Positions 1 through 64,000 of a stretch of DNA of 64,000 nucleotides are shown one piece after another. A program made the translations under genes and the position numbers. A model generated the notes under the pieces. That model did no database searches, was not told the origin of the DNA, and worked only from the letters and a program-made list of their open reading frames with translations. Numbering within the stretch: position 1 is the stretch's first letter; each line of letters starts with the position of its first letter. The DNA comes from Myxococcota bacterium (lineage in GTDB: Bacteria; Myxococcota_A; SURF-8; G963663525), in assembly GCA_963676915.2 (NCBI GenBank), contig CAXXVK010000013.1, positions 46,584-110,583 on the forward strand, written 5' to 3'.

Positions 1-1
1 T

Positions 2-1558
2 GAAGTCTATACCAACACGGCGCATCTGCCCGATACATTGGACGAACTAAACACCTTCTTGGAAAACCTGGGGGATGGTCAACGCAAACCTCGTCTCGTA
101 TTGACCATGGCGCTTGACCGTTATCATGCCGAACGCCTGGGAGAAAAACGCTGCCGGGAGCGTGTGCGTCAGTGGTTGGAATTGCGGGAAAAGTACGGTC
201 GCAAGGTGCGTTTCAATCTTACCGACGAAGCATTTCAAAGTGAAACTTACCTGTCTCGATTCGCCGTACGAGATGTGCTTGCCGAATTTTCGCCGGAATT
301 GGCCGATTTCTTTTTCTCGCTCGACGATGCAAAGGACATCGAAGAGACGTTTTATTTCAATCCGGTGCAACGCCAGGGACGGCGAAAAGCCGCCGACGGT
401 GACTCCGTACCGCTTCGGTTAAGCGAGATCGCTCGAGGCGGGGATTTGGTGATTGGTCCCGATCTCGGGGACACTTCCGAAACTCCCCCGTTGGCGCTGT
501 TCGATTCTCTCAATTCCGCGTGGGCCTCGCCGCCACCGGCTTTCAGTCGAGTGGCGCGATTGGAAGGGGAGGGGGCGAAGGATCTGGCGATTGCCGTACG
601 AACGGCCTTTCAGGAAAGGGCGTTTTTTACGTCAATCGATCAACCTGAATCGGGTGAGGATCAAGTACAAGCCATAGATTTTACGAGAGAATGCCTTGCT
701 TCCATGCGTCTTGCGGCCTCTGATTCCGCTACTTTGTGGTGCCGTATGGCCGAGCGACTGTTTCGTGTGGCTTGTGATGTTGGGGAACTGACGCCGGAGG
801 CGGCGTCCTGGACTGAAACCCAGCCGTTGCCTTTGCCTGTTTTGCATGAATTTACGGCATTGTTTATGAAAAACCATCCCGATACCGTGTCGGAATGGAT
901 TGCATCGTTTGTCAATGAACGTCTGGAAGAAACGGGAAGTGGAACCGAACCCTTGGCTCCGGTGCTGGAGACTCAATGGCTCGATCTTGAGGCGATGATT
1001 CCTTCTGAAACGCCGATTCGTTTGCCGATGCGTCACATCTGTATCGATACCGGGTTGGGATATTTTCCCGGTGAAAGCAGCCATCCGTTGCGTGTCGAAG
1101 CCTATGTCTTACCTGAACACCGGATTCAGTGGCGTTTTCCGGGATTTCGTTCTGCTCGCGAAGGGGAGAGCGCTGCCGGAGACGGTCGCTTGTGGCTACG
1201 TTTCTGGAGACTGGTGGTAGGTGAAGCGTTTTGGCGTGTCGTGGTTCCTGTGTGGCGAGATGCGTTGGTTGATCGATATGGTAAGGAAAATCCAGCGTTG
1301 GTGTCGTGGCTCGACGAACTGGCTTTGGAAGAGGTGCCGGGAGAGGGACTGTACCGGCAATCGAGCCGCGATTCCGGCAGAATGTTTCGCTTGTTGGCTT
1401 TCGAACCTCGGCGAGGGGGCATTGACTGGATGAACGTCGATCTCCTGCGTGCGCTGCTGAACGATCCTGGCGAAGGATGGGACGCCGACAAACTGGCATT
1501 GTTTCTCGACGGTTTGCGGGCGGCTCTGGATCGGGCCGAACGGAGGAAACAGGCATGA
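2..1558 (+). CDS. Hypothetical protein, probably 5'-truncated by the window edge; coupled to the downstream radical SAM gene
   Basis: Frame is open from base 2 (EVYTNTAHLPDTL...). Its TGA overlaps the next ATG (ATGA, 1555-1558). No motif recognised. Confidence 0.7.
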   Translation, partial: EVYTNTAHLPDTLDELNTFLENLGDGQRKPRLVLTMALDRYHAERLGEKRCRERVRQWLELREKYGRKVRFNLTDEAFQSETYLSRFAVRDVLAEFSPELADFFFSLDDAKDIEETFYFNPVQRQGRRKAADGDSVPLRLSEIARGGDLVIGPDLGDTSETPPLALFDSLNSAWASPPPAFSRVARLEGEGAKDLAIAVRTAFQERAFFTSIDQPESGEDQVQAIDFTRECLASMRLAASDSATLWCRMAERLFRVACDVGELTPEAASWTETQPLPLPVLHEFTALFMKNHPDTVSEWIASFVNERLEETGSGTEPLAPVLETQWLDLEAMIPSETPIRLPMRHICIDTGLGYFPGESSHPLRVEAYVLPEHRIQWRFPGFRSAREGESAAGDGRLWLRFWRLVVGEAFWRVVVPVWRDALVDRYGKENPALVSWLDELALEEVPGEGLYRQSSRDSGRMFRLLAFEPRRGGIDWMNVDLLRALLNDPGEGWDADKLALFLDGLRAALDRAERRKQA

Positions 1559-3720
1559 ATCTTCCGAAAATCCGCATTGCAACGGGAGGATGCTCGAATG
1601 CTCTGTGTGCCGTTTGCACTCAGCGGGGGCGAGTGGCTCCCCGACCTGTAAAAGATATTCTGGCCGAAATCGAAAGCGCCGCCGACAATGGTGCGAAGGA
1701 TATTTACTTCGACGATCACGAGCCGCTTTCCCATCCTGAAATCAAAGCGATAGTAGCGGCTTGTGTGCGTTATCGGTTGCGTTTTATTCTTGCTGCGAGT
1801 GGACGTGTGCCGCTTGTGCCGAGAACGCTGGATAATCTTCGAAAACTCGGTTTGAAAGCAGTAGTTTTTCGTTTAGCAGGATTTCACCCGGAGGTGGGGC
1901 AACTCGTCTGGGGTGATCGGCGCGTGGGAGAACATGCCGAAAGTGCGTTGCGGACAATTCTCGATAGCGGGTTGCCTTGTGAAGTGGAATGTCCGGTAAC
2001 TCCCGACAATCGTGGGACGCTCGACCGCAGTCTTCTTGAGCTGGAACGGTGTTTCGGCCTTAAGGGAAGGCTTGTGGACTTTGACGGACGTTTTACCGAA
2101 GACATCACCCGTGCGGAGAAGCGCGTGGCAATCCGGCGGGGTGAAAATACCCCGGTACGCACCACTTGCGTTCGTTTCCATCCCGTAAGGAGCGAGGAAA
2201 CGTTCGAGCCTTCTCAGTGTCCCTATCGTTCACGGGAAGATTCAGGTGAGTATGGTCCGAAATCTGCGTGGATAAGATTTCCCGATGGTTCTTGGAAGCG
2301 ATTCGAAACCGATGAAGATGTTTCACTTCATCTGACGGTGGCCAAAAATCTACGTGGTCGGATGCTGCTCCATGCGTCGGAGAGAACGTTGCCGGTAAGG
2401 CTCGACGACACTTGCAAAAGCTGCCCGCGCCTTGTGCGCTGCGGTGCGGCTTTTGTTCCCGACGATTCCCCGCACGAAATTTCCGACAAATCCGAGGAAG
2501 CTTGTTCGGCTCGTTTCGATGCGCTTCGAGAGGCTTTATCGAAGCATCCCGAGCGGCTGGAGGTCGCGGGAGCGTCTACGGTCTGTCATGCTGTGGAAGA
2601 AGGTGCGACGATTCCCGACATTGTGGAAGAAGCGTCGCTGGAAACCTGGGAAGTTGTCGATATCGCTCGCCAATATGGCTATGGTGTCGTGGATTACGAC
2701 CTGGACCGCAACGTGTTCGATGGTTCCTGGCGGCTAGTACTTGGGGAAGATTCGCCCGCTTTGCAACGTGCTCCGGGGGCGCTGGCCGTGTTGCAGCTTT
2801 CTTCGGCTTGTGTCAACCGTTGCATTATGTGCAGCCTGCCGCAGATGTTCCACGGACAATGGGTGTCCAGCGAACATTCCGTTCGTCTGCTCGAAGAACT
2901 TTACTTGTTGGGCTACGATACCTGCGACATTTTCGGCGGTGAAATAACCTTACGTAGCGATTTCGTCGAACTGCTGCGTTTCGCTAAGGAAATCGGCTTG
3001 CGGGCGACCTTCATCAGCTCGGGATACAACCTCGATCGTGCGCGTATCGATACTCTGGCCGAAGCTGGGGTGGACAAATGCACCCTCGCGTTGGATTCCC
3101 TCGATCCCGGACTTCACGATGCGATCAAGAATCGGCCGGGCATCCACGAGCAAGCCATGCGTGCGATTCGTGCCGTGCTGGACAATGGCCGACTGCCTCT
3201 CGAAATCAACACCGTAGTGCTTACACAGAATGTCTATGAACTTCCCGAACTTCACAAGGCGTTGGCGAAGATGGGTATCCGGCGTCATCGGCTGTTTTAC
3301 TGCATCGATGGCCTGTTCGGGATGGGAGATCCACCCTATCTGACCTACGACCAGGCCTTGGATTTCATCCGGGAGGTGCATCCGAATCTGATGCGCTTGA
3401 GCCAAGAGAACGGAACCCTGATCGACTGGTGTCCGCCGGTGGAGTTTTCACGACCCATCGAGGAAGAAGCGCGGAGGCTAAGTAAGGGAATTTACACGGA
3501 TGATAGTGTATCCTGCACGGCTCCGGGAAAAGAAATCTACGTGATGGTGGATGGTTCGGTGTATCCCTGTGTCAACCCGACGATCTGGCGGCACGAGGCC
3601 GTAGGCAAAGTGGGGAGGGATCGACTGATCGATATCGAACGCGGCTTCAAAATGCAGGAGTTTTGTCTAAAAGCCGGACATCTTCCCGCTTGTGCCAATT
3701 GCATTTCGAAACGAAGCTGA
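1555..3720 (+). CDS. Tandem radical SAM protein with C-terminal SPASM/twitch region
   Basis: GGAGG RBS before ATG 1555. N-terminal CSNALCAVC and DDHEPL; central CKSCPRLVRC; second domain CVNRCIMC and GGEITL; C-terminal CTAP...DGSVYPC...CANC. Confidence 0.85.
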   Translation: MNLPKIRIATGGCSNALCAVCTQRGRVAPRPVKDILAEIESAADNGAKDIYFDDHEPLSHPEIKAIVAACVRYRLRFILAASGRVPLVPRTLDNLRKLGLKAVVFRLAGFHPEVGQLVWGDRRVGEHAESALRTILDSGLPCEVECPVTPDNRGTLDRSLLELERCFGLKGRLVDFDGRFTEDITRAEKRVAIRRGENTPVRTTCVRFHPVRSEETFEPSQCPYRSREDSGEYGPKSAWIRFPDGSWKRFETDEDVSLHLTVAKNLRGRMLLHASERTLPVRLDDTCKSCPRLVRCGAAFVPDDSPHEISDKSEEACSARFDALREALSKHPERLEVAGASTVCHAVEEGATIPDIVEEASLETWEVVDIARQYGYGVVDYDLDRNVFDGSWRLVLGEDSPALQRAPGALAVLQLSSACVNRCIMCSLPQMFHGQWVSSEHSVRLLEELYLLGYDTCDIFGGEITLRSDFVELLRFAKEIGLRATFISSGYNLDRARIDTLAEAGVDKCTLALDSLDPGLHDAIKNRPGIHEQAMRAIRAVLDNGRLPLEINTVVLTQNVYELPELHKALAKMGIRRHRLFYCIDGLFGMGDPPYLTYDQALDFIREVHPNLMRLSQENGTLIDWCPPVEFSRPIEEEARRLSKGIYTDDSVSCTAPGKEIYVMVDGSVYPCVNPTIWRHEAVGKVGRDRLIDIERGFKMQEFCLKAGHLPACANCISKRS

Positions 3721-3741
3721 TTACCGCGAAAAATCCCAGTG

Positions 3742-4443
3742 TCATTTTCCCGAAAAGCGATACGTTTGCCCGGCTTCGTCGAGGGTGAACGTTTCGCCTA
3801 ACGGACTTTCCTGTTCCTCAGGATCGACCAGCCAGGCCCGAAGCGTGCGACCCACGGGAAGGTTTTCGCCGAGACAGGTAACCACGCTGTCACCTTCTGT
3901 TTCGGGTAGACAGGCGAAAGAGGGCAGCCGAAAGCCGGTTTCCACATCGTCGAAAGCCAACCTCCAGTCCGAGGCATTTTCCAAGGAAACTTCGGCTTGC
4001 CCGGTTTCGAGTGCTTCGACCACCAAAACCGCTTCGTGATTTTCACCCTCGGCGAGATCGATTTCCAACGGTTCGTCGGGGGCGTAGCTTTCGAGGCCGC
4101 CTTCGGTCATTCGAAACAGTATCGCCGTGACTTGTCGCGCCTTGCCAGCATCCACCGACAGCGATACGTCGAGTGTCTCTTCCGTGTCTTCTGCGGTTGT
4201 GGAAATCTGCGCTGTGGCTGCTTCCGTCATGTCGTCGGCATCAACCGATACCCAGAGCCTCGAAGCGTAATCCCACTGGGAGGTCGAAGTTTCTTCGGTG
4301 CCGCCCTCGAAACGTTTCAGAGAAGGAGTGTTTTCGGTTGTAATGACCACCGCGACACCCGCCGGTGCAGGTTGGCTGTCAATGAAACATCCTGGAATCA
4401 CAAGAGAAAACAAAATCAACAGTACGATGAATGAAGGTTTCAT
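3742..4443 (-). CDS. Predicted lipoprotein, beta-rich, unknown function
   Basis: Signal peptide with lipobox-like IPGC; last gene of the TPR/FecR-like operon. Confidence 0.75.
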   Translation of the reverse strand: MKPSFIVLLILFSLVIPGCFIDSQPAPAGVAVVITTENTPSLKRFEGGTEETSTSQWDYASRLWVSVDADDMTEAATAQISTTAEDTEETLDVSLSVDAGKARQVTAILFRMTEGGLESYAPDEPLEIDLAEGENHEAVLVVEALETGQAEVSLENASDWRLAFDDVETGFRLPSFACLPETEGDSVVTCLGENLPVGRTLRAWLVDPEEQESPLGETFTLDEAGQTYRFSGK

Positions 4444-4447
4444 GACG

Positions 4448-5212
4448 TTACCTCACCTCTACGCGGACGTGCAGACGTGCCTTGCCGCGTTCGATTTCCA
4501 CGCCCCCGTTTTCACCGCCGACATCCCCCGCTTCCGAGCCTCCACCACCGGAGTCGAGACAGATTGACTCACCGCCTCCACCGCCGCTTTCCTTGCTATC
4601 ACCGGAGCCGCTGGAGCCTTCACCGGAACCGGCGGTGTTCGAAACCGTGATGTCGGGGGGCGTTTCAAAGGCAAGGGGAGCCATCGCGGATGCAGGCATA
4701 AGGGAATCGGAAAACGCGATGGTTCGTGACGTATTTTCTACCGGTTCCCAGCCTGTTTCGCTGTGATACCAGCAGGTGGGAGTTTCTTCCGTGCGATATG
4801 TTTCACCATCTTTCGGGGTGAACGAGGAGTTTTTTTCAAGACAGATCGACGATTGAGTAGTAGTGCGTTCGATGCTTGCAACTCCCTGAAAATTCAAAGG
4901 AAGTTCTTGATCTTTTGTTCCTAGAACTACGAGAACGGATTCCTCTGGGGCGGTTTGCAGGATCAGTTGCCCTTGGTTCAGATGAACGCCTTGTTTCAGG
5001 GCTATGTTGCTTTGCGCTTCCACGTCCACGATGGCACGACCCGGAAGCAGCAGACGGAGCCGGGAGTTTTTACCCGTGGAGACGTTTTGTACTTCCTCCG
5101 TGGGTTTGCAGGCTCTTTCGTCACAATGGGTCGGTCCTTCCGACGCCGTAACTCTCCAGTTCGTCGAAGCTATCGTGCTGCACACGAAAAGGCTGAGAAT
5201 CCAGGCTACCAT
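4448..5212 (-). CDS. FecR-like exported protein
   Basis: Signal peptide; VSTGKNSRLRLLLPGRAIVDVEAQSNIAL...LNQGQL resembles a FecR domain; Gly/Ser-rich tail. Confidence 0.6.
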   Translation of the reverse strand: MVAWILSLFVCSTIASTNWRVTASEGPTHCDERACKPTEEVQNVSTGKNSRLRLLLPGRAIVDVEAQSNIALKQGVHLNQGQLILQTAPEESVLVVLGTKDQELPLNFQGVASIERTTTQSSICLEKNSSFTPKDGETYRTEETPTCWYHSETGWEPVENTSRTIAFSDSLMPASAMAPLAFETPPDITVSNTAGSGEGSSGSGDSKESGGGGGESICLDSGGGGSEAGDVGGENGGVEIERGKARLHVRVEVR

Positions 5213-6756
5213 GATTGCCTCCAGGAGAACAGCAACGACACCGTGTGCCGTGAGTAGTCGTAAAATGAAACACTCGACAGGTTGGTAACGAGGTTGTAAT
5301 TCAATCCCACTTCGAAATCATCCAGGAAGGGATAGGCCGCTCCCGCACCGCCGGAGATGCGGTGGTCCTTGCGTTTTTGTCCCCAGGATACGGATTCGTC
5401 CGAATGAAAATGGTCGATGTATTCGTAACGACTCCAGAAATTAAGTAAAAAACCTCCGGGGATCGAGGCGGACAATCCGCCGAACGGTCCTAAGCTCCAG
5501 CGGTCGTAATCGGCGCGGCGCGCGTCTTCGAAGCGCCCGGTCATTTCGAGGAAGAATTTCAGCTTCTGGTCCAGGAAGAAAAACGATTGTCCAAGCGAGC
5601 CGTTACCGGACCAGTTGTTTCGACCCAACAAACGGTAGAGGTTCCGTCCGAATCCGCCTCGTACCGTGGTTTCGCCGAAATCGTCTTCTTTGATCAACCA
5701 TTTCACCCAACCCGAGTGAGTTTCACTGTAGAGATAGAGGCTGTCTTCGTCGGCTTTCGAGCCACCGTCCAGGAGACTTAAAGCTCCAGTATATCCGGCG
5801 TAGGCTTCTTGGTCTCGCCCGAATCCGTGAAAGCGATGCCGGTAGCGAGCGCTCCAAGCACCGGATGTCGATGAAAAATCATTGGCCGGATCGGTGAAAT
5901 AGGTGCTTCGATTAAACGACAGATCCACTCCGGCTAAATGGCGAGGAGTCCTTAAGGGAGAAAACGCCAGCGAAGCTCCCGTCGTAACGGCCGGAGATCC
6001 GGGACTTTTTCCTTCACCCAAAGGTTGATCGTCCGGTTGTTGCACGACATTGGAATCGTACTGCAACCCCAGCGTGATGCGCAGGTCGAGCCACGGGTCC
6101 GCCGCACCGTCACCATAGGTTCTTTCCAGTAGTTGCCGGGTGGCTTCATGGAATCTCGGATCGCTCGATGGATCGTCGAGAAAACGGGTGAAGGCGTTGC
6201 GTGCTTCGCCCTTGTCCCCTGTAAACAGAAAGGTTTGTCCTTTATAGAAATCCAGCAGAGGAAAATCTTTTGAGGATTTTTTCGGGATTGCACGAAAATG
6301 GGTCAAAGCCGTTTTGGGATCGCCCAATTCCATGGAAGCCAATCCCATCAGATAATTCCAGCGATTGCGATCGGTTGGCAACGAGGGAGACAGCTTTTTA
6401 AGTGTTCGCAGCGCCCAGGTGTTTTTTTTCTGCGCCAAAAACGCTTCGGAAAGACGGAACGAGATATCCAGTCGTTCGGGAGCGAGGCGAGTGGCACGAT
6501 AAAGTTGTTTTTCGGCAGCTTTCCATTCACCTCGGCTGGCATACATTCGGGCCAGCGATAAACGGGCGTTCAGGCAGGACGGATCGGCCTTCAGTGCCGT
6601 TTCATACGCTTCGATAGCGGCGGTCGTGTCGTTGGAATGCTCAAGGTACGTTCCTTGTTCGCTCCAAAACGCGCACGTTTGCGCCCAAAGGGGAAAAGGT
6701 ACGCAGAAAATCCACAAGATCCACAGGTACAGGTACGTTCGTTTCACGGGCGTCAC
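5206..6756 (-). CDS. TPR + outer-membrane beta-barrel protein (DUF560/Slam-like)
   Basis: Signal peptide, TPR helices (AIEAYETALKADP, ARLSLARMY), barrel start LGLQYDSNV, C-terminal YDYSRHTVSLLFSW. Confidence 0.75.
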   Translation of the reverse strand: MTPVKRTYLYLWILWIFCVPFPLWAQTCAFWSEQGTYLEHSNDTTAAIEAYETALKADPSCLNARLSLARMYASRGEWKAAEKQLYRATRLAPERLDISFRLSEAFLAQKKNTWALRTLKKLSPSLPTDRNRWNYLMGLASMELGDPKTALTHFRAIPKKSSKDFPLLDFYKGQTFLFTGDKGEARNAFTRFLDDPSSDPRFHEATRQLLERTYGDGAADPWLDLRITLGLQYDSNVVQQPDDQPLGEGKSPGSPAVTTGASLAFSPLRTPRHLAGVDLSFNRSTYFTDPANDFSSTSGAWSARYRHRFHGFGRDQEAYAGYTGALSLLDGGSKADEDSLYLYSETHSGWVKWLIKEDDFGETTVRGGFGRNLYRLLGRNNWSGNGSLGQSFFFLDQKLKFFLEMTGRFEDARRADYDRWSLGPFGGLSASIPGGFLLNFWSRYEYIDHFHSDESVSWGQKRKDHRISGGAGAAYPFLDDFEVGLNYNLVTNLSSVSFYDYSRHTVSLLFSWRQSW

Positions 6757-6898
6757 TCCGGTTTCGAATCACTTATTTTCCCTGTTGTACCGCTCTTTTG
6801 GGTGGCTTTCAAGCGGGAAATGGGGGGAATTTGACCGGAATACGATACGCTCTCGTGCGTTGTGGCAGATGATAAGAAAAACCGTTGTCGGTGAGATT

Positions 6899-7318
6899 TC
6901 AGGAACTGTGGTGTTCGAGGTATTTGTCTTCGTTAGAGCGCGTTGGCATCGTCAGGAGCATCAACACGACGGACCAGACACCGAAACCGAGCAAATAGGC
7001 GAGGTCGGCTCCCATGATGTAAAGAACCAATCCGTATATGGCTATGGACTCACTCAAAGCCCAGCGAATAATGAGATAGCTCGTGTACGGCAACCGTCCA
7101 AAGAGACGCCCGGCCAGTAAAATCACCCCCGTCATACCCATGGAAATCGCAGTCAACGCCATCAACAGCGTTTGCACGAAATTTTCGTCGCCAGCGGGAA
7201 AATCGCCGAACGTCCTCAACACGAAACCGGCGGCGAGATAAAGAAACACCGAAAGGGTTAGTGTACCCCAGACGACCCACATCCTCGTTCGCATGGCATG
7301 ATCGGTCGGTGTTTCCAT
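6899..7318 (-). CDS. Small integral membrane protein
   Basis: 139 aa, about 4 hydrophobic segments, WALSESIAIYGLVL. Confidence 0.75.
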   Translation of the reverse strand: METPTDHAMRTRMWVVWGTLTLSVFLYLAAGFVLRTFGDFPAGDENFVQTLLMALTAISMGMTGVILLAGRLFGRLPYTSYLIIRWALSESIAIYGLVLYIMGADLAYLLGFGVWSVVLMLLTMPTRSNEDKYLEHHSS

Positions 7319-7321
7319 GGT

Positions 7322-7843
7322 TCAATCCTCCTCGGGCGGCTCTACGGGCGTGGTTCCACGAATTTCACTGGCGCTTTTGGTAGACTTTTTTTTGGCGGCG
7401 CTGCTTTTGGCGATGCGTCCCGTTTGAATCCCATCGGTCATCATCTGCGAGGTGGATTTTTCAAATTCTTTGGCATCGATTTCAGGGACGCGAATTCTGG
7501 AACGCTCGTTTTTGCGTTCTTGGAATTCTTTTTCCTCCGCACGGAACTTTATCAACACGCGAAACGCTACGAAGATTGCTGCACCGACCTGAATGGCCAT
7601 CCAAAGCCAGCGCAATCCCAATGACCAGGATACGAAAATCGTACCGATGTTGACACCTACAACGCCGCAAATCAGAGCGAATTCGAGTTCTAGCCCGTTG
7701 AAGGCGTAAAAGATATAATTTTCCGGCGTAAGTTTCAATAACGTGCGAATCCGATCTCGTACTGGGGCATAGTTTTTATATCCGAAAAATCCCGCAGCAA
7801 CTCCCAGTGCGATCGAAATCAGGGTGCCGATGAAGCTGCCCAT
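7322..7843 (-). CDS. Membrane protein, unknown function
   Basis: AGGAG RBS; 3 hydrophobic segments and a charged tail; 3 bp from the next gene. Confidence 0.75.
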   Translation of the reverse strand: MGSFIGTLISIALGVAAGFFGYKNYAPVRDRIRTLLKLTPENYIFYAFNGLELEFALICGVVGVNIGTIFVSWSLGLRWLWMAIQVGAAIFVAFRVLIKFRAEEKEFQERKNERSRIRVPEIDAKEFEKSTSQMMTDGIQTGRIAKSSAAKKKSTKSASEIRGTTPVEPPEED

Positions 7844-7887
7844 GCTCCTCTCCTTTTCTACGGAAAATCAGTTTCATTTATTCATCG

Positions 7888-7917
7888 AAAAAGGCGGGAA
7901 GACACCTCTTCCCGCCT
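7888..7917 (-). terminator. Rho-independent terminator
   Basis: AGGCGGGAAGA/TCTTCCCGCCT stem followed by a T-run on the minus strand. Confidence 0.75.
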
Positions 7918-7973
7918 GAAAGCACGTTCCTTTGCGTCACGCTCTCGTGATGAAACGAAAGAACGTTTACACG

Positions 7974-9047
7974 CTACTTGACGCGGAAGATATTGTAGCT
8001 GGCTTTGCCACCCTTGATTTTCAACACGGCGGCCAAACCCTTCGAGACTTTGCCGTCGTTCATTTGCCAGGGGTCGGAATCGGCAGCGCCGGGGTTGAGG
8101 TAGAGTTTGTCCGAAAGGGTGCCTTCGGCTACGACACTTTTGAAATCTCCGGCCATGGCTTTGCTTCCGGCTTCTTGAATGTTGGAGAAAATGCCGAAGT
8201 TGATGTTGTTGGATTTGAGGAATCCGGTCAACTTGGCATCACCCACGTTTCCACCCTCGGCAGCGAAATCGATGGCGGTTTTTCCAGTGCCTTTCGGTGC
8301 GGCATGACCCAACAAGACGGTGTTGCCTTTGGCACCTTTTCGCCATGTACCCAGTTGTCCCAGTTCCTTCGCGGTGTAGACACAGCCCGGTTTGTTGTGC
8401 ATGAAATTCGTGTCGTAGTAACCGGGAAGGGTCAGAAGATCCACATCGTCGGTGACGAAATAACGGACCTTGTTGCCGTTGATCAGGTTCGGATAGGTTC
8501 CCGCCAATTCACCGAAAGCTTTGTCGAAGTCGTCGGCTTTTTCACGGTTTCCAACGATCACGAAGGTCAGCAGACCTTTTTTGCCCAAGAACGTGAGGAT
8601 TTTTTTGAGATCGTTGTACTTTTCACCGGAGTCGCCACCGACCAGCACGGCATCCACTTTGTTTTCGGCGAACCAGGCGAACATTTTGTCCAGCCCTTTG
8701 TACGTGGCGTCCAGATCGGTTTTGATGTTGGCCAGCACACCGAAGGTGAATTCGCTGTCGGCATCGTTATCCAACAGGGAAAGTTTATTTCCGTTGAGTT
8801 GGTATTTCTTTCCACCGACCGTAAAGGATTTCGCGGCTTTGACATCTTTACCGAAGCAGGCATTGGCAAGATCGAAAGCCGGAGCTTTCGCTTCTTCTTT
8901 TTTCGGTTCTTCGACCTTTTTAGCCGCTTCCTGCTTGGCTTTTTCGTCCTTTTTCTGCTCGAGTTTTTCCCGATAAGTCTGACCCTGGCAGGCGGTCGTC
9001 AGGAGAAATGCAAGAAGCATCAGCATCCATAGCATTTTTTTTGTCAT
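7974..9047 (-). CDS. Metallophosphoesterase-fold lipoprotein with degenerate metal ligands
   Basis: Likely start MTKKMLW, lipobox LTTAC. Motifs in calcineurin-like order: VLANIK, VGGD, VGNRE, LGHAAP, FSNIQE. Confidence 0.75.
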   Translation of the reverse strand: MTKKMLWMLMLLAFLLTTACQGQTYREKLEQKKDEKAKQEAAKKVEEPKKEEAKAPAFDLANACFGKDVKAAKSFTVGGKKYQLNGNKLSLLDNDADSEFTFGVLANIKTDLDATYKGLDKMFAWFAENKVDAVLVGGDSGEKYNDLKKILTFLGKKGLLTFVIVGNREKADDFDKAFGELAGTYPNLINGNKVRYFVTDDVDLLTLPGYYDTNFMHNKPGCVYTAKELGQLGTWRKGAKGNTVLLGHAAPKGTGKTAIDFAAEGGNVGDAKLTGFLKSNNINFGIFSNIQEAGSKAMAGDFKSVVAEGTLSDKLYLNPGAADSDPWQMNDGKVSKGLAAVLKIKGGKASYNIFRVK

Positions 9048-9105
9048 CGTTTCGTCCCTTTCCGAATAAAAACGGTCGTTTCCACGATATGAGGCTTGTT
9101 GATCA

Positions 9106-9273
9106 TTGGAAGCCATCCTAAGAATACTCTCCTGTCGCCTTTCGGATACTTTCGAGCAACTTCGCTGCCGGTCTCGACTTGAAAGACTTCCGGTATTTCG
9201 CGTCTCACCAACGACGAATTCGTCTCGAAATCATCTCGAAATCCTCGGTCGGTATTATTAGGATGACTTCTAG
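9106..9273. mobile_element. MITE-like repeat, family A, copy 1
   Basis: Ends GAAGCCATCCTAAGAATAC / GTATTATTAGGATGACTTC form an inverted repeat; body closely matches 28839-28995. Confidence 0.8.
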
Positions 9274-9410
9274 TCGTTTGTCTTCTCGCAGTATACCCAG
9301 TCCTTCAACCGAGTAAAGTATTTTTAGGCCAACATTTCCATGGAAATGGTTTGGCGAAACACAACACTCTCGGCAAAAAAACTTCAGATTTCCTGAAACT
9401 TATGCGGGAA

Positions 9411-10553
9411 TCAGCTAAACCACTCCAGAACGCGATCCAAAAAGCCCTTTTCTTCTTTTGTCTGGATTTTTCTTTTGCAACAGATCTCGTCGAATTTCTT
9501 CAACAAATCCTTCATTTCGGCATTGACTTTTTTCGGCACCAGGATGTGCACGCGGACGTGCTGGTCGCCTCGGCCATAGCGTCCCAGGCGAGGCATTCCT
9601 TTGCCTTTCAGCCGGAAAAGTTGGCCCGAAGCCGTGCCCTTGGGAATGTCCAGCTCGGCTTCGCCATCCAATGTCGGAACCGTCACCTTGCCACCCAACA
9701 CGGCCTGGGTGAATGTAATCGTAGTATCCACAACGATATCTTCGTTTACGCGACGGAAGGTATCGTGCGGTTTGAGATTGACAACCACGTACAGGTCACC
9801 TGCCGGTCCACCTCCGCTGCCGGATTCGCCTTCGCCACGCAGTTTCAGGCGTTGCCCGTGGTCGATGCCTGCCGGAACGTTGACGGTCAAATTGCGCTTG
9901 TGCGACTGGTACCCGGTGCCGTGGCAGTCCGAACATTTGTCACGAACGACACTTCCGCGCCCCTGGCAGGTGGGACAGGTCTGGGACATCGCCAGAATAC
10001 CGTGCTGAATCCTGACGTGGCCCGATCCGTGGCACATGGAACAGGTTTCGGGGCTGGTTCCCGGCTTCGCACCGGAACCGTCGCAGGTCTGGCAGGTTTC
10101 GCGCCGAGGCACCTCGATTTCTCGTTCTACACCTTTGGCGGCTTCTTCCAGGGTCAATTCCATGTCGTAGCGCAGATCATCTCCGCGCCGTCCTCGGGAA
10201 CGTCGCCCGAAACCTCCGAAGGCATCGCCGAAGAAATCTCCGAAAAGGTCGCCCAGAATATCGCCCAGTCCTCCACCGGCGGCGAAATTGTCGAAATCGA
10301 ACCCACCGAAACCGGGTTGGCCGTTGGCGGCGTGACCATAGCGGTCGTACATCTGGCGTTTTTGAGCGTTGGAAAGCACTTCGTATGCTTCGGCGGCTTC
10401 CTTGAATTTCTCGGCAGCCTGGGGATTGTCCTTGTTGCGATCCGGATGGTATTGAATCGCCAGTTTACGAAAGGCTTTTTTGATTTCGGTTGCGTCCGCC
10501 TCCCGGCCAACGCCGAGAACCTCGTAGTAATCTCTTTTCTGTTCCGCTGCCAC
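9411..10553 (-). CDS. dnaJ: Molecular chaperone DnaJ
   Basis: [13 protein letters not shown] region, four CxxCxGxG repeats, C-terminal domain; GTG 10553 likely start. Confidence 0.97.
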
Positions 10554-10682
10554 CTGATCAACCCTGCCTTCCTGAACGAATGGAGTGCCTAACACACACC
10601 AAGACGACTCCTCCCCAAAAGATGCTCTATATCAATAAGTCCGTCCGCTGGAGAAGCAAGAAAAAAACGTAGGTATCCATCC

Positions 10683-10884
10683 GGGTGCATCACAAAACGT
10701 AGGGAATTGGCCCAACAATATTGAATCATTCATTCATTGGGTTGTAGCGGCGAGGCGTAAGCCCGCCGAAAAGGGAGATTGGGGGCATAAAAGCAACTTT
10801 CAAAAGGCAAAAACGGCGGGCTTACGCCTCGCCGCTACGAAAAAAGAGGATTTTACGAAAGTCGCACTATTTTGTGATGCACCC
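10683..10884. mobile_element. 202-bp MITE with 15-bp TIRs, 9-bp target duplication and internal REP-like doublet
   Basis: TIR GGGTGCATCACAAAA at 10683-10697 and 10870-10884; direct repeat TATCCATCC at 10674-10682 and 10885-10893. Confidence 0.85.
10744..10838. repeat. Inverted pair of GTAG-type REP-like palindromes
   Basis: GTAGCGGCGAGGCGTAAGCCCGCCG (10744-10768) and its exact reverse complement (10814-10838). Confidence 0.8.
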
Positions 10885-11018
10885 TATCCATCCCGAAGAG
10901 AGTGAATTCTTTTGTGGGAAATTTACGAAATGGAGAGAATTCCTGACCCGGCATGAAAGGGTATCGGACTGAAAACCAGCCTGACCGGGTTTTCTTTATC
11001 CGTGAATCCGATGAATTA

Positions 11019-11315
11019 TCAATTCAATGGGGATAGAGAAACGACTTTGTCTGGTCCACCCAAAAAGTCCGGGACGCGGATCGTTGCCCCATCGTTAGTT
11101 TCGGTAAAGGACATCACCGTTCGTGCAAAGGCTTCGATATCCGCCCGATAACCGCACTTTCTGCAACGCACGAAGGTTTCGCCCTCGGAAGTTTCCAGCG
11201 TATACAGCGCGTAACTTTTGCAATCGGGACATTTGTACTCTTTGATGTACGGCTTGAGGCTTTCCGTCCACGGGAAAATTTTCTTTTGGGCAGGTCGCTT
11301 CGGACGTTGAGGCAT
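11019..11315 (-). CDS. Small zinc-ribbon protein
   Basis: GGAG RBS; CPDC...CRKC. Confidence 0.75.
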   Translation of the reverse strand: MPQRPKRPAQKKIFPWTESLKPYIKEYKCPDCKSYALYTLETSEGETFVRCRKCGYRADIEAFARTVMSFTETNDGATIRVPDFLGGPDKVVSLSPLN

Positions 11316-11408
11316 GGTTTCTCCATAGTCGTGACGAAAACTTGAACCTCGTTATACTCTTTTTCTTTTGGGAATCAAAACATTTAAAAAGAAGGAGAAG
11401 AAACTTGC

Positions 11409-12197
11409 TCAGTAGCCTGCAAGTTCTTTGGGCACGATCAATTTCCAATCTCTCACGAGGGTGCCGCCCCGTTGTCCGGGAATCAGATACCGGGGTTGAG
11501 CGGGAAGGCGGTTGCGGAAAGAACGGAATTCGTCGGATCGACGATCGAACAAGCGTTTTCTGGAGTTGAGATACCAGCCGACCTTGGCGGTCGTTGTCGG
11601 ATTGTCCAACGAGTCGAGATATTCGATCGTTTTATCCAAGTCGATTGTAGGAAGACGATCCAACAGCGGAGAAACGCGCTTCCAACCTCCACAAAGTCTC
11701 AGGCGGTCGAAGACATCGACCAGCGAACGTTCCATATTGGTGACGCAGACATCGAATCCCATCCAGTCCGTAATCTGGGTAAAGGAGGTTTGCTTGTCCT
11801 TTTTCAACAACGAGGCAGGAACTCGACAAGGAGTAAGCTGGATATCTTCGAAATTCGCCGGGCGGATTTTTTCTTCGGAAAGGAAAAACACTTTGTTCCA
11901 ACTGGGGATGGGCGTTCCGGTGTGGTATTCGAGCGCCGTTAGATACGCGATAATGGCATCCGAAGACATTCGGGAAGCCGCCAGCCCGAGATCGACGAAG
12001 CAGGAATCCGGGCTTTCACCTGGAGGAACGGAATAATACAACTCACGGCGAATGCGTCCGATGCGTCCTTTGATGCGCAGACGTCTTAAGTACGCGTCGA
12101 TGGCGTCCCGGCTACGGGGTTTTTCTTCTCGCAGTACCGCTGAAAATTCAGCAAGCGAGAATATCCGGTGTCTTTGCAAAAAGTCCTGGATCATCAT
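11409..12197 (-). CDS. AbiEi-like type IV TA antitoxin / transcriptional regulator
   Basis: N-terminal wHTH (IFSLAEF...GRIGRIRRELY), AYLTALEYH, VTNMERSLVDVFDRLRLCGG, C-terminal WKLIVP. Confidence 0.85.
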   Translation of the reverse strand: MMIQDFLQRHRIFSLAEFSAVLREEKPRSRDAIDAYLRRLRIKGRIGRIRRELYYSVPPGESPDSCFVDLGLAASRMSSDAIIAYLTALEYHTGTPIPSWNKVFFLSEEKIRPANFEDIQLTPCRVPASLLKKDKQTSFTQITDWMGFDVCVTNMERSLVDVFDRLRLCGGWKRVSPLLDRLPTIDLDKTIEYLDSLDNPTTTAKVGWYLNSRKRLFDRRSDEFRSFRNRLPAQPRYLIPGQRGGTLVRDWKLIVPKELAGY

Positions 12198-12337
12198 GGC
12201 TTTGACGCAATGTTTGAATATGCAATATTTATATAGTAAAGGATTTGGCGAGAGTGTCAATAGGGAAAGACGGAATATGAAAAAAAGCCCAAAATCGTGC
12301 CGAAACTATGCGTTTTGTTGGGTTTGAGAAGGTCTAA

Positions 12338-12513
12338 CCCGGAAAATTCATGAAAAACCTGCTGCGACTTGAAAATCCTCGATCTTTCACTCGTTTCCCG
12401 ATTTTTTATACTCAACATACTGTCAAGTATGCTTCCGTTAAAAAATCGTTCCAACTTTGCGAAATATCATCGGTTTTCAGCGTCTCGCGACGATTTCTCA
12501 TGAATGTTCCGGG
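12338..12513. mobile_element. MITE family B, copy 1
   Basis: TIR CCCGGAAAATTCATGA / TCATGAATGTTCCGGG, CTAA on both sides; near-identical to the reverse complement of 62691-62866. Confidence 0.9.
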
Positions 12514-12569
12514 CTAAATCGATATCAACTCTTTGGCTATCTTTTTCGTAAACCCCGGTTCTTTTTCTG

Positions 12570-13589
12570 TCATTGACAAAATCCAACCATTCCATAAGCA
12601 TAGGGCAGAACCGAACAATTAGAACCGGGGCAACATTGAGGCAAACCCCATCCACAGGCCGGTGGATTTTCACAATGACCGCAATAAACGCACATTGGAG
12701 CGGTTTCAGCCGTGCAGCAATGGTCGATAGGGCAGGGAGGACAGTCAAATATCGGTAGGCAACCCATATCAGGATCGCATCTCTCTCCGGGGGGACAACC
12801 GTCTCCACAGGGGTTGCATGATGGTTTGCAACGGCCATCCGTACAGCATTCGTAATTGGATGAACAATCGGAGTCTTCCTCGCAGATATCTATGCAACAA
12901 AATTGATCGAACCCTGGGCTTGAATCACAAACCTGGTGGATTGGACAATCCGCATCCACATAACAACTCGTACACTCTGTATCACAGAGACATTGGCCGT
13001 AGGTAGTGGAGGCTCCATCTACGTCACAGGTGCAGCCCGTTGGGCAATAGTTCCCAATATTAAAGCAAAATTCGGTACAAACGCCTCCTTCCGCATCCGG
13101 TTGTTTATCGCAGAACTCTTGTATATTGCAGTCCACGTCGTTTTTGCAAAAACCATCGATAAGCTCACAAGTGCCTGAATCTTCACAGGAAAAACCAAGC
13201 GGGCATTCCTCGCCCGGTAGGTCGCAGAAGTTGCGGCAGACGCCTTCCGAATCGCTGGGATTGTCCCGGTGGCAGTATTCTAAACCTTCCAGGCAATCGT
13301 CGTCTTGGGTGCAGAATTGAGAAACCGGTACTTCTTCCTCCGTTTCGGTCTCAGAGATATCCTCGTTTTCGATGTCCTCTAAAACGTCGATCTCGTTGCT
13401 TTCACCAGCATTGGTATCGCTGGAATCTACTGTGTCGTCATCGGCATCCGGGGAAGAATCATGTGCTTCACTCGCCTCATTCCAATCACTGTCCGTTTCG
13501 TAGAAGATATCAGTTTCGATACTGCAACCGAAAAGGACTAATGTACCGAAAGAAAAAAGCAATGTCAGGATGTGGCGTTTAAGGTTCAT
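12570..13589 (-). CDS. Cysteine-rich repeat lipoprotein
   Basis: Lipobox LFGC, acidic linker, repeated CxxDxDC...C modules; GAGGA RBS before MNLKRH. Confidence 0.85.
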   Translation of the reverse strand: MNLKRHILTLLFSFGTLVLFGCSIETDIFYETDSDWNEASEAHDSSPDADDDTVDSSDTNAGESNEIDVLEDIENEDISETETEEEVPVSQFCTQDDDCLEGLEYCHRDNPSDSEGVCRNFCDLPGEECPLGFSCEDSGTCELIDGFCKNDVDCNIQEFCDKQPDAEGGVCTEFCFNIGNYCPTGCTCDVDGASTTYGQCLCDTECTSCYVDADCPIHQVCDSSPGFDQFCCIDICEEDSDCSSNYECCTDGRCKPSCNPCGDGCPPGERCDPDMGCLPIFDCPPCPIDHCCTAETAPMCVYCGHCENPPACGWGLPQCCPGSNCSVLPYAYGMVGFCQ

Positions 13590-13783
13590 GGCATCATCCT
13601 CTGGTTGTGCATCATGGGATATTCGATTATTCATAAGACGATATGGTGATGTCTTTTTATTCCTTCATTTTCACTCGTTCGAGTTCAACCGATTTCCAAA
13701 CAACGTTTGAAAAAGGAAGACATCGTTTGACCGTTCCCACCGAAATCTCTTGCTTCTCCTCCATGGTAGGTTAAGATGGTCTC

Positions 13784-14632
13784 ATGATCAAGACGAAAGA
13801 AAAGGGGCAACACCTCCGAATCGTTGTCGGTATCGTCATATTTCTTGCTTTGGGACTGCTTTTCCCGCTGGCGTCTTCGTATGCCGGATGGTTGACGCCT
13901 GTCAACGGTCCCTATCGTCCGCAGGTTCTGGAACAGGTGAAAAACCAGCTAATGGCTGCTCCAGCTCGTTGCACGAAACCGCCGGTCGTGATTTTCGATC
14001 TCGATCACACTCTTTTCGATTCCAGACCAAGAATCTGGCGTATTTTGCAAGAATTCGCTTTGACGCTCCCCGAGTCGAAAAAAGACCAGCGTCAAATCAT
14101 TCAGGCTTCCAAAATGTCGGATATTTCCTATCTGGTCATCGAAACGTTGCAACGGATTGGGATAAAGGATCCACAAACGATCGAAGACGGATTGAAATTC
14201 TGGATCAAGCATTTCGCCCACGAAGGGCGATGCAGCCAGGACGGTATCATTCCCGGAGGACCGGAGTACGTCAATAGGCTGCATAAGGCCGGTGCATTCA
14301 TCGTGTACCTGACCGCCAGGGCAAAAGATTGGGAACTCGTTTGCACGGTAGACAGCTTGAAGAAAAACGGCTATCCGATCGGCGTGGCCAATACACAGCT
14401 CATCATGAAACCCGATCCCGAGCAGCGAGCCGTCGAATATAAAACCGAAGTTTTTAAAGATATCGACAGTATGGGCTGCGTTGTCGCCTGTTTCGAGAAC
14501 GAACCGAAAAACATCAATGCCATGGCGCAACAATGGCCGGAAGCCGTTCATGTTTTTCTGGATACCGATTTCGACCCGCGCCATCCCGTCAAACTATTGG
14601 ACTCCATCCAACGGATTGCATCCTACGAGTAA
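13784..14632 (+). CDS. Exported HAD-superfamily phosphatase
   Basis: Signal/TM segment; IFDLDHTL, YLTAR, K, FENEPKN motifs. Confidence 0.85.
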   Translation: MIKTKEKGQHLRIVVGIVIFLALGLLFPLASSYAGWLTPVNGPYRPQVLEQVKNQLMAAPARCTKPPVVIFDLDHTLFDSRPRIWRILQEFALTLPESKKDQRQIIQASKMSDISYLVIETLQRIGIKDPQTIEDGLKFWIKHFAHEGRCSQDGIIPGGPEYVNRLHKAGAFIVYLTARAKDWELVCTVDSLKKNGYPIGVANTQLIMKPDPEQRAVEYKTEVFKDIDSMGCVVACFENEPKNINAMAQQWPEAVHVFLDTDFDPRHPVKLLDSIQRIASYE

Positions 14633-14649
14633 CATCCCGAAAATGTTGA

Positions 14650-15219
14650 CTATTTCTTTTTAAGGATTGCTCGCCAACCGGTTGCGTGGGGAACATGACG
14701 ACGTGCGCTTTTCCACTCGTGCACCCGTTCGACCGAGTAGAAAAGATCGGGGTCCAAGGTCATCGCCCAAGAAACGAGCTTGCGGATTTTCTTTCGTTCG
14801 CAGATCGCAAACAGCATGGTGGTCGGTCCGCCAAAGCCTTCTCCCGAAAACGTCGTAAGCACCTGGCCTTTTTCCCGCAATTTCTTGGCGATTTGGTTGC
14901 CGTGTTGCTGGGAGATGATCCGAAGCACCGATTTTCCCAGCGCCAGTTTCTTTTCAAGCCAGACACCTGCGGCATTACCCGTCGCATAACCACCGGCATA
15001 GGCAAGAACTAGCACCAGGCTTTCGTTGATTCGTGTAATCACTTGCGCGACAGCTACCACCCAGACGAGCACTTCGACAAATCCCATGCTCACGGCCATG
15101 ACCGTTAATCCCTCGACGATGGCAAGTGTTCGAACCGTACCCAAGGAAACATCCACGATTCGGAGTGAAAAAATAACGAGAGCCAAACCCCAGATAGGCA
15201 GTTCATTAATGAATTCCAT
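14650..15219 (-). CDS. UPF0316 / DUF2179 family membrane protein
   Basis: RIVDVSLGTVR, GFVEVLVW, YAGGYATGN; GGAGG RBS favours start 15219. Confidence 0.88.
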   Translation of the reverse strand: MEFINELPIWGLALVIFSLRIVDVSLGTVRTLAIVEGLTVMAVSMGFVEVLVWVVAVAQVITRINESLVLVLAYAGGYATGNAAGVWLEKKLALGKSVLRIISQQHGNQIAKKLREKGQVLTTFSGEGFGGPTTMLFAICERKKIRKLVSWAMTLDPDLFYSVERVHEWKSARRHVPHATGWRAILKKK

Positions 15220-15744
15220 AAGATCCTCCATTTTTCTTCGACGTGAACCGTTCTCAAAAAAAATAAAAAAGAGAACGACAACCCAAAGGGGCCATGCCCA
15301 TGCCATTCGAGCGGGAGCAAGTCAAGGATTGTTTTCTTTTTTTTTAAAATTCTGCATTTGACCCTTTTGCCGATCAGATGAGCCTCTTGCCTGAATCCCG
15401 AAGATAAATCTTCAAGGTACGGACCGGAAGGTCCGGGAGACTGTGCAAACTATTGAAAACACAGCCTTCCACGCTTCGCGCGTAAGACTATGGCACACAT
15501 GGGTTTTATAAAAACCATCAAGATCCTGATTTATGCAAAAGCCACGGATGTTCTTCGTTGTTCAGCTTACAACAATGATTGCATCAGGGGCGCTTTGAAT
15601 AATTCGAGAAAATGAATGCATAAAATGCAAATTTCATTCAAAATATGAAAAAATGAAGAAATTTAGGAATTCTCCTTGACTATTTGCTCACAATCCTTTT
15701 GTGTAGCAACCCTCTTTTAGCCCGTGAATACGGAGAAAAACATT

Positions 15745-17817
15745 ATGGGGATCAAAAAGGCGAGAAATATCGGGATCGTCGCGCACATCGACGCCGGAAA
15801 AACCACGGTGACGGAGCGAATCCTGTTTTATACCGGTGTGAATCGTACTATCGGTGAAGTTCACGACGGCAAAGCCACTATGGATTTCATGAAGCAGGAG
15901 CAGGAGCGAGGCATTACCATCGCTTCGGCGGCAATTACCTGCGAATGGAACGGACATAAAGTCAACATCATCGACACTCCCGGCCACGTGGACTTCACGA
16001 TTGAAGTCGAGCGTTCCATGCGCGTGCTGGACGGTATTGTATCCGTTTTTTGCGCGGTGGGTGGTGTAGAGGCGCAGAGTGAAACCGTTTGGGGACAGGC
16101 CGACCGCTACCAGGTGCCGCGTATCGCCTTCGTGAACAAAATGGACCGAGCCGGCGCGGATTTTCACGATGTCGTGAGTCAACTCAACGATCGTCTCAAC
16201 GCTGGCGCGACTCCCTACCAGTTGCCCATCGGTGCAGGGGATGATTTTCGCGGCGTGATCGACCTGATCGACATGGAAGCCATTCAATTCGGCGACAATT
16301 CCATGCAACGGACGCCGATTCCTGATGAACTTCGGGAAGAGGCCGAAACGTGGCGCAACAACATGCTCGAACAGCTATCCGAATACGACGATGAAATCGC
16401 GGAATTGTACCTGGACGAAAAACCTGTACCCAAAGAGTTGATTCACTCGGTAACGCGCTTTTGCGTGCTTCGTTCGCTGTTTACGCCTGTGTTCTGCGGC
16501 GCGGCCTATAAAAACATCGGTATTCAACTGCTTCTGAATGCCGTATGCGATTTCCTGCCCAGTCCGCTCAACGGTGGGGCGATTGTCGGAGAGGATGTGG
16601 ACGATCCTTCGGTTACGATCACCCGGCACCCGAAACCTTCCGAACCGTTTTCGGCGTTGGTTTTCAAGATCATTCACGATCCCTTCGTGGGTCAGCAGAC
16701 CTTCGTTCGTACCTATTCCGGTATTTTGAAAACCGGTGACACCTTGCTCAATGCAACTACAGGAAAGAAAGTTCGTGTTGCGCGAATCTTCCGTATTCAC
16801 GCCAAAGACCGTAAGGAAATCAAAGAAGTGGGACCGGGCGACATCGTTGCGCTGATCGGCCTGAAAACCACCCACACGGGACATACGATCTGCGACAAAG
16901 ATGCACCGCTCGTTTTGGAATCGGTACGGGTACCCGAGCCGGTGATTAGTGTCAAAGTCAGCACTGCAACGCAGAAGGAAAAAGACAAGTTGTTGGATTC
17001 ACTGCGCAAAATGGCGCTTGAAGACCCGTCTTTTTCCGTGCGTCAGATGGAACGCGCCAACGAAACGGTGATTGCCGGTATGGGTGAGTTGCATCTCGAC
17101 GTTATCGTGGATCGTCTGAAAACGGAGTTCAATGTGTTCGCAGAGGTGGGGCAGCCGTCCGTTGAATATCGCGAGACGATCACAAAACCCTGCCAGCACG
17201 AAACGAAATTCGCCAAGCAAACCGGTGGTCGTGGTCAATACGCGCACACGATCCTGCAGTTGGAACCCAATCCGGGTGGCGGATTCGAGTTCGTAAATGC
17301 CGTGGTTGGCGGCAATATTCCCTCGGAATACATTCCTTCCGTCAAAAAAGGCATACTGGAGACGATGGACCGAGGCGTCCTGGCCGATTATCAGACCGTC
17401 GATGTGAAAGTTACACTGTTGGACGGAAGTTTCCACGCAGTGGATAGTTCGGAAATGGCGTTCAAAACCTGTGGCGCGGTTTGCTTTAAAGAGGCGTTCA
17501 AGAAAGCAGATCCGCAATTGCTCGAGCCGCTGATGTCCCTCGAAATCGCCACTCCCGACGACTTTATCGGTGATGTCGTGGGTGACCTCAACCGACGACG
17601 CGGTAAAGTGCAGAACATGCGCCGTTTCCGTAAGGGAAGCCAGAAAATCACGGCTGAAGCTCCCCTAATGGAACTGTTCGGATACGCTACGATGATTCGT
17701 TCGCTATCCTCGGGTCGGGCGAATTATTCGATGGAACTCAAGCAATACAGTCCCATGCCGAAAGCGGCTCAGGAAGTGGCTTTGAAGGAAGCTAAAGAAC
17801 GGCTTGCCAAAAAATAG
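15745..17817 (+). CDS. fusA: Elongation factor G (outside the str operon)
   Basis: [50 protein letters not shown]; GGAG RBS before ATG 15745. Confidence 0.97.
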
Positions 17818-17854
17818 GAAGCCTCTCGTACAAAATCTGAAAAGACATTTCAGT

Positions 17855-17895
17855 GTGCCACAGTTTTCCTCGCTTCGCGGGGAAGACTGTGGCAC
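17855..17895. terminator. Long hairpin between convergent genes
   Basis: GTGCCACAGTTTTCCTCG / CGGGGAAGACTGTGGCAC; no clear T-tail. Confidence 0.55.
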
Positions 17896-17931
17896 GCGTG
17901 ATTTACCCCCAAAATTAAGAAGTCGCTTGCA

Positions 17932-20244
17932 CTATTCCTGCTTGACGACTACCGCTTCTCCTTCGGTCGCTGTGATTTTCTCGCTTCCATCGAGAGATAA
18001 CGTGGTTCCTCTTGCCATCAGGAACAGCTTTGAGTCACCTTCCAACGTTACAAGTGATAACTCCGCGTCGGTCGCAATCTGTACACCGTTGGATAGATCC
18101 AAGGTGCCTGGTGCGTCGGTGTCACGTAACAACACGAGGTCTTTTCCTCCCGAATGCGTGATTTCCCAGGCGGCTACGCCTTTGCTTACCCCGTTGACCG
18201 TGATCTTCGTAACGGTTAACGGCGCTTCGGGGGAACCTGCTGTCGCCAAGGTTTTATAGGGTGCCGCCACGGCGAGAAAACCGGGGGCGATGGCCTCGAC
18301 TTTGCCGTCCATTACACCGTGATTGGCTTCATCTCCTTCGATTTCATGAACGTGCGGAGCTTCGAACTCGAAATAGTAGGGTTCTTTCAATGTCAGGTTT
18401 TCGTCGGTTGTCGCCAGAAACACCTCGACGCCAGCCTTATCACGTTCCCATTTTCCGGAAATGTCACCTAATTCCCATAGGTTACCCGTGCCATGTCCGG
18501 CATAGCCATGCAGCCGCCAGGTGTAATGTCGTGCTTCGGTGGCGGTTGTAATAACGCGATCGGCTACGATGGCGTATCGATTGCGTACCAGCATAACGCT
18601 ACGTTGGGTTTGCGATACTTCAAGATCTTGCCAGGCTTCAACGTAAGCTAGATTTTCGGAAAGGTATTCGTTTTTCAAAAAGGCGTCCGCGTCGCCGAAG
18701 TTGGTCAACATCCCTTTCGGCTCGACCGGTTCTTCCTCAATCGTCAGCAGGTTGTGGGAAGCCGCCTGAGCGGTAACGGCGTTGTTCATCATGTTGGGCT
18801 TGTAATAGCCGGTGTCGATCAGCAGGTATTCCCCATAAGCGGAGAACGTAAACGACCCGCCGTCCACATGGTCGTGGATCGCTTTTCTGGCCGATCCATG
18901 CTCGGCGGTGACCATCAGCCACATGTCATCCGTATCCCAACCGGAGCGGAACACGGATTGTCCGGCGGTTTCCATCACTCTATGGGTCCACTCGGGAGGC
19001 TGGGCATCCGGGAGTTCGGGAGCGTAGGCCAGATGCTGGATACGCAGGTCCATCCCACCGGACATATTCAAGTTATCGTTGTGCCAGTCCCACACCAGAT
19101 CTTCGCGATCCATGTATTTCGCCATAATCGCGCCGCCGTTGCCGTCCCTGATTCCGCTATCCTCCAACGGAGGGCGTCGACCGTCGGGCATTCGCAGCGT
19201 CAAAAACCAGTCTACGCTTTTCTGGAACGGCTCTCCGAACATCGGGTTGTCGAAAACGAAGGCTTCCCCGTCTACACAGCCGTGGTTGGTCCAGGGGTCC
19301 GCATCGTTGCGGTTGATGCAGTTTTTCGTGAAAATTCGGGAGGTTCCAATGCGATTGTGCCAGGCATGAAACAGCGCCAGCGAAGGAGCGAAAGCGAAAC
19401 GATAGTATAGAGAACCTTCGGAAACGCCACCGTCCTCCTGCACGTACTGACCGTTTGGACCCCAGAGGTAATCCAGTTCGGAAAATGCCCAGTCCGCCCA
19501 TTTACGCGCTTCTGGATGTTCGGGAAAGCCCAGTGCTACCGTGCCGATAGAGCAAGCCGTGCGAATAGGGTGGTTGTTCTGGGTGTAGAAAATGAACGAG
19601 CGGTTGAAGTCGTTTTCAATGTAATCGATGTAAAAAGCATCGATAATCGTGGTCAGTTTGTCTTCGGCTTCCTGCGCTTCATCTTCGGGAATCATCTCCG
19701 CTCCTACGAGCAGATCGAGAGCGAAGGTGTAGCACATGACAATCGAGGGCATACGAATGTTGATATCGCTGTCTTCGTGGCTGGCGTAGTTGTCGGAAAG
19801 TTGCTGGAAAAAATCCCGGGCTTTGGTCGCATAGGTTTCGTCGTCGAGTAGCCACGCCAAAAAAGCGGCAGCCAGAGCGGTTTCTCCGTTTTTCTGCTCG
19901 TCGCTGTCGAACATGTCCGGTTCAGATAAATCGCGGTGATCCCGTGTGGCAACATCTTTGATTTCTTGAAGAATCTGTGCAAACGGCTCTCGCTCGATTC
20001 GCTCCAGGATGACGGCTTTGTCTTCGGGACGTACGATCATCGTTGGTGCAATATCGGGACGAGGTGGCAGACCTTCGCCGATGCTTTCTTCCTCTTCGTT
20101 TTCCATGGCTTCGGTATCCGTGAGTTCCACATCCCCATCGCCGGGAACGATATCGGCGGGGGAGGCGTCGTCGTCGCAGCCGAGCGAAACGGCGAAAATC
20201 AGTAACAGACCGAAAATATGGAGGAAATGGAAAACGTGCCGCAT
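17932..20244 (-). CDS. Heparinase II/III-family (polysaccharide lyase-like) lipoprotein
   Basis: Lipobox SLGC; NNH, EGSLYY, FRSGW, HDHVDGGSF, LLIDTGY, SHNLLTI. Confidence 0.88.
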   Translation of the reverse strand: MRHVFHFLHIFGLLLIFAVSLGCDDDASPADIVPGDGDVELTDTEAMENEEEESIGEGLPPRPDIAPTMIVRPEDKAVILERIEREPFAQILQEIKDVATRDHRDLSEPDMFDSDEQKNGETALAAAFLAWLLDDETYATKARDFFQQLSDNYASHEDSDINIRMPSIVMCYTFALDLLVGAEMIPEDEAQEAEDKLTTIIDAFYIDYIENDFNRSFIFYTQNNHPIRTACSIGTVALGFPEHPEARKWADWAFSELDYLWGPNGQYVQEDGGVSEGSLYYRFAFAPSLALFHAWHNRIGTSRIFTKNCINRNDADPWTNHGCVDGEAFVFDNPMFGEPFQKSVDWFLTLRMPDGRRPPLEDSGIRDGNGGAIMAKYMDREDLVWDWHNDNLNMSGGMDLRIQHLAYAPELPDAQPPEWTHRVMETAGQSVFRSGWDTDDMWLMVTAEHGSARKAIHDHVDGGSFTFSAYGEYLLIDTGYYKPNMMNNAVTAQAASHNLLTIEEEPVEPKGMLTNFGDADAFLKNEYLSENLAYVEAWQDLEVSQTQRSVMLVRNRYAIVADRVITTATEARHYTWRLHGYAGHGTGNLWELGDISGKWERDKAGVEVFLATTDENLTLKEPYYFEFEAPHVHEIEGDEANHGVMDGKVEAIAPGFLAVAAPYKTLATAGSPEAPLTVTKITVNGVSKGVAAWEITHSGGKDLVLLRDTDAPGTLDLSNGVQIATDAELSLVTLEGDSKLFLMARGTTLSLDGSEKITATEGEAVVVKQE

Positions 20245-20385
20245 GGAAATTCCTTGGTTTCGAGAAACAATTCATGTCTTGCAAAAACCGGAGATACGAA
20301 GTGCCGGTTTATAGAAAAACATGCTGGAAAATCTTAAGGTACCAACTTACGGCGAACATCGAAATATTGCAAAAAAGAGTTCGGT

Positions 20386-21264
20386 TCAGTCTTTAAACGC
20401 TTCCAGCGCTCGTTTGTTGCAGGATACGATGTAGTCTCCGACGTTGCAGCCGATCATTTGTGCCACTTTGTTGCATTTTGCCATGAATAGGAAGAAAACG
20501 GGACGATCCACGTCATCTTCACATAAAGATTCGAAATTTCCCTGTCCTTTGGCCAGCACGAGATCCGCTTCCGCCCATGCCTGCCGGAATTCTTTAGAGC
20601 TTTGTTCGAGCAGAACACCGGGGAGGTCTACCCCGGTATCGACGATGCGAGCTACCATCTCCATACCGACGGTTCGAGCGTCTTTACGTGTGATGTCGTT
20701 GAGCACCGGAGCGCCCCGAACGGCGAACGTAACTTTTCCTTTAGGGAGATGGGAGATCAGGAGTTTGTCGAAGACGATTTCCCCTGCATTATCGCCGATG
20801 TAGAGGATTTTATCCGCTTTGCTTAGTGCATGTTGTAATAGCTCGGAACGATCGATCGCAAAGCCTGCATCGGCGACATTGGCAATGGTTTCGAGCACTT
20901 TTTCGGCGCTCAGTTCCGGGTGTGCTCCCAGGTCGATGATGTTTCCTGCCACTGCCAGTTGCAACGCTTCTTGAAAATTTTCGGCTTTTCCTTCAGGGAA
21001 ACGTTCGGACAGTATTTGTGTCATCCAGCGGTTGGCTTTGTCCTTCGCTTCGGCGAACAGATCGGAACTTCCTGTTTCTTCACGAAGAATCCGTTGGATG
21101 TGCTGGGCCATCAAAGTCGTTCCTCCGTATTCTTCGAAATGCGACAACGTTTCGAGCACACGGACCATGGTTTTTCTCGTGGTGGAGTCGTCGAGAGACA
21201 GCACTCGGGAGGTCGAAAGTACCTGATTGACGAAGCAGGGAAGACAATCCAGAGCGATTTTCAT
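20386..21264 (-). CDS. DUF89 / ARMT1-like damage-control phosphatase
   Basis: CLPC, AGNIIDLG, DNAGEIVFD, LND, KGQGNFESL, KC. Confidence 0.93.
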   Translation of the reverse strand: MKIALDCLPCFVNQVLSTSRVLSLDDSTTRKTMVRVLETLSHFEEYGGTTLMAQHIQRILREETGSSDLFAEAKDKANRWMTQILSERFPEGKAENFQEALQLAVAGNIIDLGAHPELSAEKVLETIANVADAGFAIDRSELLQHALSKADKILYIGDNAGEIVFDKLLISHLPKGKVTFAVRGAPVLNDITRKDARTVGMEMVARIVDTGVDLPGVLLEQSSKEFRQAWAEADLVLAKGQGNFESLCEDDVDRPVFFLFMAKCNKVAQMIGCNVGDYIVSCNKRALEAFKD

Positions 21265-21322
21265 GATGGTTCCTTTCTATGCAGCACTTTTCAGCGGTAA
21301 AAACGCAGTGATTTCGGTGAGT

Positions 21323-22348
21323 TTAACTGGAAGAACCGTTTTCGGGAGGTTCCCACGCACGATTTCTGAGAGGTGCAAGAGCTTGCAGGCGTTCCAATGT
21401 TTTGCGAATGCCGTCTTTCCTGAAATGGACGAACAACAGGCCGAAAATCGAGGTAAGAACTACTTGATTGACATTGAGTACCACACTGGCGGCAAAGGCA
21501 TGGGCTTTGTCCAAATGAAAGATCGACAACGCCATTACGACGGCGAATTGGTGCACGCCTACGGCTCCCGGTGTGGCAGGAAGGATCGAACCGAGTGATA
21601 CGAGCGAAATGGCCATCAAGGCCCAGGAGTATCCTGCCTCGAAACCCAAAGCACGGAAAATCATGAAATAAAAGGTGGTTTCAAGCGTCCACTGAATGAA
21701 GGAAAGCAAAAAAGTAATTGAAAACACAGAAGGTTTCGCTACGGTTCGAATTCCCGTTACAAATGACGATACGATGCCTTGAAGGCGTTGGCTCAACGTA
21801 TCGGACAACCAGCGAGTCAGCCATCTGACCGTAGAAACGATCCGATTCGGAGCCAGCGCCAGCAACACGATGATCAGAACTCCTATGGAAAAACCGGAAA
21901 GCGCCGTAATTTGGACGCCTTTCAAAATCGGAGAATCGGTTCCCGACCACGTAAGAGCCAGACTGAGAAACAGGGTGATGACAAGGCCGTCAATCAATCG
22001 TTCGAGCACTATAACGGCCAGCATGGTTGAAAAAGGAGCTTGGGTTTCGACCGAGCTTTGCTGAGCTCGAAAAAATTCTCCCAAACGCGCGGGCAGAAGG
22101 CTGTTGATCGTCAGTCCCATAAAAACGTAGGGAATCGACAAACGGGGAGGGAAAGGATGAATCGCACCGACGAGGGTTCCCCAACGTATTCCACGAATGC
22201 AGTGACTGGCCAGGTATACAGGGATAGACGCCAGCCACATGGGGATATCGAGTTGGGTGATGGTTTCGTATGCAAGATCGAAACGGATGTTTTTCATGGC
22301 CAGCCACAGAAAAAAGACCATGATCAGTAGCGGTAAAAGCGCTTTCAT
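21323..22348 (-). CDS. UPF0104 / LPG synthase TM-like flippase
   Basis: RGIRW, LPARLGEFFR, ERLIDG, PATPGAVG; polytopic. Confidence 0.9.
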   Translation of the reverse strand: MKALLPLLIMVFFLWLAMKNIRFDLAYETITQLDIPMWLASIPVYLASHCIRGIRWGTLVGAIHPFPPRLSIPYVFMGLTINSLLPARLGEFFRAQQSSVETQAPFSTMLAVIVLERLIDGLVITLFLSLALTWSGTDSPILKGVQITALSGFSIGVLIIVLLALAPNRIVSTVRWLTRWLSDTLSQRLQGIVSSFVTGIRTVAKPSVFSITFLLSFIQWTLETTFYFMIFRALGFEAGYSWALMAISLVSLGSILPATPGAVGVHQFAVVMALSIFHLDKAHAFAASVVLNVNQVVLTSIFGLLFVHFRKDGIRKTLERLQALAPLRNRAWEPPENGSSS

Positions 22349-23102
22349 TCCCCGGCTTTCTTTGAAAAAGATTCCGTGCGTGAAATTCGTAACTTTCGTG
22401 AACCGATTCCATCATATTCGCCTCATGGGTTGGGTTCAAGGAGAGAATCGACTTTCAGTATGAAAAGGTGGTGAAGTTCCGGATGTATTTCTCTTTTTAA
22501 ATGATCGAGATCCTTAACAGATAAAACGTGTTTCCTGGGCTTTTCTTTAAATGAGAAAACGTTCCGAAACGACGAGATTCATATGTTTCAAAAGTTGAAA
22601 AATCGGAAAATTCTGGCAATTTCCATGTTTTATGCTCTCTTGAGACAAATGAAACTTGACTTTTGTTTTCAAGATATGGTTTACTTTTATTACCTCGTCG
22701 AGGTTGTTCCGTAATTCGCTTTGCCTTTTGGCTCTCATGGAACGAACCGGTGGCGCGAGGTATAAGTGACAGGATGACGGTTTGCTTTCGAAAAAAATAG
22801 AATGGTTCGGGCTTGAAAGCCGGACAGCTCAATTGACGGATATAGCCGCTTGGCTACAGTCACTGGTATCTTTTCGTCGGCGTTACGTTTCTGAAACGCC
22901 TCAATCTGCCCACATCGTTGCAACTACCTGGGAGTACTGCCTTGTTTTATTTAAAAGGCAAGTCTTTACGGTGGTTTGTAGATAGTCTTGAAAAGGAAGA
23001 GTCGAACAAAACCATTCCTTACAAAACGTCGAAATATGTTGATTGGCCATGGGCATACTTTCGATAGAATCCGAACCATGGCGATGCAAGGAGAGAATTG
23101 CA

Positions 23103-23423
23103 ATGAACATTTATGTAGGAAACCTCAACTACCAGATGACCGACGACGATCTGCGTGCCGCTTTTGAAACGTACGGTGAAGTCGAATCGGCGAAAATCAT
23201 CGTCGATCGCGACACGGGACGTTCGAAAGGCTTTGGCTTCGTAGAAATGCCCGATCGTGATGCCGCTATGGCCGCCATCGAGGCGATGGACGGCAACGAT
23301 CTGCAAGGTCGCAACGTCAAAGTCAACGAAGCTCGTCCTCGCCCGCAACGCAACAGCCGTGGCGGCGGCGGTGGATACGGCGGAGGCGGCGGATACGGTG
23401 GAGGCGGCCGCAACCGCTACTGA
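23103..23423 (+). CDS. RRM RNA-binding protein with Gly-rich tail
   Basis: AGGAG RBS; RNP2 IYVGNL and RNP1 KGFGFVEM. Confidence 0.96.
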   Translation: MNIYVGNLNYQMTDDDLRAAFETYGEVESAKIIVDRDTGRSKGFGFVEMPDRDAAMAAIEAMDGNDLQGRNVKVNEARPRPQRNSRGGGGGYGGGGGYGGGGRNRY

Positions 23424-23450
23424 TCGCCAACGAGCGATGTGAGTTTTCAG

Positions 23451-23480
23451 CCGGAGGATGGCCTATCCTCCGGTTTTTTT
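23451..23480 (+). terminator. Rho-independent terminator
   Basis: CCGGAGGAT/ATCCTCCGG stem + T7. Confidence 0.85.
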
Positions 23481-23490
23481 CGTGCTTTTT

Positions 23491-26349
23491 TTATGCTTTG
23501 ATATGCGCGAGTGCTTGTTGTGCTCGGGAAGCTACGTCGGCGTTTTTATCTTTCGCGGCACGTTTCAATAGCGCAATCGTTTCTTTACGATTTCCCAACG
23601 TTCCCAGTGCAACGCACAGGTTGGATTTGATTTTTTGAACGGTTTCGTCCGAGGATTTCACAAAGATTCCCGACCATTTCGTTTTATACATGGCGGCCAG
23701 TCGGCGAGATATACTCAACTCGAAATGAGTACGCATGCCTTCATCGATATTCTCCAGGCGTGAAATCGCTTGTAGCGTTTTTACGAGGATGTCGGTGTCG
23801 TCTTTGTCGCTTTGCTCGTCCAGCACTGAGAGATAGTAGCGCAACAGCTCCGTTTTTGAACTTTTGGCTTTGGCAAGGTAGTTTAGCGCCGTCATTTTCA
23901 CGGTCTTATCTTCGTCGTTCAAGGCGTCGATAGAATCGTTTTCGCAAAACTGCGGTTCGATGGCTATCATGGCTTTCAACGCTTCCCTACGAACGATAGC
24001 ATTTGAATGGTTCAGCAGGGACCGAATGCGGTTGAACGATTCGTTTTTTCCTGTTTTTGATAAAATCACCAGGCAATTGCGTAAAAAGTACCAACTGTTT
24101 TCCTTGTTGGACAATTCACTGTGAAGAAATGGGATCGCGATGGAGCCGATTTCCACCAGGGAATCGACGAGCAGCTTTCGAACCCAACGGTTATCGTGGT
24201 TGTTTAGTACATCCAACAGCCACGGAACGGCGTACTCTTTCAAGGAAACGAGCAAGGCCGCAATGGAACGGCAGCGATCACGGTTTTGGGGATCGAAACC
24301 GTTACGTAATTGCGCAAGTACGGCTTTTCCGGCTAAATATTCGAACAATTTCCTTGTGTTATCCTGTGTGAAGGTATTGCCCGTTTCCATGTGTCGTTGG
24401 GCAATATCCACGATACGATGAATGAGGTCGTATTCTCCTTCACGGTAAAGATGCGGAATCATGCGGCGCAAAAAGCGAACTTCTTCGAGTAGTTCGAAAT
24501 CTTCCGATGGGTTGTCGAATTTAGCCAAATGTTTGTCAGGTTGGACGATAAAGGCTTCGGCTCTTTTCAGATCCTTGACGCCTTCTTGCAGGCGCAGGGG
24601 CAAGACATCGAAAAGAACCAGTTTTTCGTTGAACAGCAACTCCAGGGTGGCGTCGGCTTCCGGGTTTTCCTGTTTGCCCAGTCTTTGGACCAGGTGTTCC
24701 AGAATACCGGTCATTGCGTTCTTTTCCCTGTGGAGAGCTTGTTTTCGACTGGTTCTTTGCTCTTTATCCAACTGTTCGTCGAGCGTATGGGAACGATCGA
24801 TCAGTTTGTGGGAAAAGGATGTCAGAATTTCGGGATCGATGGAATCCACCAAACCACGTTCCACGTCCCGTTCCTCGAAGCCCATCTTTTCTTTCAATTC
24901 TTGCATCACGAGATCGGCGTTGAGCAGCACCGCCAGGAGAAACGAAGGATTGCTCAATGGATACAAAGTATCTTTGAAAATCTGAAGCTTGATTTGCTGG
25001 AGTTCCTCCTCCGTTGCCTGACGCAACAGCGGAATGACTTTCAAGTCTTTTCGCAGTCTGGAGAGAGTCAATTCGGCCTGCCAGGGAAGGTTCCGGTTGG
25101 AGGCAATGAATTCCTCGTCGAAAATGACTTTGACTTCATAGATTTCGTTTTCGTTCAGCATCCTGCTGAACTGCTCTCCTTCCTGAAGTGCATTGGCCTG
25201 GTTGGGATTGTATTCGCTTAAAAGGTCGATGAAGCGGTCGAATTTGGCTTCGTTGATGGTACGTTTGATCGAAAACGACAACAAACAGCGGCGGTTGAGG
25301 TATTCGAGAAATTTCGGCATATACATTTCGATCGCGCCCAGCGGCATCGTTTCGCGGGCGGAAATCATTTGTTTCGTCAAGCCTTCGATCAACAAATCCT
25401 CGCTTTGGGATTGTCCTCGGCGAACGAAACTGATGCTCATGCGGTTTTGCAGCATTTTACGGAAAAAAGCATACAATCCACGACGAGCCTTACGTGTTTC
25501 AGGGTGTTTGGGATCTGCATAATACCCGGAACGCTGAACGGCTTTTGTGAAGAAAATCAGGAAGGCAAGAATATTTTGTCGTGCTTCGGTAGCATTTTCA
25601 AAATCGGAAAAGTTGCTTGAGGTATCTGGAGTTAGCGCAAGTGCCTTGGCTTCGTCGGGTAGCGCGACGTCTGCCAGCTTTTCATCGCTGGGAGCATTTC
25701 GCGCCAGCAAGGCACGAATCATGGTCTGCTGTTCGGAAAATGATTGCGACTCCGCCGCTTGCGGGGCGGAAAGAACCGTTCGGGTATCCTCAGGCGGTGT
25801 GGGAAGGTCGAAATCCTCGGTGCGAAATGTTTTTGCCGCTGTCGGTGGAGAAGAATCCAGAACAGGGTGCGACGACTCAATAGACAATTCGGAGGAAGGT
25901 GGATCATAAAGCTTTGCAATGTCTTTGGATAGCTCTAGACTGAAAACGCTTTCCTCGTTTATCGCTGTAAAATCGTCCGGGATACTGGCATAGCGATGGC
26001 TGATAATCACTTGCTTGATCGTACCGATTTGTTCGGTTGTCAGCAAATCGAGATGAAAGAGAGAAAATGCGTGCGATTTTCCTGGGGTGGAGATTACGGA
26101 TCCTATTCTGGCGCAGGTCTCGAAATCCTTCCCATTGGGAAGCACGAAATGGAGGTGTTTCCATTGCCCCGTCTTTGCTTGAGGGCTGGTCGGAATGACG
26201 AAAGTATGGTGGTCCAGATACCGGATTTTGAGAGTTTCCAGCTCTTCGATGGTTTGGATAACGATCGTAAAAACCGGCTCGCTGTACCAGTTGGAACGTT
26301 CGGATATCGGACCGTAAAATATCATCGTACCCATTACCTTCCAGTGCAC
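23491..26349 (-). CDS. Large HEAT-repeat protein with possible degenerate PilZ-like N-terminus; start uncertain
   Basis: C-terminal HEAT repeats (RWVRKLLVDSLVEIG, WYFLRN, VRREALKA); GYYADPKHP. Confidence 0.8.
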   Translation of the reverse strand: MHWKVMGTMIFYGPISERSNWYSEPVFTIVIQTIEELETLKIRYLDHHTFVIPTSPQAKTGQWKHLHFVLPNGKDFETCARIGSVISTPGKSHAFSLFHLDLLTTEQIGTIKQVIISHRYASIPDDFTAINEESVFSLELSKDIAKLYDPPSSELSIESSHPVLDSSPPTAAKTFRTEDFDLPTPPEDTRTVLSAPQAAESQSFSEQQTMIRALLARNAPSDEKLADVALPDEAKALALTPDTSSNFSDFENATEARQNILAFLIFFTKAVQRSGYYADPKHPETRKARRGLYAFFRKMLQNRMSISFVRRGQSQSEDLLIEGLTKQMISARETMPLGAIEMYMPKFLEYLNRRCLLSFSIKRTINEAKFDRFIDLLSEYNPNQANALQEGEQFSRMLNENEIYEVKVIFDEEFIASNRNLPWQAELTLSRLRKDLKVIPLLRQATEEELQQIKLQIFKDTLYPLSNPSFLLAVLLNADLVMQELKEKMGFEERDVERGLVDSIDPEILTSFSHKLIDRSHTLDEQLDKEQRTSRKQALHREKNAMTGILEHLVQRLGKQENPEADATLELLFNEKLVLFDVLPLRLQEGVKDLKRAEAFIVQPDKHLAKFDNPSEDFELLEEVRFLRRMIPHLYREGEYDLIHRIVDIAQRHMETGNTFTQDNTRKLFEYLAGKAVLAQLRNGFDPQNRDRCRSIAALLVSLKEYAVPWLLDVLNNHDNRWVRKLLVDSLVEIGSIAIPFLHSELSNKENSWYFLRNCLVILSKTGKNESFNRIRSLLNHSNAIVRREALKAMIAIEPQFCENDSIDALNDEDKTVKMTALNYLAKAKSSKTELLRYYLSVLDEQSDKDDTDILVKTLQAISRLENIDEGMRTHFELSISRRLAAMYKTKWSGIFVKSSDETVQKIKSNLCVALGTLGNRKETIALLKRAAKDKNADVASRAQQALAHIKA

Positions 26350-26534
26350 CCACGGAGAGACACCCCCCTTGTGGATTTCTGGAAATTGCCGAGAAAACGA
26401 CCGCCTTGGTGTACTTTCGCCTTGTCTTCAATCAATACTCGGTCGCCAATTCTTAAATATAAACGAAATGGAGAACTTGCACAACTAGAGAACGCTACGA
26501 AAAATCTTCTGTTTTCATCAAAATACGTTGCTAG

Positions 26535-26707
26535 CCTGCATAATTCATGAAGTATCACTGCGACTTGAAAATCCTCGATCTTTCACTTGTTTCCCGATTT
26601 TCATCCTCCACAGACTGAAAAGGTTGCCTGCGGGTGAAAAACGCTCTAACTTTGAGAAAAGACTACGGTTTTCGGCCTATCGCTACGATTCTCATGAATT
26701 ATACGGG
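26535..26707. mobile_element. MITE family B, divergent copy 2
   Basis: CCTGCATAATTCATGA / TCATGAATTATACGGG ends, CTAG on both sides; shares CTGCGACTTGAAAATCCTCGATCTTTCACT with copy 1. Confidence 0.85.
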
Positions 26708-28792
26708 CTAGGGAATCGTGCGAAAATCGAGATTTTCCAGTGTTTTCCTTAGTTTCTCGGTATTCACCAATTTTATGATTAACGAATCTGCTCGTTTTAT
26801 TCGTGAATCCACTTCAGGAAAATCTTTTTCGTCACACAATTCCGAAAAATAGGAGCCGTAATAACCGAGTTCCAATTGCAGATCTTTTCCTTGAGTGCTG
26901 AAACAGAAAACAAGGTGCGTTACATTTCTTCGGATGAAGATTTCCAACGCGGTTTTTCGATCGTAAGCATGGATGCCGTAGGCGCTGTTGTAGCTGTTTT
27001 CCGATGGAAGTATCAGGATTTCAGGGGTATCGGGAAATGCCAATATTTGGCTGCCGTACAGGTTCACCGCCACGGTTTCGTTTTTGGGAATATTTTTGCG
27101 TACCCACGCTATTGTTTCCTCAGAAACCGTGCCGTCGAGCCTGGGAACACCTTTGGTTACGTTATGAACGCCCAAAATGAAAAAGGCTACGGCACAGAGA
27201 AAGATTAACCAGTCCAAGAAGTTTTGCACAGTATGTTCATCGACAACATTGTTGAAGAGGATCACCAACCGTTCTGGAAGTGTTTTTAATGCAAAAGTGA
27301 AAGATATTATAAGAAACGGTAGTACAGGCAAAACAAAGCGGTTGCATACTTCGTCCAGTCTTGTACTGGAGGCGGAGAAGGAAAACATCAGGAAATAGGC
27401 TAAAGGAAAAAGTGTCAATATGAACGAGACAAAGGTGCGTCTGCTGATGAACAGAAGCAGAAGATACAAGAAAGCACTTCCCCAATGTCCTAGAGACAGG
27501 TTCAATGCCGAATTCGTAGTGTTCACAAGTGCTGCAAAAGCCGAAAGGAAAGTGTCCCCCGGTTGTCCTTCCAGGGAATGACCGAGCATGGTTCCTGCAA
27601 AAAGGAGATTGCGCAAAGGCAGCACAAAACCCAAAAGGGCAATGGTCGTTCCTACAAGAAGGATAGACGATCTCTTTTCGGAATCCCTGTAAAATGCAGA
27701 TGCAAGCAATAATGCAGCGAAAAATACGTTTATAACGCCGATATACTTTATCCAAAAGGGTAATACGATGCCTATACCAAGGAGTACGGATTGAATACGT
27801 CCGGGGCTTTGTCCTTTAGGTAAAGAAAATACTGTAAAAGCACTGTAAAAGGAAAGAATAGCGAAAAACGTCAACAACATGTCGCCCATGTTTACGACGT
27901 GAGAAAATGTCAAAACCGCCGGGAACGTAATTAGAAGCCACACGCCGAAAAAACCTGGTAAAGTTCCGGATATCTTTTTAGCAAAGGCATAGGTCAGTGT
28001 ACTGGTGCCGGAGAAAGCCAACAACGAGACAGCCCACCCTGCGATGTACGTTTTAAATCCGATGAGAGAAAAGAAGGCGATGAGCAGGGGATATCCAGGA
28101 GGACGTTGGAAATTTCCGCCGAGACCGTTTCCGTCCAGTATCTGTAGTGCTTGCCCCAGGTAACCCCAGGATGCCTTGCTCATGGATGGCAGCCCTCGGG
28201 TCGCAAGTAGTGCTAAAACCAACGAAACTCCGAAAACGATTGCCAATTCCCAACGAAAGTGCTTTTTCGAGTCGTTTCGTAAGAAAGTCACCAAAGATGG
28301 TACGCATGATGCCAGTGTATGCATCGCATTGTTGACGGAGCGTATATTGACAAGACTGTTGAACAGAAGAAACAGGAAAAGAATCGGAAACAGATTTTGT
28401 AGAAACCAAAGAAGTAAAACATTGGAAACATATGTTCTTAGGACGATCAAAGAGACTGTGCCGACAACCAGGACCAAAGAACCGGAAAGAAAATGTTTTT
28501 GTAGAAAATTTCCCAAAGGACGTCGCTTGATGGCAAAAACAAGGCAGACCATCACTAAAAGGAAGAAGGTAACGAGAGTGATGTCAGTACCGAAATCGCT
28601 TGTCGTTCCATCTTCTGAAAAAATCCGGAGGAGAGTAAATACAACGTTTTCGGCACTCGAAGCGAGAAATATTGCAAGTGTTCCAACGGCCAACAAACCG
28701 GTTGCTTCCGGTTGATTGAAAACCTTCTCACCGAAAAATTGCACTACTTTACCAAGTTTTCCATCCATGCTGTGGGAGGAATCATCCTTCAT
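26708..28792 (-). CDS. Polytopic membrane glycosyltransferase (GT-C, ArnT/PMT-like)
   Basis: Many TM helices; RPPGYPLLIA, KYIG, RFVLPVLP; visibly AT-richer than flanks. Confidence 0.75.
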   Translation of the reverse strand: MKDDSSHSMDGKLGKVVQFFGEKVFNQPEATGLLAVGTLAIFLASSAENVVFTLLRIFSEDGTTSDFGTDITLVTFFLLVMVCLVFAIKRRPLGNFLQKHFLSGSLVLVVGTVSLIVLRTYVSNVLLLWFLQNLFPILFLFLLFNSLVNIRSVNNAMHTLASCVPSLVTFLRNDSKKHFRWELAIVFGVSLVLALLATRGLPSMSKASWGYLGQALQILDGNGLGGNFQRPPGYPLLIAFFSLIGFKTYIAGWAVSLLAFSGTSTLTYAFAKKISGTLPGFFGVWLLITFPAVLTFSHVVNMGDMLLTFFAILSFYSAFTVFSLPKGQSPGRIQSVLLGIGIVLPFWIKYIGVINVFFAALLLASAFYRDSEKRSSILLVGTTIALLGFVLPLRNLLFAGTMLGHSLEGQPGDTFLSAFAALVNTTNSALNLSLGHWGSAFLYLLLLFISRRTFVSFILTLFPLAYFLMFSFSASSTRLDEVCNRFVLPVLPFLIISFTFALKTLPERLVILFNNVVDEHTVQNFLDWLIFLCAVAFFILGVHNVTKGVPRLDGTVSEETIAWVRKNIPKNETVAVNLYGSQILAFPDTPEILILPSENSYNSAYGIHAYDRKTALEIFIRRNVTHLVFCFSTQGKDLQLELGYYGSYFSELCDEKDFPEVDSRIKRADSLIIKLVNTEKLRKTLENLDFRTIP

Positions 28793-28838
28793 CGGTTTCG
28801 AACTTCCCCCTCCTTTTGAGGCAAAGATTCAAGATCAA

Positions 28839-28995
28839 CTAGAAGCCGTCCTAAAAATACACTCCTGTCGCCTTTCAGTCGATTTCGTCGCCGGTCTCGA
28901 CGTGAAAGACTCCCGGTATTCCGCGTCTCGCCAACGACGAATTCGTCTCGAAATCACCTCGAATTCCTCGGTCGGTATTTTTGGATGACTTCTAG
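28839..28995. mobile_element. MITE-like repeat, family A, copy 2
   Basis: CTAGAAGCCGTCCTAAAAATAC ... GTATTTTTGGATGACTTCTAG. Confidence 0.82.
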
Positions 28996-29190
28996 ACAAA
29001 TGAATTTCATATCTTTTTATCCGTTTTTGGGTTGTTTTTCGAGGAATTCCCTTTCATTTCCATTATGCGTTAGGTGGAATAAATCGGAAATTTGGGTTGA
29101 ATGGTTGCTAACCTGTTGAAATGACGTAGCTTTTAAAGAAAAGCCAATGGTGATATTTATGGCAGGAAAAACCATTTCATGGGTACGGAC

Positions 29191-29219
29191 TTGACACTTC
29201 TGGGGGGGAGGTCTATGAT
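29191..29219 (+). promoter_or_regulatory. Sigma70-type promoter
   Basis: TTGACA (29191) - 17 bp - TATGAT (29214). Confidence 0.8.
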
Positions 29220-29229
29220 TTGACTGTTT

Positions 29230-29379
29230 CGTGTTACGGAAAGGGAAGTCTGGTGAAAATCCAGCGCGGTCCCGCCGCCGTAAGTGAGGACGAAACCAGC
29301 GTATAAGCCACTGGAACGATGTTCTGGGAAGGTGCTGGGAGTAGGATGAATCGCGAGTCGGAAAACCTGCCGTAACGTG
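29230..29379 (+). promoter_or_regulatory. Cobalamin riboswitch
   Basis: AAAGGGAA, CTGG-TGAAAAT-CCAG, CCCGCCGCCGTAA, GCCACTG...TGGGAAGG, B12 box GAGTCGGAAAACCTGCC; closing stem GTTACGG/CCGTAAC. Confidence 0.95.
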
Positions 29380-29591
29380 TCCCGAGAATGTGTTTCTTCC
29401 CGAGGAGGGAGAGCGATTGTCGCCCAATAGCACAAAACTGACTCGCTTCGAACCGTATTGCAGATAGAACTGTCATCCGAAGGAACCGGTACATTTTCGG
29501 GCTAAATTTTTCGTGTGTTCGGTTTGTAGAAGCTTTTGCGTTCTGCTTGGTGAGTTGTACATTTTTCTGATTTCTAATGAGGAGGTTCCTT

Positions 29592-31352
29592 ATGATGGCG
29601 TCACGCTTTTTCACCAGTTTTGCCGTTCTTGTGTTTCTCTCGTTTGTACTTGCCGGTTGCGGGGGTGATGATGAAGAAACCACCACAAATCTCTGCGAGA
29701 ACGTAGATTGCTACGACAACGCCACTTGCGACACAACAGACGGCTCCTGTGTCTGTGATGACGGATATGAGAACTGGGTGGATGGCACGGGCTGCACTGA
29801 AATCGTCACGGATCTTTGCGAAAACGTAGATTGCTACGCCAACGCCACTTGCAACACAACAGACGGCTCCTGCGTCTGTGAGGTTGGCTACGAAAACTGG
29901 GTGGACGGCACCGGCTGCTCGGAAATCGTGACGGATCTCTGCGAAAACGTAGACTGCTACGACAACGCCACTTGCGACACAACGGACGGCTCCTGCGTCT
30001 GTGATGACGGATATGAGAACTGGGTGGATGGCGCGGGCTGCACTGAAATCGTGACGGATCTCTGCGAAAACGTAGACTGCTACGACAACGCCACTTGCGA
30101 CACAACAGACGGCTCCTGTGTCTGTGATGACGGATATGAGAACTGGGTGGATGGCGCGGGCTGCACTGAAATCGTCACGGATCTTTGCGAAAACGTAGAT
30201 TGTTACGCCAACGCCACTTGCGACACAACGGATGGCTCCTGCGTTTGTGATGACGGTTACGAAAACTGGGTGGACGGCACGGGCTGTACCGCGATTGAAG
30301 ACCTGGAAGTCATTGGGGAATTTATCGATGATTGGGATACCCGTCATACTGTCGCCAATGATCTGTGGACGATGGGCGAGGGCGACGGCGCGAGCTTGTT
30401 CCACATTTCGCAGTATGACAACGACGCGATGTGGTTGGTAGCACAGAATGACTCGAACAATGCCTGGAGTGCGGACCTTTGGAGTCGCTTCGACTGGACG
30501 TGGTACGAAGGTGAGTTGTGGTACTGCCAGACGGCTTATGGTGCGGCTACGGAAACGGATGCTGTTGCGACGGCGGCTGCGGATGCAACGGACCCTGCGA
30601 CGACGGGTTGTGGAAACTACCCTTGGACGAAGTTGATGCCTTGGCCTGTGCTGGCGTTGGTGGGCGAGTACATCGACAACTGGGATACCCGCAACACGGT
30701 GGAATACAATGCGTGGACGATGGGCGAGGGTGACGGCGCGAGCTTGTTCCACATTTCGCAGTATGACAACGACGCGATGTGGTTGGTAGCACAGAATGAC
30801 TCGAACAATGCCTGGAGTGCGGACCTTTGGAGTCGCTTCGACTGGACGTGGTACGAAGGTGAGTTGTGGTACTGCCAGACGGCTTATGGTGCGGCTACGG
30901 AAACGGATGCTGTTGCGACGGCGGCTGCGGATGCAACGGACCCTGCGACGACAGGTTGTGGAAACTACCCTTGGACGAAGTTGATGCCTTGGCCTGTGCT
31001 GGCGATTGTGGGAGACTACACAGACAACTATGGATATGCTCATTCCATCACCTACGACACGTGGACGATGGCCATGGGTGCCACACCGAGCAATTTTGAT
31101 ATCACGCAGTACGACAATGAAGAAATGTGGGCGGTGGCACAGAATTACGCCGACAATCCTTGGAGTGCAGGACTTTGGAGCCGTTTCGACTGGACGTGGC
31201 ACGAAGGCGAGTTGTGGTACTGCCAGACGAACTATGGAGCGGCGACGGAAGCCGATGCTTTGGCGACAGCGCCGGCGGATGCTACGGACCCCACCACAAC
31301 GGGGTGTGGTGGGGCCTATCCTTGGTCGAAACTTACTGAAATGGAAGACTAA
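29592..31352 (+). CDS. B12-riboswitch-controlled lipoprotein: 5 EGF-like repeats + 3 Trp-rich domains
   Basis: GAGGAGG RBS; lipobox LAGC; repeat architecture visible in DNA and protein. Confidence 0.9.
   Translation: MMASRFFTSFAVLVFLSFVLAGCGGDDEETTTNLCENVDCYDNATCDTTDGSCVCDDGYENWVDGTGCTEIVTDLCENVDCYANATCNTTDGSCVCEVGYENWVDGTGCSEIVTDLCENVDCYDNATCDTTDGSCVCDDGYENWVDGAGCTEIVTDLCENVDCYDNATCDTTDGSCVCDDGYENWVDGAGCTEIVTDLCENVDCYANATCDTTDGSCVCDDGYENWVDGTGCTAIEDLEVIGEFIDDWDTRHTVANDLWTMGEGDGASLFHISQYDNDAMWLVAQNDSNNAWSADLWSRFDWTWYEGELWYCQTAYGAATETDAVATAAADATDPATTGCGNYPWTKLMPWPVLALVGEYIDNWDTRNTVEYNAWTMGEGDGASLFHISQYDNDAMWLVAQNDSNNAWSADLWSRFDWTWYEGELWYCQTAYGAATETDAVATAAADATDPATTGCGNYPWTKLMPWPVLAIVGDYTDNYGYAHSITYDTWTMAMGATPSNFDITQYDNEEMWAVAQNYADNPWSAGLWSRFDWTWHEGELWYCQTNYGAATEADALATAPADATDPTTTGCGGAYPWSKLTEMED
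29691..30290 (+). repeat. Five tandem 123-bp (41-aa) EGF-like repeats
   Basis: LCENVDCYxNATCxTTDGSCVCxxGYENWVDGxGC starting at 29691, 29814, 29937, 30060, 30183. Confidence 0.95.
30308..31345 (+). repeat. Three tandem ~348-bp (116-aa) Trp-rich domain repeats
   Basis: WSRFDWTW..GELWYCQT.YGAATE...GCG.YPW three times; copies 1 and 2 offset by 348 bp. Confidence 0.95.
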
Positions 31353-31393
31353 ACAGACCTGATATTCGATGGCACGCTTACCCATCGACCCTT

Positions 31394-31438
31394 GATCCCC
31401 CGTAATCTATGACGCAGGTTGCGGGGGATCCTTTTTTT
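31394..31438 (+). terminator. Rho-independent terminator
   Basis: GATCCCCCGTAATCT / AGGTTGCGGGGGATC + T-run. Confidence 0.85.
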
Positions 31439-31451
31439 ATCGGAAATCGAA

Positions 31452-32072
31452 TTATGTGGGGAATTTTTCGTTGGTCCAGGACTCTGGAATGGGCCACATG
31501 TTGTGGTTTCTCAGTCGGTAGGCGAAATCCCGAATCAGTGTACCCAGGGCTTCTTGATCGGTATCGACGTTTTCGAAATACATCAACGCCGCCGCTTCGA
31601 GAAACTGAAGACTATCGAGTCTTTGAACCGGGCTACTGAAACGCTTTTCCGAGATTTCCCATAAATTCCGGCCTTCTTTGGATGTTACGACGTTGGCCAG
31701 CAAATCCACTTGGTCTTCAACCGAGACGAAAAGTTTCAATTTGGTTTCGACATACCAGCGCACGAAAGCCGAGTCGTATCGGTCGTCGATCAGGTAGCGG
31801 GTCAGTCGTTTCCTGCCGATACCGAAATCGTCGTCATTTTCGGAAAGCATCACCCGGAAGTAATGCCTCATCGTTACCGGAAGGTTCCGAAAGTGATGGT
31901 TTTCCTGTTGGGCTTCGACCATGGCGGCAAGATCGTCGATACCCCGAAAACTCGTTGCTCCCAAAGTCTGCGCCTTGACTACCATCACCAGAACGACGAG
32001 CAGGCATACCGCCCATAACTGAACGTACCACAGCGTGGAATGCTTTTTAGCTGGCGATTGTGAATCCATCAA
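31452..32072 (-). CDS. Membrane-anchored protein, possible degenerate transglycosylase (GT51-like) fold
   Basis: N-terminal TM; helix pattern loosely like GT51, canonical motifs missing; ATGA overlap with upstream gene. Confidence 0.5.
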   Translation of the reverse strand: MMDSQSPAKKHSTLWYVQLWAVCLLVVLVMVVKAQTLGATSFRGIDDLAAMVEAQQENHHFRNLPVTMRHYFRVMLSENDDDFGIGRKRLTRYLIDDRYDSAFVRWYVETKLKLFVSVEDQVDLLANVVTSKEGRNLWEISEKRFSSPVQRLDSLQFLEAAALMYFENVDTDQEALGTLIRDFAYRLRNHNMWPIPESWTNEKFPT

Positions 32073-34127
32073 TTCAATGCAAGGGGCTGGAAGTCGATAT
32101 AATCATCGCCTTCGGTGATTTTCAAATGGAAGTTTGCCGGAACGTCGTGCCAGGTTTGTACGGTAAGGTCCGAATTCGGCCAGCGAACCTCCAACTCATC
32201 GATAGTGCAGTTCGTTCCCAACCCCACTGTCAGGCTCAATTCTTTCATGATCCCCATATGACCGTATCCGGCTTCCACCCATTCGGTCTGGGTCCGGTCG
32301 CCGGTGGTGACTTTCACCCGAGCACCGATGGCGCTGCGGTTGGCGAAACCTTCGCCTTTGCCTTCGAGGGTGATACGTACCGCATTGGATTTATTACCGA
32401 CATCGTTACGATAGATATGCACTTCCGGGGTGCTCCAAGGTCCGCCACGCATCGTGCTGGAACCCACGACGAGGTCCAGGTCGCCGTCCCGGTCGAAATC
32501 CGCCGCCGAAACTCCTACGGCACGTTCGTGCATGGTTCCACTCTGTGAGGCGATATCACTGAAAATTCCATCGTCGGTTTGCCGGAAGAGCAGGCCGTAG
32601 GTGTAATCGTAATCGCTGCTTCCGATATACAGGTCGGGATAGCCGTCGAGGTCGAAGTCCCAGCGCATCGCCGAGATGTCGCCTTCATTCCATCCGCCGG
32701 GGATATCGTGATCTCGTGTCAGACCAGTGGCTTCCCGGCCGGGGCGTTCGAAGACAACGTCATCACCACTGGAGGCGTTAACCAGCAGTTGAGAGGGATC
32801 GGAAGAACCTCCAGCCCACCAGTGAGCGATTTCGGCATTGAAAAGGTCGGGCAGACCATCGCCGGTCCAGTCGCCGCAGACCGTCGAAAACGTGTTGCCC
32901 CCGAGACGCCAGGGTGTTTCCTCGCTTGAAGACCAGTAGGCAGATGGGCAGCTTATCGACGGAGAGTCCGGAACGGGAGTGCAGTTATTCGTTTGCTGAC
33001 AATAACATAGATAATATTGGTTGTCGGTGAAATCCTCGTTGTCGTCGCTGGCGAAATTCGAGCTGAGGGTTTCGTTGTTGTAAATGTTGTCCCGCCAGAC
33101 GTACAATTCGTTGAAAGCTCGTCCGTAGCTGCTGCCAATGAGGTCGGGCGTGCCGTCGTCGTTGACGTCGCAGACCGAAACGCCGTAGGAGGTTCTGTGG
33201 CTGTTGGCGTTGGCGACATCCGTTGCAGAAGTATAAACGCCATAGGAAGCCGTTACGTCTTCGAAAGCTCCACCACCCAACCCACGATAAAGCCGGTTGG
33301 GGAGATTCACTCCCGAGCCGTAATACGTAGAGAAAAAGCCCACCCAAAGGTCTATAAGGCCGTCGCGGTCGAAATCGAGGAACGAGGCTCCCACGGTGGT
33401 CCAGGGTTCTTCGGTCGTCGTATCGGAAGGTTCGGCAGCGCGAAGTTCCCTTCGCCATCCCCAAGCAGGATTTCCGAGCGGTCACCCGTGTCAGCAGGGT
33501 CAGCTGTGGGATTGTTGTCGGGATGTCTGCCGGAAAAGGCGTCGATCGTGCCGTTGTTGTCGATATCGGCGAATACGGCAAGCTGGCACGCGCGGCCATC
33601 GCCGCCACCTCGGATTGCCGTAAATCCCGAATCTTCGGTAACATCGACGAATTCTCGTGCCTTTGAATCGTCTTCTCGGGGGCGATTGAGCAGAATCCTT
33701 TTGTAGAATTTAGGCGGGTCGGCGTCGAAATCGTCCCGGTAGTTGTTGTTGGTCTTATGGACGACGAGGTCGGGGTAGTCGTCGCCATCGATGTCTATCG
33801 TGCCGATTCGTTGCCATCGACGGCCAATCCGTCACGACCGATTCCGTAGTTGTCTGTTACCAATGTGAAATACGGGCCTTGACCCAGGGTGTAACCGTCC
33901 TTGCATTCTCCTTCGGGGAAGATTTGCGGGGGACGCTCCGTTTCCTGGTTATCATCCGAGGATTCGTCCAAGATTTCTTGGTCCATATCTCCAGGCTCGT
34001 TGTCTGTAACGTCCGAATCGGAATCGGCTGGAGTCGTATCGGAACCGGAGTCTTCACCGCATCCCCAAACCAAGGAAGCGAAGAGCGCGAATAAAGTGAC
34101 GAGAATGAAGTATTTTTTAGTCGTCAA
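32069..34127 (-). pseudogene. CRTAC1-like lipoprotein (FG-GAP/VCBS + ASPIC/UnbV) split by two 1-bp deletions; may be intact in vivo
   Basis: Lipobox VWGC; DxDxDG repeats continue across frame changes at ~33810 and ~33436; NRSAIGARV, LEVRWP; +2 nt gives 686 aa. Confidence 0.85.
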
Positions 34128-34251
34128 GATCTTCTCCTTCGAAAACCGGAAATTTGCACGCCAAACGCTTGGATTTTAAACGGAAATGCTCGCGTATGCA
34201 ACAAACGGAGGATCTTGGCGTAACCTTTTGGGTTTTGACTTGTCTTTTTCT

Positions 34252-34286
34252 AAAAAAAGAGTCCTTTGGCCGAAACCAAAGGACTC
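34252..34286 (-). terminator. Rho-independent terminator
   Basis: GAGTCCTTTGG/CCAAAGGACTC + T7 on the minus strand. Confidence 0.85.
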
Positions 34287-34323
34287 GTAAAGATTCTAGG
34301 AGATTGCATTCAAACGTTGAGGA

Positions 34324-37300
34324 TCAGTCGCCTTCCGAAGGAACATACCCGTTGTCCGCTTTACGCATGGGGAAGCGTGTAACGATGTCCGCCGGGATCG
34401 GCAGGATCGTGCGTTTTCCGGGTTCTGTCTCGCCGGGTTTCATCGAGCCTTTCGCTTCCGGTACGATGGCAATCGGACTTTCTTTGGCAAAGCGTGAAAG
34501 TACGTAGGCTTGACCCTACCTGGAAACGTCGGGGATCGTAAGCGCAACTCGTAACCACACCGATTACGGTGCCGTTTTTCGCCACAACCGTATCTCCCGG
34601 GTGCAAAGGTTTTTCGCCGGTTCGATCCACGAGGAAACGGACGACTTCCATCGTGCGTTTTTCGTCTTCGTTGATGAATGCACGACGGCCGATGAAAAAC
34701 GGCTTGTGCAGTTTCACATACGAGGGAAATCCTGCTCCGGCGGGGGAGATCTGCTGAGGACCGTTCAGTTCGTGCCCGTACAATGGTAAACCGGCCTCGG
34801 TGCGTAAGGAATCGCGTGCTCCCAAACCGCAGGCAGCGACGCCCAGAGGTTCGCCGACTTCGAGGAATTTTTCCCAGAGCATGACAAGTTTTTCGGGATG
34901 CACGAGAATTTCGTAGCCGATGCTTTCTCCCGAATAGCCGGTGCGTGCCACGACCGTATCCGCACCTTGCAGCATGACTCGGGTCAGGTGGGTTCGTGGC
35001 AGGATTTCCAAAGCGCGGGCCTGTTTGGGATCGTCGCAAAGCTGCATCAGCACCGGCAGGGACGCCTTTCCTTGGAAGGCGAGATCCACGCGGCGGTCGT
35101 CACCCCATTGCGGATCTTTCAGGTTGCGCAGATCCACTTCTTTCAAGCGTCTACGCGCCGGGATTTCATCGTCGATTTTGACAAGATTCCGGTTCACGGC
35201 CTGGAGCCACGACCAGTCTTCGTCCTCGTTGGAAGCGTTGACCACCATCAGGTAGTCTTCGTCTCCCACATGGTAGATCATCACGTCGTCGATAACCTGT
35301 CCCTTGGGGTCGAGCAGGTAGGAGTAGAAAGACTGTCCGATGGGGAACCAGCGGACGTAATTGCTGGTGACCAGATCAAGGAAATCCGTTGCGCCCGGTC
35401 CTCGAATACCGAATACACCCATGTGCGCCACGTCGAACAGTCCGGCGGTGTTGCGAACGACCTGATGTTCTTCCAGAATCGACGTGTACCAGACCGGCAT
35501 ATCCCAACCCGCGAAGGGAATGATTTTTTTGGAGTGCTGCTTGTGCCAGTCGTACAGCGGAGTTTTCTTGGGTTCTTCTTCCTCGGCCAGCCAGACGAAT
35601 TCAGGCAGGGATTTTTGTGCTTCGGGAGTGTCTTTCAAGCGAAGCTGACCCACGAAATATGGTTTGTAAATCGCGAAAGCTTCCGAATCTTTCTCGTAGA
35701 TTTCCGCGATATCAAGCACGGGCCGTTCTTCGGCATCCCAGACCGGCCAGCCCCAGTTTTGTCGTAAACCATTGCACGTTTTGGGACAATCGAACACGAA
35801 ACCTTGCACCAAAAGCTTTTCTCCCACGACTTTTCGTGCCGTTTCGGGCAATGCTGCAACATTCCAGTTGCCATTGACGGAAAGCACGACGGATTCTTCG
35901 TCAAGTCCTTCCAAGGCTTTCGTCAGACTCGTTTCGGCATTTTCCCCGGCAACGAGGAACAGCGACACTTTCTCGTCACCGAACATCGCGAAATCATCGA
36001 AGTTTTCGACGACCACCGGACCTTCCACTTTCATACGAATGTCATTGGGTTCGAACAGCAAATAGCCGTCGGCATGTCCGCGCAGCCATTCGGTGACCTG
36101 TGGAACGTTGGGTGGATTGGAAAACAGGTAGAATCCGTTGTCGCGTTTGTCGTTGCGTTCTGCGATGCGCTGGACCAACACGTCATCGACAAGCTTACCG
36201 TGATTGTCGAACATGTAGGTTCGCAACGTTTCGCCGGGAAGCAAACGGCTGAGATCGGCGGAAACGAGGTTGGAAAGATAGGCTTCCACTCGCGGACCGG
36301 TCAGACGGAACAAGCATTGTGGGGGGAGTTCGTGAACCACGGCCTTTGCTTTGTCCTCGACGTTTTTCTTGCAACCGCAACGGACGGGAGTGGAGAAATG
36401 ATAGTGCGGGTAGCCGTTGGGGGCGTCGCTTTCCCCGTCTAGAGAAGATGCCAATTCGGCAGTGCGATCTTTGAGTTCCTCCAGGGTTTTCCAGTCGATT
36501 TTTCCACGAGGAAGCGTGCCGGTCAGACCATCGTAATGGAACGGCTCGATGGCCTTGAGCGTACTGGCGATGATCGAGGCCAACTCTTTGATGCCTTCCT
36601 CGGTGATGCCTCTTTGGGTGATCCACGGAGTTCCCAGTCGTACGCCGGTAGCCAGGGCGGTTACATCGTCGCCTGGAAGTGTGTTTTTGTTGGCTACCAC
36701 TCCGACCATTTCCAGCATTCTCACGGCGATTTCACCCAAAAGACGTTCTTTACGGGCGTTGCGGATCGTCTTGAGATCGATCAGCATCAGGTGGGTGTCG
36801 GTGCCACCATAGGCTAGCGTAAGTTCTTCGTTTTTCAACGAATCCGCCAGCAGAGCCGCATTGCTGACGATGTTTTGTTGCAATGTGCGATAGGCCGGAG
36901 TCTTGGCGATTTCCAGCACGGCGGCGATACCGGCGATATTGTTGATATGCGGTCCTCCCTGCTGGCCGGGGAACACAGCCGAATCGATAGCCTGCGCCTT
37001 GTCTTCATCGGTGGTGAGGATTACTGCGCCACGCGGACCCATCAACGTTTTATGGGTGGTGAATACGGTAACGTCTGCATAACCGACAGGCGACGGATAC
37101 GCACCACCAGCCACCATTCCAGCCGGGTGGGCGATGTCGGCCATCAGCACGGCACCTACTTCGTCGGCGATTTCCCGAAGTTTCGGCCAGTCCGGTGCGA
37201 AAGGATACGAAGTGTAACCACCGATAATCATTTTTGGTCGTGCTTCTTTGGCCAATTGAAGGATATCGTCGTAGTTCAGTCGACCGGTTTTGCGGTCGAT

Positions 37301-37867
37301 TCCATAGGACACGATTCGGTGCTGTTTTCCGGTGGAGTGGAATTGGCTACCGTGGCTGAGGTGTCCACCCTGCATCAAGTCCATTCCCATCACGGTTTCA
37401 CCGGGACGAACGAACGCATCGTAGATAGCCAGATTGGCGGCAGCGCCGGAAAGCGCTTGAACGTTGGCGAAAATCTCATCTGCCGGAACGGCTTCGTTAG
37501 CAAAAGCTTCGGCGGCTCGTCTGCGGGCCAGTGCCTCGACGAGGTTGATGTAATCCGTTCCTTTGTAGAAACGGCGGTCGGAATATCGCCGATACCCGAT
37601 AATCTGCATCGGCAAGTCGGCCAGTTCGTCTTCGTTCTGGTGCGTGGTAAACGAAGGCGGGTAGCCTTCGGCATATAAATTGGTCCACGGCGAATCCAGC
37701 AGCCTTCGAGCGGCGGGAAGACAGATCGATTCGGAAGGGATCAAAATGATTCGACGTTGCTGGCGTTCTTCCTCTAAACGGGTCAATTGATTCAATATAG
37801 GATCGACCCGAGACAAATTACGTTGAAAAAGAGACTGGAGCGATTCCGAGGATTTACGTGTGGCCAT
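34324..37867 (-). CDS. glyA-gcvT: Serine hydroxymethyltransferase fused to glycine-cleavage T protein (one apparent 1-bp insertion near 34515)
   Basis: YAEGYP, GGHLSHG, TTHKTL, GGTDTHL; then PFAGWDMP, FDVAHMG, ARTGYSGE, GLGARDSLRTEAG. Removing one G restores QVGQAYV...VTRFP and 1180 aa. Confidence 0.93.
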
Positions 37868-38039
37868 TAAAAAACTCCTTCTAGGGGACATGTTTGGAAA
37901 CAACAAATTTGGCAAACCAAACAGATAGCACCTAACATACTATGGGACGAATATCAATCGAGACGATTCAAATTCACGATAGAAAATCGTCTCGACTGAG
38001 ATTCCTGTTTCGAATGGGAGATTCGAGGACGAATCAAGG

Positions 38040-39317
38040 TTAGAATTTGCGGCCTGCAAGGTCTTCGATTTCAAGATGGTGTAGCAGCCACCGCCAGGCA
38101 TCTTGTCGGGTACGGACCCAGCCGTCCCATTGGGCTTTTCGTAATTTTTTCAACAAATATTTCAGTTCAGCTGAAGAAATCGTTACCCCGCGAGAGCGGA
38201 TTTCCTGTGGAGATAACAGCCGTGGCGGTGCTCCTCCGTTCAACGCTTCGTGCAATCGACCGATTCGGAGCCAGTCGCCGACGGGGTAGCCGTGTATGCG
38301 TCGTCGGGCGTATTCGATAGCCCAGGCATCGCGGAACCCTTGCTGGAGATGCACTCGGGAGCGCTCGTTGAAAGTCAGAGAGTTCCAATGGGACATTTTC
38401 AGCGACAGACGAACGAGGCGTTCCAGATCCGTTTTTTCTCGCATGGTTAAGTGAAGTCGCTGACCCGTCCACGCCAGATCTTTGTCGGTATAGAAGCCAC
38501 TGGAAAGATGAAGCCATGCCAGCATGGAAATCATTCCGGGGCGCAGGCGCTCCATTCCGCTAAGGACGGCAGGGGAAGTCATCGAGGCGATTGGCGACCG
38601 TGACCCCATCAGAGTTCGCCAGATTCCCGAAACCTGAAGAAGCATCAACGAGCGTTTCGATACCCGATACTGGAAATGCTTTTTTACTTCTTCGTGAATG
38701 CGCTCGATGGCGACGTCCAGAATAAGATTCGAATGCCTGCGCATCGCCAGCCAGGTCCGAGGTTCGATTTTCCAACCGAATTGCACTGCGAAACGAATGC
38801 CTCGCATGATTCGAAGAGGATCTTCCTTGAATCGGATGTTCGGATCGCACAGGGAACGAATGATGCCGTTGCGGATATCCCGAATGCCTCCGACATCATC
38901 GATGACTTTTTGTCGGGCGGGATCGTAATAAAGGGCGTTGCAGGTGAAATCCCTACGGAAGGCGTCTTCTTGACGGGTTCCATAGACCATTCCCTTGGCG
39001 ACCTGCTCTTTGCCGTCTACGAAACCTTTGGCTTTGCCTTTCAGATTGTCGGCACGGAATGTGGAAACTTCGACGTAAGAGGGTCCGCCGAACACCAACA
39101 CCACACCGAAGATTTTCCCCACCAGTCGAGTGCGTCGGAAAAGAGCACTGATCTGGTCGGGTGTAGCGCTGGTAACCACATCCACGTCATGGGCTTCTCG
39201 TCCCAACAGCAGATCGCGTACCCATCCGCCGCAAAAATAGGCTTCGTGACCGACGGAAGTCAGATCGTTAACGATTCTTCGTGCCCAGGGATATTGTGAG
39301 GAAGGATGCTTCGCCAT
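38040..39317 (-). CDS. CCA tRNA nucleotidyltransferase / poly(A) polymerase family
   Basis: GGWVRDLLLG..HDVDV, EVSTFR, RRDFT, EDPLR, ERIHEE; lacks the GRRF poly(A) polymerase signature. Confidence 0.92.
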   Translation of the reverse strand: MAKHPSSQYPWARRIVNDLTSVGHEAYFCGGWVRDLLLGREAHDVDVVTSATPDQISALFRRTRLVGKIFGVVLVFGGPSYVEVSTFRADNLKGKAKGFVDGKEQVAKGMVYGTRQEDAFRRDFTCNALYYDPARQKVIDDVGGIRDIRNGIIRSLCDPNIRFKEDPLRIMRGIRFAVQFGWKIEPRTWLAMRRHSNLILDVAIERIHEEVKKHFQYRVSKRSLMLLQVSGIWRTLMGSRSPIASMTSPAVLSGMERLRPGMISMLAWLHLSSGFYTDKDLAWTGQRLHLTMREKTDLERLVRLSLKMSHWNSLTFNERSRVHLQQGFRDAWAIEYARRRIHGYPVGDWLRIGRLHEALNGGAPPRLLSPQEIRSRGVTISSAELKYLLKKLRKAQWDGWVRTRQDAWRWLLHHLEIEDLAGRKF

Positions 39318-39540
39318 GTATGTAAAAACTCGTGTCTTTTCCTGTCGTTTCGCTTCAATCTCTTCAGCGGATCGATCCGTTGATCGTCGCTTTATGATTT
39401 CGGAGGGTCAGAAAACCGAAATCTTTAAAATTTCTCCATTCCGTGGCATTGACCGTAAAAATCTTGCCAGTGGCAGAGTTGATTTCATATATACTCTTTT
39501 GTCGTTGGAAGCAAACAAGCGCCAAAACAAAGGATAATCG

Positions 39541-40416
39541 ATGTTAAAAAGCCTGATTATTTCCATGCGTCCCAAGCAGATGGTGAAAAACGCCTTCATC
39601 TTCGGGCCGCTTGTCTTTTCCAACAATCTTTTTGAGTTACCGAAACTTGCCACTGCAGGTGCAGCATTCCTATCGTTTTGTTTTCTAGCCGGTGCTGTGT
39701 ATCTGCTTAACGATGTCGTGGATCTCAAACGGGATCGGGAACACCCGGTCAAGCGGCATCGTCCTATTGCCAGTGGCAAACTTCCTCCTGCCGTAGCTTT
39801 GGTGGCCTGCGCCTTTTTCGCTGTGGTATCTATTGCAGGTACATATCTACTGAATCCAGTTTTAACTGTGATTCTAATGATTTACTTGATCAATAACATC
39901 CTGTATTCGTTCCTTATCAAGCGATATGTTTTGCTCGATGTCGGTTCCATCGCATTCGGTTTCGTTCTTAGAGTACTGGCCGGAGCGGTCGCGATCCAGG
40001 TGGACCCGTCGCCATGGCTGATTATCTGCACGATGACGCTTGCTTGTTTCCTTGGATTTGCCAAACGCCGACACGAGCTGGTGCTTCTCGAAGACAACCG
40101 AGACAACCACCGCGCCGTGCTTAAAGAGTATTCGGCCCAGCTTCTCGATCAATTGCTGATGATCACCGCCGCTATGGCGATTATCACTTACGCCATCTAT
40201 ACGATTTCACCGGCAACGGTGAAGCATTTCGGGACCACGCATTTGATTTACACCGTTCCTTTTGTATTATATGGCGTTTTCCGCTATCTTTACCTGGTTC
40301 ACGTTCGTTCCGAAGGCGGCGATCCGGCCAAAGTGCTGTTGGGCGATATGCCGATGATTGTCAATATTCTGTTGTGGCTGGCAAGTTGCCTGCTTATTGT
40401 CGAGGGGGTCGTGTGA
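39541..40416 (+). CDS. UbiA-family polyprenyl-phosphate phosphoribosyltransferase-like protein
   Basis: RPKQMVKN, YLLNDVVD..RDREHPVKRHRPIASG, KRRHE. Confidence 0.92.
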   Translation: MLKSLIISMRPKQMVKNAFIFGPLVFSNNLFELPKLATAGAAFLSFCFLAGAVYLLNDVVDLKRDREHPVKRHRPIASGKLPPAVALVACAFFAVVSIAGTYLLNPVLTVILMIYLINNILYSFLIKRYVLLDVGSIAFGFVLRVLAGAVAIQVDPSPWLIICTMTLACFLGFAKRRHELVLLEDNRDNHRAVLKEYSAQLLDQLLMITAAMAIITYAIYTISPATVKHFGTTHLIYTVPFVLYGVFRYLYLVHVRSEGGDPAKVLLGDMPMIVNILLWLASCLLIVEGVV

Positions 40417-40784
40417 AAGCGCATTATTTCGTTCTGATTTTCGCCTTGATTGCCAATGCCGTGGCCAATATTTTAATCAAAGAAGGTATGAAGGCCAAGG
40501 CTGTCAGTCTTTCTCAACCGTTGGAAACCTTTCAGCAAATCGTGCTCAACCCTTTTGTGGTTTCCGGGGTGTTTTTCTTTGGATTGGCTTTGGCGGCGTA
40601 TTCATTCGTGTTGTCGAAAATTCCGTTGTCGATTGCTTATCCGGTCATGACTTCGGCGGGTTTCCTGATCGTACTGGGATATTCGACCATAAAATTGCAG
40701 GAATCTTTGACCCCTTGGCAAATTGCCGGAGTTTTGTGTATTCTTGCCGGAATCATCATGGTTGCCGGAAATATGAACGGCTGA
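40413..40784 (+). CDS. SMR/DMT small membrane transporter (ArnE/F-like)
   Basis: GTGA overlap; LSIAYP; 4 TM segments. Confidence 0.85.
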   Translation: MKAHYFVLIFALIANAVANILIKEGMKAKAVSLSQPLETFQQIVLNPFVVSGVFFFGLALAAYSFVLSKIPLSIAYPVMTSAGFLIVLGYSTIKLQESLTPWQIAGVLCILAGIIMVAGNMNG

Positions 40785-40838
40785 CCGTATAAACGTTAAG
40801 AAACGCCGCTTTGTGCGGCCTTGAAAATACGAGGGATC

Positions 40839-42395
40839 ATGTCGGACCAAGATCAATCTCGAACGAAAGAAACGGAATTGCCGGACGAATCGACTGCGCA
40901 GCCTGAGTCCGTCGAGGAAACAGTAGTCGAGGAAACCGCAATCGAGGAAGACAAGAAAAACGAAGAAATTTCAGATGCTTCGGAAGAGACTTCCATTGAA
41001 AATGAGGAGGGCGAATCCGCCGAATCCGTCGAGGAAACTCCTTCTTCGGAAAAAGAAGAAACACCGGCATTGGATGGCGAAACGCAAGATCCCGGAGAGG
41101 ATACGGAAGATCCCGGAGACGATACGGAAGAATCCGAAGAACCGAAAGTTCAGCAGCAGATTCTTGCTCGGATTCGTTTTCGTCCCGCAGGAGAACCCTG
41201 TCTGGTAAATACGGGCGGATATGCCCTGCAACCCACGCAGAAAGTCGTGGTGGAAATTGACCGCAGCTTGCGTCTTGGTTATGTGTTGGAAGTTGGCAGC
41301 GAACCCAAAGGAAATACGGACAATCTGCCTAGGGTCGTTCGAATTGCCAACAGCAAAGACGAACACCTGGAAGAGGAAAACAAAGAGCGTTCCCGCGATT
41401 CTTTTCAAAAGGCTTTGGTCGAAATCGAAAAACTTCATTTGCCGATGAAGCTGATTGAAGTCGAATACCTTCATACGGGTCACAAAGCGATTTTCTATTT
41501 TAGTGCGGATGGTCGTGTGGATTTCCGCCAGCTTGTGCGCAACCTTGCGCATCAATTGAGGATTCGTGTCGAAATGAGGCAGATCGGCATCCGCGACGAA
41601 GCAAAGATCGTCGGTGGGATCGGACCTTGCGGGCTTCAAACTTGTTGCAGTTCGTGGCTGACCGACTTTGTACCGGTTTCCATCAAAATGGCAAAAGAGC
41701 AAAATCTTTCGCTGAAACCTCAAAAAGTCTCGGGATTATGTGATCGCCTGATGTGTTGTCTTTCCTACGAATCGTCACATTATCGCGAATTGCAACGCGG
41801 ACTGCCTAAAATCGGGAAAAAAGCGGACACATGGAAGGGCAGGGGAAGGCTTCTGGAAGTCAACATTGCCAAACGAACCATGCGTTTCGATTTGGAAGGG
41901 GGCAAGGGACCGTTTATTTGCAGTGTGGAAGATTTCAAAGCATTTAAGGAAGATCCTGAGAATTTCACTCCACCTCAAGAACATGACAACGAAACCCAAC
42001 GTATCGACGAGCAGCTTCGCCATACACCCAGTCTTCGAGAAGAAGCGGCTAACGGGATCACAAAAGGAGATAACCCAAAAAAACCTTCTCCCCAAAAAGG
42101 TGGGAAAAAACGCCAGGGCACAAAAGACGATTCCTCATCCGATGGAAAGCCCCAATCCCGTTCCCGTTCCAGAGGACGGAGGCGCCGTAAAAAGAAACCG
42201 GCTGGGGGACAAGCATCCGCAAACGCCAAACCGAATCAAAGTGGTCAAAATTCAACATCTTCTGGTGGTTCCGAAGGGCAGGGAAAGTCCTCGAAGCCGA
42301 ATCAACCCGGCAGTGGGCACAAAAAACCGAAACCTCCTCGGTCTCGTCGAAGGCGTCGTAAGCCAGCCAAGCCGAAAACGGACAAACCAACGTAA
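40839..42395 (+). CDS. PSP1 / RicT(YaaT)-family protein with long charged termini
   Basis: GRVDFRQLV, RQIGIRDEA, GPCGLQTCC, KVSGLCDRLMCCLSYE. Confidence 0.92.
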   Translation: MSDQDQSRTKETELPDESTAQPESVEETVVEETAIEEDKKNEEISDASEETSIENEEGESAESVEETPSSEKEETPALDGETQDPGEDTEDPGDDTEESEEPKVQQQILARIRFRPAGEPCLVNTGGYALQPTQKVVVEIDRSLRLGYVLEVGSEPKGNTDNLPRVVRIANSKDEHLEEENKERSRDSFQKALVEIEKLHLPMKLIEVEYLHTGHKAIFYFSADGRVDFRQLVRNLAHQLRIRVEMRQIGIRDEAKIVGGIGPCGLQTCCSSWLTDFVPVSIKMAKEQNLSLKPQKVSGLCDRLMCCLSYESSHYRELQRGLPKIGKKADTWKGRGRLLEVNIAKRTMRFDLEGGKGPFICSVEDFKAFKEDPENFTPPQEHDNETQRIDEQLRHTPSLREEAANGITKGDNPKKPSPQKGGKKRQGTKDDSSSDGKPQSRSRSRGRRRRKKKPAGGQASANAKPNQSGQNSTSSGGSEGQGKSSKPNQPGSGHKKPKPPRSRRRRRKPAKPKTDKPT

Positions 42396-42604
42396 ATTTT
42401 TACAGGAAAGTGCCTTTTTCTTCATTCGTTTCGGACATTTGCTTGCCTGCTTCGGAATTCGTGAGTAAACTGGCGTTTCTCTGAATCACGGATTGCAAAG
42501 AGTTGTACGTTCTATCGAAACTTTCGAAAAAAGTGCCAATAGAAGACAACTTGAAGAATAAGGACTAATTTTTTCTATCCGATCACGAAATAGCAGGTCA
42601 CGCG

Positions 42605-42997
42605 ATGTCTCAAAAACCAGGTGAAATCAACGCTTTGTTGGGTAAAGGCAGTGAGTTTGAAGGTAAACTGCTTTTCGAGGGTACGGTCCGAATCGATGGA
42701 AAGTTCAAGGGAGAAATCAAATCCAGCGATACCCTGATTGTTGGGGAAGGCGCAAAAGTCGAGGCGGAAATCAGCGTCGGACGCCTTATTTCCTACGGCG
42801 ACATTTCCGGGAACATCGTGGCCAATGGAAGCATCAACCTCCATGCTCCTGCCGTGATGAGCGGTTCGTTAAACACGAAAAGTTTGACTATCGAAGAAGG
42901 CGTACGTTTCGACGGTTCCTGTCTCATGGGTGAAAAAGGTACGGCTCAACCTTCAACTTCCGCCAAAAAAGATGCTAACGGTTCGAAAAAGTCCTGA
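42605..42997 (+). CDS. Bactofilin (polymer-forming cytoskeletal protein)
   Basis: LLGKGSEFEGKL, VRIDGKFKGEI, IEEGVRFDGSC. Confidence 0.95.
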   Translation: MSQKPGEINALLGKGSEFEGKLLFEGTVRIDGKFKGEIKSSDTLIVGEGAKVEAEISVGRLISYGDISGNIVANGSINLHAPAVMSGSLNTKSLTIEEGVRFDGSCLMGEKGTAQPSTSAKKDANGSKKS

Positions 42998-43290
42998 TCA
43001 TTGATTGGTAATCTTGGCAATTAATGTATGGTCGGGTGAAAATCACCGTTACCACAAATATGTTCAATAGAAATTTTCTACGGTAAAGCGAAACCGCAAT
43101 ACCAACTGTTTGCATTCGTTTTTTACGAATCATTTCAACTGGTTTGTTCCTTTCTCTTTTTGTTTTTACTCTCCTGCAATATTCAATTCAAATGCAGAGA
43201 ATCCCCTTTCCGGGTCGTTCCATGCGTTGACATCCTCTCTGTGTCGGGATACACCCTTAGACACCATATTATTTCTGGAAAGGCGGAAAG

Positions 43291-44169
43291 ATGATCAAAA
43301 GTATGACGGGTTACGGAACAGGGAGCGCCACGATGGGCGATACCCAGGTGTCTGTCGAGATCAAAGCTGTCAACAGCAAGTTTCTCGACGCCAAACTGTA
43401 TTCTCCCCCGGAATTCCACGGCTTGGAGATGGAAATCAAAAAGTACCTGAGACAGTCGATCAGTCGAGGGCGCGTGGAAGTTTTTCTCAATTACGACGGG
43501 GATTCCATCGATTCCGGTAAAAAACTGATGGTGGACTGGGCATTGGCGGAGCAGTATTACAAAACATATCAAAGCTTCAAAGAACGCTTCGGTATCCATC
43601 AAGATCCTAATTTGTCCATGCTTACCGGTGCCAAGGAAGTCATCACGGTTTCCCGAAAAGGCGCCGATCCTGAGGCGACGTGGAAAAAGCTATCCAAGGG
43701 CTTCGATCAGGCCCTTCAATCGCTGGATGAAATGCGCCGTGAGGAAGGCAAAGCGCTGGCCATCGATTTGGCAGGACGCTGCAATCTTATTCGCGAAATG
43801 ACACAGAAAATCGCGAAATTGGTGCCGGAAACCATCGATGCGTACCGCGAAAAACTGGAGGAGCGCATCGGAGCCATCGCCCCGGCGGAATTGGATCAAA
43901 ACCGACTCAATCAGGAAGTCTGCTATTTTTCGGATCGCTGCGATGTCAGTGAAGAAATCACGCGTCTGAAGAGTCATATTCAGCAGTTTTTGAAATTTCT
44001 CGAAGCCAGCGATCCGGTCGGTCGGCGCTTGGATTTCCTGCTCCAGGAAATGAATCGGGAGACCAATACCATCGGTTCGAAAAGCAGCAACGCCGAAGTT
44101 TCCCATATTGTCGTAGATGTCAAAGGCGAGTTGGAGAAACTTCGGGAGCAGGTTCAGAACGTGGAGTGA
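43291..44169 (+). CDS. yicC: YicC/YloC family endoribonuclease
   Basis: SMTGYG, VNSKFLD, EEITRL, GRRLDFLLQEMNRETNTIGSK, REQVQNVE. Confidence 0.96.
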   Translation: MIKSMTGYGTGSATMGDTQVSVEIKAVNSKFLDAKLYSPPEFHGLEMEIKKYLRQSISRGRVEVFLNYDGDSIDSGKKLMVDWALAEQYYKTYQSFKERFGIHQDPNLSMLTGAKEVITVSRKGADPEATWKKLSKGFDQALQSLDEMRREEGKALAIDLAGRCNLIREMTQKIAKLVPETIDAYREKLEERIGAIAPAELDQNRLNQEVCYFSDRCDVSEEITRLKSHIQQFLKFLEASDPVGRRLDFLLQEMNRETNTIGSKSSNAEVSHIVVDVKGELEKLREQVQNVE

Positions 44170-44175
44170 TGGAGT

Positions 44176-44811
44176 ATGGAAACGAAAGGTCAATTGTTCG
44201 TGGTTTCCTCGCCTTCCGGCACGGGAAAAACCACGTTATGCAACGCTGCGTTGAATTCGCTGGAATGGCTTAAGATTTCGACAAGTTACACGACAAGAAA
44301 ACCGCGTGGAGACGAACGAAACGGCGTGGAGTATTATTTCGTCGAGGACGACGAATTCGACCGGATGATCCGGGACGATGAATTTGTCGAATGGGCCGAA
44401 GTTCACGGTAATCGTTATGGAACGTCCGAGAAGAAACTGCGAACTTTGCTGGAAAACAGCCGTGGCGTGCTATTCGATATCGACGTTCAAGGTGCGGCCA
44501 ATCTGAGAAAGCGTTTTCCTGAAGCCGTGCTCATTTTCATTCTTCCGCCGTCCATGACGGAATTATCGCGCCGTTTGCGCGAACGTAAAACCGATGATCC
44601 CGTTGAAATTCAGCGGAGATTGCGCGGTGCGCTCGACGAAATCGAGCGAGCGAAACACTACGATTACCGCGTGGTCAACGACGATCTCGATGATGCCATT
44701 CGCCAGATGCTTGCGATTCTTACCGGTCAGCAGGAAAAAGCCGAGAATCTACAGGAAGATATCGACCGGCTTTCCAAAGAATACCATCGATTGTTTTCGG
44801 AATCACCATGA
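44176..44811 (+). CDS. gmk: Guanylate kinase
   Basis: SPSGTGKTT, SYTTRKPR, EWAEVHGNRYGT, DIDVQGA. Confidence 0.97.
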   Translation: METKGQLFVVSSPSGTGKTTLCNAALNSLEWLKISTSYTTRKPRGDERNGVEYYFVEDDEFDRMIRDDEFVEWAEVHGNRYGTSEKKLRTLLENSRGVLFDIDVQGAANLRKRFPEAVLIFILPPSMTELSRRLRERKTDDPVEIQRRLRGALDEIERAKHYDYRVVNDDLDDAIRQMLAILTGQQEKAENLQEDIDRLSKEYHRLFSESP

Positions 44812-46979
44812 ACGACACCAATGTCCAGACAGAACGGAAAGCGCTCATCCGCGAAATTCGCTCCAGCGGTCGAGCGATCGACGAAAAGCTGATCCATAAA
44901 GCTTCTGAATTTGCCGTAGGTTTGAAGCGAAACCGCTACGATCTTGCCTGTTCTTTCGCAGTGGCGCGAACTCTTGTCAAACTGAAAGTGGATAGCCAGG
45001 GATTGGCCGCCGGACTACTTCACGACGTTCTGTTACACGAATTGACGGATGAAGAAACCCTTCGGGAAAAATTTTCCGAAACGATAGTGAACCAGGTCAA
45101 GGAAGTCACGCAGGTTCTGAAAATCAACCTGCTCGAAACCCGGCATTCCAAAAAGGAAAGTTTCAGAAAAATGCTTCTGGGACTGGCCAAGGATCTTCGG
45201 GTCGTCCTTATTCGGCTGGCACATGCCTTGTACTGGATGGAGCATCTTGACCGATTGCCGGAAGAGTTGAAACTTCGGGTGTCGAGGGAAACACGTGATG
45301 TGTTGGCCCCGATTGCAGGACGTCTCGGAATCCAATGGATACGTATTCAACTCGAAGACGCCGCTTTCGAGGTGCTTGAGCCTAAGACGTATCATGAACT
45401 GAAAGACGCGATCGAAAGCGATCGTTCGAAACGAAAAACCTTTGTGGATCACATACTTGGGGATCTTCAAGCTATGGTGCATCCTGTGATTCCCAATGCG
45501 AAAATCTACGGGCGCGAAAAGCATCTGATGTCCACGCATCTGAAGATGATTCGCAAGAAAATCCCGCTGGATGAGGTTTTCGACCGGCTGGGGTTCCGTA
45601 TTCTGGTCGATGAAGTGGGTGAATGTTACCAGGTGATGGGGATGATCCACTCCAAATGGAAACCGCTTCCCAGGCAAATCAAAGACTACATCGCCGTACC
45701 TAAACCCAACGGTTACCAGTCATTGCATACCATCGTTCAAGGACCGAACGACCAGATCCTGGAAGTACAGATCCGAACCCGGCAAATGCATGAAATCGCC
45801 GAAAACGGTATTGCTGCGCACTGGAATTACAAAGAAGCGGGCGTTACTTCGGCGGCGGAAAAAGAGCGTGAAAACGTAAACTGGCTACGAACGATTCTCC
45901 AAGCCAGTGGTGAGGAAAATCCTGACGACGGTTTGCCGCTTTCGATGGATCTTTTCGCAGACAAAGTGTTCGTTTTCACGACGAGAGGCGATGTTCGGGA
46001 ATTGCCGAAGGGTGCTACTCCCATCGACTTCGCGTTTGCGATTCACACCGAATTGGGCGAGCGCTGTGTTGGAGCGAAAGTCAACGGGCACATCGTTCCA
46101 TTCGAGCATGAGTTGGAGAACGGGGATGTTGTCGAGATCCTGAGTCGAGCCAATCAACGACCGAAAAAAGAGTGGCTGGAATTCGTAAAAACCCAAAAAG
46201 CCAAAGCGAAAATTCGGTCGTTTTTACGAAAAGCCGAACGCGAACGATTGGCCGAACTTGGCAGAACGGAACTCGATCAGACCTTCAGGCGTTGGAAACT
46301 CAATTTCTCGCGTTTCCTCAAACGTGGCGAATTGAAAAAGGCGCTGGAAAAATACAAAGTCAATACCCCCGAAGAACTGATTGCCCTTGTTGGTGCGAAT
46401 AAGGTTCAGGCCGAGGATGTCGCTTTGGTGTTTTTGCCGAAGGAGTCACTCGAAAAAATCGAGCGACAACGCCGGGAAGAGGAAGATCGGCGTCTGAAAA
46501 AGGCAAAAGTCAAAGCCGAACGAAGGAAAAAAAGCAGCAAGAGCGGCGTTCGGGTTTCCGGCATGAAAAACATGCTGGTCAGCTTCGCCAAATGTTGTCA
46601 TCCCGTTATGGGAGATAATATAAAAGGCTATATAACCAGAGGTAGAGGAATTACCATTCACCGCAGCGATTGCAAACGACTGCCAGATCTGGAAGATTCA
46701 CGTATCGTGCAAGCTGATTGGGAAACCGAAATCGGGGTGGAACTTCCGGTACGGTTGCGGGTTATTGCAGAAAACAGCCCTGGAGTGCTCTCGCAACTTT
46801 CACAAACCATGACTCGTTGGGGGATCAACATCGCTTCCGTTCGGGGAGACGTGAACCATTCCGAATGGATCGGAAAACTCGATTTTGTGATCATGGTGTC
46901 GGAGTTGTCACAGGTCGGGCAGTTGATCGCCGATCTGAAAAAAGAGAAAAATGTCCACAATGTGTTTCGTATCGGTTAG
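44808..46979 (+). CDS. Long RelA/SpoT homolog (HD, synthetase, TGS, ZFD, ACT)
   Basis: KDYIAVPKPNGYQSLHT, EVQIRT, AAHWNYK, DFAFAIHT, AKCCHP; HD domain degenerate. Confidence 0.95.
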   Translation: MNDTNVQTERKALIREIRSSGRAIDEKLIHKASEFAVGLKRNRYDLACSFAVARTLVKLKVDSQGLAAGLLHDVLLHELTDEETLREKFSETIVNQVKEVTQVLKINLLETRHSKKESFRKMLLGLAKDLRVVLIRLAHALYWMEHLDRLPEELKLRVSRETRDVLAPIAGRLGIQWIRIQLEDAAFEVLEPKTYHELKDAIESDRSKRKTFVDHILGDLQAMVHPVIPNAKIYGREKHLMSTHLKMIRKKIPLDEVFDRLGFRILVDEVGECYQVMGMIHSKWKPLPRQIKDYIAVPKPNGYQSLHTIVQGPNDQILEVQIRTRQMHEIAENGIAAHWNYKEAGVTSAAEKERENVNWLRTILQASGEENPDDGLPLSMDLFADKVFVFTTRGDVRELPKGATPIDFAFAIHTELGERCVGAKVNGHIVPFEHELENGDVVEILSRANQRPKKEWLEFVKTQKAKAKIRSFLRKAERERLAELGRTELDQTFRRWKLNFSRFLKRGELKKALEKYKVNTPEELIALVGANKVQAEDVALVFLPKESLEKIERQRREEEDRRLKKAKVKAERRKKSSKSGVRVSGMKNMLVSFAKCCHPVMGDNIKGYITRGRGITIHRSDCKRLPDLEDSRIVQADWETEIGVELPVRLRVIAENSPGVLSQLSQTMTRWGINIASVRGDVNHSEWIGKLDFVIMVSELSQVGQLIADLKKEKNVHNVFRIG

Positions 46980-47103
46980 AAATCGAGGGAACAGCGATAC
47001 AATGGCGCAATTTACAGCAAGTCGCTTTTTTTTTGTGGTAAAAGTTTCCAGGCTTTTAAAAATGCGGTATGCTGAATAAATAATCATCGTATTTGGAGAA
47101 CGA

Positions 47104-48222
47104 ATGGCTTCCGAGATCGACATTCTTCGCCGTGATAACGAAAAACTGCGGCTGGAAAACGATTTGCTGATCGAACGCATTCGACAGTTGGAATCGGACG
47201 ATTCCGGCTCTCGACAGACCATTCAGGGCTTGAGCATCATGGTCATTCAAGTGGATGAAGAGTTGAACATCCGCTATATCAACAGTACGATGGAAAAATT
47301 CGTAGGCTGCAATCGAGCGAAGCTCAACGGTTGTTCTGTCCACGAAATAGATGACACTTCGATGGGGCGTGGATTCATTCAACTGATGCTCGAAAAAGCC
47401 CGTGAAACCGGCGAAGAGTTGATTTCCGAGCAGGAAATTCACGCTGATGGTAAGCTACGCTACGTCAAAGTCACAACGACATTCGACAACAACGTAGGAC
47501 AGATGTTGATCGAGGATCAATCCGACTTCAAACGGATGGAAGCCTCTTTCAAGCGCTATGTTGCGCCAAAAGTTATCGACCAGTTGGCGAAATCCGGTTT
47601 CGACGTGTTCAAGCCGGAAAAATACGAAATGACGGTGCTTTTCGCGGATTTGCGCAATTTTACTTCGATGAGCACCCGCCAACCGCCGGAACTCGTCAAG
47701 AAAATCATCGACCGTTTTTTGGGTGTAATGATGAAAACGATCATCAACGCCGATGCTACCGTGGATAAAGTGGTGGGTGATGAGGTCATGGCGCTGTTCG
47801 GTGCGCCGATCCGTTATCCCGATCATGCGCTTCGGGCTGTCAAAGCCGCTCTCGAAATGCAGGAGGCGCACCGCCTCGTGATGCATGAATGGCAGGAAGC
47901 GGGTTTGGAACCGCTGAAAATGGGGATCGGTATCAACAGCGGAGAAATGATCGTCGGGAATATCGGTTCCGAATTACGGATGGATTACACGGTTTTGGGT
48001 CATCATGTGAACCTCGGAGCACGCCTGTGCAGTGCCGCAAAAGGCGGGCAGATTCTCATTTCGATGCGAACGTTCGAGCTGGCAAGAGAATTTTTGCAGG
48101 AAAATCCGTACGCACTGGATCGGCAGGTGAAGTTCAAAAGCGCACAGAAAATCCTTGCGAAAGGGATCGACGAACCTATCAAAACCGTGAGCGTTATCGA
48201 TACCGCTTTTCAAGGTTCATGA
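47104..48222 (+). CDS. PAS-containing class III adenylate cyclase
   Basis: LFADLR, DKVVGDE, DYTVLG..VNLGARL (K and D indicate ATP); N-terminal coiled coil and PAS-like region. Confidence 0.92.
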   Translation: MASEIDILRRDNEKLRLENDLLIERIRQLESDDSGSRQTIQGLSIMVIQVDEELNIRYINSTMEKFVGCNRAKLNGCSVHEIDDTSMGRGFIQLMLEKARETGEELISEQEIHADGKLRYVKVTTTFDNNVGQMLIEDQSDFKRMEASFKRYVAPKVIDQLAKSGFDVFKPEKYEMTVLFADLRNFTSMSTRQPPELVKKIIDRFLGVMMKTIINADATVDKVVGDEVMALFGAPIRYPDHALRAVKAALEMQEAHRLVMHEWQEAGLEPLKMGIGINSGEMIVGNIGSELRMDYTVLGHHVNLGARLCSAAKGGQILISMRTFELAREFLQENPYALDRQVKFKSAQKILAKGIDEPIKTVSVIDTAFQGS

Positions 48223-48302
48223 TCCACGATTTCGAAAAGAAATCGGCATTTTTCAAAACAGTCATTCTTTTCAAACACCACAAATGAAGAAAGGATCGTT
48301 CG

Positions 48303-48860
48303 ATGAAACGTTCTTTGGGCGCGAAAACATTGGTTTATCCCACTCCTGTGTTTGTTGTCGGATCGTATGACGAACAAGACCGCCCCAACGTCATGACGGC
48401 GGCTTGGGCGGGGATTTCCTGCTCGTTACCTCCGGCGGTGACCGTTTCGATTCGTGAGGCGACGTATACCTACGGAAACATCATGAAGCGAAAAGCCTTC
48501 ACCATCAGCATTCCCGACGAAAAACATTGGGAAGAAGCAGATTATTTCGGTCATGCTTCGGGACGCAACGAAGATAAATTCGAGAAATCGGGTCTGACGG
48601 CGGTACGCTCCGATGTGGTGGATGCTCCGTATGTCGAGGAATTTCCTTTTATCGTGGAATGCAAGCTGCTTCAGACCGTGAAAATCGGCTTGCATACGCA
48701 ATTCATCGGTGAAATCATAGACTTGAAAGCGGATGAAGACCTGCTGCAAGATTCGAAAATTCCTCTTATCGAGCAACTTCGACCTCTCGTTTTCGTTCCC
48801 GTTGCACGGGATTACTATGGAATTGGTGGGAAAGTAGGTTCTGCCACGCCGAAAAAGTGA
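48303..48860 (+). CDS. Flavin reductase (flavoredoxin-like) protein
   Basis: [24 protein letters not shown]. Confidence 0.92.
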
Positions 48861-48910
48861 CGTCGATCCGACTCCGAAAAAAAACGGCATTTGCCAATAA
48901 AAATTAATAC

Positions 48911-48939
48911 TTGCAAGAGAACCGCGACTTAAGTATAAA
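48911..48939 (+). promoter_or_regulatory. Sigma70-type promoter of tRNA-Leu/tig
   Basis: TTGCAA - 17 bp - TATAAA, then GC-rich discriminator CAGCCCGG. Confidence 0.7.
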
Positions 48940-48948
48940 CAGCCCGGT

Positions 48949-49031
48949 GCGAGAATGGCGGAATTGGTAGACGCACCAGATTTAGGATCTGGCGGGAAAC
49001 CGTGGGGGTTCGAGTCCCCCTTCTCGCACCA
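48949..49031 (+). tRNA. tRNA-Leu (TAG)
   Basis: Acceptor GCGAGAA/TTCTCGC, anticodon arm CCAGA-TTTAGGA-TCTGG, variable arm, GTTCGAGTC, encoded CCA. Confidence 0.97.
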
Positions 49032-49062
49032 GGATTTTTCTTTTTTTCATGTGGAGGGTATC

Positions 49063-50508
49063 TTGTCTGCAAACGACATCAAAATTACCGAAATTTCCCC
49101 CGTCGAACGTGAAGTTAAAATCGTTATTCCGGCGGAAACGTTCACCCAAAAAAGCGACGAGTTTTTTAAGGAAAACAAGGGTGCCATTCACATGGCCGGA
49201 TTCCGAAAAGGCAAAGTGCCGAAGAGTCTCGTCATCAAGCGTTTTCGTAAGGAAATTCAGGCCAAAATGGTCGAAGACGCCTTCGCCGAGTCCCTGGAAT
49301 CCAACAACCTCAATCCGGTGGTTTCCCCTGTGATGAAAGAACCGGTTTTTGGTGACGACGGTAGCATTACCATCCGGTTCACTGTCGAAACGATGCCTGA
49401 ATTAGGCGCGATTCATGTGGACGGGTTGGAAGTCGATAAAGAGCGGGTCGAAATCGACGAGAGCGCCATTGAAGGCAAACTCGAAATGTTACGCGAGCAG
49501 CAAGCCGATTTCCAGATTATCGATGACCGCGACGTGACCGAAGAAACCGATTGGGTCGATGTCAGTTTCCGAGCCTGGAAAGAGGATGAAAATCCCGAGG
49601 AAATCAAGTTCCAGGACAATGAATTCGATCTGAGCGGTGATGGATTGCTTCCCGGTTTGGCCGAGAACATCCGAAGCAAGAAAAAAGGCGAGATGTTCAA
49701 ATTCGACATCGAAATGCCCGAAGACCACAGCAACAAGGCGTTGCAGGGAAAGACCGTGCATTTCGAGATGATGGTCAAGGAAATCAAAAAGCGCGTCGTT
49801 CCCGAACTGGATGACGAATTCGCCAAAGACCAGGGCGATTACGAAACTCTGGAACAATTCAAAGAGCACCTTCGCGACGAAATGCGCGAAAAAGAAGGCG
49901 AGCGGATGGACGAGCGTTTCAATCGCCGTCTGTTCGAAAACGTGCTGAAAACCAACGATGTTCCTGCTCCTCCCGGCTTGATCGAGCGCCAGATTGATAT
50001 GTTGATCGAAGATCAATTCCGTATGATGTTCAATGCCGGTCTGGGGGGAGATCATATTCCCACGGACAATCCCGAGCTTCGTAAAGCCGTGCGTGCCGAA
50101 GCCGAGCACATGGTCAAGACGGCCATTCTCGTCGAACACATAGGAAATCAGGATAGTATCGAGGTTGCCGAAGAAGAAATCGATGAATACCTCAAAAGCC
50201 GTCTAGACGAAGAGAACCAGGCGAATTTCGCCCGCATCAAATCGCAATGGCAGGAGCAGGGTCAGTGGGACAACGTGGCTTTCTTCCTGAAAGAACGCAA
50301 AATTGCCGGAAAACTGGCTGAAAATGTGGTCGTTAAAGAAGTCGATCCCATTCCGGATCAGCCGCCGACACCGCCGGAACATCCCGAAGACGAGGACGCC
50401 GCGATCGAATCCGCCGATGAGTCGGTTCCCGCCGGTTTCAAAGAGTCGGAAAGCGGATTGGTTGTGCCGGAAGGCGAAACCACCGATGAAGAAGCCAAAG
50501 ACGAATAA
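49063..50508 (+). CDS. tig: Trigger factor
   Basis: GFRKGKVP, FKBP-like middle, PELDDEFAK; GGAGG RBS before TTG 49063. Confidence 0.95.
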   Translation: MSANDIKITEISPVEREVKIVIPAETFTQKSDEFFKENKGAIHMAGFRKGKVPKSLVIKRFRKEIQAKMVEDAFAESLESNNLNPVVSPVMKEPVFGDDGSITIRFTVETMPELGAIHVDGLEVDKERVEIDESAIEGKLEMLREQQADFQIIDDRDVTEETDWVDVSFRAWKEDENPEEIKFQDNEFDLSGDGLLPGLAENIRSKKKGEMFKFDIEMPEDHSNKALQGKTVHFEMMVKEIKKRVVPELDDEFAKDQGDYETLEQFKEHLRDEMREKEGERMDERFNRRLFENVLKTNDVPAPPGLIERQIDMLIEDQFRMMFNAGLGGDHIPTDNPELRKAVRAEAEHMVKTAILVEHIGNQDSIEVAEEEIDEYLKSRLDEENQANFARIKSQWQEQGQWDNVAFFLKERKIAGKLAENVVVKEVDPIPDQPPTPPEHPEDEDAAIESADESVPAGFKESESGLVVPEGETTDEEAKDE

Positions 50509-50530
50509 GCTTCGATTAAATTTCAAAACA

Positions 50531-50566
50531 AAAGGGATTCTCTGTTTTAGGGAATCCCTTTTTTTT
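50531..50566 (+). terminator. Rho-independent terminator
   Basis: AAAGGGATTC/GAATCCCTTT + T-run. Confidence 0.85.
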
Positions 50567-50872
50567 GTCTCCTGACCAGGAGTCGGTTTTGTGAAAGATC
50601 ATTGACTCTAGATTTCATATAAATTTGTAAAATATGTGAACACATGCTGTTGTATTGATATTTATTTTTGAATATACAAGAAGGCAATCTCTGTCAATTT
50701 TTTGTCGAGGCATTCTTGAAAAAAGAAACATTCGGAAAATTCGGGTTTAAAAAGATAGAAAAAGTCATATTTGTTTCTTTACAAAGGACATTTTTTCCAT
50801 TACAAACGTCTTATTGACGGGGATGTTCAAGGTGGGTTGGTTTTTCTCTCTTGATCACGGAGTCACAAAAGA

Positions 50873-53800
50873 GTGAAACCGTACCTTGCGGTTCTGCTTC
50901 TTTTCGTATTTGTTGCCTGTAGCGCGGGGGAGGGCAATGATTTCGATACGAACTCAAATCACGATACGGACCGGGATCAACCGGTTGGCGGAGACGTGGA
51001 TGGGTTTGAGGTGGAACTGGACAACGAAATCGACGACGCGGAATCGAGCGAAACGTTGGATACGGACACTGATCGTCCCGGTACGGACCCTTGTCTTTTA
51101 GCCGAAAGCCGTTTAGGTGAGAGTGTTTGCAGTACTGCACTTACCACTGAACTCGATTTCGATCTCCTATCGGTAACCGATGCCTCCAACGTAAGCATTT
51201 CCAACATCGCCAAATATTTCGTTCCCGCTTCTTCTGATGCGCCTTTGCCTACTTTGTTGATCAATGCTCAACGCTATCCGCTTCATTACGATTTCCTTAC
51301 AAATGTCTTTTCCGAATACTATGCCGGTCTTACTGCCGAGCAATACGAGACAATGGTGCTCGACAGCGACCATCGTGACTACTACGTGGGTGCGTTGCTT
51401 CGCTTTGTCGAACCTTGTGGAACGATCCGTTACGGGTTTACGGTAGAGCAGGATCTCGAAAATTTCGATCCTCTAAGCATGGAACAGCTTGTTTTCATTC
51501 ACGATCGTTTGGAAGCTGTTTTACCCTATACCGATCTTATGTTCTATCCTTCCAATTCGGAGGAGGAGCAGCTTGCATCCTCGTGGTTGCATAACGAATT
51601 GCCCGTGTACACTTGCGATGCCCCCGTTTCTTATGAAAGCTACGGTCGGGGGGAAACGTACGGTTATATTCGCCGTTTCACCACGCTTCAGCAATTCGAA
51701 GAAGCTGGGAACATGGGGTTGATCGGATGGCAGGATATCATCGTCTTGGATGGTGTGCCTTTCGACCTTCCGGGTGTCGTGGCCGGATGCATTACAGGTA
51801 CCCGACAAAATCAGCTCAGTCACCTGAACGTTCGAGCCAATGCCCTGCATTTACCCAACGCTTTCGTGCGTGATTCGCTCGAAGCCTTCGCTTCTCTCGA
51901 AGGAAGCCTGGTTCATCTTCAAATCACGGAATCGGGTTATACGATAAATACAGACGTAACGTACGATGATGCGTTGCGATTCTGGGAAGACCGCCGTCCC
52001 CAATTGGAAAATGTAGCTATCCCGGATGCTGGATACACGGAAATGCCGATGATATCCGAGCTTTCTACGGGCAAAAAAACGGAGCGCGAACAGGCGTTGT
52101 CACGTTTTGGTGGAAAAGGGACGAATCTGGCGGTTCTGTATTCGATTCTCGGTTCCAAGCACTCGGTGGACGGTTTTCTGATTCCATTCTCCTACTATTT
52201 CCATTTCATGGAATCGAATACATTTACCACGATAGTGGATGGAAACAGACAGACGATCAGTTTTGCGGATTTCGTTCGTGCCATGACCCAGGACGATCGT
52301 TTTTTGACCGATCCTGTGTACCGAAGGCAAAAACTGAACGATCTTGTGTACGCCATGCGATATGAATCAAGCGTTCCTTCGGGACTGATTCTGAGTATCG
52401 CTGCCAAAACGCAAGAAGTTTTCGGCAATGAAAACCGTATGTTGCGCTTCCGGTCGTCTTCCAACCTGGAAGATTCCATCGAGTTTGGCGGGGCAGGGCT
52501 TTACGAAAGCACTTCCGGTTGTGTAGGGGATTCCTTTGGGGGAAATCCCAACCGTTCCGCTTGTGATGACCTACGCACCAGCCAGCAAAACCGTACAAGA
52601 TGCACTTCGTACCGTCTGGTCCGCCTTTTGGACGCCAAAAGCTTTTGACGAGCGCTTTTACTACCAGTATTTCGACCCGGATCTAACGGCGATGGCTGTG
52701 GCTGTCAGTCCGGCGTTTCTAAATGAAAACGCAAACGGTGTGGCTTTTACCCGGGCTTCCAACCACTTATGGAAGCCAGGATATGTTGGTCAACACTCAA
52801 TTGGGCGATGTAAGTGTGGTGCGGCCACCGTCGGGTGTGCTTGCCGAAACGGTTTTGCTGCGTGTTCAGGAAGACGAATCCGTTGAGGTGACGCCGGTTT
52901 CGGGTTCATCATTGGTTGGGGATGGGGAGAGAGTCCTTTCCGATTCACTGTATCGTCAAATGGGATCTTTGTTGGATCAGGTTCGGCAAAACTATCCTTA
53001 CGATTACCAGGACTATGACCCCGAGGCGGTGATTCTCGATTTGGAGTTTAAAATCGAGAACGGTGTTTTGTTTTTCAAGCAAGTACGCCCGAATCTGAGG
53101 CTTTCCGGGGGAAACGGATCCAGAGGAACTGGTAATCGAAGTTCCAGATGACGCAGCACTTTGCGGGCAGTTCGTGGAATTCCGGGAAATTCTCACCGAG
53201 ATGAAATTGAAGACGAAGATCGAGCTAGTCAAAGGCGAAATTTCACTTCCATTGGAAGGCGAAATGGAATCCATCGATTGGGATCGATTCCGTCGTGTTT
53301 GGGGAAAATCGCCAACATTTGGCGGCGTTGTCCTCTCCGAAATGGGAACGAACTCAAACCGATGGAAACAACGGCACCACAGTGATTCGTTTCGAATTTC
53401 ATCAGGAATTCGAAGGTGATGGACTGACAGCCGAAATTGGTTGGTTCGTACAGACTACCCGAAGCATGGGAAGTATCCAGCCGGAAACTCTACGATTGGA
53501 TGAATCCGTTCTTTCTTCATCTTCCAACAACTGGACCATGACGATCCTCAACGAGGATAAATCGAAGTATACGGTAGCGCTTTCTTCCTGTAGCTACGAA
53601 ACACTTCCCCTCTGGCGGCGGGATATCGAGTTGCCTGGGGGCGACAACCTTGTTTTCGATGTTCGTTTCTCTGAAAGCGTTTTCGGGACGGGTCGTGCCG
53701 CGTTGACACGTGCCTCCTGGAAACATGATGGGGCAGACATCGTGAGCGACGATTACTTCGGTCTCGTATATGCTGCCGATCATCACAACTGGTTCGAACA

Positions 53801-53978
53801 GTTTTTATTCCTGCTGGAAGAACCCGTGGGTGAAATCTACGCCGTGATGGTCGAAGAAGGATTTCCCAGAGATACAGCGCAAGCAACCGTGCATTGGCTG
53901 GGAGCATCCTTCGAAATTCTCGAATCCACCTTGCCTGAAACCTACACCATCACTGAAACATCACCGGAAAGTTTGTAA
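50873..53978 (+). pseudogene. PEP/pyruvate-binding (PPDK-N ATP-grasp) lipoprotein with four 1-bp insertions; may be intact in vivo
   Basis: Lipobox FVAC; LSHLNVRA, FGGKGTNL, RFRSSSNLED..GAGLYES, ANGVAFT, LDLEFK, KQVRP. Frame changes at ~52582, 52751, 53109, 53281; removing 4 nt gives 1033 aa. Confidence 0.85.
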
Positions 53979-54715
53979 TGTCCGATTCGTTGAGGAAATT
54001 CGGGAAGTTATTTCTTATTGTTGCATTGTTTCTCGTTTTTCCTGTATGGACAACTTCCTGCAGCCAAGAGGACTGCGATTGCTCTTGCGATGACGGCGAT
54101 ACCGACGAAAGCGAAGCAACCGACGAGGAATCGGATGAGATAGATGTTTGGGAAGAGTCGGATTCAACGTCGGAAGAAAACCCGGATGAAAGCACGTTTC
54201 AGTGGCAGGCCGGGATGTTTGTTTTTACCGAAATCATGTTCGATCCGGCATCGATCAGCGATAGCGACGGTGAATGGGTTGAAGTGCTCAATGCTTCGGA
54301 GCAATCGCTTTCTTTCGATGGTTGTAGCTTTTCCGATGGTAACGAAAGCCACGAAACGGAAATCACGTACGATGGGGTGATTGAACCCGGCGAGCGTCTG
54401 ATTTTCGGGATCGACAGGAAAACGACCTATTTGCAGGACGTAGACCCTGACTGGCATTGGGGAGATTTCAATCTAGGCAATGAAGACGACGGCGTGCGTC
54501 TTGTCTGCGACGGTCTCTTGATTGACGAGGTTTATTACAGTCTGGACGGATTTCCGTTTACGCTTACCGAAGGCAGCAGTTTTTCCCTTTGCGCCGAATA
54601 CGAAAATAGCGAGGACAACGACGATCTCCGTCATTGGTATGCCTCTGAAAAACAAATGGACAATCTGGATTACGGTTCCCCACGCGAAGCCGGAAAAAGC
54701 TGTGAGACTGAGTAA
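53978..54715 (+). CDS. Lamin-tail-domain lipoprotein
   Basis: TAATG coupling; lipobox TTSC; FTEIMFDP, GEWVEVLN, LGNEDD, GSP. Confidence 0.88.
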   Translation: MSDSLRKFGKLFLIVALFLVFPVWTTSCSQEDCDCSCDDGDTDESEATDEESDEIDVWEESDSTSEENPDESTFQWQAGMFVFTEIMFDPASISDSDGEWVEVLNASEQSLSFDGCSFSDGNESHETEITYDGVIEPGERLIFGIDRKTTYLQDVDPDWHWGDFNLGNEDDGVRLVCDGLLIDEVYYSLDGFPFTLTEGSSFSLCAEYENSEDNDDLRHWYASEKQMDNLDYGSPREAGKSCETE

Positions 54716-54881
54716 AAGTTGAAAAAAAGAACGATCTCATCTCATAAAAGCTTACGAATATTTCCCCCAAAAATTGTATTTATAGCAGCCTATCCTGTCC
54801 GATGGACGGGGATACAATCCTGCTCCATCTGTAAGTGAGAAGTCTAGAGGTTGAGATTCCTAGGTAATACCTGTCATATGG

Positions 54882-57800
54882 TCAGGTGTTGGAAACACTC
54901 CAGTTTAGGAACATCATCCGGGGGAAGGGCACCAGCTTCCAGGCATCGATGACCTGACCTTCCTTGCGGATTTCCAGCCGGTCGGGACAGATCACCAGTT
55001 CATCGCCCTTTTTCAGGCGCTGAACGCCATCGAGATAAAACAGACGAGCGGTTTTACCGGGCTTTGTTCCATCCAATCGTGGCCAGTTTCGGAAGGAATA
55101 ACTGGAAAACACGCTTTGGTATCGGATGCGATCCGGCAGAGCTTCACCATCGAATACCACAAAGCGAAAACGGTCCCAATAGAGCATCGGAAGCTTGTGA
55201 TATTGCAAAGCTTTTGAAAAATCTGCCAAGATTTTTTTCAAAGATTCCAACCGTTTTTCGACCAACTCCATGGTTGCGGAACACCCACAATGGTGAGGAA
55301 TATGGGAGAGCGGCAATCCAGGCAAAAGGTGATTGCAACGTGCATCGTAGCGTCCATGAGAAGACAGCATGGATGGACTGAGCCTGTTGACATCATACCC
55401 TTGACGATCCCAGCGAATCGCGGCCTCGGTGCAGCAATCCGGGTGATCGAGAAGCGTTCCCCATTCGCGCAGGAGTTTTTCTTTTTGCGAAGGGTCTGGT
55501 TTTTGTGCCAAGCTTCGATCAAGTTCCCTAAGGCGACGAGCTATAGCCGTTTCCTTGGCTACGAATAGATTTTTCTTCAAACCATCGCAAAGATTGTTTT
55601 CTGATGATGATTCAAGTACTTGCAAACTTTCCGCTCGATAGCGTGCCGTAAGATTCGCTGCATTTTCCGGCTCGATATTCCGATGCACGAGGGCAGGAAG
55701 TTCCCCCGAACGAAGCAGAACCGTCCAAAAATCTTCTTCCGGCATAAAAAACGGAAGCGAGGCGATGGAATCGAAGTAGGCGTCATCGTCAAGCTTACCG
55801 AAAGTATCTTGTGCCGGGTTGCGAATGCTGTGCAACATCTTCATCGCCTCGGGGGCATTTTCGAAGGTCTTCGAACGCAGGTCGGTTTCGAAGTGTCGGT
55901 CCAAATCCTGCAACTGGTTGAATTCACGAACGATAGTTGCATGAACGGATTCCATCAACCGTTCACGCAATCGGCTGCTTTGAAGAGCGTCTTTTGCGGA
56001 AAACTCCGTCTGTTTGGATCTTTCCCGAAACCACTGCACGGCTTTTCGTGCCACGATTTCCCCAAGCGGCGCCGTGGCAGGCCAAAGTCGCTCGCGCCTT
56101 TTCGGTGTGATCCAAAGCAAAGTACGGCGTCCTGTGTCGGAGCTTTCCAGGCATAAGCGTCCATGGGGCATCTTCGCCTCGATGCGATCCGGCTGGTGAA
56201 AATCTTCTTTCTGGCCGTAGCGCAACTCTATAGTGAGTTCTCCTTGCTTTAAAACGGCTCGAAAACGCTTGTGGCGCAGATCTCCTCGGCTGGAAGATAC
56301 GTCAAGAATTTCGGGATGTTTCACTCCAAGCAAAACCAATAGACGCAGATCGCTTTCCAATCGCCGTTCGACGGCGAAACTCTCGTGAATGCTGTAGGGA
56401 TCGACCGTTCCGTCTCGTTCTCCACCCGTTTTCGATCCTCTTGTAATGAGAATTCGTCGCGGTTCACCGAGTCGTTTCTTACGTACTTCCGCCAACCATC
56501 GCATCAGTTCGGGAGTGTTCCACTCGGGATCGACCCATGTCCAACCTGCGTCTCGGTTGTTTATTCGGGCATCGAGACGTTCCCATTTCCATGAAGATAA
56601 AAACGGGAAACCGACCGAAACAATATCAGTCTGCGGGGTGAAACTCGACAAGACGCTTTCGATATCGTCGTTTGCGTCGTCCCAGAAATGGATGAGGTTG
56701 TGTCGAAATATGAACTTTTCGGTTCTTTGCGCATGTTGTGGCGTTTCGGCTTTTTCTGAAGCGCTTTTTCCCTGCCAAACGACATTCGGTTGCCGTTGTA
56801 GACCTTCGAGCAGCCCGATGTTATCGTCTCCCGATACCGTAAGAGACAGCGGGGGAAACAGTCGCGAAAATCCTTCTTTGTGGGCTGTTACACTGAAATG
56901 GCCGATGATCAGACGATCCAGCCCCATATGGAGAAAACTGCTCAACGCTTGAACCGGAGTTGCCACGATAGGCTCGTTGCGGTCGTTGAATGAGGTATTG
57001 AGCACCAACGGTACGTCGGTAGTTTGTTCGAAACGTTGAATCAACGCATGAAATAGCGGGTGTTGTTCACGGTCAACAGCCTGTGGACGGGCGGTATGAT
57101 CGACATGCGTGATTGCGGGAACGAGAGAGCGCTTGTCCTGCTTCACTTTTCGTGCAACGAGCATGAATGGGTTGCTTTGCCCCTCTTCAAACCATTCTTC
57201 AGCTCGTTCGGCCAAAACAGACGGGGCCAGCGGTCGCCAGATCTCACGTCCTTTTTTACGATTGACCCTTTCCCACGTTTCTTTTCGGCGCGGATCGGCC
57301 AGAATGGAGCGATTTCCCAAAGCCCGTGGTCCCCATTCCATTCGTCCCTGAAACCAGCCGATGATTTCGCCGGATGAAAGAGCCTCTGCCGCACGAAACG
57401 CAGGATCATCCACCCGTTCGTATCGTACCAACCCTCGATCGGCAGCGGTCTGAAGCACGGCGAGGATGGCGTCGTCATGATATTCCGGCCCCAGTGCGCT
57501 TGAAAGAAACGGTTCTTGGGTGTCGGAAGTATCAGCCCATGCATACCAAGCCATACCCAAAGCCGTCCCCGGATCGATGGCGTTGGGTTGGACGAACAGA
57601 CTCTTCACGAAATCCAACCCGGCAATTTTTCCGTTGAGCGAACAGTTGAGAAACACGCCGCCCGCCAGACAGAATTTTTCGATTCCGGTCTGTTCCCATG
57701 CAGAACGCACCAAGGACGTAATGCTTTGCTCGAAAGCATATTGCAATGTGGCGGCAAGGTCTTTGTGCTCCTGCAGGATCTCGTCGCCGGGATGCCGTCG

Positions 57801-58466
57801 AATCTCACGCAGGGGATGAGACTTGTTTTCCAGATACTTCGAACCGAACGTGTTTTCGTCCCGAATATCCAAAAGCTCTCGCCAGTCGTCGCGAATTGTC
57901 CCGTAGGGAGCCAATCCCATGACTTTCCCCTGGCCGAATTCGCCGAAACCGAGTTGTTCGGTGACGTTCTCGTACACTCCTCCGATGCGTAGCTTTTTCT
58001 GTGGAATCGACCACAGCCTTTTCAATTCCGTTCCGTTACCGACGAACAAGACGGCAGAATCCTCGTCTCCCATGGCATCGGCGGTCAGTACGCAAGCTTC
58101 GTCGAAACCCGATCCATAATAAGCACTTGCAGCATGGGCCAGGTGGTGTGTGCCGTGGCGTTCGGCTTCCCGGTCACGAACTCTTCGCGGTCGTGGCTCG
58201 GGAGGCGCAGGACGGTATGACTCTCCCATGCGCTCGTAGACTTCCCGCCGGGTCAGTTGCCCCACGATGCGGTGTACGTCGTCCAGAGAAATGCCTGCAA
58301 CTTCCAGGCAATAGGCAATTGAACGCCTTGGAAAACCACCGAAATGCTTGACGCGGATCAATCGCTCTTCGTCCACAGCAGCCACAATGCGACCATCCGC
58401 CAGCAAGCACGCGGCGCTATCTTTGTCGAACAGATTGATTCCAAGAATGTAGGTCGTTTCGGTCAT
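54882..58466 (-). CDS. NodU/CmcH carbamoyltransferase fused to degenerate Gfo/Idh/MocA-like and DUF483-like domains
   Basis: EERLIRVKH, HHLAHAASA, KVMGLAPYG, GGVFLN, GPRALGNRS, NTSFN; C-terminal GTLLDHPDCC and SHIPHHCGC. Confidence 0.88.
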   Translation of the reverse strand: MTETTYILGINLFDKDSAACLLADGRIVAAVDEERLIRVKHFGGFPRRSIAYCLEVAGISLDDVHRIVGQLTRREVYERMGESYRPAPPEPRPRRVRDREAERHGTHHLAHAASAYYGSGFDEACVLTADAMGDEDSAVLFVGNGTELKRLWSIPQKKLRIGGVYENVTEQLGFGEFGQGKVMGLAPYGTIRDDWRELLDIRDENTFGSKYLENKSHPLREIRRHPGDEILQEHKDLAATLQYAFEQSITSLVRSAWEQTGIEKFCLAGGVFLNCSLNGKIAGLDFVKSLFVQPNAIDPGTALGMAWYAWADTSDTQEPFLSSALGPEYHDDAILAVLQTAADRGLVRYERVDDPAFRAAEALSSGEIIGWFQGRMEWGPRALGNRSILADPRRKETWERVNRKKGREIWRPLAPSVLAERAEEWFEEGQSNPFMLVARKVKQDKRSLVPAITHVDHTARPQAVDREQHPLFHALIQRFEQTTDVPLVLNTSFNDRNEPIVATPVQALSSFLHMGLDRLIIGHFSVTAHKEGFSRLFPPLSLTVSGDDNIGLLEGLQRQPNVVWQGKSASEKAETPQHAQRTEKFIFRHNLIHFWDDANDDIESVLSSFTPQTDIVSVGFPFLSSWKWERLDARINNRDAGWTWVDPEWNTPELMRWLAEVRKKRLGEPRRILITRGSKTGGERDGTVDPYSIHESFAVERRLESDLRLLVLLGVKHPEILDVSSSRGDLRHKRFRAVLKQGELTIELRYGQKEDFHQPDRIEAKMPHGRLCLESSDTGRRTLLWITPKRRERLWPATAPLGEIVARKAVQWFRERSKQTEFSAKDALQSSRLRERLMESVHATIVREFNQLQDLDRHFETDLRSKTFENAPEAMKMLHSIRNPAQDTFGKLDDDAYFDSIASLPFFMPEEDFWTVLLRSGELPALVHRNIEPENAANLTARYRAESLQVLESSSENNLCDGLKKNLFVAKETAIARRLRELDRSLAQKPDPSQKEKLLREWGTLLDHPDCCTEAAIRWDRQGYDVNRLSPSMLSSHGRYDARCNHLLPGLPLSHIPHHCGCSATMELVEKRLESLKKILADFSKALQYHKLPMLYWDRFRFVVFDGEALPDRIRYQSVFSSYSFRNWPRLDGTKPGKTARLFYLDGVQRLKKGDELVICPDRLEIRKEGQVIDAWKLVPFPRMMFLNWSVSNT

Positions 58467-58551
58467 GCGGGTTTCCGGCCAAATGTATGTACACTTATGT
58501 ATCGTTGTAACACGAAATTGCAGAAAACGAAGTGGTGTGTCGCTTTTCGTT

Positions 58552-59448
58552 TCATGGTAACGTGATTTCGTCGCAAGTAACGTGAAAAGAACCGTCCAAT
58601 TCCAGTGGTAGAATCAACGTTCGTATACCCATCTTTGTGGCTTCGGGACACAATGTTACCGATAATGTTTCGGCTTCGGAGGCTGTTTGAGCGTATTCCG
58701 CATTGAAAACCGCCTTTCCTGCGTTCAGAAACGGTTGCAACAATTCGCATTCGTCGTATTCGTGGCATTGCTCGTTTAAAGTGAAATCGAAATAGTCGAC
58801 GAGTTCCCCCGCTTGTTCGCCATCGTTTTTCAGTCCAACCGACAATCCCCGTTCATGGGTGGCGTTGGCCAGATGACGATTGAATGTCAGTTGTTGTTCG
58901 GCTGTCAGAGGAAAGCCGCTATCGTTGAGGTAAGCGTCCACGTTGTCCGGTTCCACTCCGCCACAGCCTTTGGTTTTGGCAAGATCAAGCCGTGCCAGTA
59001 GGATGTTCCAGACATTCGGGGAGCGGATGTCTAACCAGCGTTCACCTTCCCAACCATCCAGTTTATTTCCGAGGTCTGCCTTGTCGAATTGCGTAAAATC
59101 TTCTCGCCAGTTTTCCGCCGAACCTGCCGAAAAATAGCAAATTACGTGGACACCACTGTTTTGCAATTGCGAAATCGTAGCCTGAGAGCTGTCAAACAAG
59201 TCAATGTCATACCAATCCACGTTGTGGTCGAGATCGACTTCGCCTTGTAACTGCCAATACCATGTATCGGAGGAATGGACGGCGTGCCAATCACCTTCGG
59301 TTAGCGGTTCTACATTGATATCGAGGAAAAAAGCGTCTGAATCGATAGCGTTTTCCGAGCAATGAGGAAGCATCACGAGGATTCCCAGCAGTGCAAGTCC
59401 CTTCCAAATGGAACGTAGCTTAGGAAGTCTATTTGGAAATAGGCTCAA
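58552..59448 (-). CDS. GH114 endo-alpha-1,4-polygalactosaminidase-like exported protein
   Basis: WYWQL, ICYFSAGS.E.WRED, GVEPDNVD, GLKND, NEQC, NAEY. Confidence 0.92.
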   Translation of the reverse strand: MSLFPNRLPKLRSIWKGLALLGILVMLPHCSENAIDSDAFFLDINVEPLTEGDWHAVHSSDTWYWQLQGEVDLDHNVDWYDIDLFDSSQATISQLQNSGVHVICYFSAGSAENWREDFTQFDKADLGNKLDGWEGERWLDIRSPNVWNILLARLDLAKTKGCGGVEPDNVDAYLNDSGFPLTAEQQLTFNRHLANATHERGLSVGLKNDGEQAGELVDYFDFTLNEQCHEYDECELLQPFLNAGKAVFNAEYAQTASEAETLSVTLCPEATKMGIRTLILPLELDGSFHVTCDEITLP

Positions 59449-59576
59449 AATTTTCTCCTGTCGTAGAACGCGAGATACGATTGAAAGTCAGCTCTCAAAG
59501 CACAAAAACGTCTTGATAAATCGTCTACCTATGCGATAGTAGCGCGAGTGTGATTTTGAGAAAAGGATGTAATTGT

Positions 59577-61346
59577 ATGAAACGGATCTCATTTTTTCTA
59601 TTTTTTGTGGTTTTGGCCACGTTGTGGGGTTGTAGTGACGACAACGACACCATCGATTCTACCGGAGACAACGATTCTCCCGTTGGGGATGTCGAGGCAG
59701 CCTGTCAGGCAGAGGACGCCCAGTGTCTGGATGTCTACCGTATGGAAGCTTGTGTAGAAGGGCAGGTCGTTGTTACGAACTGCTTCGAAACCGATGGATA
59801 TTATTGCGAAAACGGGGCGTGTGTCCCACCGTGGAAATTCGGTTCTCCCGAATACGACACGACATGCGAAGACTCCAGCCACGACACGTCGGAAACGCTC
59901 AAAGAAAAAGCCGAGTACTTCGATACCATCATCACCCGCTTGCACGTTCATCCCGAGCACAAACTCGTATCCGGGATCTATCTGAACGATGGGGTGGATG
60001 AAACGACCGCCTCCCAATCGGATGTCCAGGAATGGGATACCGGTGAAAACGATGGCTTGTGGACGGATACCTACGTAGCATCCCAGGCGTTTCGTTATGC
60101 CGTTACCGGAGACGAAGAAGCCTTGGAAAATATTCGTACCACGTTTTTGGGTGGCACGGCGAAACAGCACGATATTACTGGTGTTCCAGGATTATATACC
60201 CGTGAATACCGTACCACGGGCCTTGAAGGTGTATCCAGTTGTCCCGAAAACCTCGATGCCTACTATCCCGATGAAGAAAAAGACGACAATAAGTGGGTCA
60301 AAATCGACGAGGGTTGCGTCTGGACCGTCGATCCGTCTTCGGACGAGTGGGTGAAATCGTCGCACTGCGGTTTGGATGACTTCAATGGCTACTGTTTCTT
60401 AGATAACGTATCGCAAGACGAATATGCCGGACATATGTTGGCGTTGGGAGCATTGTGGAAACTCGTCGATGACGAAACGATTCGCAATCGTGTCGCCGAA
60501 CTGGCCGGAGCCGTCGCCGATCACCTGATGAAAGACGGGAAGATGGAGTTCGTCGATTGGGACGGTCGTGTCACCGAACATGGTCGGATCTACGCCATGG
60601 CGCTCGACAATTTCCCGGGATTCAACGCTATGCTCGCTCTGAGTTGGTTTTCCATCGCGGCAGGCATTACCGAACGTGACGATATCGTGGAATGGTACAA
60701 CGATTGTCTGCTCCAGCGTTCGGGCGAAATGGCATGCATCAATCAGGATATGGAAACACCCAAACCCTACAGCGAGCATTTGGAGACGCACGGGCTGTAT
60801 GTCGGACAGGGCGCTTGCAAGACGAACTACAACAATGTTTCGATGTTTTTCATGGGCTTGATTCCGTATTTCATGTATGAACATCGACCGGTGCTTGTCG
60901 AGCCGTTCCAGCAATTGTTGGAAGAACAAATCATGCAGCAATATCCCGGTCCGGGTGAGCGCGACATCCTGGAGCAGTTGAATCCGGTGCTTGATTTCAG
61001 CTTTGCAGCGTTCAAGGATCTTCGGGCCGAGTCTTCGGGACCGGCGATGCAAGCCGTTCGGGACGGCGTATGCACCTTGCGACAGTTTCCTGCTAGCAAA
61101 CACAGAAATTCCAGCAATCTCGAAGAGTTGTACGAGCATGACTGCGTATCGCGTCTCGATGGCTCGAACGCGGCGGATGTTATTCCCATCTACGAGCGTT
61201 GCATGACCAGCACCTACATGTGGACGCGCAACCCCTACGAACGAAAGGTATGCACCGAAGATACTCGACGGCTTTCCCCTCCGATTGACTATCTGTTGGC
61301 CTATTGGATGGGACGGTATTTCGGATACATCGGAGAGGAAGAATAA
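59577..61346 (+). CDS. Lipoprotein of unknown function (probable alpha/alpha toroid)
   Basis: Lipobox LWGC, Cys-rich module, ENDGLWT..YVASQAFRYAVTGD, SQDEYAGH, YLLAYWMGRY. Confidence 0.85.
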   Translation: MKRISFFLFFVVLATLWGCSDDNDTIDSTGDNDSPVGDVEAACQAEDAQCLDVYRMEACVEGQVVVTNCFETDGYYCENGACVPPWKFGSPEYDTTCEDSSHDTSETLKEKAEYFDTIITRLHVHPEHKLVSGIYLNDGVDETTASQSDVQEWDTGENDGLWTDTYVASQAFRYAVTGDEEALENIRTTFLGGTAKQHDITGVPGLYTREYRTTGLEGVSSCPENLDAYYPDEEKDDNKWVKIDEGCVWTVDPSSDEWVKSSHCGLDDFNGYCFLDNVSQDEYAGHMLALGALWKLVDDETIRNRVAELAGAVADHLMKDGKMEFVDWDGRVTEHGRIYAMALDNFPGFNAMLALSWFSIAAGITERDDIVEWYNDCLLQRSGEMACINQDMETPKPYSEHLETHGLYVGQGACKTNYNNVSMFFMGLIPYFMYEHRPVLVEPFQQLLEEQIMQQYPGPGERDILEQLNPVLDFSFAAFKDLRAESSGPAMQAVRDGVCTLRQFPASKHRNSSNLEELYEHDCVSRLDGSNAADVIPIYERCMTSTYMWTRNPYERKVCTEDTRRLSPPIDYLLAYWMGRYFGYIGEEE

Positions 61347-61439
61347 AAAAAAGGCTCCTCCTGGAGTGAATGTCAGGATGTCTGACTGGAGGAGCCTGGG
61401 GAAGGTTCTTTAATTGTGACAGCTTCAGATAAGGACAAC

Positions 61440-62678
61440 ATGATGAAAATCAGATATTCGTTATTTTTTATCATTTGCATGATTACGTTCTTTGCTTGCG
61501 GGTCGGACGACTCGAACAATGATCAGGTGATTCCGGGTGACGGAGATGTGGAAGAGGAACTGGCTGACTCGTCTGAAGATGAAGAAACACCCGATGTATA
61601 TCTGCCTGCCGACGAGCCTGGTCCTTATCTTGCCGCTGCTATGGCCGTTACGTTTTATGATGAAGAGCGCGACCGGGAACTTCCCGGAACGCTTTGGTAT
61701 CCCACATCGGCTCAGACCGGCGACGCCATGTTGTATCAAGGCGTGTTGCCTTTGGGTAATGCTTTGACCAACGTTCCGATTGCGGACGGCGTGTTTCCTT
61801 TGATCGCTTTTTCTCACGGGCATCAGGCGTTTGATGCGCAGTCCTATTTCCTGACCGAATACCTGGCAACCCACGGTTACGTGATTGTGTCCTGCGACCA
61901 TATCGAGGATACGACCGCTACTTCCGAGCCGGAATACACCGCCAAAAGCGCTTTGGATCGTCCACAGGACGTGATTTTGATGCTCCAAACCGCCTTAGGA
62001 TGGAATGAAGACTCCGAGCATTTGCTGAAAGGTCATATTGACGAGGAAAACATCGGTATCACCGGACATAGTTTCGGAGCCTATACCACTTTTGCGTCGT
62101 TGGGGCCTGCCATCGATTTCGCCGATTTTGTCCAGCGTTGCAACGCCATGGAGGAAAGCGAGTGGCAAGGTCCGTGGCGTTTCTGTAAAGAATTGGGTCG
62201 TTCCGATCTTTCGTACGTCGAATACTGCAAACCTTGCTCGTTTACCGCTCCGCAGGTCAAGGCTGCCGTTCCCATGTGTCCGGCGGCACGTAAAGTATTT
62301 TTAGATGGTGAAATCGCCAAAATCGACGTGCCGATCTTGATCATGGCCGGTGAAGAAGATACGACCACTCCCGCCGTCGATGAAGTACATCCGTTCTTCG
62401 AAGATGCGACTCATCCCGATACGATGTACTGGGAGTTGAAAAACGCAGGGCACTTCACGTTTTCCAACATGTGCATGATTCTCAACGACCCGGATTTCGG
62501 ATGCGGCGAGGACTTCATCGATGCACAGCGCGCCTTCGATCTCATCAACACGGCGACGACGGCGTATTTCGGTATTTTCCTGAAAAACGAGGAACGTTAC
62601 CGCAGCTATTTCGAAGATGACTATCTTGCAACAGCACCGGAAGTCGTGTTGGAGAAGAAAGACTCCGAAGCTCGTTAA
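61440..62678 (+). CDS. Alpha/beta-hydrolase lipoprotein
   Basis: Lipobox FFAC; FSHG, GHSFG, GEEDTT, GHFTFS (Ser-Asp-His triad). Confidence 0.9.
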   Translation: MMKIRYSLFFIICMITFFACGSDDSNNDQVIPGDGDVEEELADSSEDEETPDVYLPADEPGPYLAAAMAVTFYDEERDRELPGTLWYPTSAQTGDAMLYQGVLPLGNALTNVPIADGVFPLIAFSHGHQAFDAQSYFLTEYLATHGYVIVSCDHIEDTTATSEPEYTAKSALDRPQDVILMLQTALGWNEDSEHLLKGHIDEENIGITGHSFGAYTTFASLGPAIDFADFVQRCNAMEESEWQGPWRFCKELGRSDLSYVEYCKPCSFTAPQVKAAVPMCPAARKVFLDGEIAKIDVPILIMAGEEDTTTPAVDEVHPFFEDATHPDTMYWELKNAGHFTFSNMCMILNDPDFGCGEDFIDAQRAFDLINTATTAYFGIFLKNEERYRSYFEDDYLATAPEVVLEKKDSEAR

Positions 62679-62690
62679 AAACGATTTTAG

Positions 62691-62866
62691 CCCGGAACAT
62701 TCATGAGAAATCGTTGCGAGACGCTGAAAACCGATAATATTTCGCGAAGTTGGAACGATTTTTTAACGGAAGCATACTTGACAGTATGTTGAGTATAAAA
62801 AATCGGGAAACGAGTGAAAGATCGAGGATTTTCAAGTCGCAGCAGGTTTTTCATGAATGTTCCGGG
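62691..62866. mobile_element. MITE family B, copy 3 (inverted relative to copy 1)
   Basis: Perfect TIR CCCGGAACATTCATGA, TTAG on both sides. Confidence 0.9.
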
Positions 62867-62871
62867 TTAGG

Positions 62872-63633
62872 TTAGGGAAGGGGGACGCAGGCTAAAACAT
62901 ACAGCATGTTTGGCCAGCCAAGCGGACCTTCGCCCCGTGGATCGTCCCAGCGTTCGACGATTTCGGCATGCTGTTCCACGTAGGTTTCCGTTGCCGAAGA
63001 TACCGTATGGTTTCTTTGCACGGAAATCGTCGTGCGGCCGTTGTCGATCTGGCGTTCTATCACCGTCATTTCCAGCGATTGAGAAAGGCTGAGTCGGGCA
63101 TCCTGAAGGGCTTTTTCTTCCTGGTCGGAAGGATCGAGCGTCGGTCCTGACAACCCCAGGGTGCAGACATTTCCTGCGGTATTCGGTGGGTCGTACAGCC
63201 AAGCGGGAATTTTTCGGGAAGAGTGACTCGATCCTTCGAAATTCGACGGGCAGGCTATGGCTCGGACGATTGTTCCATTGGTGATTCCCGGAACGTCTTC
63301 CTGGAAACGTTGGACAGAGACAATGCGAGTGTCCTGCACCAATCCCTGTATTGTCTGCTGGGTGTGTTGCTGTGTCGTTCCGTCGGCTGTTTCTCGAAAT
63401 TCACTGACGACATGCACGCCCAGTCGAGCTTCTGCGAGCGCGAAGAGCGCGTTTTCGCGGGCTTGTCGGTATGCGTCACCCGGATTCAAGGTTGGCCCGG
63501 AATCCCCTGAAACGCAATCGGAAGGCCAGTTGTGGGAATTGAAGGAACCGGCTCGCCCTGTCGAGCAGCCGAATGCCAAAAAGGCGGTGGCCAATAGAGC
63601 CACCGCCGTCAAGATTATCCCTAAACGTGTCAT
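62872..63633 (-). CDS. LPP20-like lipoprotein
   Basis: Lipobox AFGC; two A..A..AR..L helical modules; PAWLYDPP. Confidence 0.65.
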   Translation of the reverse strand: MTRLGIILTAVALLATAFLAFGCSTGRAGSFNSHNWPSDCVSGDSGPTLNPGDAYRQARENALFALAEARLGVHVVSEFRETADGTTQQHTQQTIQGLVQDTRIVSVQRFQEDVPGITNGTIVRAIACPSNFEGSSHSSRKIPAWLYDPPNTAGNVCTLGLSGPTLDPSDQEEKALQDARLSLSQSLEMTVIERQIDNGRTTISVQRNHTVSSATETYVEQHAEIVERWDDPRGEGPLGWPNMLYVLACVPLP

Positions 63634-63639
63634 TTGGGA

Positions 63640-64000
63640 CTACTTCTGATTGAGTTTGTCCATTTCTTTGTCGAGTTCGTCAAACGCTTTGGCTGCGTTT
63701 TCTTCGACGTACTTGCGCACGCCGGAATCCAACTGCTGCATTTCGGAAACGGCCTTTTTGAAGGTTTCCATATCCATCATAACCAGAGCGTAGAACGTAC
63801 CGCTTTTCTTGGAAATCCAGCTATCCACCATCTGCGTACCGACGAGGGTCTGATCGGTGATGGTTTTGCTGACCGAGGTTACGGCCTGCTCGTCCGAGGC
63901 GGCTTTTCCGTAGTTTTCACCACCGGTTACCGTGGCCTGATAATCCTTTACCATAGCCTGCACGCGAGTGCGCAAGGCGTCGGCGATTTCCGTACGTCCA
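63640..64000 (-). CDS. LPP20-like protein, 5' end outside the window
   Basis: Open to the edge; RTRVQAMVKDY...QTLVGT...FYALV...AFDELDKE. Confidence 0.7.
   Translation of the reverse strand, partial: GRTEIADALRTRVQAMVKDYQATVTGGENYGKAASDEQAVTSVSKTITDQTLVGTQMVDSWISKKSGTFYALVMMDMETFKKAVSEMQQLDSGVRKYVEENAAKAFDELDKEMDKLNQK

Follow-up and report, generated by a model that had tools for sequence, protein, structure and literature searches.

What would a cobalamin riboswitch be doing in front of a lone gene for a repeat-built lipoprotein that matches no named B12 protein? We addressed this question for a locus in a window of 64,000 nucleotides (the whole stretch of DNA analysed), and for homologous loci from other genomes and metagenomes. 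We lean towards the view that the locus encodes a multivalent corrinoid-capture or reservoir lipoprotein and that its repeated domain represents a new corrinoid-binding family.

Organization of the riboswitch-lipoprotein unit

All features described here lie on the forward (+) strand. A cobalamin riboswitch had been recognized in the first-pass annotation, and a covariance-model search identified it as RF00174 at 29199–29388, with 91.2 bits (E = 2.8e-21) over model positions 1–189 of 189, clearing the gathering score of 31.5 bits. The leader, or expression platform, was read from the sequence at 29389–29591 and includes the RBS GAGGAGG at 29579–29585, 6 nt before the ATG at 29592, in agreement with the earlier reading. 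A single-sequence fold of 29226–29610 gave no clear terminator or RBS sequestor (z-score 0.68). The promoter that had been claimed as part of the unit fared less well: a sigma-70-like candidate, TTGACA-17-TATGAT, is present at 29191–29219 with 11/12 consensus matches, but it is only plausible, because the scan found 2 such sites where shuffles gave 2.1, and because the site overlaps the aptamer start, where the first ~20 nt in the Rfam alignment are poorly paired. Downstream of the gene, the previously noted intrinsic terminator was found at 31394–31440, consisting of a 15-pair stem (31394–31430) with 8 G-C pairs and a subsequent T run (CTTTTTTTAT). The two genes that flank it lie on the opposite strand and have no relation to B12; the neighbours comprise a PMT_2-like membrane protein, a 206-aa ORF without assignment, and an FG-GAP/ASPIC protein. 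The riboswitch-lipoprotein unit is monocistronic, and the description of a complete single-gene unit holds, with the promoter as a candidate element. Among sequencing runs, no RNA run was listed, and just two DNA-type runs contained a small share of the sequence words (0.13 and 0.11).

Architecture of the encoded protein

The gene (29592–31352) encodes 586 aa from the ATG at 29592, and the longest ORF starts at 29577 (591 aa); an identical database entry of 586 aa is consistent with the former start. Translation of 29592–29660 revealed a signal peptide with the lipobox L-A-G-C, so that the assignment as a lipoprotein was borne out. The lipobox Cys is residue 28 of the 591-aa reading (FLSFVLAGC at residues 20–28), and the peptide ends in [LVI][ASTG][GA]C, the pattern by which lipoboxes were scored. 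Relatives have an N-terminus of like kind, a crude regular expression detecting a lipobox in 149/212 of those starting with M. The window lipoprotein is probably exposed at the cell surface.

Downstream of the signal peptide are EGF-like repeats, each 41 aa long with six Cys (29691–30305; residues 39–243); there are five, the number originally counted. TRF detected a period of 123 × 4.9 copies with 89% matches, and two Pfam EGF profiles scored above their cut-offs: hEGF (E = 2.8e-9; 37.5 bits, cut-off 29.3) and EGF_Teneurin (E = 1.1e-5; 25.8 bits, cut-off 24.3). These repeats probably serve as a stalk, at the distal end of which lie three copies of a ~116-aa domain: copy 1 at 30303–30650, copy 2 at 30651–30998 (91% identical to copy 1), and copy 3 at 30999–31349 (56–59% identical to copies 1 and 2). 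TRF gave a period of 348 × 2.7 copies for this region. The earlier characterization of the domain as acidic, rich in Trp and Tyr, and containing two Cys agreed with the alignment and with the composition of the C-terminal 348 residues (35 D, 19 E, 3 K, 5 R, 28 W, 21 Y, and 6 C). No paralogue was found in the genome of the window.

Sequence family and predicted fold of the ~116-aa domain

The domain matched no Pfam family, the whole protein giving EGF matches alone, and a PDB sequence search with the domain profile returned 0 matches. The family is nevertheless large, and a domain profile search collected 1155 cluster representatives. The nearest clusters in the ESM Atlas were all without names, and full-text literature searches, covering the main texts, returned no paper that describes the domain. 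The sole named family matched was NCBIfam NF047669 (LIC13354 family exoprotein of Leptospira), at E = 1.1e-9 and 38.9 bits, far below its own cut-off of 130, in three stretches corresponding to one per domain copy. This family has no assigned function; the passages mentioning it show no B12 link, and for L. interrogans they report no more than two cobalamin riboswitches, one at btuB and one at LIC20135. Copy 3 yielded the weak LIC13354_fam match. A known-family identity for the window protein was not supported: the Pfam, NCBIfam, and PDB sequence searches gave only the EGF and sub-threshold LIC13354 matches. Together with the fold search described below, they also agree with the initial observation that the protein resembles none of BtuB/F/C/D, the cob/cbi enzymes, MetE, or Nrd.

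AlphaFold and Foldseek analysis, which had been suggested as a check, produced a confident all-beta model of copy 1 (117 residues, nine strands, and one helix; pLDDT 93.1) and 0 PDB matches at E ≤ 0.001. The best fold likenesses were weak ones to lipocalins, avidins, and Tp0751 (TM 0.40–0.50, E 0.17–1.6). Residues W22, F33, N49, S61, Q76, and W108 and the two Cys were invariant across all domain copies; G5, D9, C75, A87, G102, and C103 likewise rank among the invariant residues. The model suggests a previously undescribed small barrel with a weak calycin-like resemblance. Calycins are small barrels that bind ligands, with bacterial lipoproteins among them; they share no sequence similarity with the domain, no structural match to such an eight-stranded up-and-down barrel reached E ≤ 0.001, and membership is not established.

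Conservation of the riboswitch-gene pairing

The first-pass annotation had named homologs without B12 context as evidence that would speak against a role in B12 capture; the outcome strongly favoured such a role. A same-strand RF00174 was found upstream of the family gene in 60 of 88 homologous loci (6/8 genome loci and 54/80 metagenome loci). Clustering of the loci at 90% identity gave 73 groups, 16 of them too near a contig end to judge; the riboswitch was present in 50 groups and missing from 7 informative ones, i.e., present in 50/57 informative groups. An independent species-genome sample of 19 loci contained 15 with the riboswitch, two at contig ends, and two without it (15/17 informative), both riboswitch-negative loci belonging to one genus. 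Chance cannot explain this pairing, because RF00174 is so rare in the genome of the window (three matches in 5.18 Mb). In about 18 riboswitch-led groups, the product consisted of a signal peptide, a linker, and one domain within 250 aa or less, indicating that the domain can be the sole globular part. Most relatives from B12-dependent bacteria share this pairing, which makes the domain a strong candidate for a new B12-capture module.

Neighbouring genes and domain fusions

To survey the neighbours, we tallied 80 same-strand ORFs located after the riboswitch or the family gene, hand-picked from 166 called ORFs and leaving out those of 15 redundant loci and the tRNA-overlapping ORFs in L092. The Pfam tally of these 80 ORFs showed no conserved operon partner and no conserved transporter partner, the downstream neighbours being heterogeneous; Rieske ranked first (4/80), and TonB-dependent receptors accounted for 2/80. 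Two loci (L059 and L085) had the order riboswitch, TonB-dependent receptor (PF00593 + PF07715), unknown gene, and family gene. Among 234 fetched relatives, 20 carried the domain fused to a BtuH-like jelly roll, the best PDB fold matches of which were BtuGH (8BLW_B, E = 5.3e-4) and BtuH2 (7BIZ_B, with the highest TM of 0.56). In the genome of the window, this BtuH-like domain is also encoded in the second strong riboswitch operon, alongside ORFs that by eye resemble TonB-dependent receptors and gave no Pfam match at E ≤ 0.001.

These architectures bear on the alternative, which we regard as unlikely, of an accessory module that is regulated by B12 but does not itself bind corrinoid. The domain could act as a spacer or stalk, or as a docking domain that holds the actual binding proteins in place (BtuH-like or propeller lipoproteins) or makes contact with a TonB-dependent receptor. 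Relatives in which 2 to 5 copies stand in tandem would fit this explanation, as would the many fusions in which the domain is N-terminal to the BtuH-like domain, the position of the three PKD domains that carry BtuH2's B12-binding domain; BtuK2 moreover sets a precedent for a B12-operon protein that need not bind B12 (both according to the accessible part of PMC13616437). However, 214 of the 234 relatives carry no BtuH-like domain, and a stalk holding nothing needs no B12 switch of its own. The one-domain proteins described above also argue against it, as do the position of the window domains distal to a separate EGF-like stalk and the variable domain order of the fusions (e.g., family-family-H-family and family-H-family-family-H).

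B12 economy of the host genome and phylum

The genome of the window (90.8% complete) contained 17 PF02310 matches, 14 of them over the cut-off, and two PF01497 genes, neither at the riboswitch locus; no CbiC, CbiB, CobS, or MetE was found. Of 401 genomes sampled from the phylum, 149 carried the domain, and several of these carriers are single-contig genomes; CbiC was present in 5 of the 401 and in none of the 149 carriers. Judging from these gene contents, de novo corrin synthesis appears almost absent from the phylum among the genomes searched. A B12-independent isozyme was rejected as the riboswitch-controlled product, the protein being an exported, repeat-built, non-enzymatic lipoprotein.

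The same data weigh on a second alternative, that the domain binds a metal ion (cobalt, zinc, or calcium), the lower-ligand base, or another B12 fragment, and that the riboswitch couples this function to B12 status. In B12 producers, cobalt transporters too are under the control of cobalamin riboswitches, and domains and linkers alike are very acidic. One locus, L045, has no riboswitch and forms part of a metal ABC operon; there the domain is embedded in a ZnuA-type metal-binding (solute-binding) protein, inside its giant His/Asp-rich loop. Nevertheless, L045 is a single case among about 100 examined loci. Supplying cobalt for B12 synthesis is implausible as the purpose because CbiC was found neither in the genome of the window nor in any of the 149 carriers of the sample, and cobalt uptake of this kind was rejected; fragment salvage is unlikely since neither CobS nor CbiB was found in the genome of the window. 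Taken as a whole, we judge metal or fragment binding to be improbable.

Many Myxococcota are predators, and an EGF-like, tandem-repeat architecture is typical of adhesins. A B12-starvation-induced envelope protein, whether an adhesin or lectin contacting B12-producing or prey cells or, like Bacteroides BtuL, which in the accessible part of PMC12751083 affects vesicle release and not binding, a factor in vesicle formation, is very improbable, because nothing specific favours it, the Cys-rich stalk occurs in only 21/234 relatives, so that conservation lies in the barrel domain and not in the adhesin-like part, and both the BtuH-like fusions and the gene order with a TonB-dependent receptor in front suggest the handling of a ligand.

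Proposed function in corrinoid capture

For the corrinoid-capture lipoprotein that we prefer, the following scheme can be drawn. The monocistronic unit would be switched off when B12 is plentiful, and a low level of intracellular cobamide would allow the riboswitch to permit expression. The product would be exported, lipid-anchored at Cys28, and disulfide-bonded, carrying three all-beta calycin-like domains at the far end of a rigid EGF-like stalk. Each ~116-aa domain would bind a corrinoid, and the lipoprotein, as a capture device or reservoir, would feed TonB-dependent B12 import by hand-off to BtuB. Corrinoid binding is suggested by the upstream RF00174 and its conserved pairing with the gene, the one-domain proteins, the TonB context, the BtuH-like fusions, the auxotrophy combined with B12 dependence, the barrel likeness, and the precedent of BtuH2 and BtuGH. 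Other observations count against it. For a ligand of 1.3 kDa, the 116-aa barrel of the model is small, and its likeness to ligand-binding barrels is non-significant. A spacer or stalk module would also account for the tandem arrays and for the position N-terminal to the BtuH-like domain in many fusions; seven informative groups, among them L045 with its metal-protein context, and two loci of one genus have no riboswitch; and the LIC13354 family with no B12 link in the passages mentioning it, the heterogeneous downstream neighbours, and the leader fold with no clear terminator or sequestor add to these points.

We consider a broader proposal to be evenly balanced, namely that the domain is a new class of corrinoid-binding calycin-like mini-barrel, unrelated to BtuG, BtuH, BtuJ, BtuK, BtuF, or the Rossmann-type B12-binding domain, and that it is the principal means of B12 scavenging in a phylum, probably Myxococcota, most of which would be auxotrophic for B12. 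Its proteins would then be multivalent "B12 sponges" in which stalks or acidic tethers carry one to five copies, in some cases together with BtuH-like domains. The pairing provides a concrete functional lead for a family of this size that has neither a Pfam name nor other annotation. If the domain binds corrinoids, a new fold would join the short list of B12-binding architectures. Such a function would also explain the essential-cofactor supply of abundant soil and marine predators, improve the annotation of B12 economy in metagenomes, and make available a small module, usable in repeats, with which B12 could be captured or sensed.

Comparison with known B12-capture proteins

To our knowledge, accessory B12-capture lipoproteins have been characterized so far almost only in gut Bacteroides (BtuG, BtuH, BtuJ, and BtuK). 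B12 binding is proven for BtuH, whereas it is proposed for the 116-aa domain. BtuH of B. thetaiotaomicron (BtuH1, BtuH2, and the H domain of BtuGH; 7BIZ and 8BLW) is likewise a riboswitch-regulated lipoprotein, and it resembles the window protein in having a stalk of small repeat domains, a compact distal domain, and multi-domain fusions. In BtuGH, each of the two domains binds B12 independently (PMC13616437, accessible part). In contrast, BtuH has no sequence or fold likeness to the 116-aa domain, 7BIZ and 8BLW being absent among the fold matches listed; the stalk is built of PKD domains in BtuH2 and of EGF-like repeats in the window protein, and the phylum also differs, to judge by the source names of relatives. 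From BtuF and other class III solute-binding proteins, the window protein is set apart by giving no Peripla_BP_2 (PF01497) match.

BtuJ1 and BtuJ2 (DUF4465/IPR027828; 9FCT) are B12 binders with an augmented beta-jelly-roll. The accessible parts of PMC12751083 and PMC13398666 describe BtuJ as small, secreted or lipid-anchored all-beta proteins of riboswitch-controlled B12 loci in which aromatic residues are prominent, and propose them as extracellular reservoirs. The window domain is similarly all-beta in its model, aromatic-rich, and riboswitch-controlled, but has no Pfam DUF4465 match, and lipocalin- and avidin-type barrels, with no jelly-roll B12 binder, were among the fold matches listed. 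BtuG and BtuK, which are B12-binding lipoproteins, differ in being seven-bladed beta-propellers of ~350 aa, compared with a barrel of ~116 aa here, and no propeller appeared among the fold matches; the role proposed for the window protein, capturing B12 at the envelope and passing it on to BtuB, is the same as theirs. The lipoprotein described here would play a part analogous to that of Bacteroides BtuG, BtuH, BtuJ, and BtuK with a domain unrelated to them in sequence and fold.

Organization of the riboswitch-controlled gene

The cobalamin riboswitch that the first-pass annotation had read from the sequence is genuine; the Rfam search confirmed a full-length aptamer at 29199–29388 (+) with 91.2 bits against RF00174 (gathering score 31.5, E = 2.8e-21). 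The one further Rfam match in the 64-kb window was a tRNA, which leaves this aptamer as its sole regulatory RNA. A consensus-like promoter (TTGACA, 17 nt, TATGAT; 11 of 12 matches) at 29191–29219 (+) is a candidate only, because the promoter scan gave equally many sites in shuffled and in real sequence and because the site overlapped the 5'-most 20 nt of the alignment to RF00174, where pairing is poor. The sequence GAGGAGG at 29579–29585 (+) was located 5' of the ATG at 29592, approximately 200 nt downstream of the riboswitch, and the 586-aa database copy of the protein was consistent with this start. The open reading frame ended at 31352 (+), 5' of a terminator at 31394–31440 (+) in which a G+C-rich hairpin of 15 pairs precedes a T run. 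Since the genes on both flanks (a PMT_2-like membrane protein, an unassigned 206-aa ORF, and an FG-GAP/ASPIC protein) were on the opposite strand and without relation to B12, the proposed self-contained unit of riboswitch, single gene, and terminator was borne out. More distant neighbors were a HEAT-repeat protein and, at 34361–37915 (-), an SHMT-GcvT fusion, a 1184-aa ORF with a serine hydroxymethyltransferase (PF00464) and a glycine-cleavage T-protein/aminomethyltransferase domain (PF01571).

Domain structure and predicted fold of the lipoprotein

The N-terminus of the protein had a lipoprotein signal peptide with the lipobox LAGC. Residues 39–243 comprised five EGF-like repeats of 41 aa with six cysteines each, which exceeded the Pfam cut-offs for hEGF and EGF_Teneurin (TRF: period 123, 4.9 copies, 89% matches), and residues 243–591 comprised three copies of a domain of approximately 116 aa, here called the family domain (TRF: period 348, 2.7 copies); both repeat numbers come from a metagenome-assembled contig and may be affected by mis-assembly. 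Copies 1 and 2 showed 91% identity, and copy 3 showed 56–59% identity with both. Each copy had two cysteines, and the 348-residue block combined a highly acidic composition (D 35, E 19, K 3, R 5) with many aromatic residues (W 28, Y 21). The family domain had no match in Pfam; its sole named match was the NCBIfam family LIC13354_fam, at 38.9 bits against a cut-off of 130. Neither the whole protein (EGF modules excepted) nor a 26-sequence domain profile matched PDB sequences. Twelve positions were invariant in the 26 sequences (G5, D9, W22, F33, N49, S61, C75, Q76, A87, G102, C103, and W108), and all were kept in the three window copies.

AlphaFold2 modeling with the 26-sequence alignment (A2) gave an all-beta family domain of nine strands and one short helix (mean pLDDT 93.1, pTM 0.85). 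When the model was compared by Foldseek with PDB entries to April 2026, including 7BIZ and 8BLW, there was no match at E ≤ 0.001, and the best likenesses, with TM of 0.40–0.50, were lipocalins, avidin/streptavidin, Tp0751, and a Bacteroides lipocalin-family protein. From these likenesses the family domain would be at most a small calycin-like barrel; its fold is not like that of BtuG, BtuH, BtuJ, BtuK, or BtuF. The model thereby suggests that the sole conserved globular element of the lipoprotein is a new small barrel.

Distribution of the family domain

A search of 1.84 billion cluster representatives with a profile built from the three window copies matched 1155 proteins at E ≤ 0.001; of these, 745 reached E ≤ 1e-10 and 172 reached E ≤ 1e-30. 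Their source names were "hypothetical protein" only, and the few taxon labels were Myxococcota or Polyangiaceae; Myxococcota or Myxococcales was also named for five of the eight genome contigs with homologues. These names of relatives suggest that the window's phylum is Myxococcota. The ESM Atlas held unnamed clusters only, most commonly from Myxococcota and Gemmatimonadota. An even sampling of the window's phylum comprised 401 genomes in 254 genera; the domain was present in 149 of the genomes and 96 of the genera, with a patchy distribution by taxonomic family (e.g., 26/35, 22/29, 15/19, and 16/20 versus 0/23, 0/25, and 0/14). In the window's genome it was confined to the window gene. Among 234 fetched relatives, a set biased towards multi-copy proteins because it was ranked by score and limited in length, 9 had one copy, 130 two, 74 three, 20 four, and 1 five. 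A Cys-rich region (at least six Cys) preceded the first family domain in 21 of the 234, and a crude pattern found a lipobox in 149 of the 212 that start with M.

Conservation of the riboswitch upstream of homologues

The expectation that homologues share a B12 context held in most informative loci. In the genome collection, RF00174 was found upstream on the same strand in six of eight loci (five at 82–113 bits, one at 32.8 bits); L004 had none, and at L006 the available sequence extended only about 320 nt upstream of the start. Among the best 80 of 164 metagenome stretches encoding relatives, 54 had a same-strand upstream riboswitch (19/20, 13/20, 11/20, and 11/20), six of them below 50 bits and above the gathering score. 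De-duplication at 90% protein identity reduced the 88 loci to 73 groups, of which 50 had the riboswitch, 16 were uninformative because the gene lay no more than a few hundred bases from a contig end, and seven were informative without it (L004/L078, L036, L045, L049, L053, L066/L068, and L077). Of the 60 positive loci, 53 had the aptamer directly before the gene, and seven had it 0.9–3.4 kb upstream with intervening genes. A phylum-search sample, from which overlap with the earlier loci was not removed, gave 15 of 19 loci with a same-strand upstream riboswitch, two at contig ends, and two without, from one genus. The pairing is thus conserved in roughly 85–88% of informative loci, and since the window's 5.18-Mb genome has just three RF00174 matches, this association is far beyond chance.

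At three loci a second cobalamin riboswitch pointed in the direction opposite to that of the family gene (L003:4412-4591 (-), L005:3273-3474 (-), and L094:2224-2433 (+)), which indicated two divergent B12-controlled units from one intergenic region. At L072:522-4339, a riboswitch (3046-3206) was located between tandem family genes, the upstream of which (811 aa) had none within the contig stretch examined. Two family genes whose linkers are rich in Pro and Thr adjoin each other on a water-buffalo abomasum contig (L002:5752-8042), and in the second the family domain is fused to the BtuH-like domain described below; the riboswitch match at this locus was partial (32.8 bits, model positions 47–167). 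At L030:4785-4829 (-), an Acido-Lenti-1 sRNA match (RF01687, 46.8 bits) was found just 3' of the family gene.

Neighboring genes and fusion to a BtuH-like domain

The 80 same-strand ORFs located 3' of the riboswitch or of the family gene (loci L001–L093) were heterogeneous: the commonest Pfam family, Rieske [2Fe-2S], accounted for four, and TonB-dependent receptors for two. Loci L059 and L085 had the order riboswitch, receptor (Plug and barrel), protein of approximately 420 aa without a Pfam match, and family gene. In 20 of the 234 relatives, the family domain was fused to a domain of approximately 200 aa (H domain) in varying orders: two to four family domains then H, family-family-H-family, and family-H-family-family-H. 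The H domain had no match in the local Pfam library, but its homologues number in the thousands: of 7896 candidates scored, 6276 passed E ≤ 0.001, and some are labeled PEP-CTERM or choice-of-anchor U proteins. Its model (pLDDT 85.4) gave as top Foldseek match the BtuG1/BtuGH lipoprotein (8BLW chain B, E = 5.3e-4) and as highest-TM match the B12-binding lipoprotein BtuH2 (7BIZ chain B, TM 0.56, E = 2.6e-3), and other matches were generic discoidin/CBM32 jelly rolls; with modest confidence, the predicted fold is BtuH-like. The family domain therefore occurs occasionally in receptor operons and is recurrently fused to a BtuH-like fold.

The strongest riboswitch of the window's genome (99 bits, C68:145733-150675, locus L012) preceded a lipoprotein of 441 aa that combines an EGF-like motif and an acidic linker with the H domain as its C-terminus. 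This lipoprotein was followed by ORFs that by eye resembled a TonB-dependent receptor broken into three frames (no Pfam match at E ≤ 0.001), by frameshift, assembly error, or pseudogene formation, and by a final ORF that was beta-propeller-like by eye, also without a Pfam match. The third match of this genome was weak (36 bits, C48:13974-14106, locus L013), upstream of an ORF of about 87 aa without family assignment and next to an opposite-strand ORF of 2528 aa that is rich in repeats.

B12 economy of the hosts

CbiC, CbiB/CobD, CobS, and MetE were not found in the window's genome, which is 90.8% complete; PF02310, the B12-binding domain, matched there 17 times (14 above the cut-off), and Peripla_BP_2 was encoded by two genes. 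CbiC occurred in five of the 401 phylum genomes and in none of the 149 carriers of the family domain, a comparison that is descriptive only, because related genomes are non-independent and some are incomplete. From this gene content, the hosts appear to depend on imported cobamides. Cobalt supply for B12 synthesis, by which an exported protein under riboswitch control is usually explained otherwise, is removed as an alternative by the absence of CbiC from the sampled carriers.

Proposed function

The switch, its conserved pairing, the barrel, the receptor operons, the BtuH-like fusion, and the cobamide-importing hosts together make a corrinoid-binding capture lipoprotein the most economical mechanism, and we lean towards it. 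The lipoprotein would be expressed under B12 scarcity, the family domain would bind a corrinoid, and its multiple copies would provide multivalent capture or a reservoir. The tandem arrays, and the position of the family domain N-terminal to the BtuH-like domain, would also suit a non-binding stalk or docking module; however, about 18 riboswitch-led proteins contain a single domain in at most 250 aa, 214 of the 234 relatives have no BtuH-like domain, and the order in fusions varies, all of which makes this rather unlikely. Binding of a metal or a B12 fragment is suggested by L045:875-3154, which encodes a 760-aa ZnuA-type lipoprotein (PF01297) whose His/Asp-rich loop, expanded to several hundred residues, contains one family domain copy (residues 374–479), in a metal ABC operon with ABC-3/ABC transporter genes downstream and no riboswitch, but biosynthesis and salvage genes were not found, and we consider this improbable. 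Another starvation-induced envelope role, such as adhesion, is very improbable.

Comparison with known B12-binding lipoproteins

Full-text literature searches found no description of the family domain. Its distant relative, the LIC13354 family of Leptospira, had no B12 link in passages of PMC3953431 and PMC5348505, where LIC13354 is listed as hypothetical, its up-regulation in host-adapted cells is given as 3.8-fold, and L. interrogans riboswitches are reported only at btuB and LIC20135. Riboswitch-controlled B12-capture lipoproteins are an already known functional category (PMC12751083). According to sections of a review (PMC13616437), the distal binding domain of BtuH2 is held by three PKD domains and each of the two domains of BtuGH binds B12 independently, architectures that the window protein parallels. 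The known accessory binders BtuG, BtuH, BtuJ/DUF4465, and BtuK are all structurally unlike the family domain, which, if it does bind corrinoids, would solve the same task with a new structure and in another phylum.
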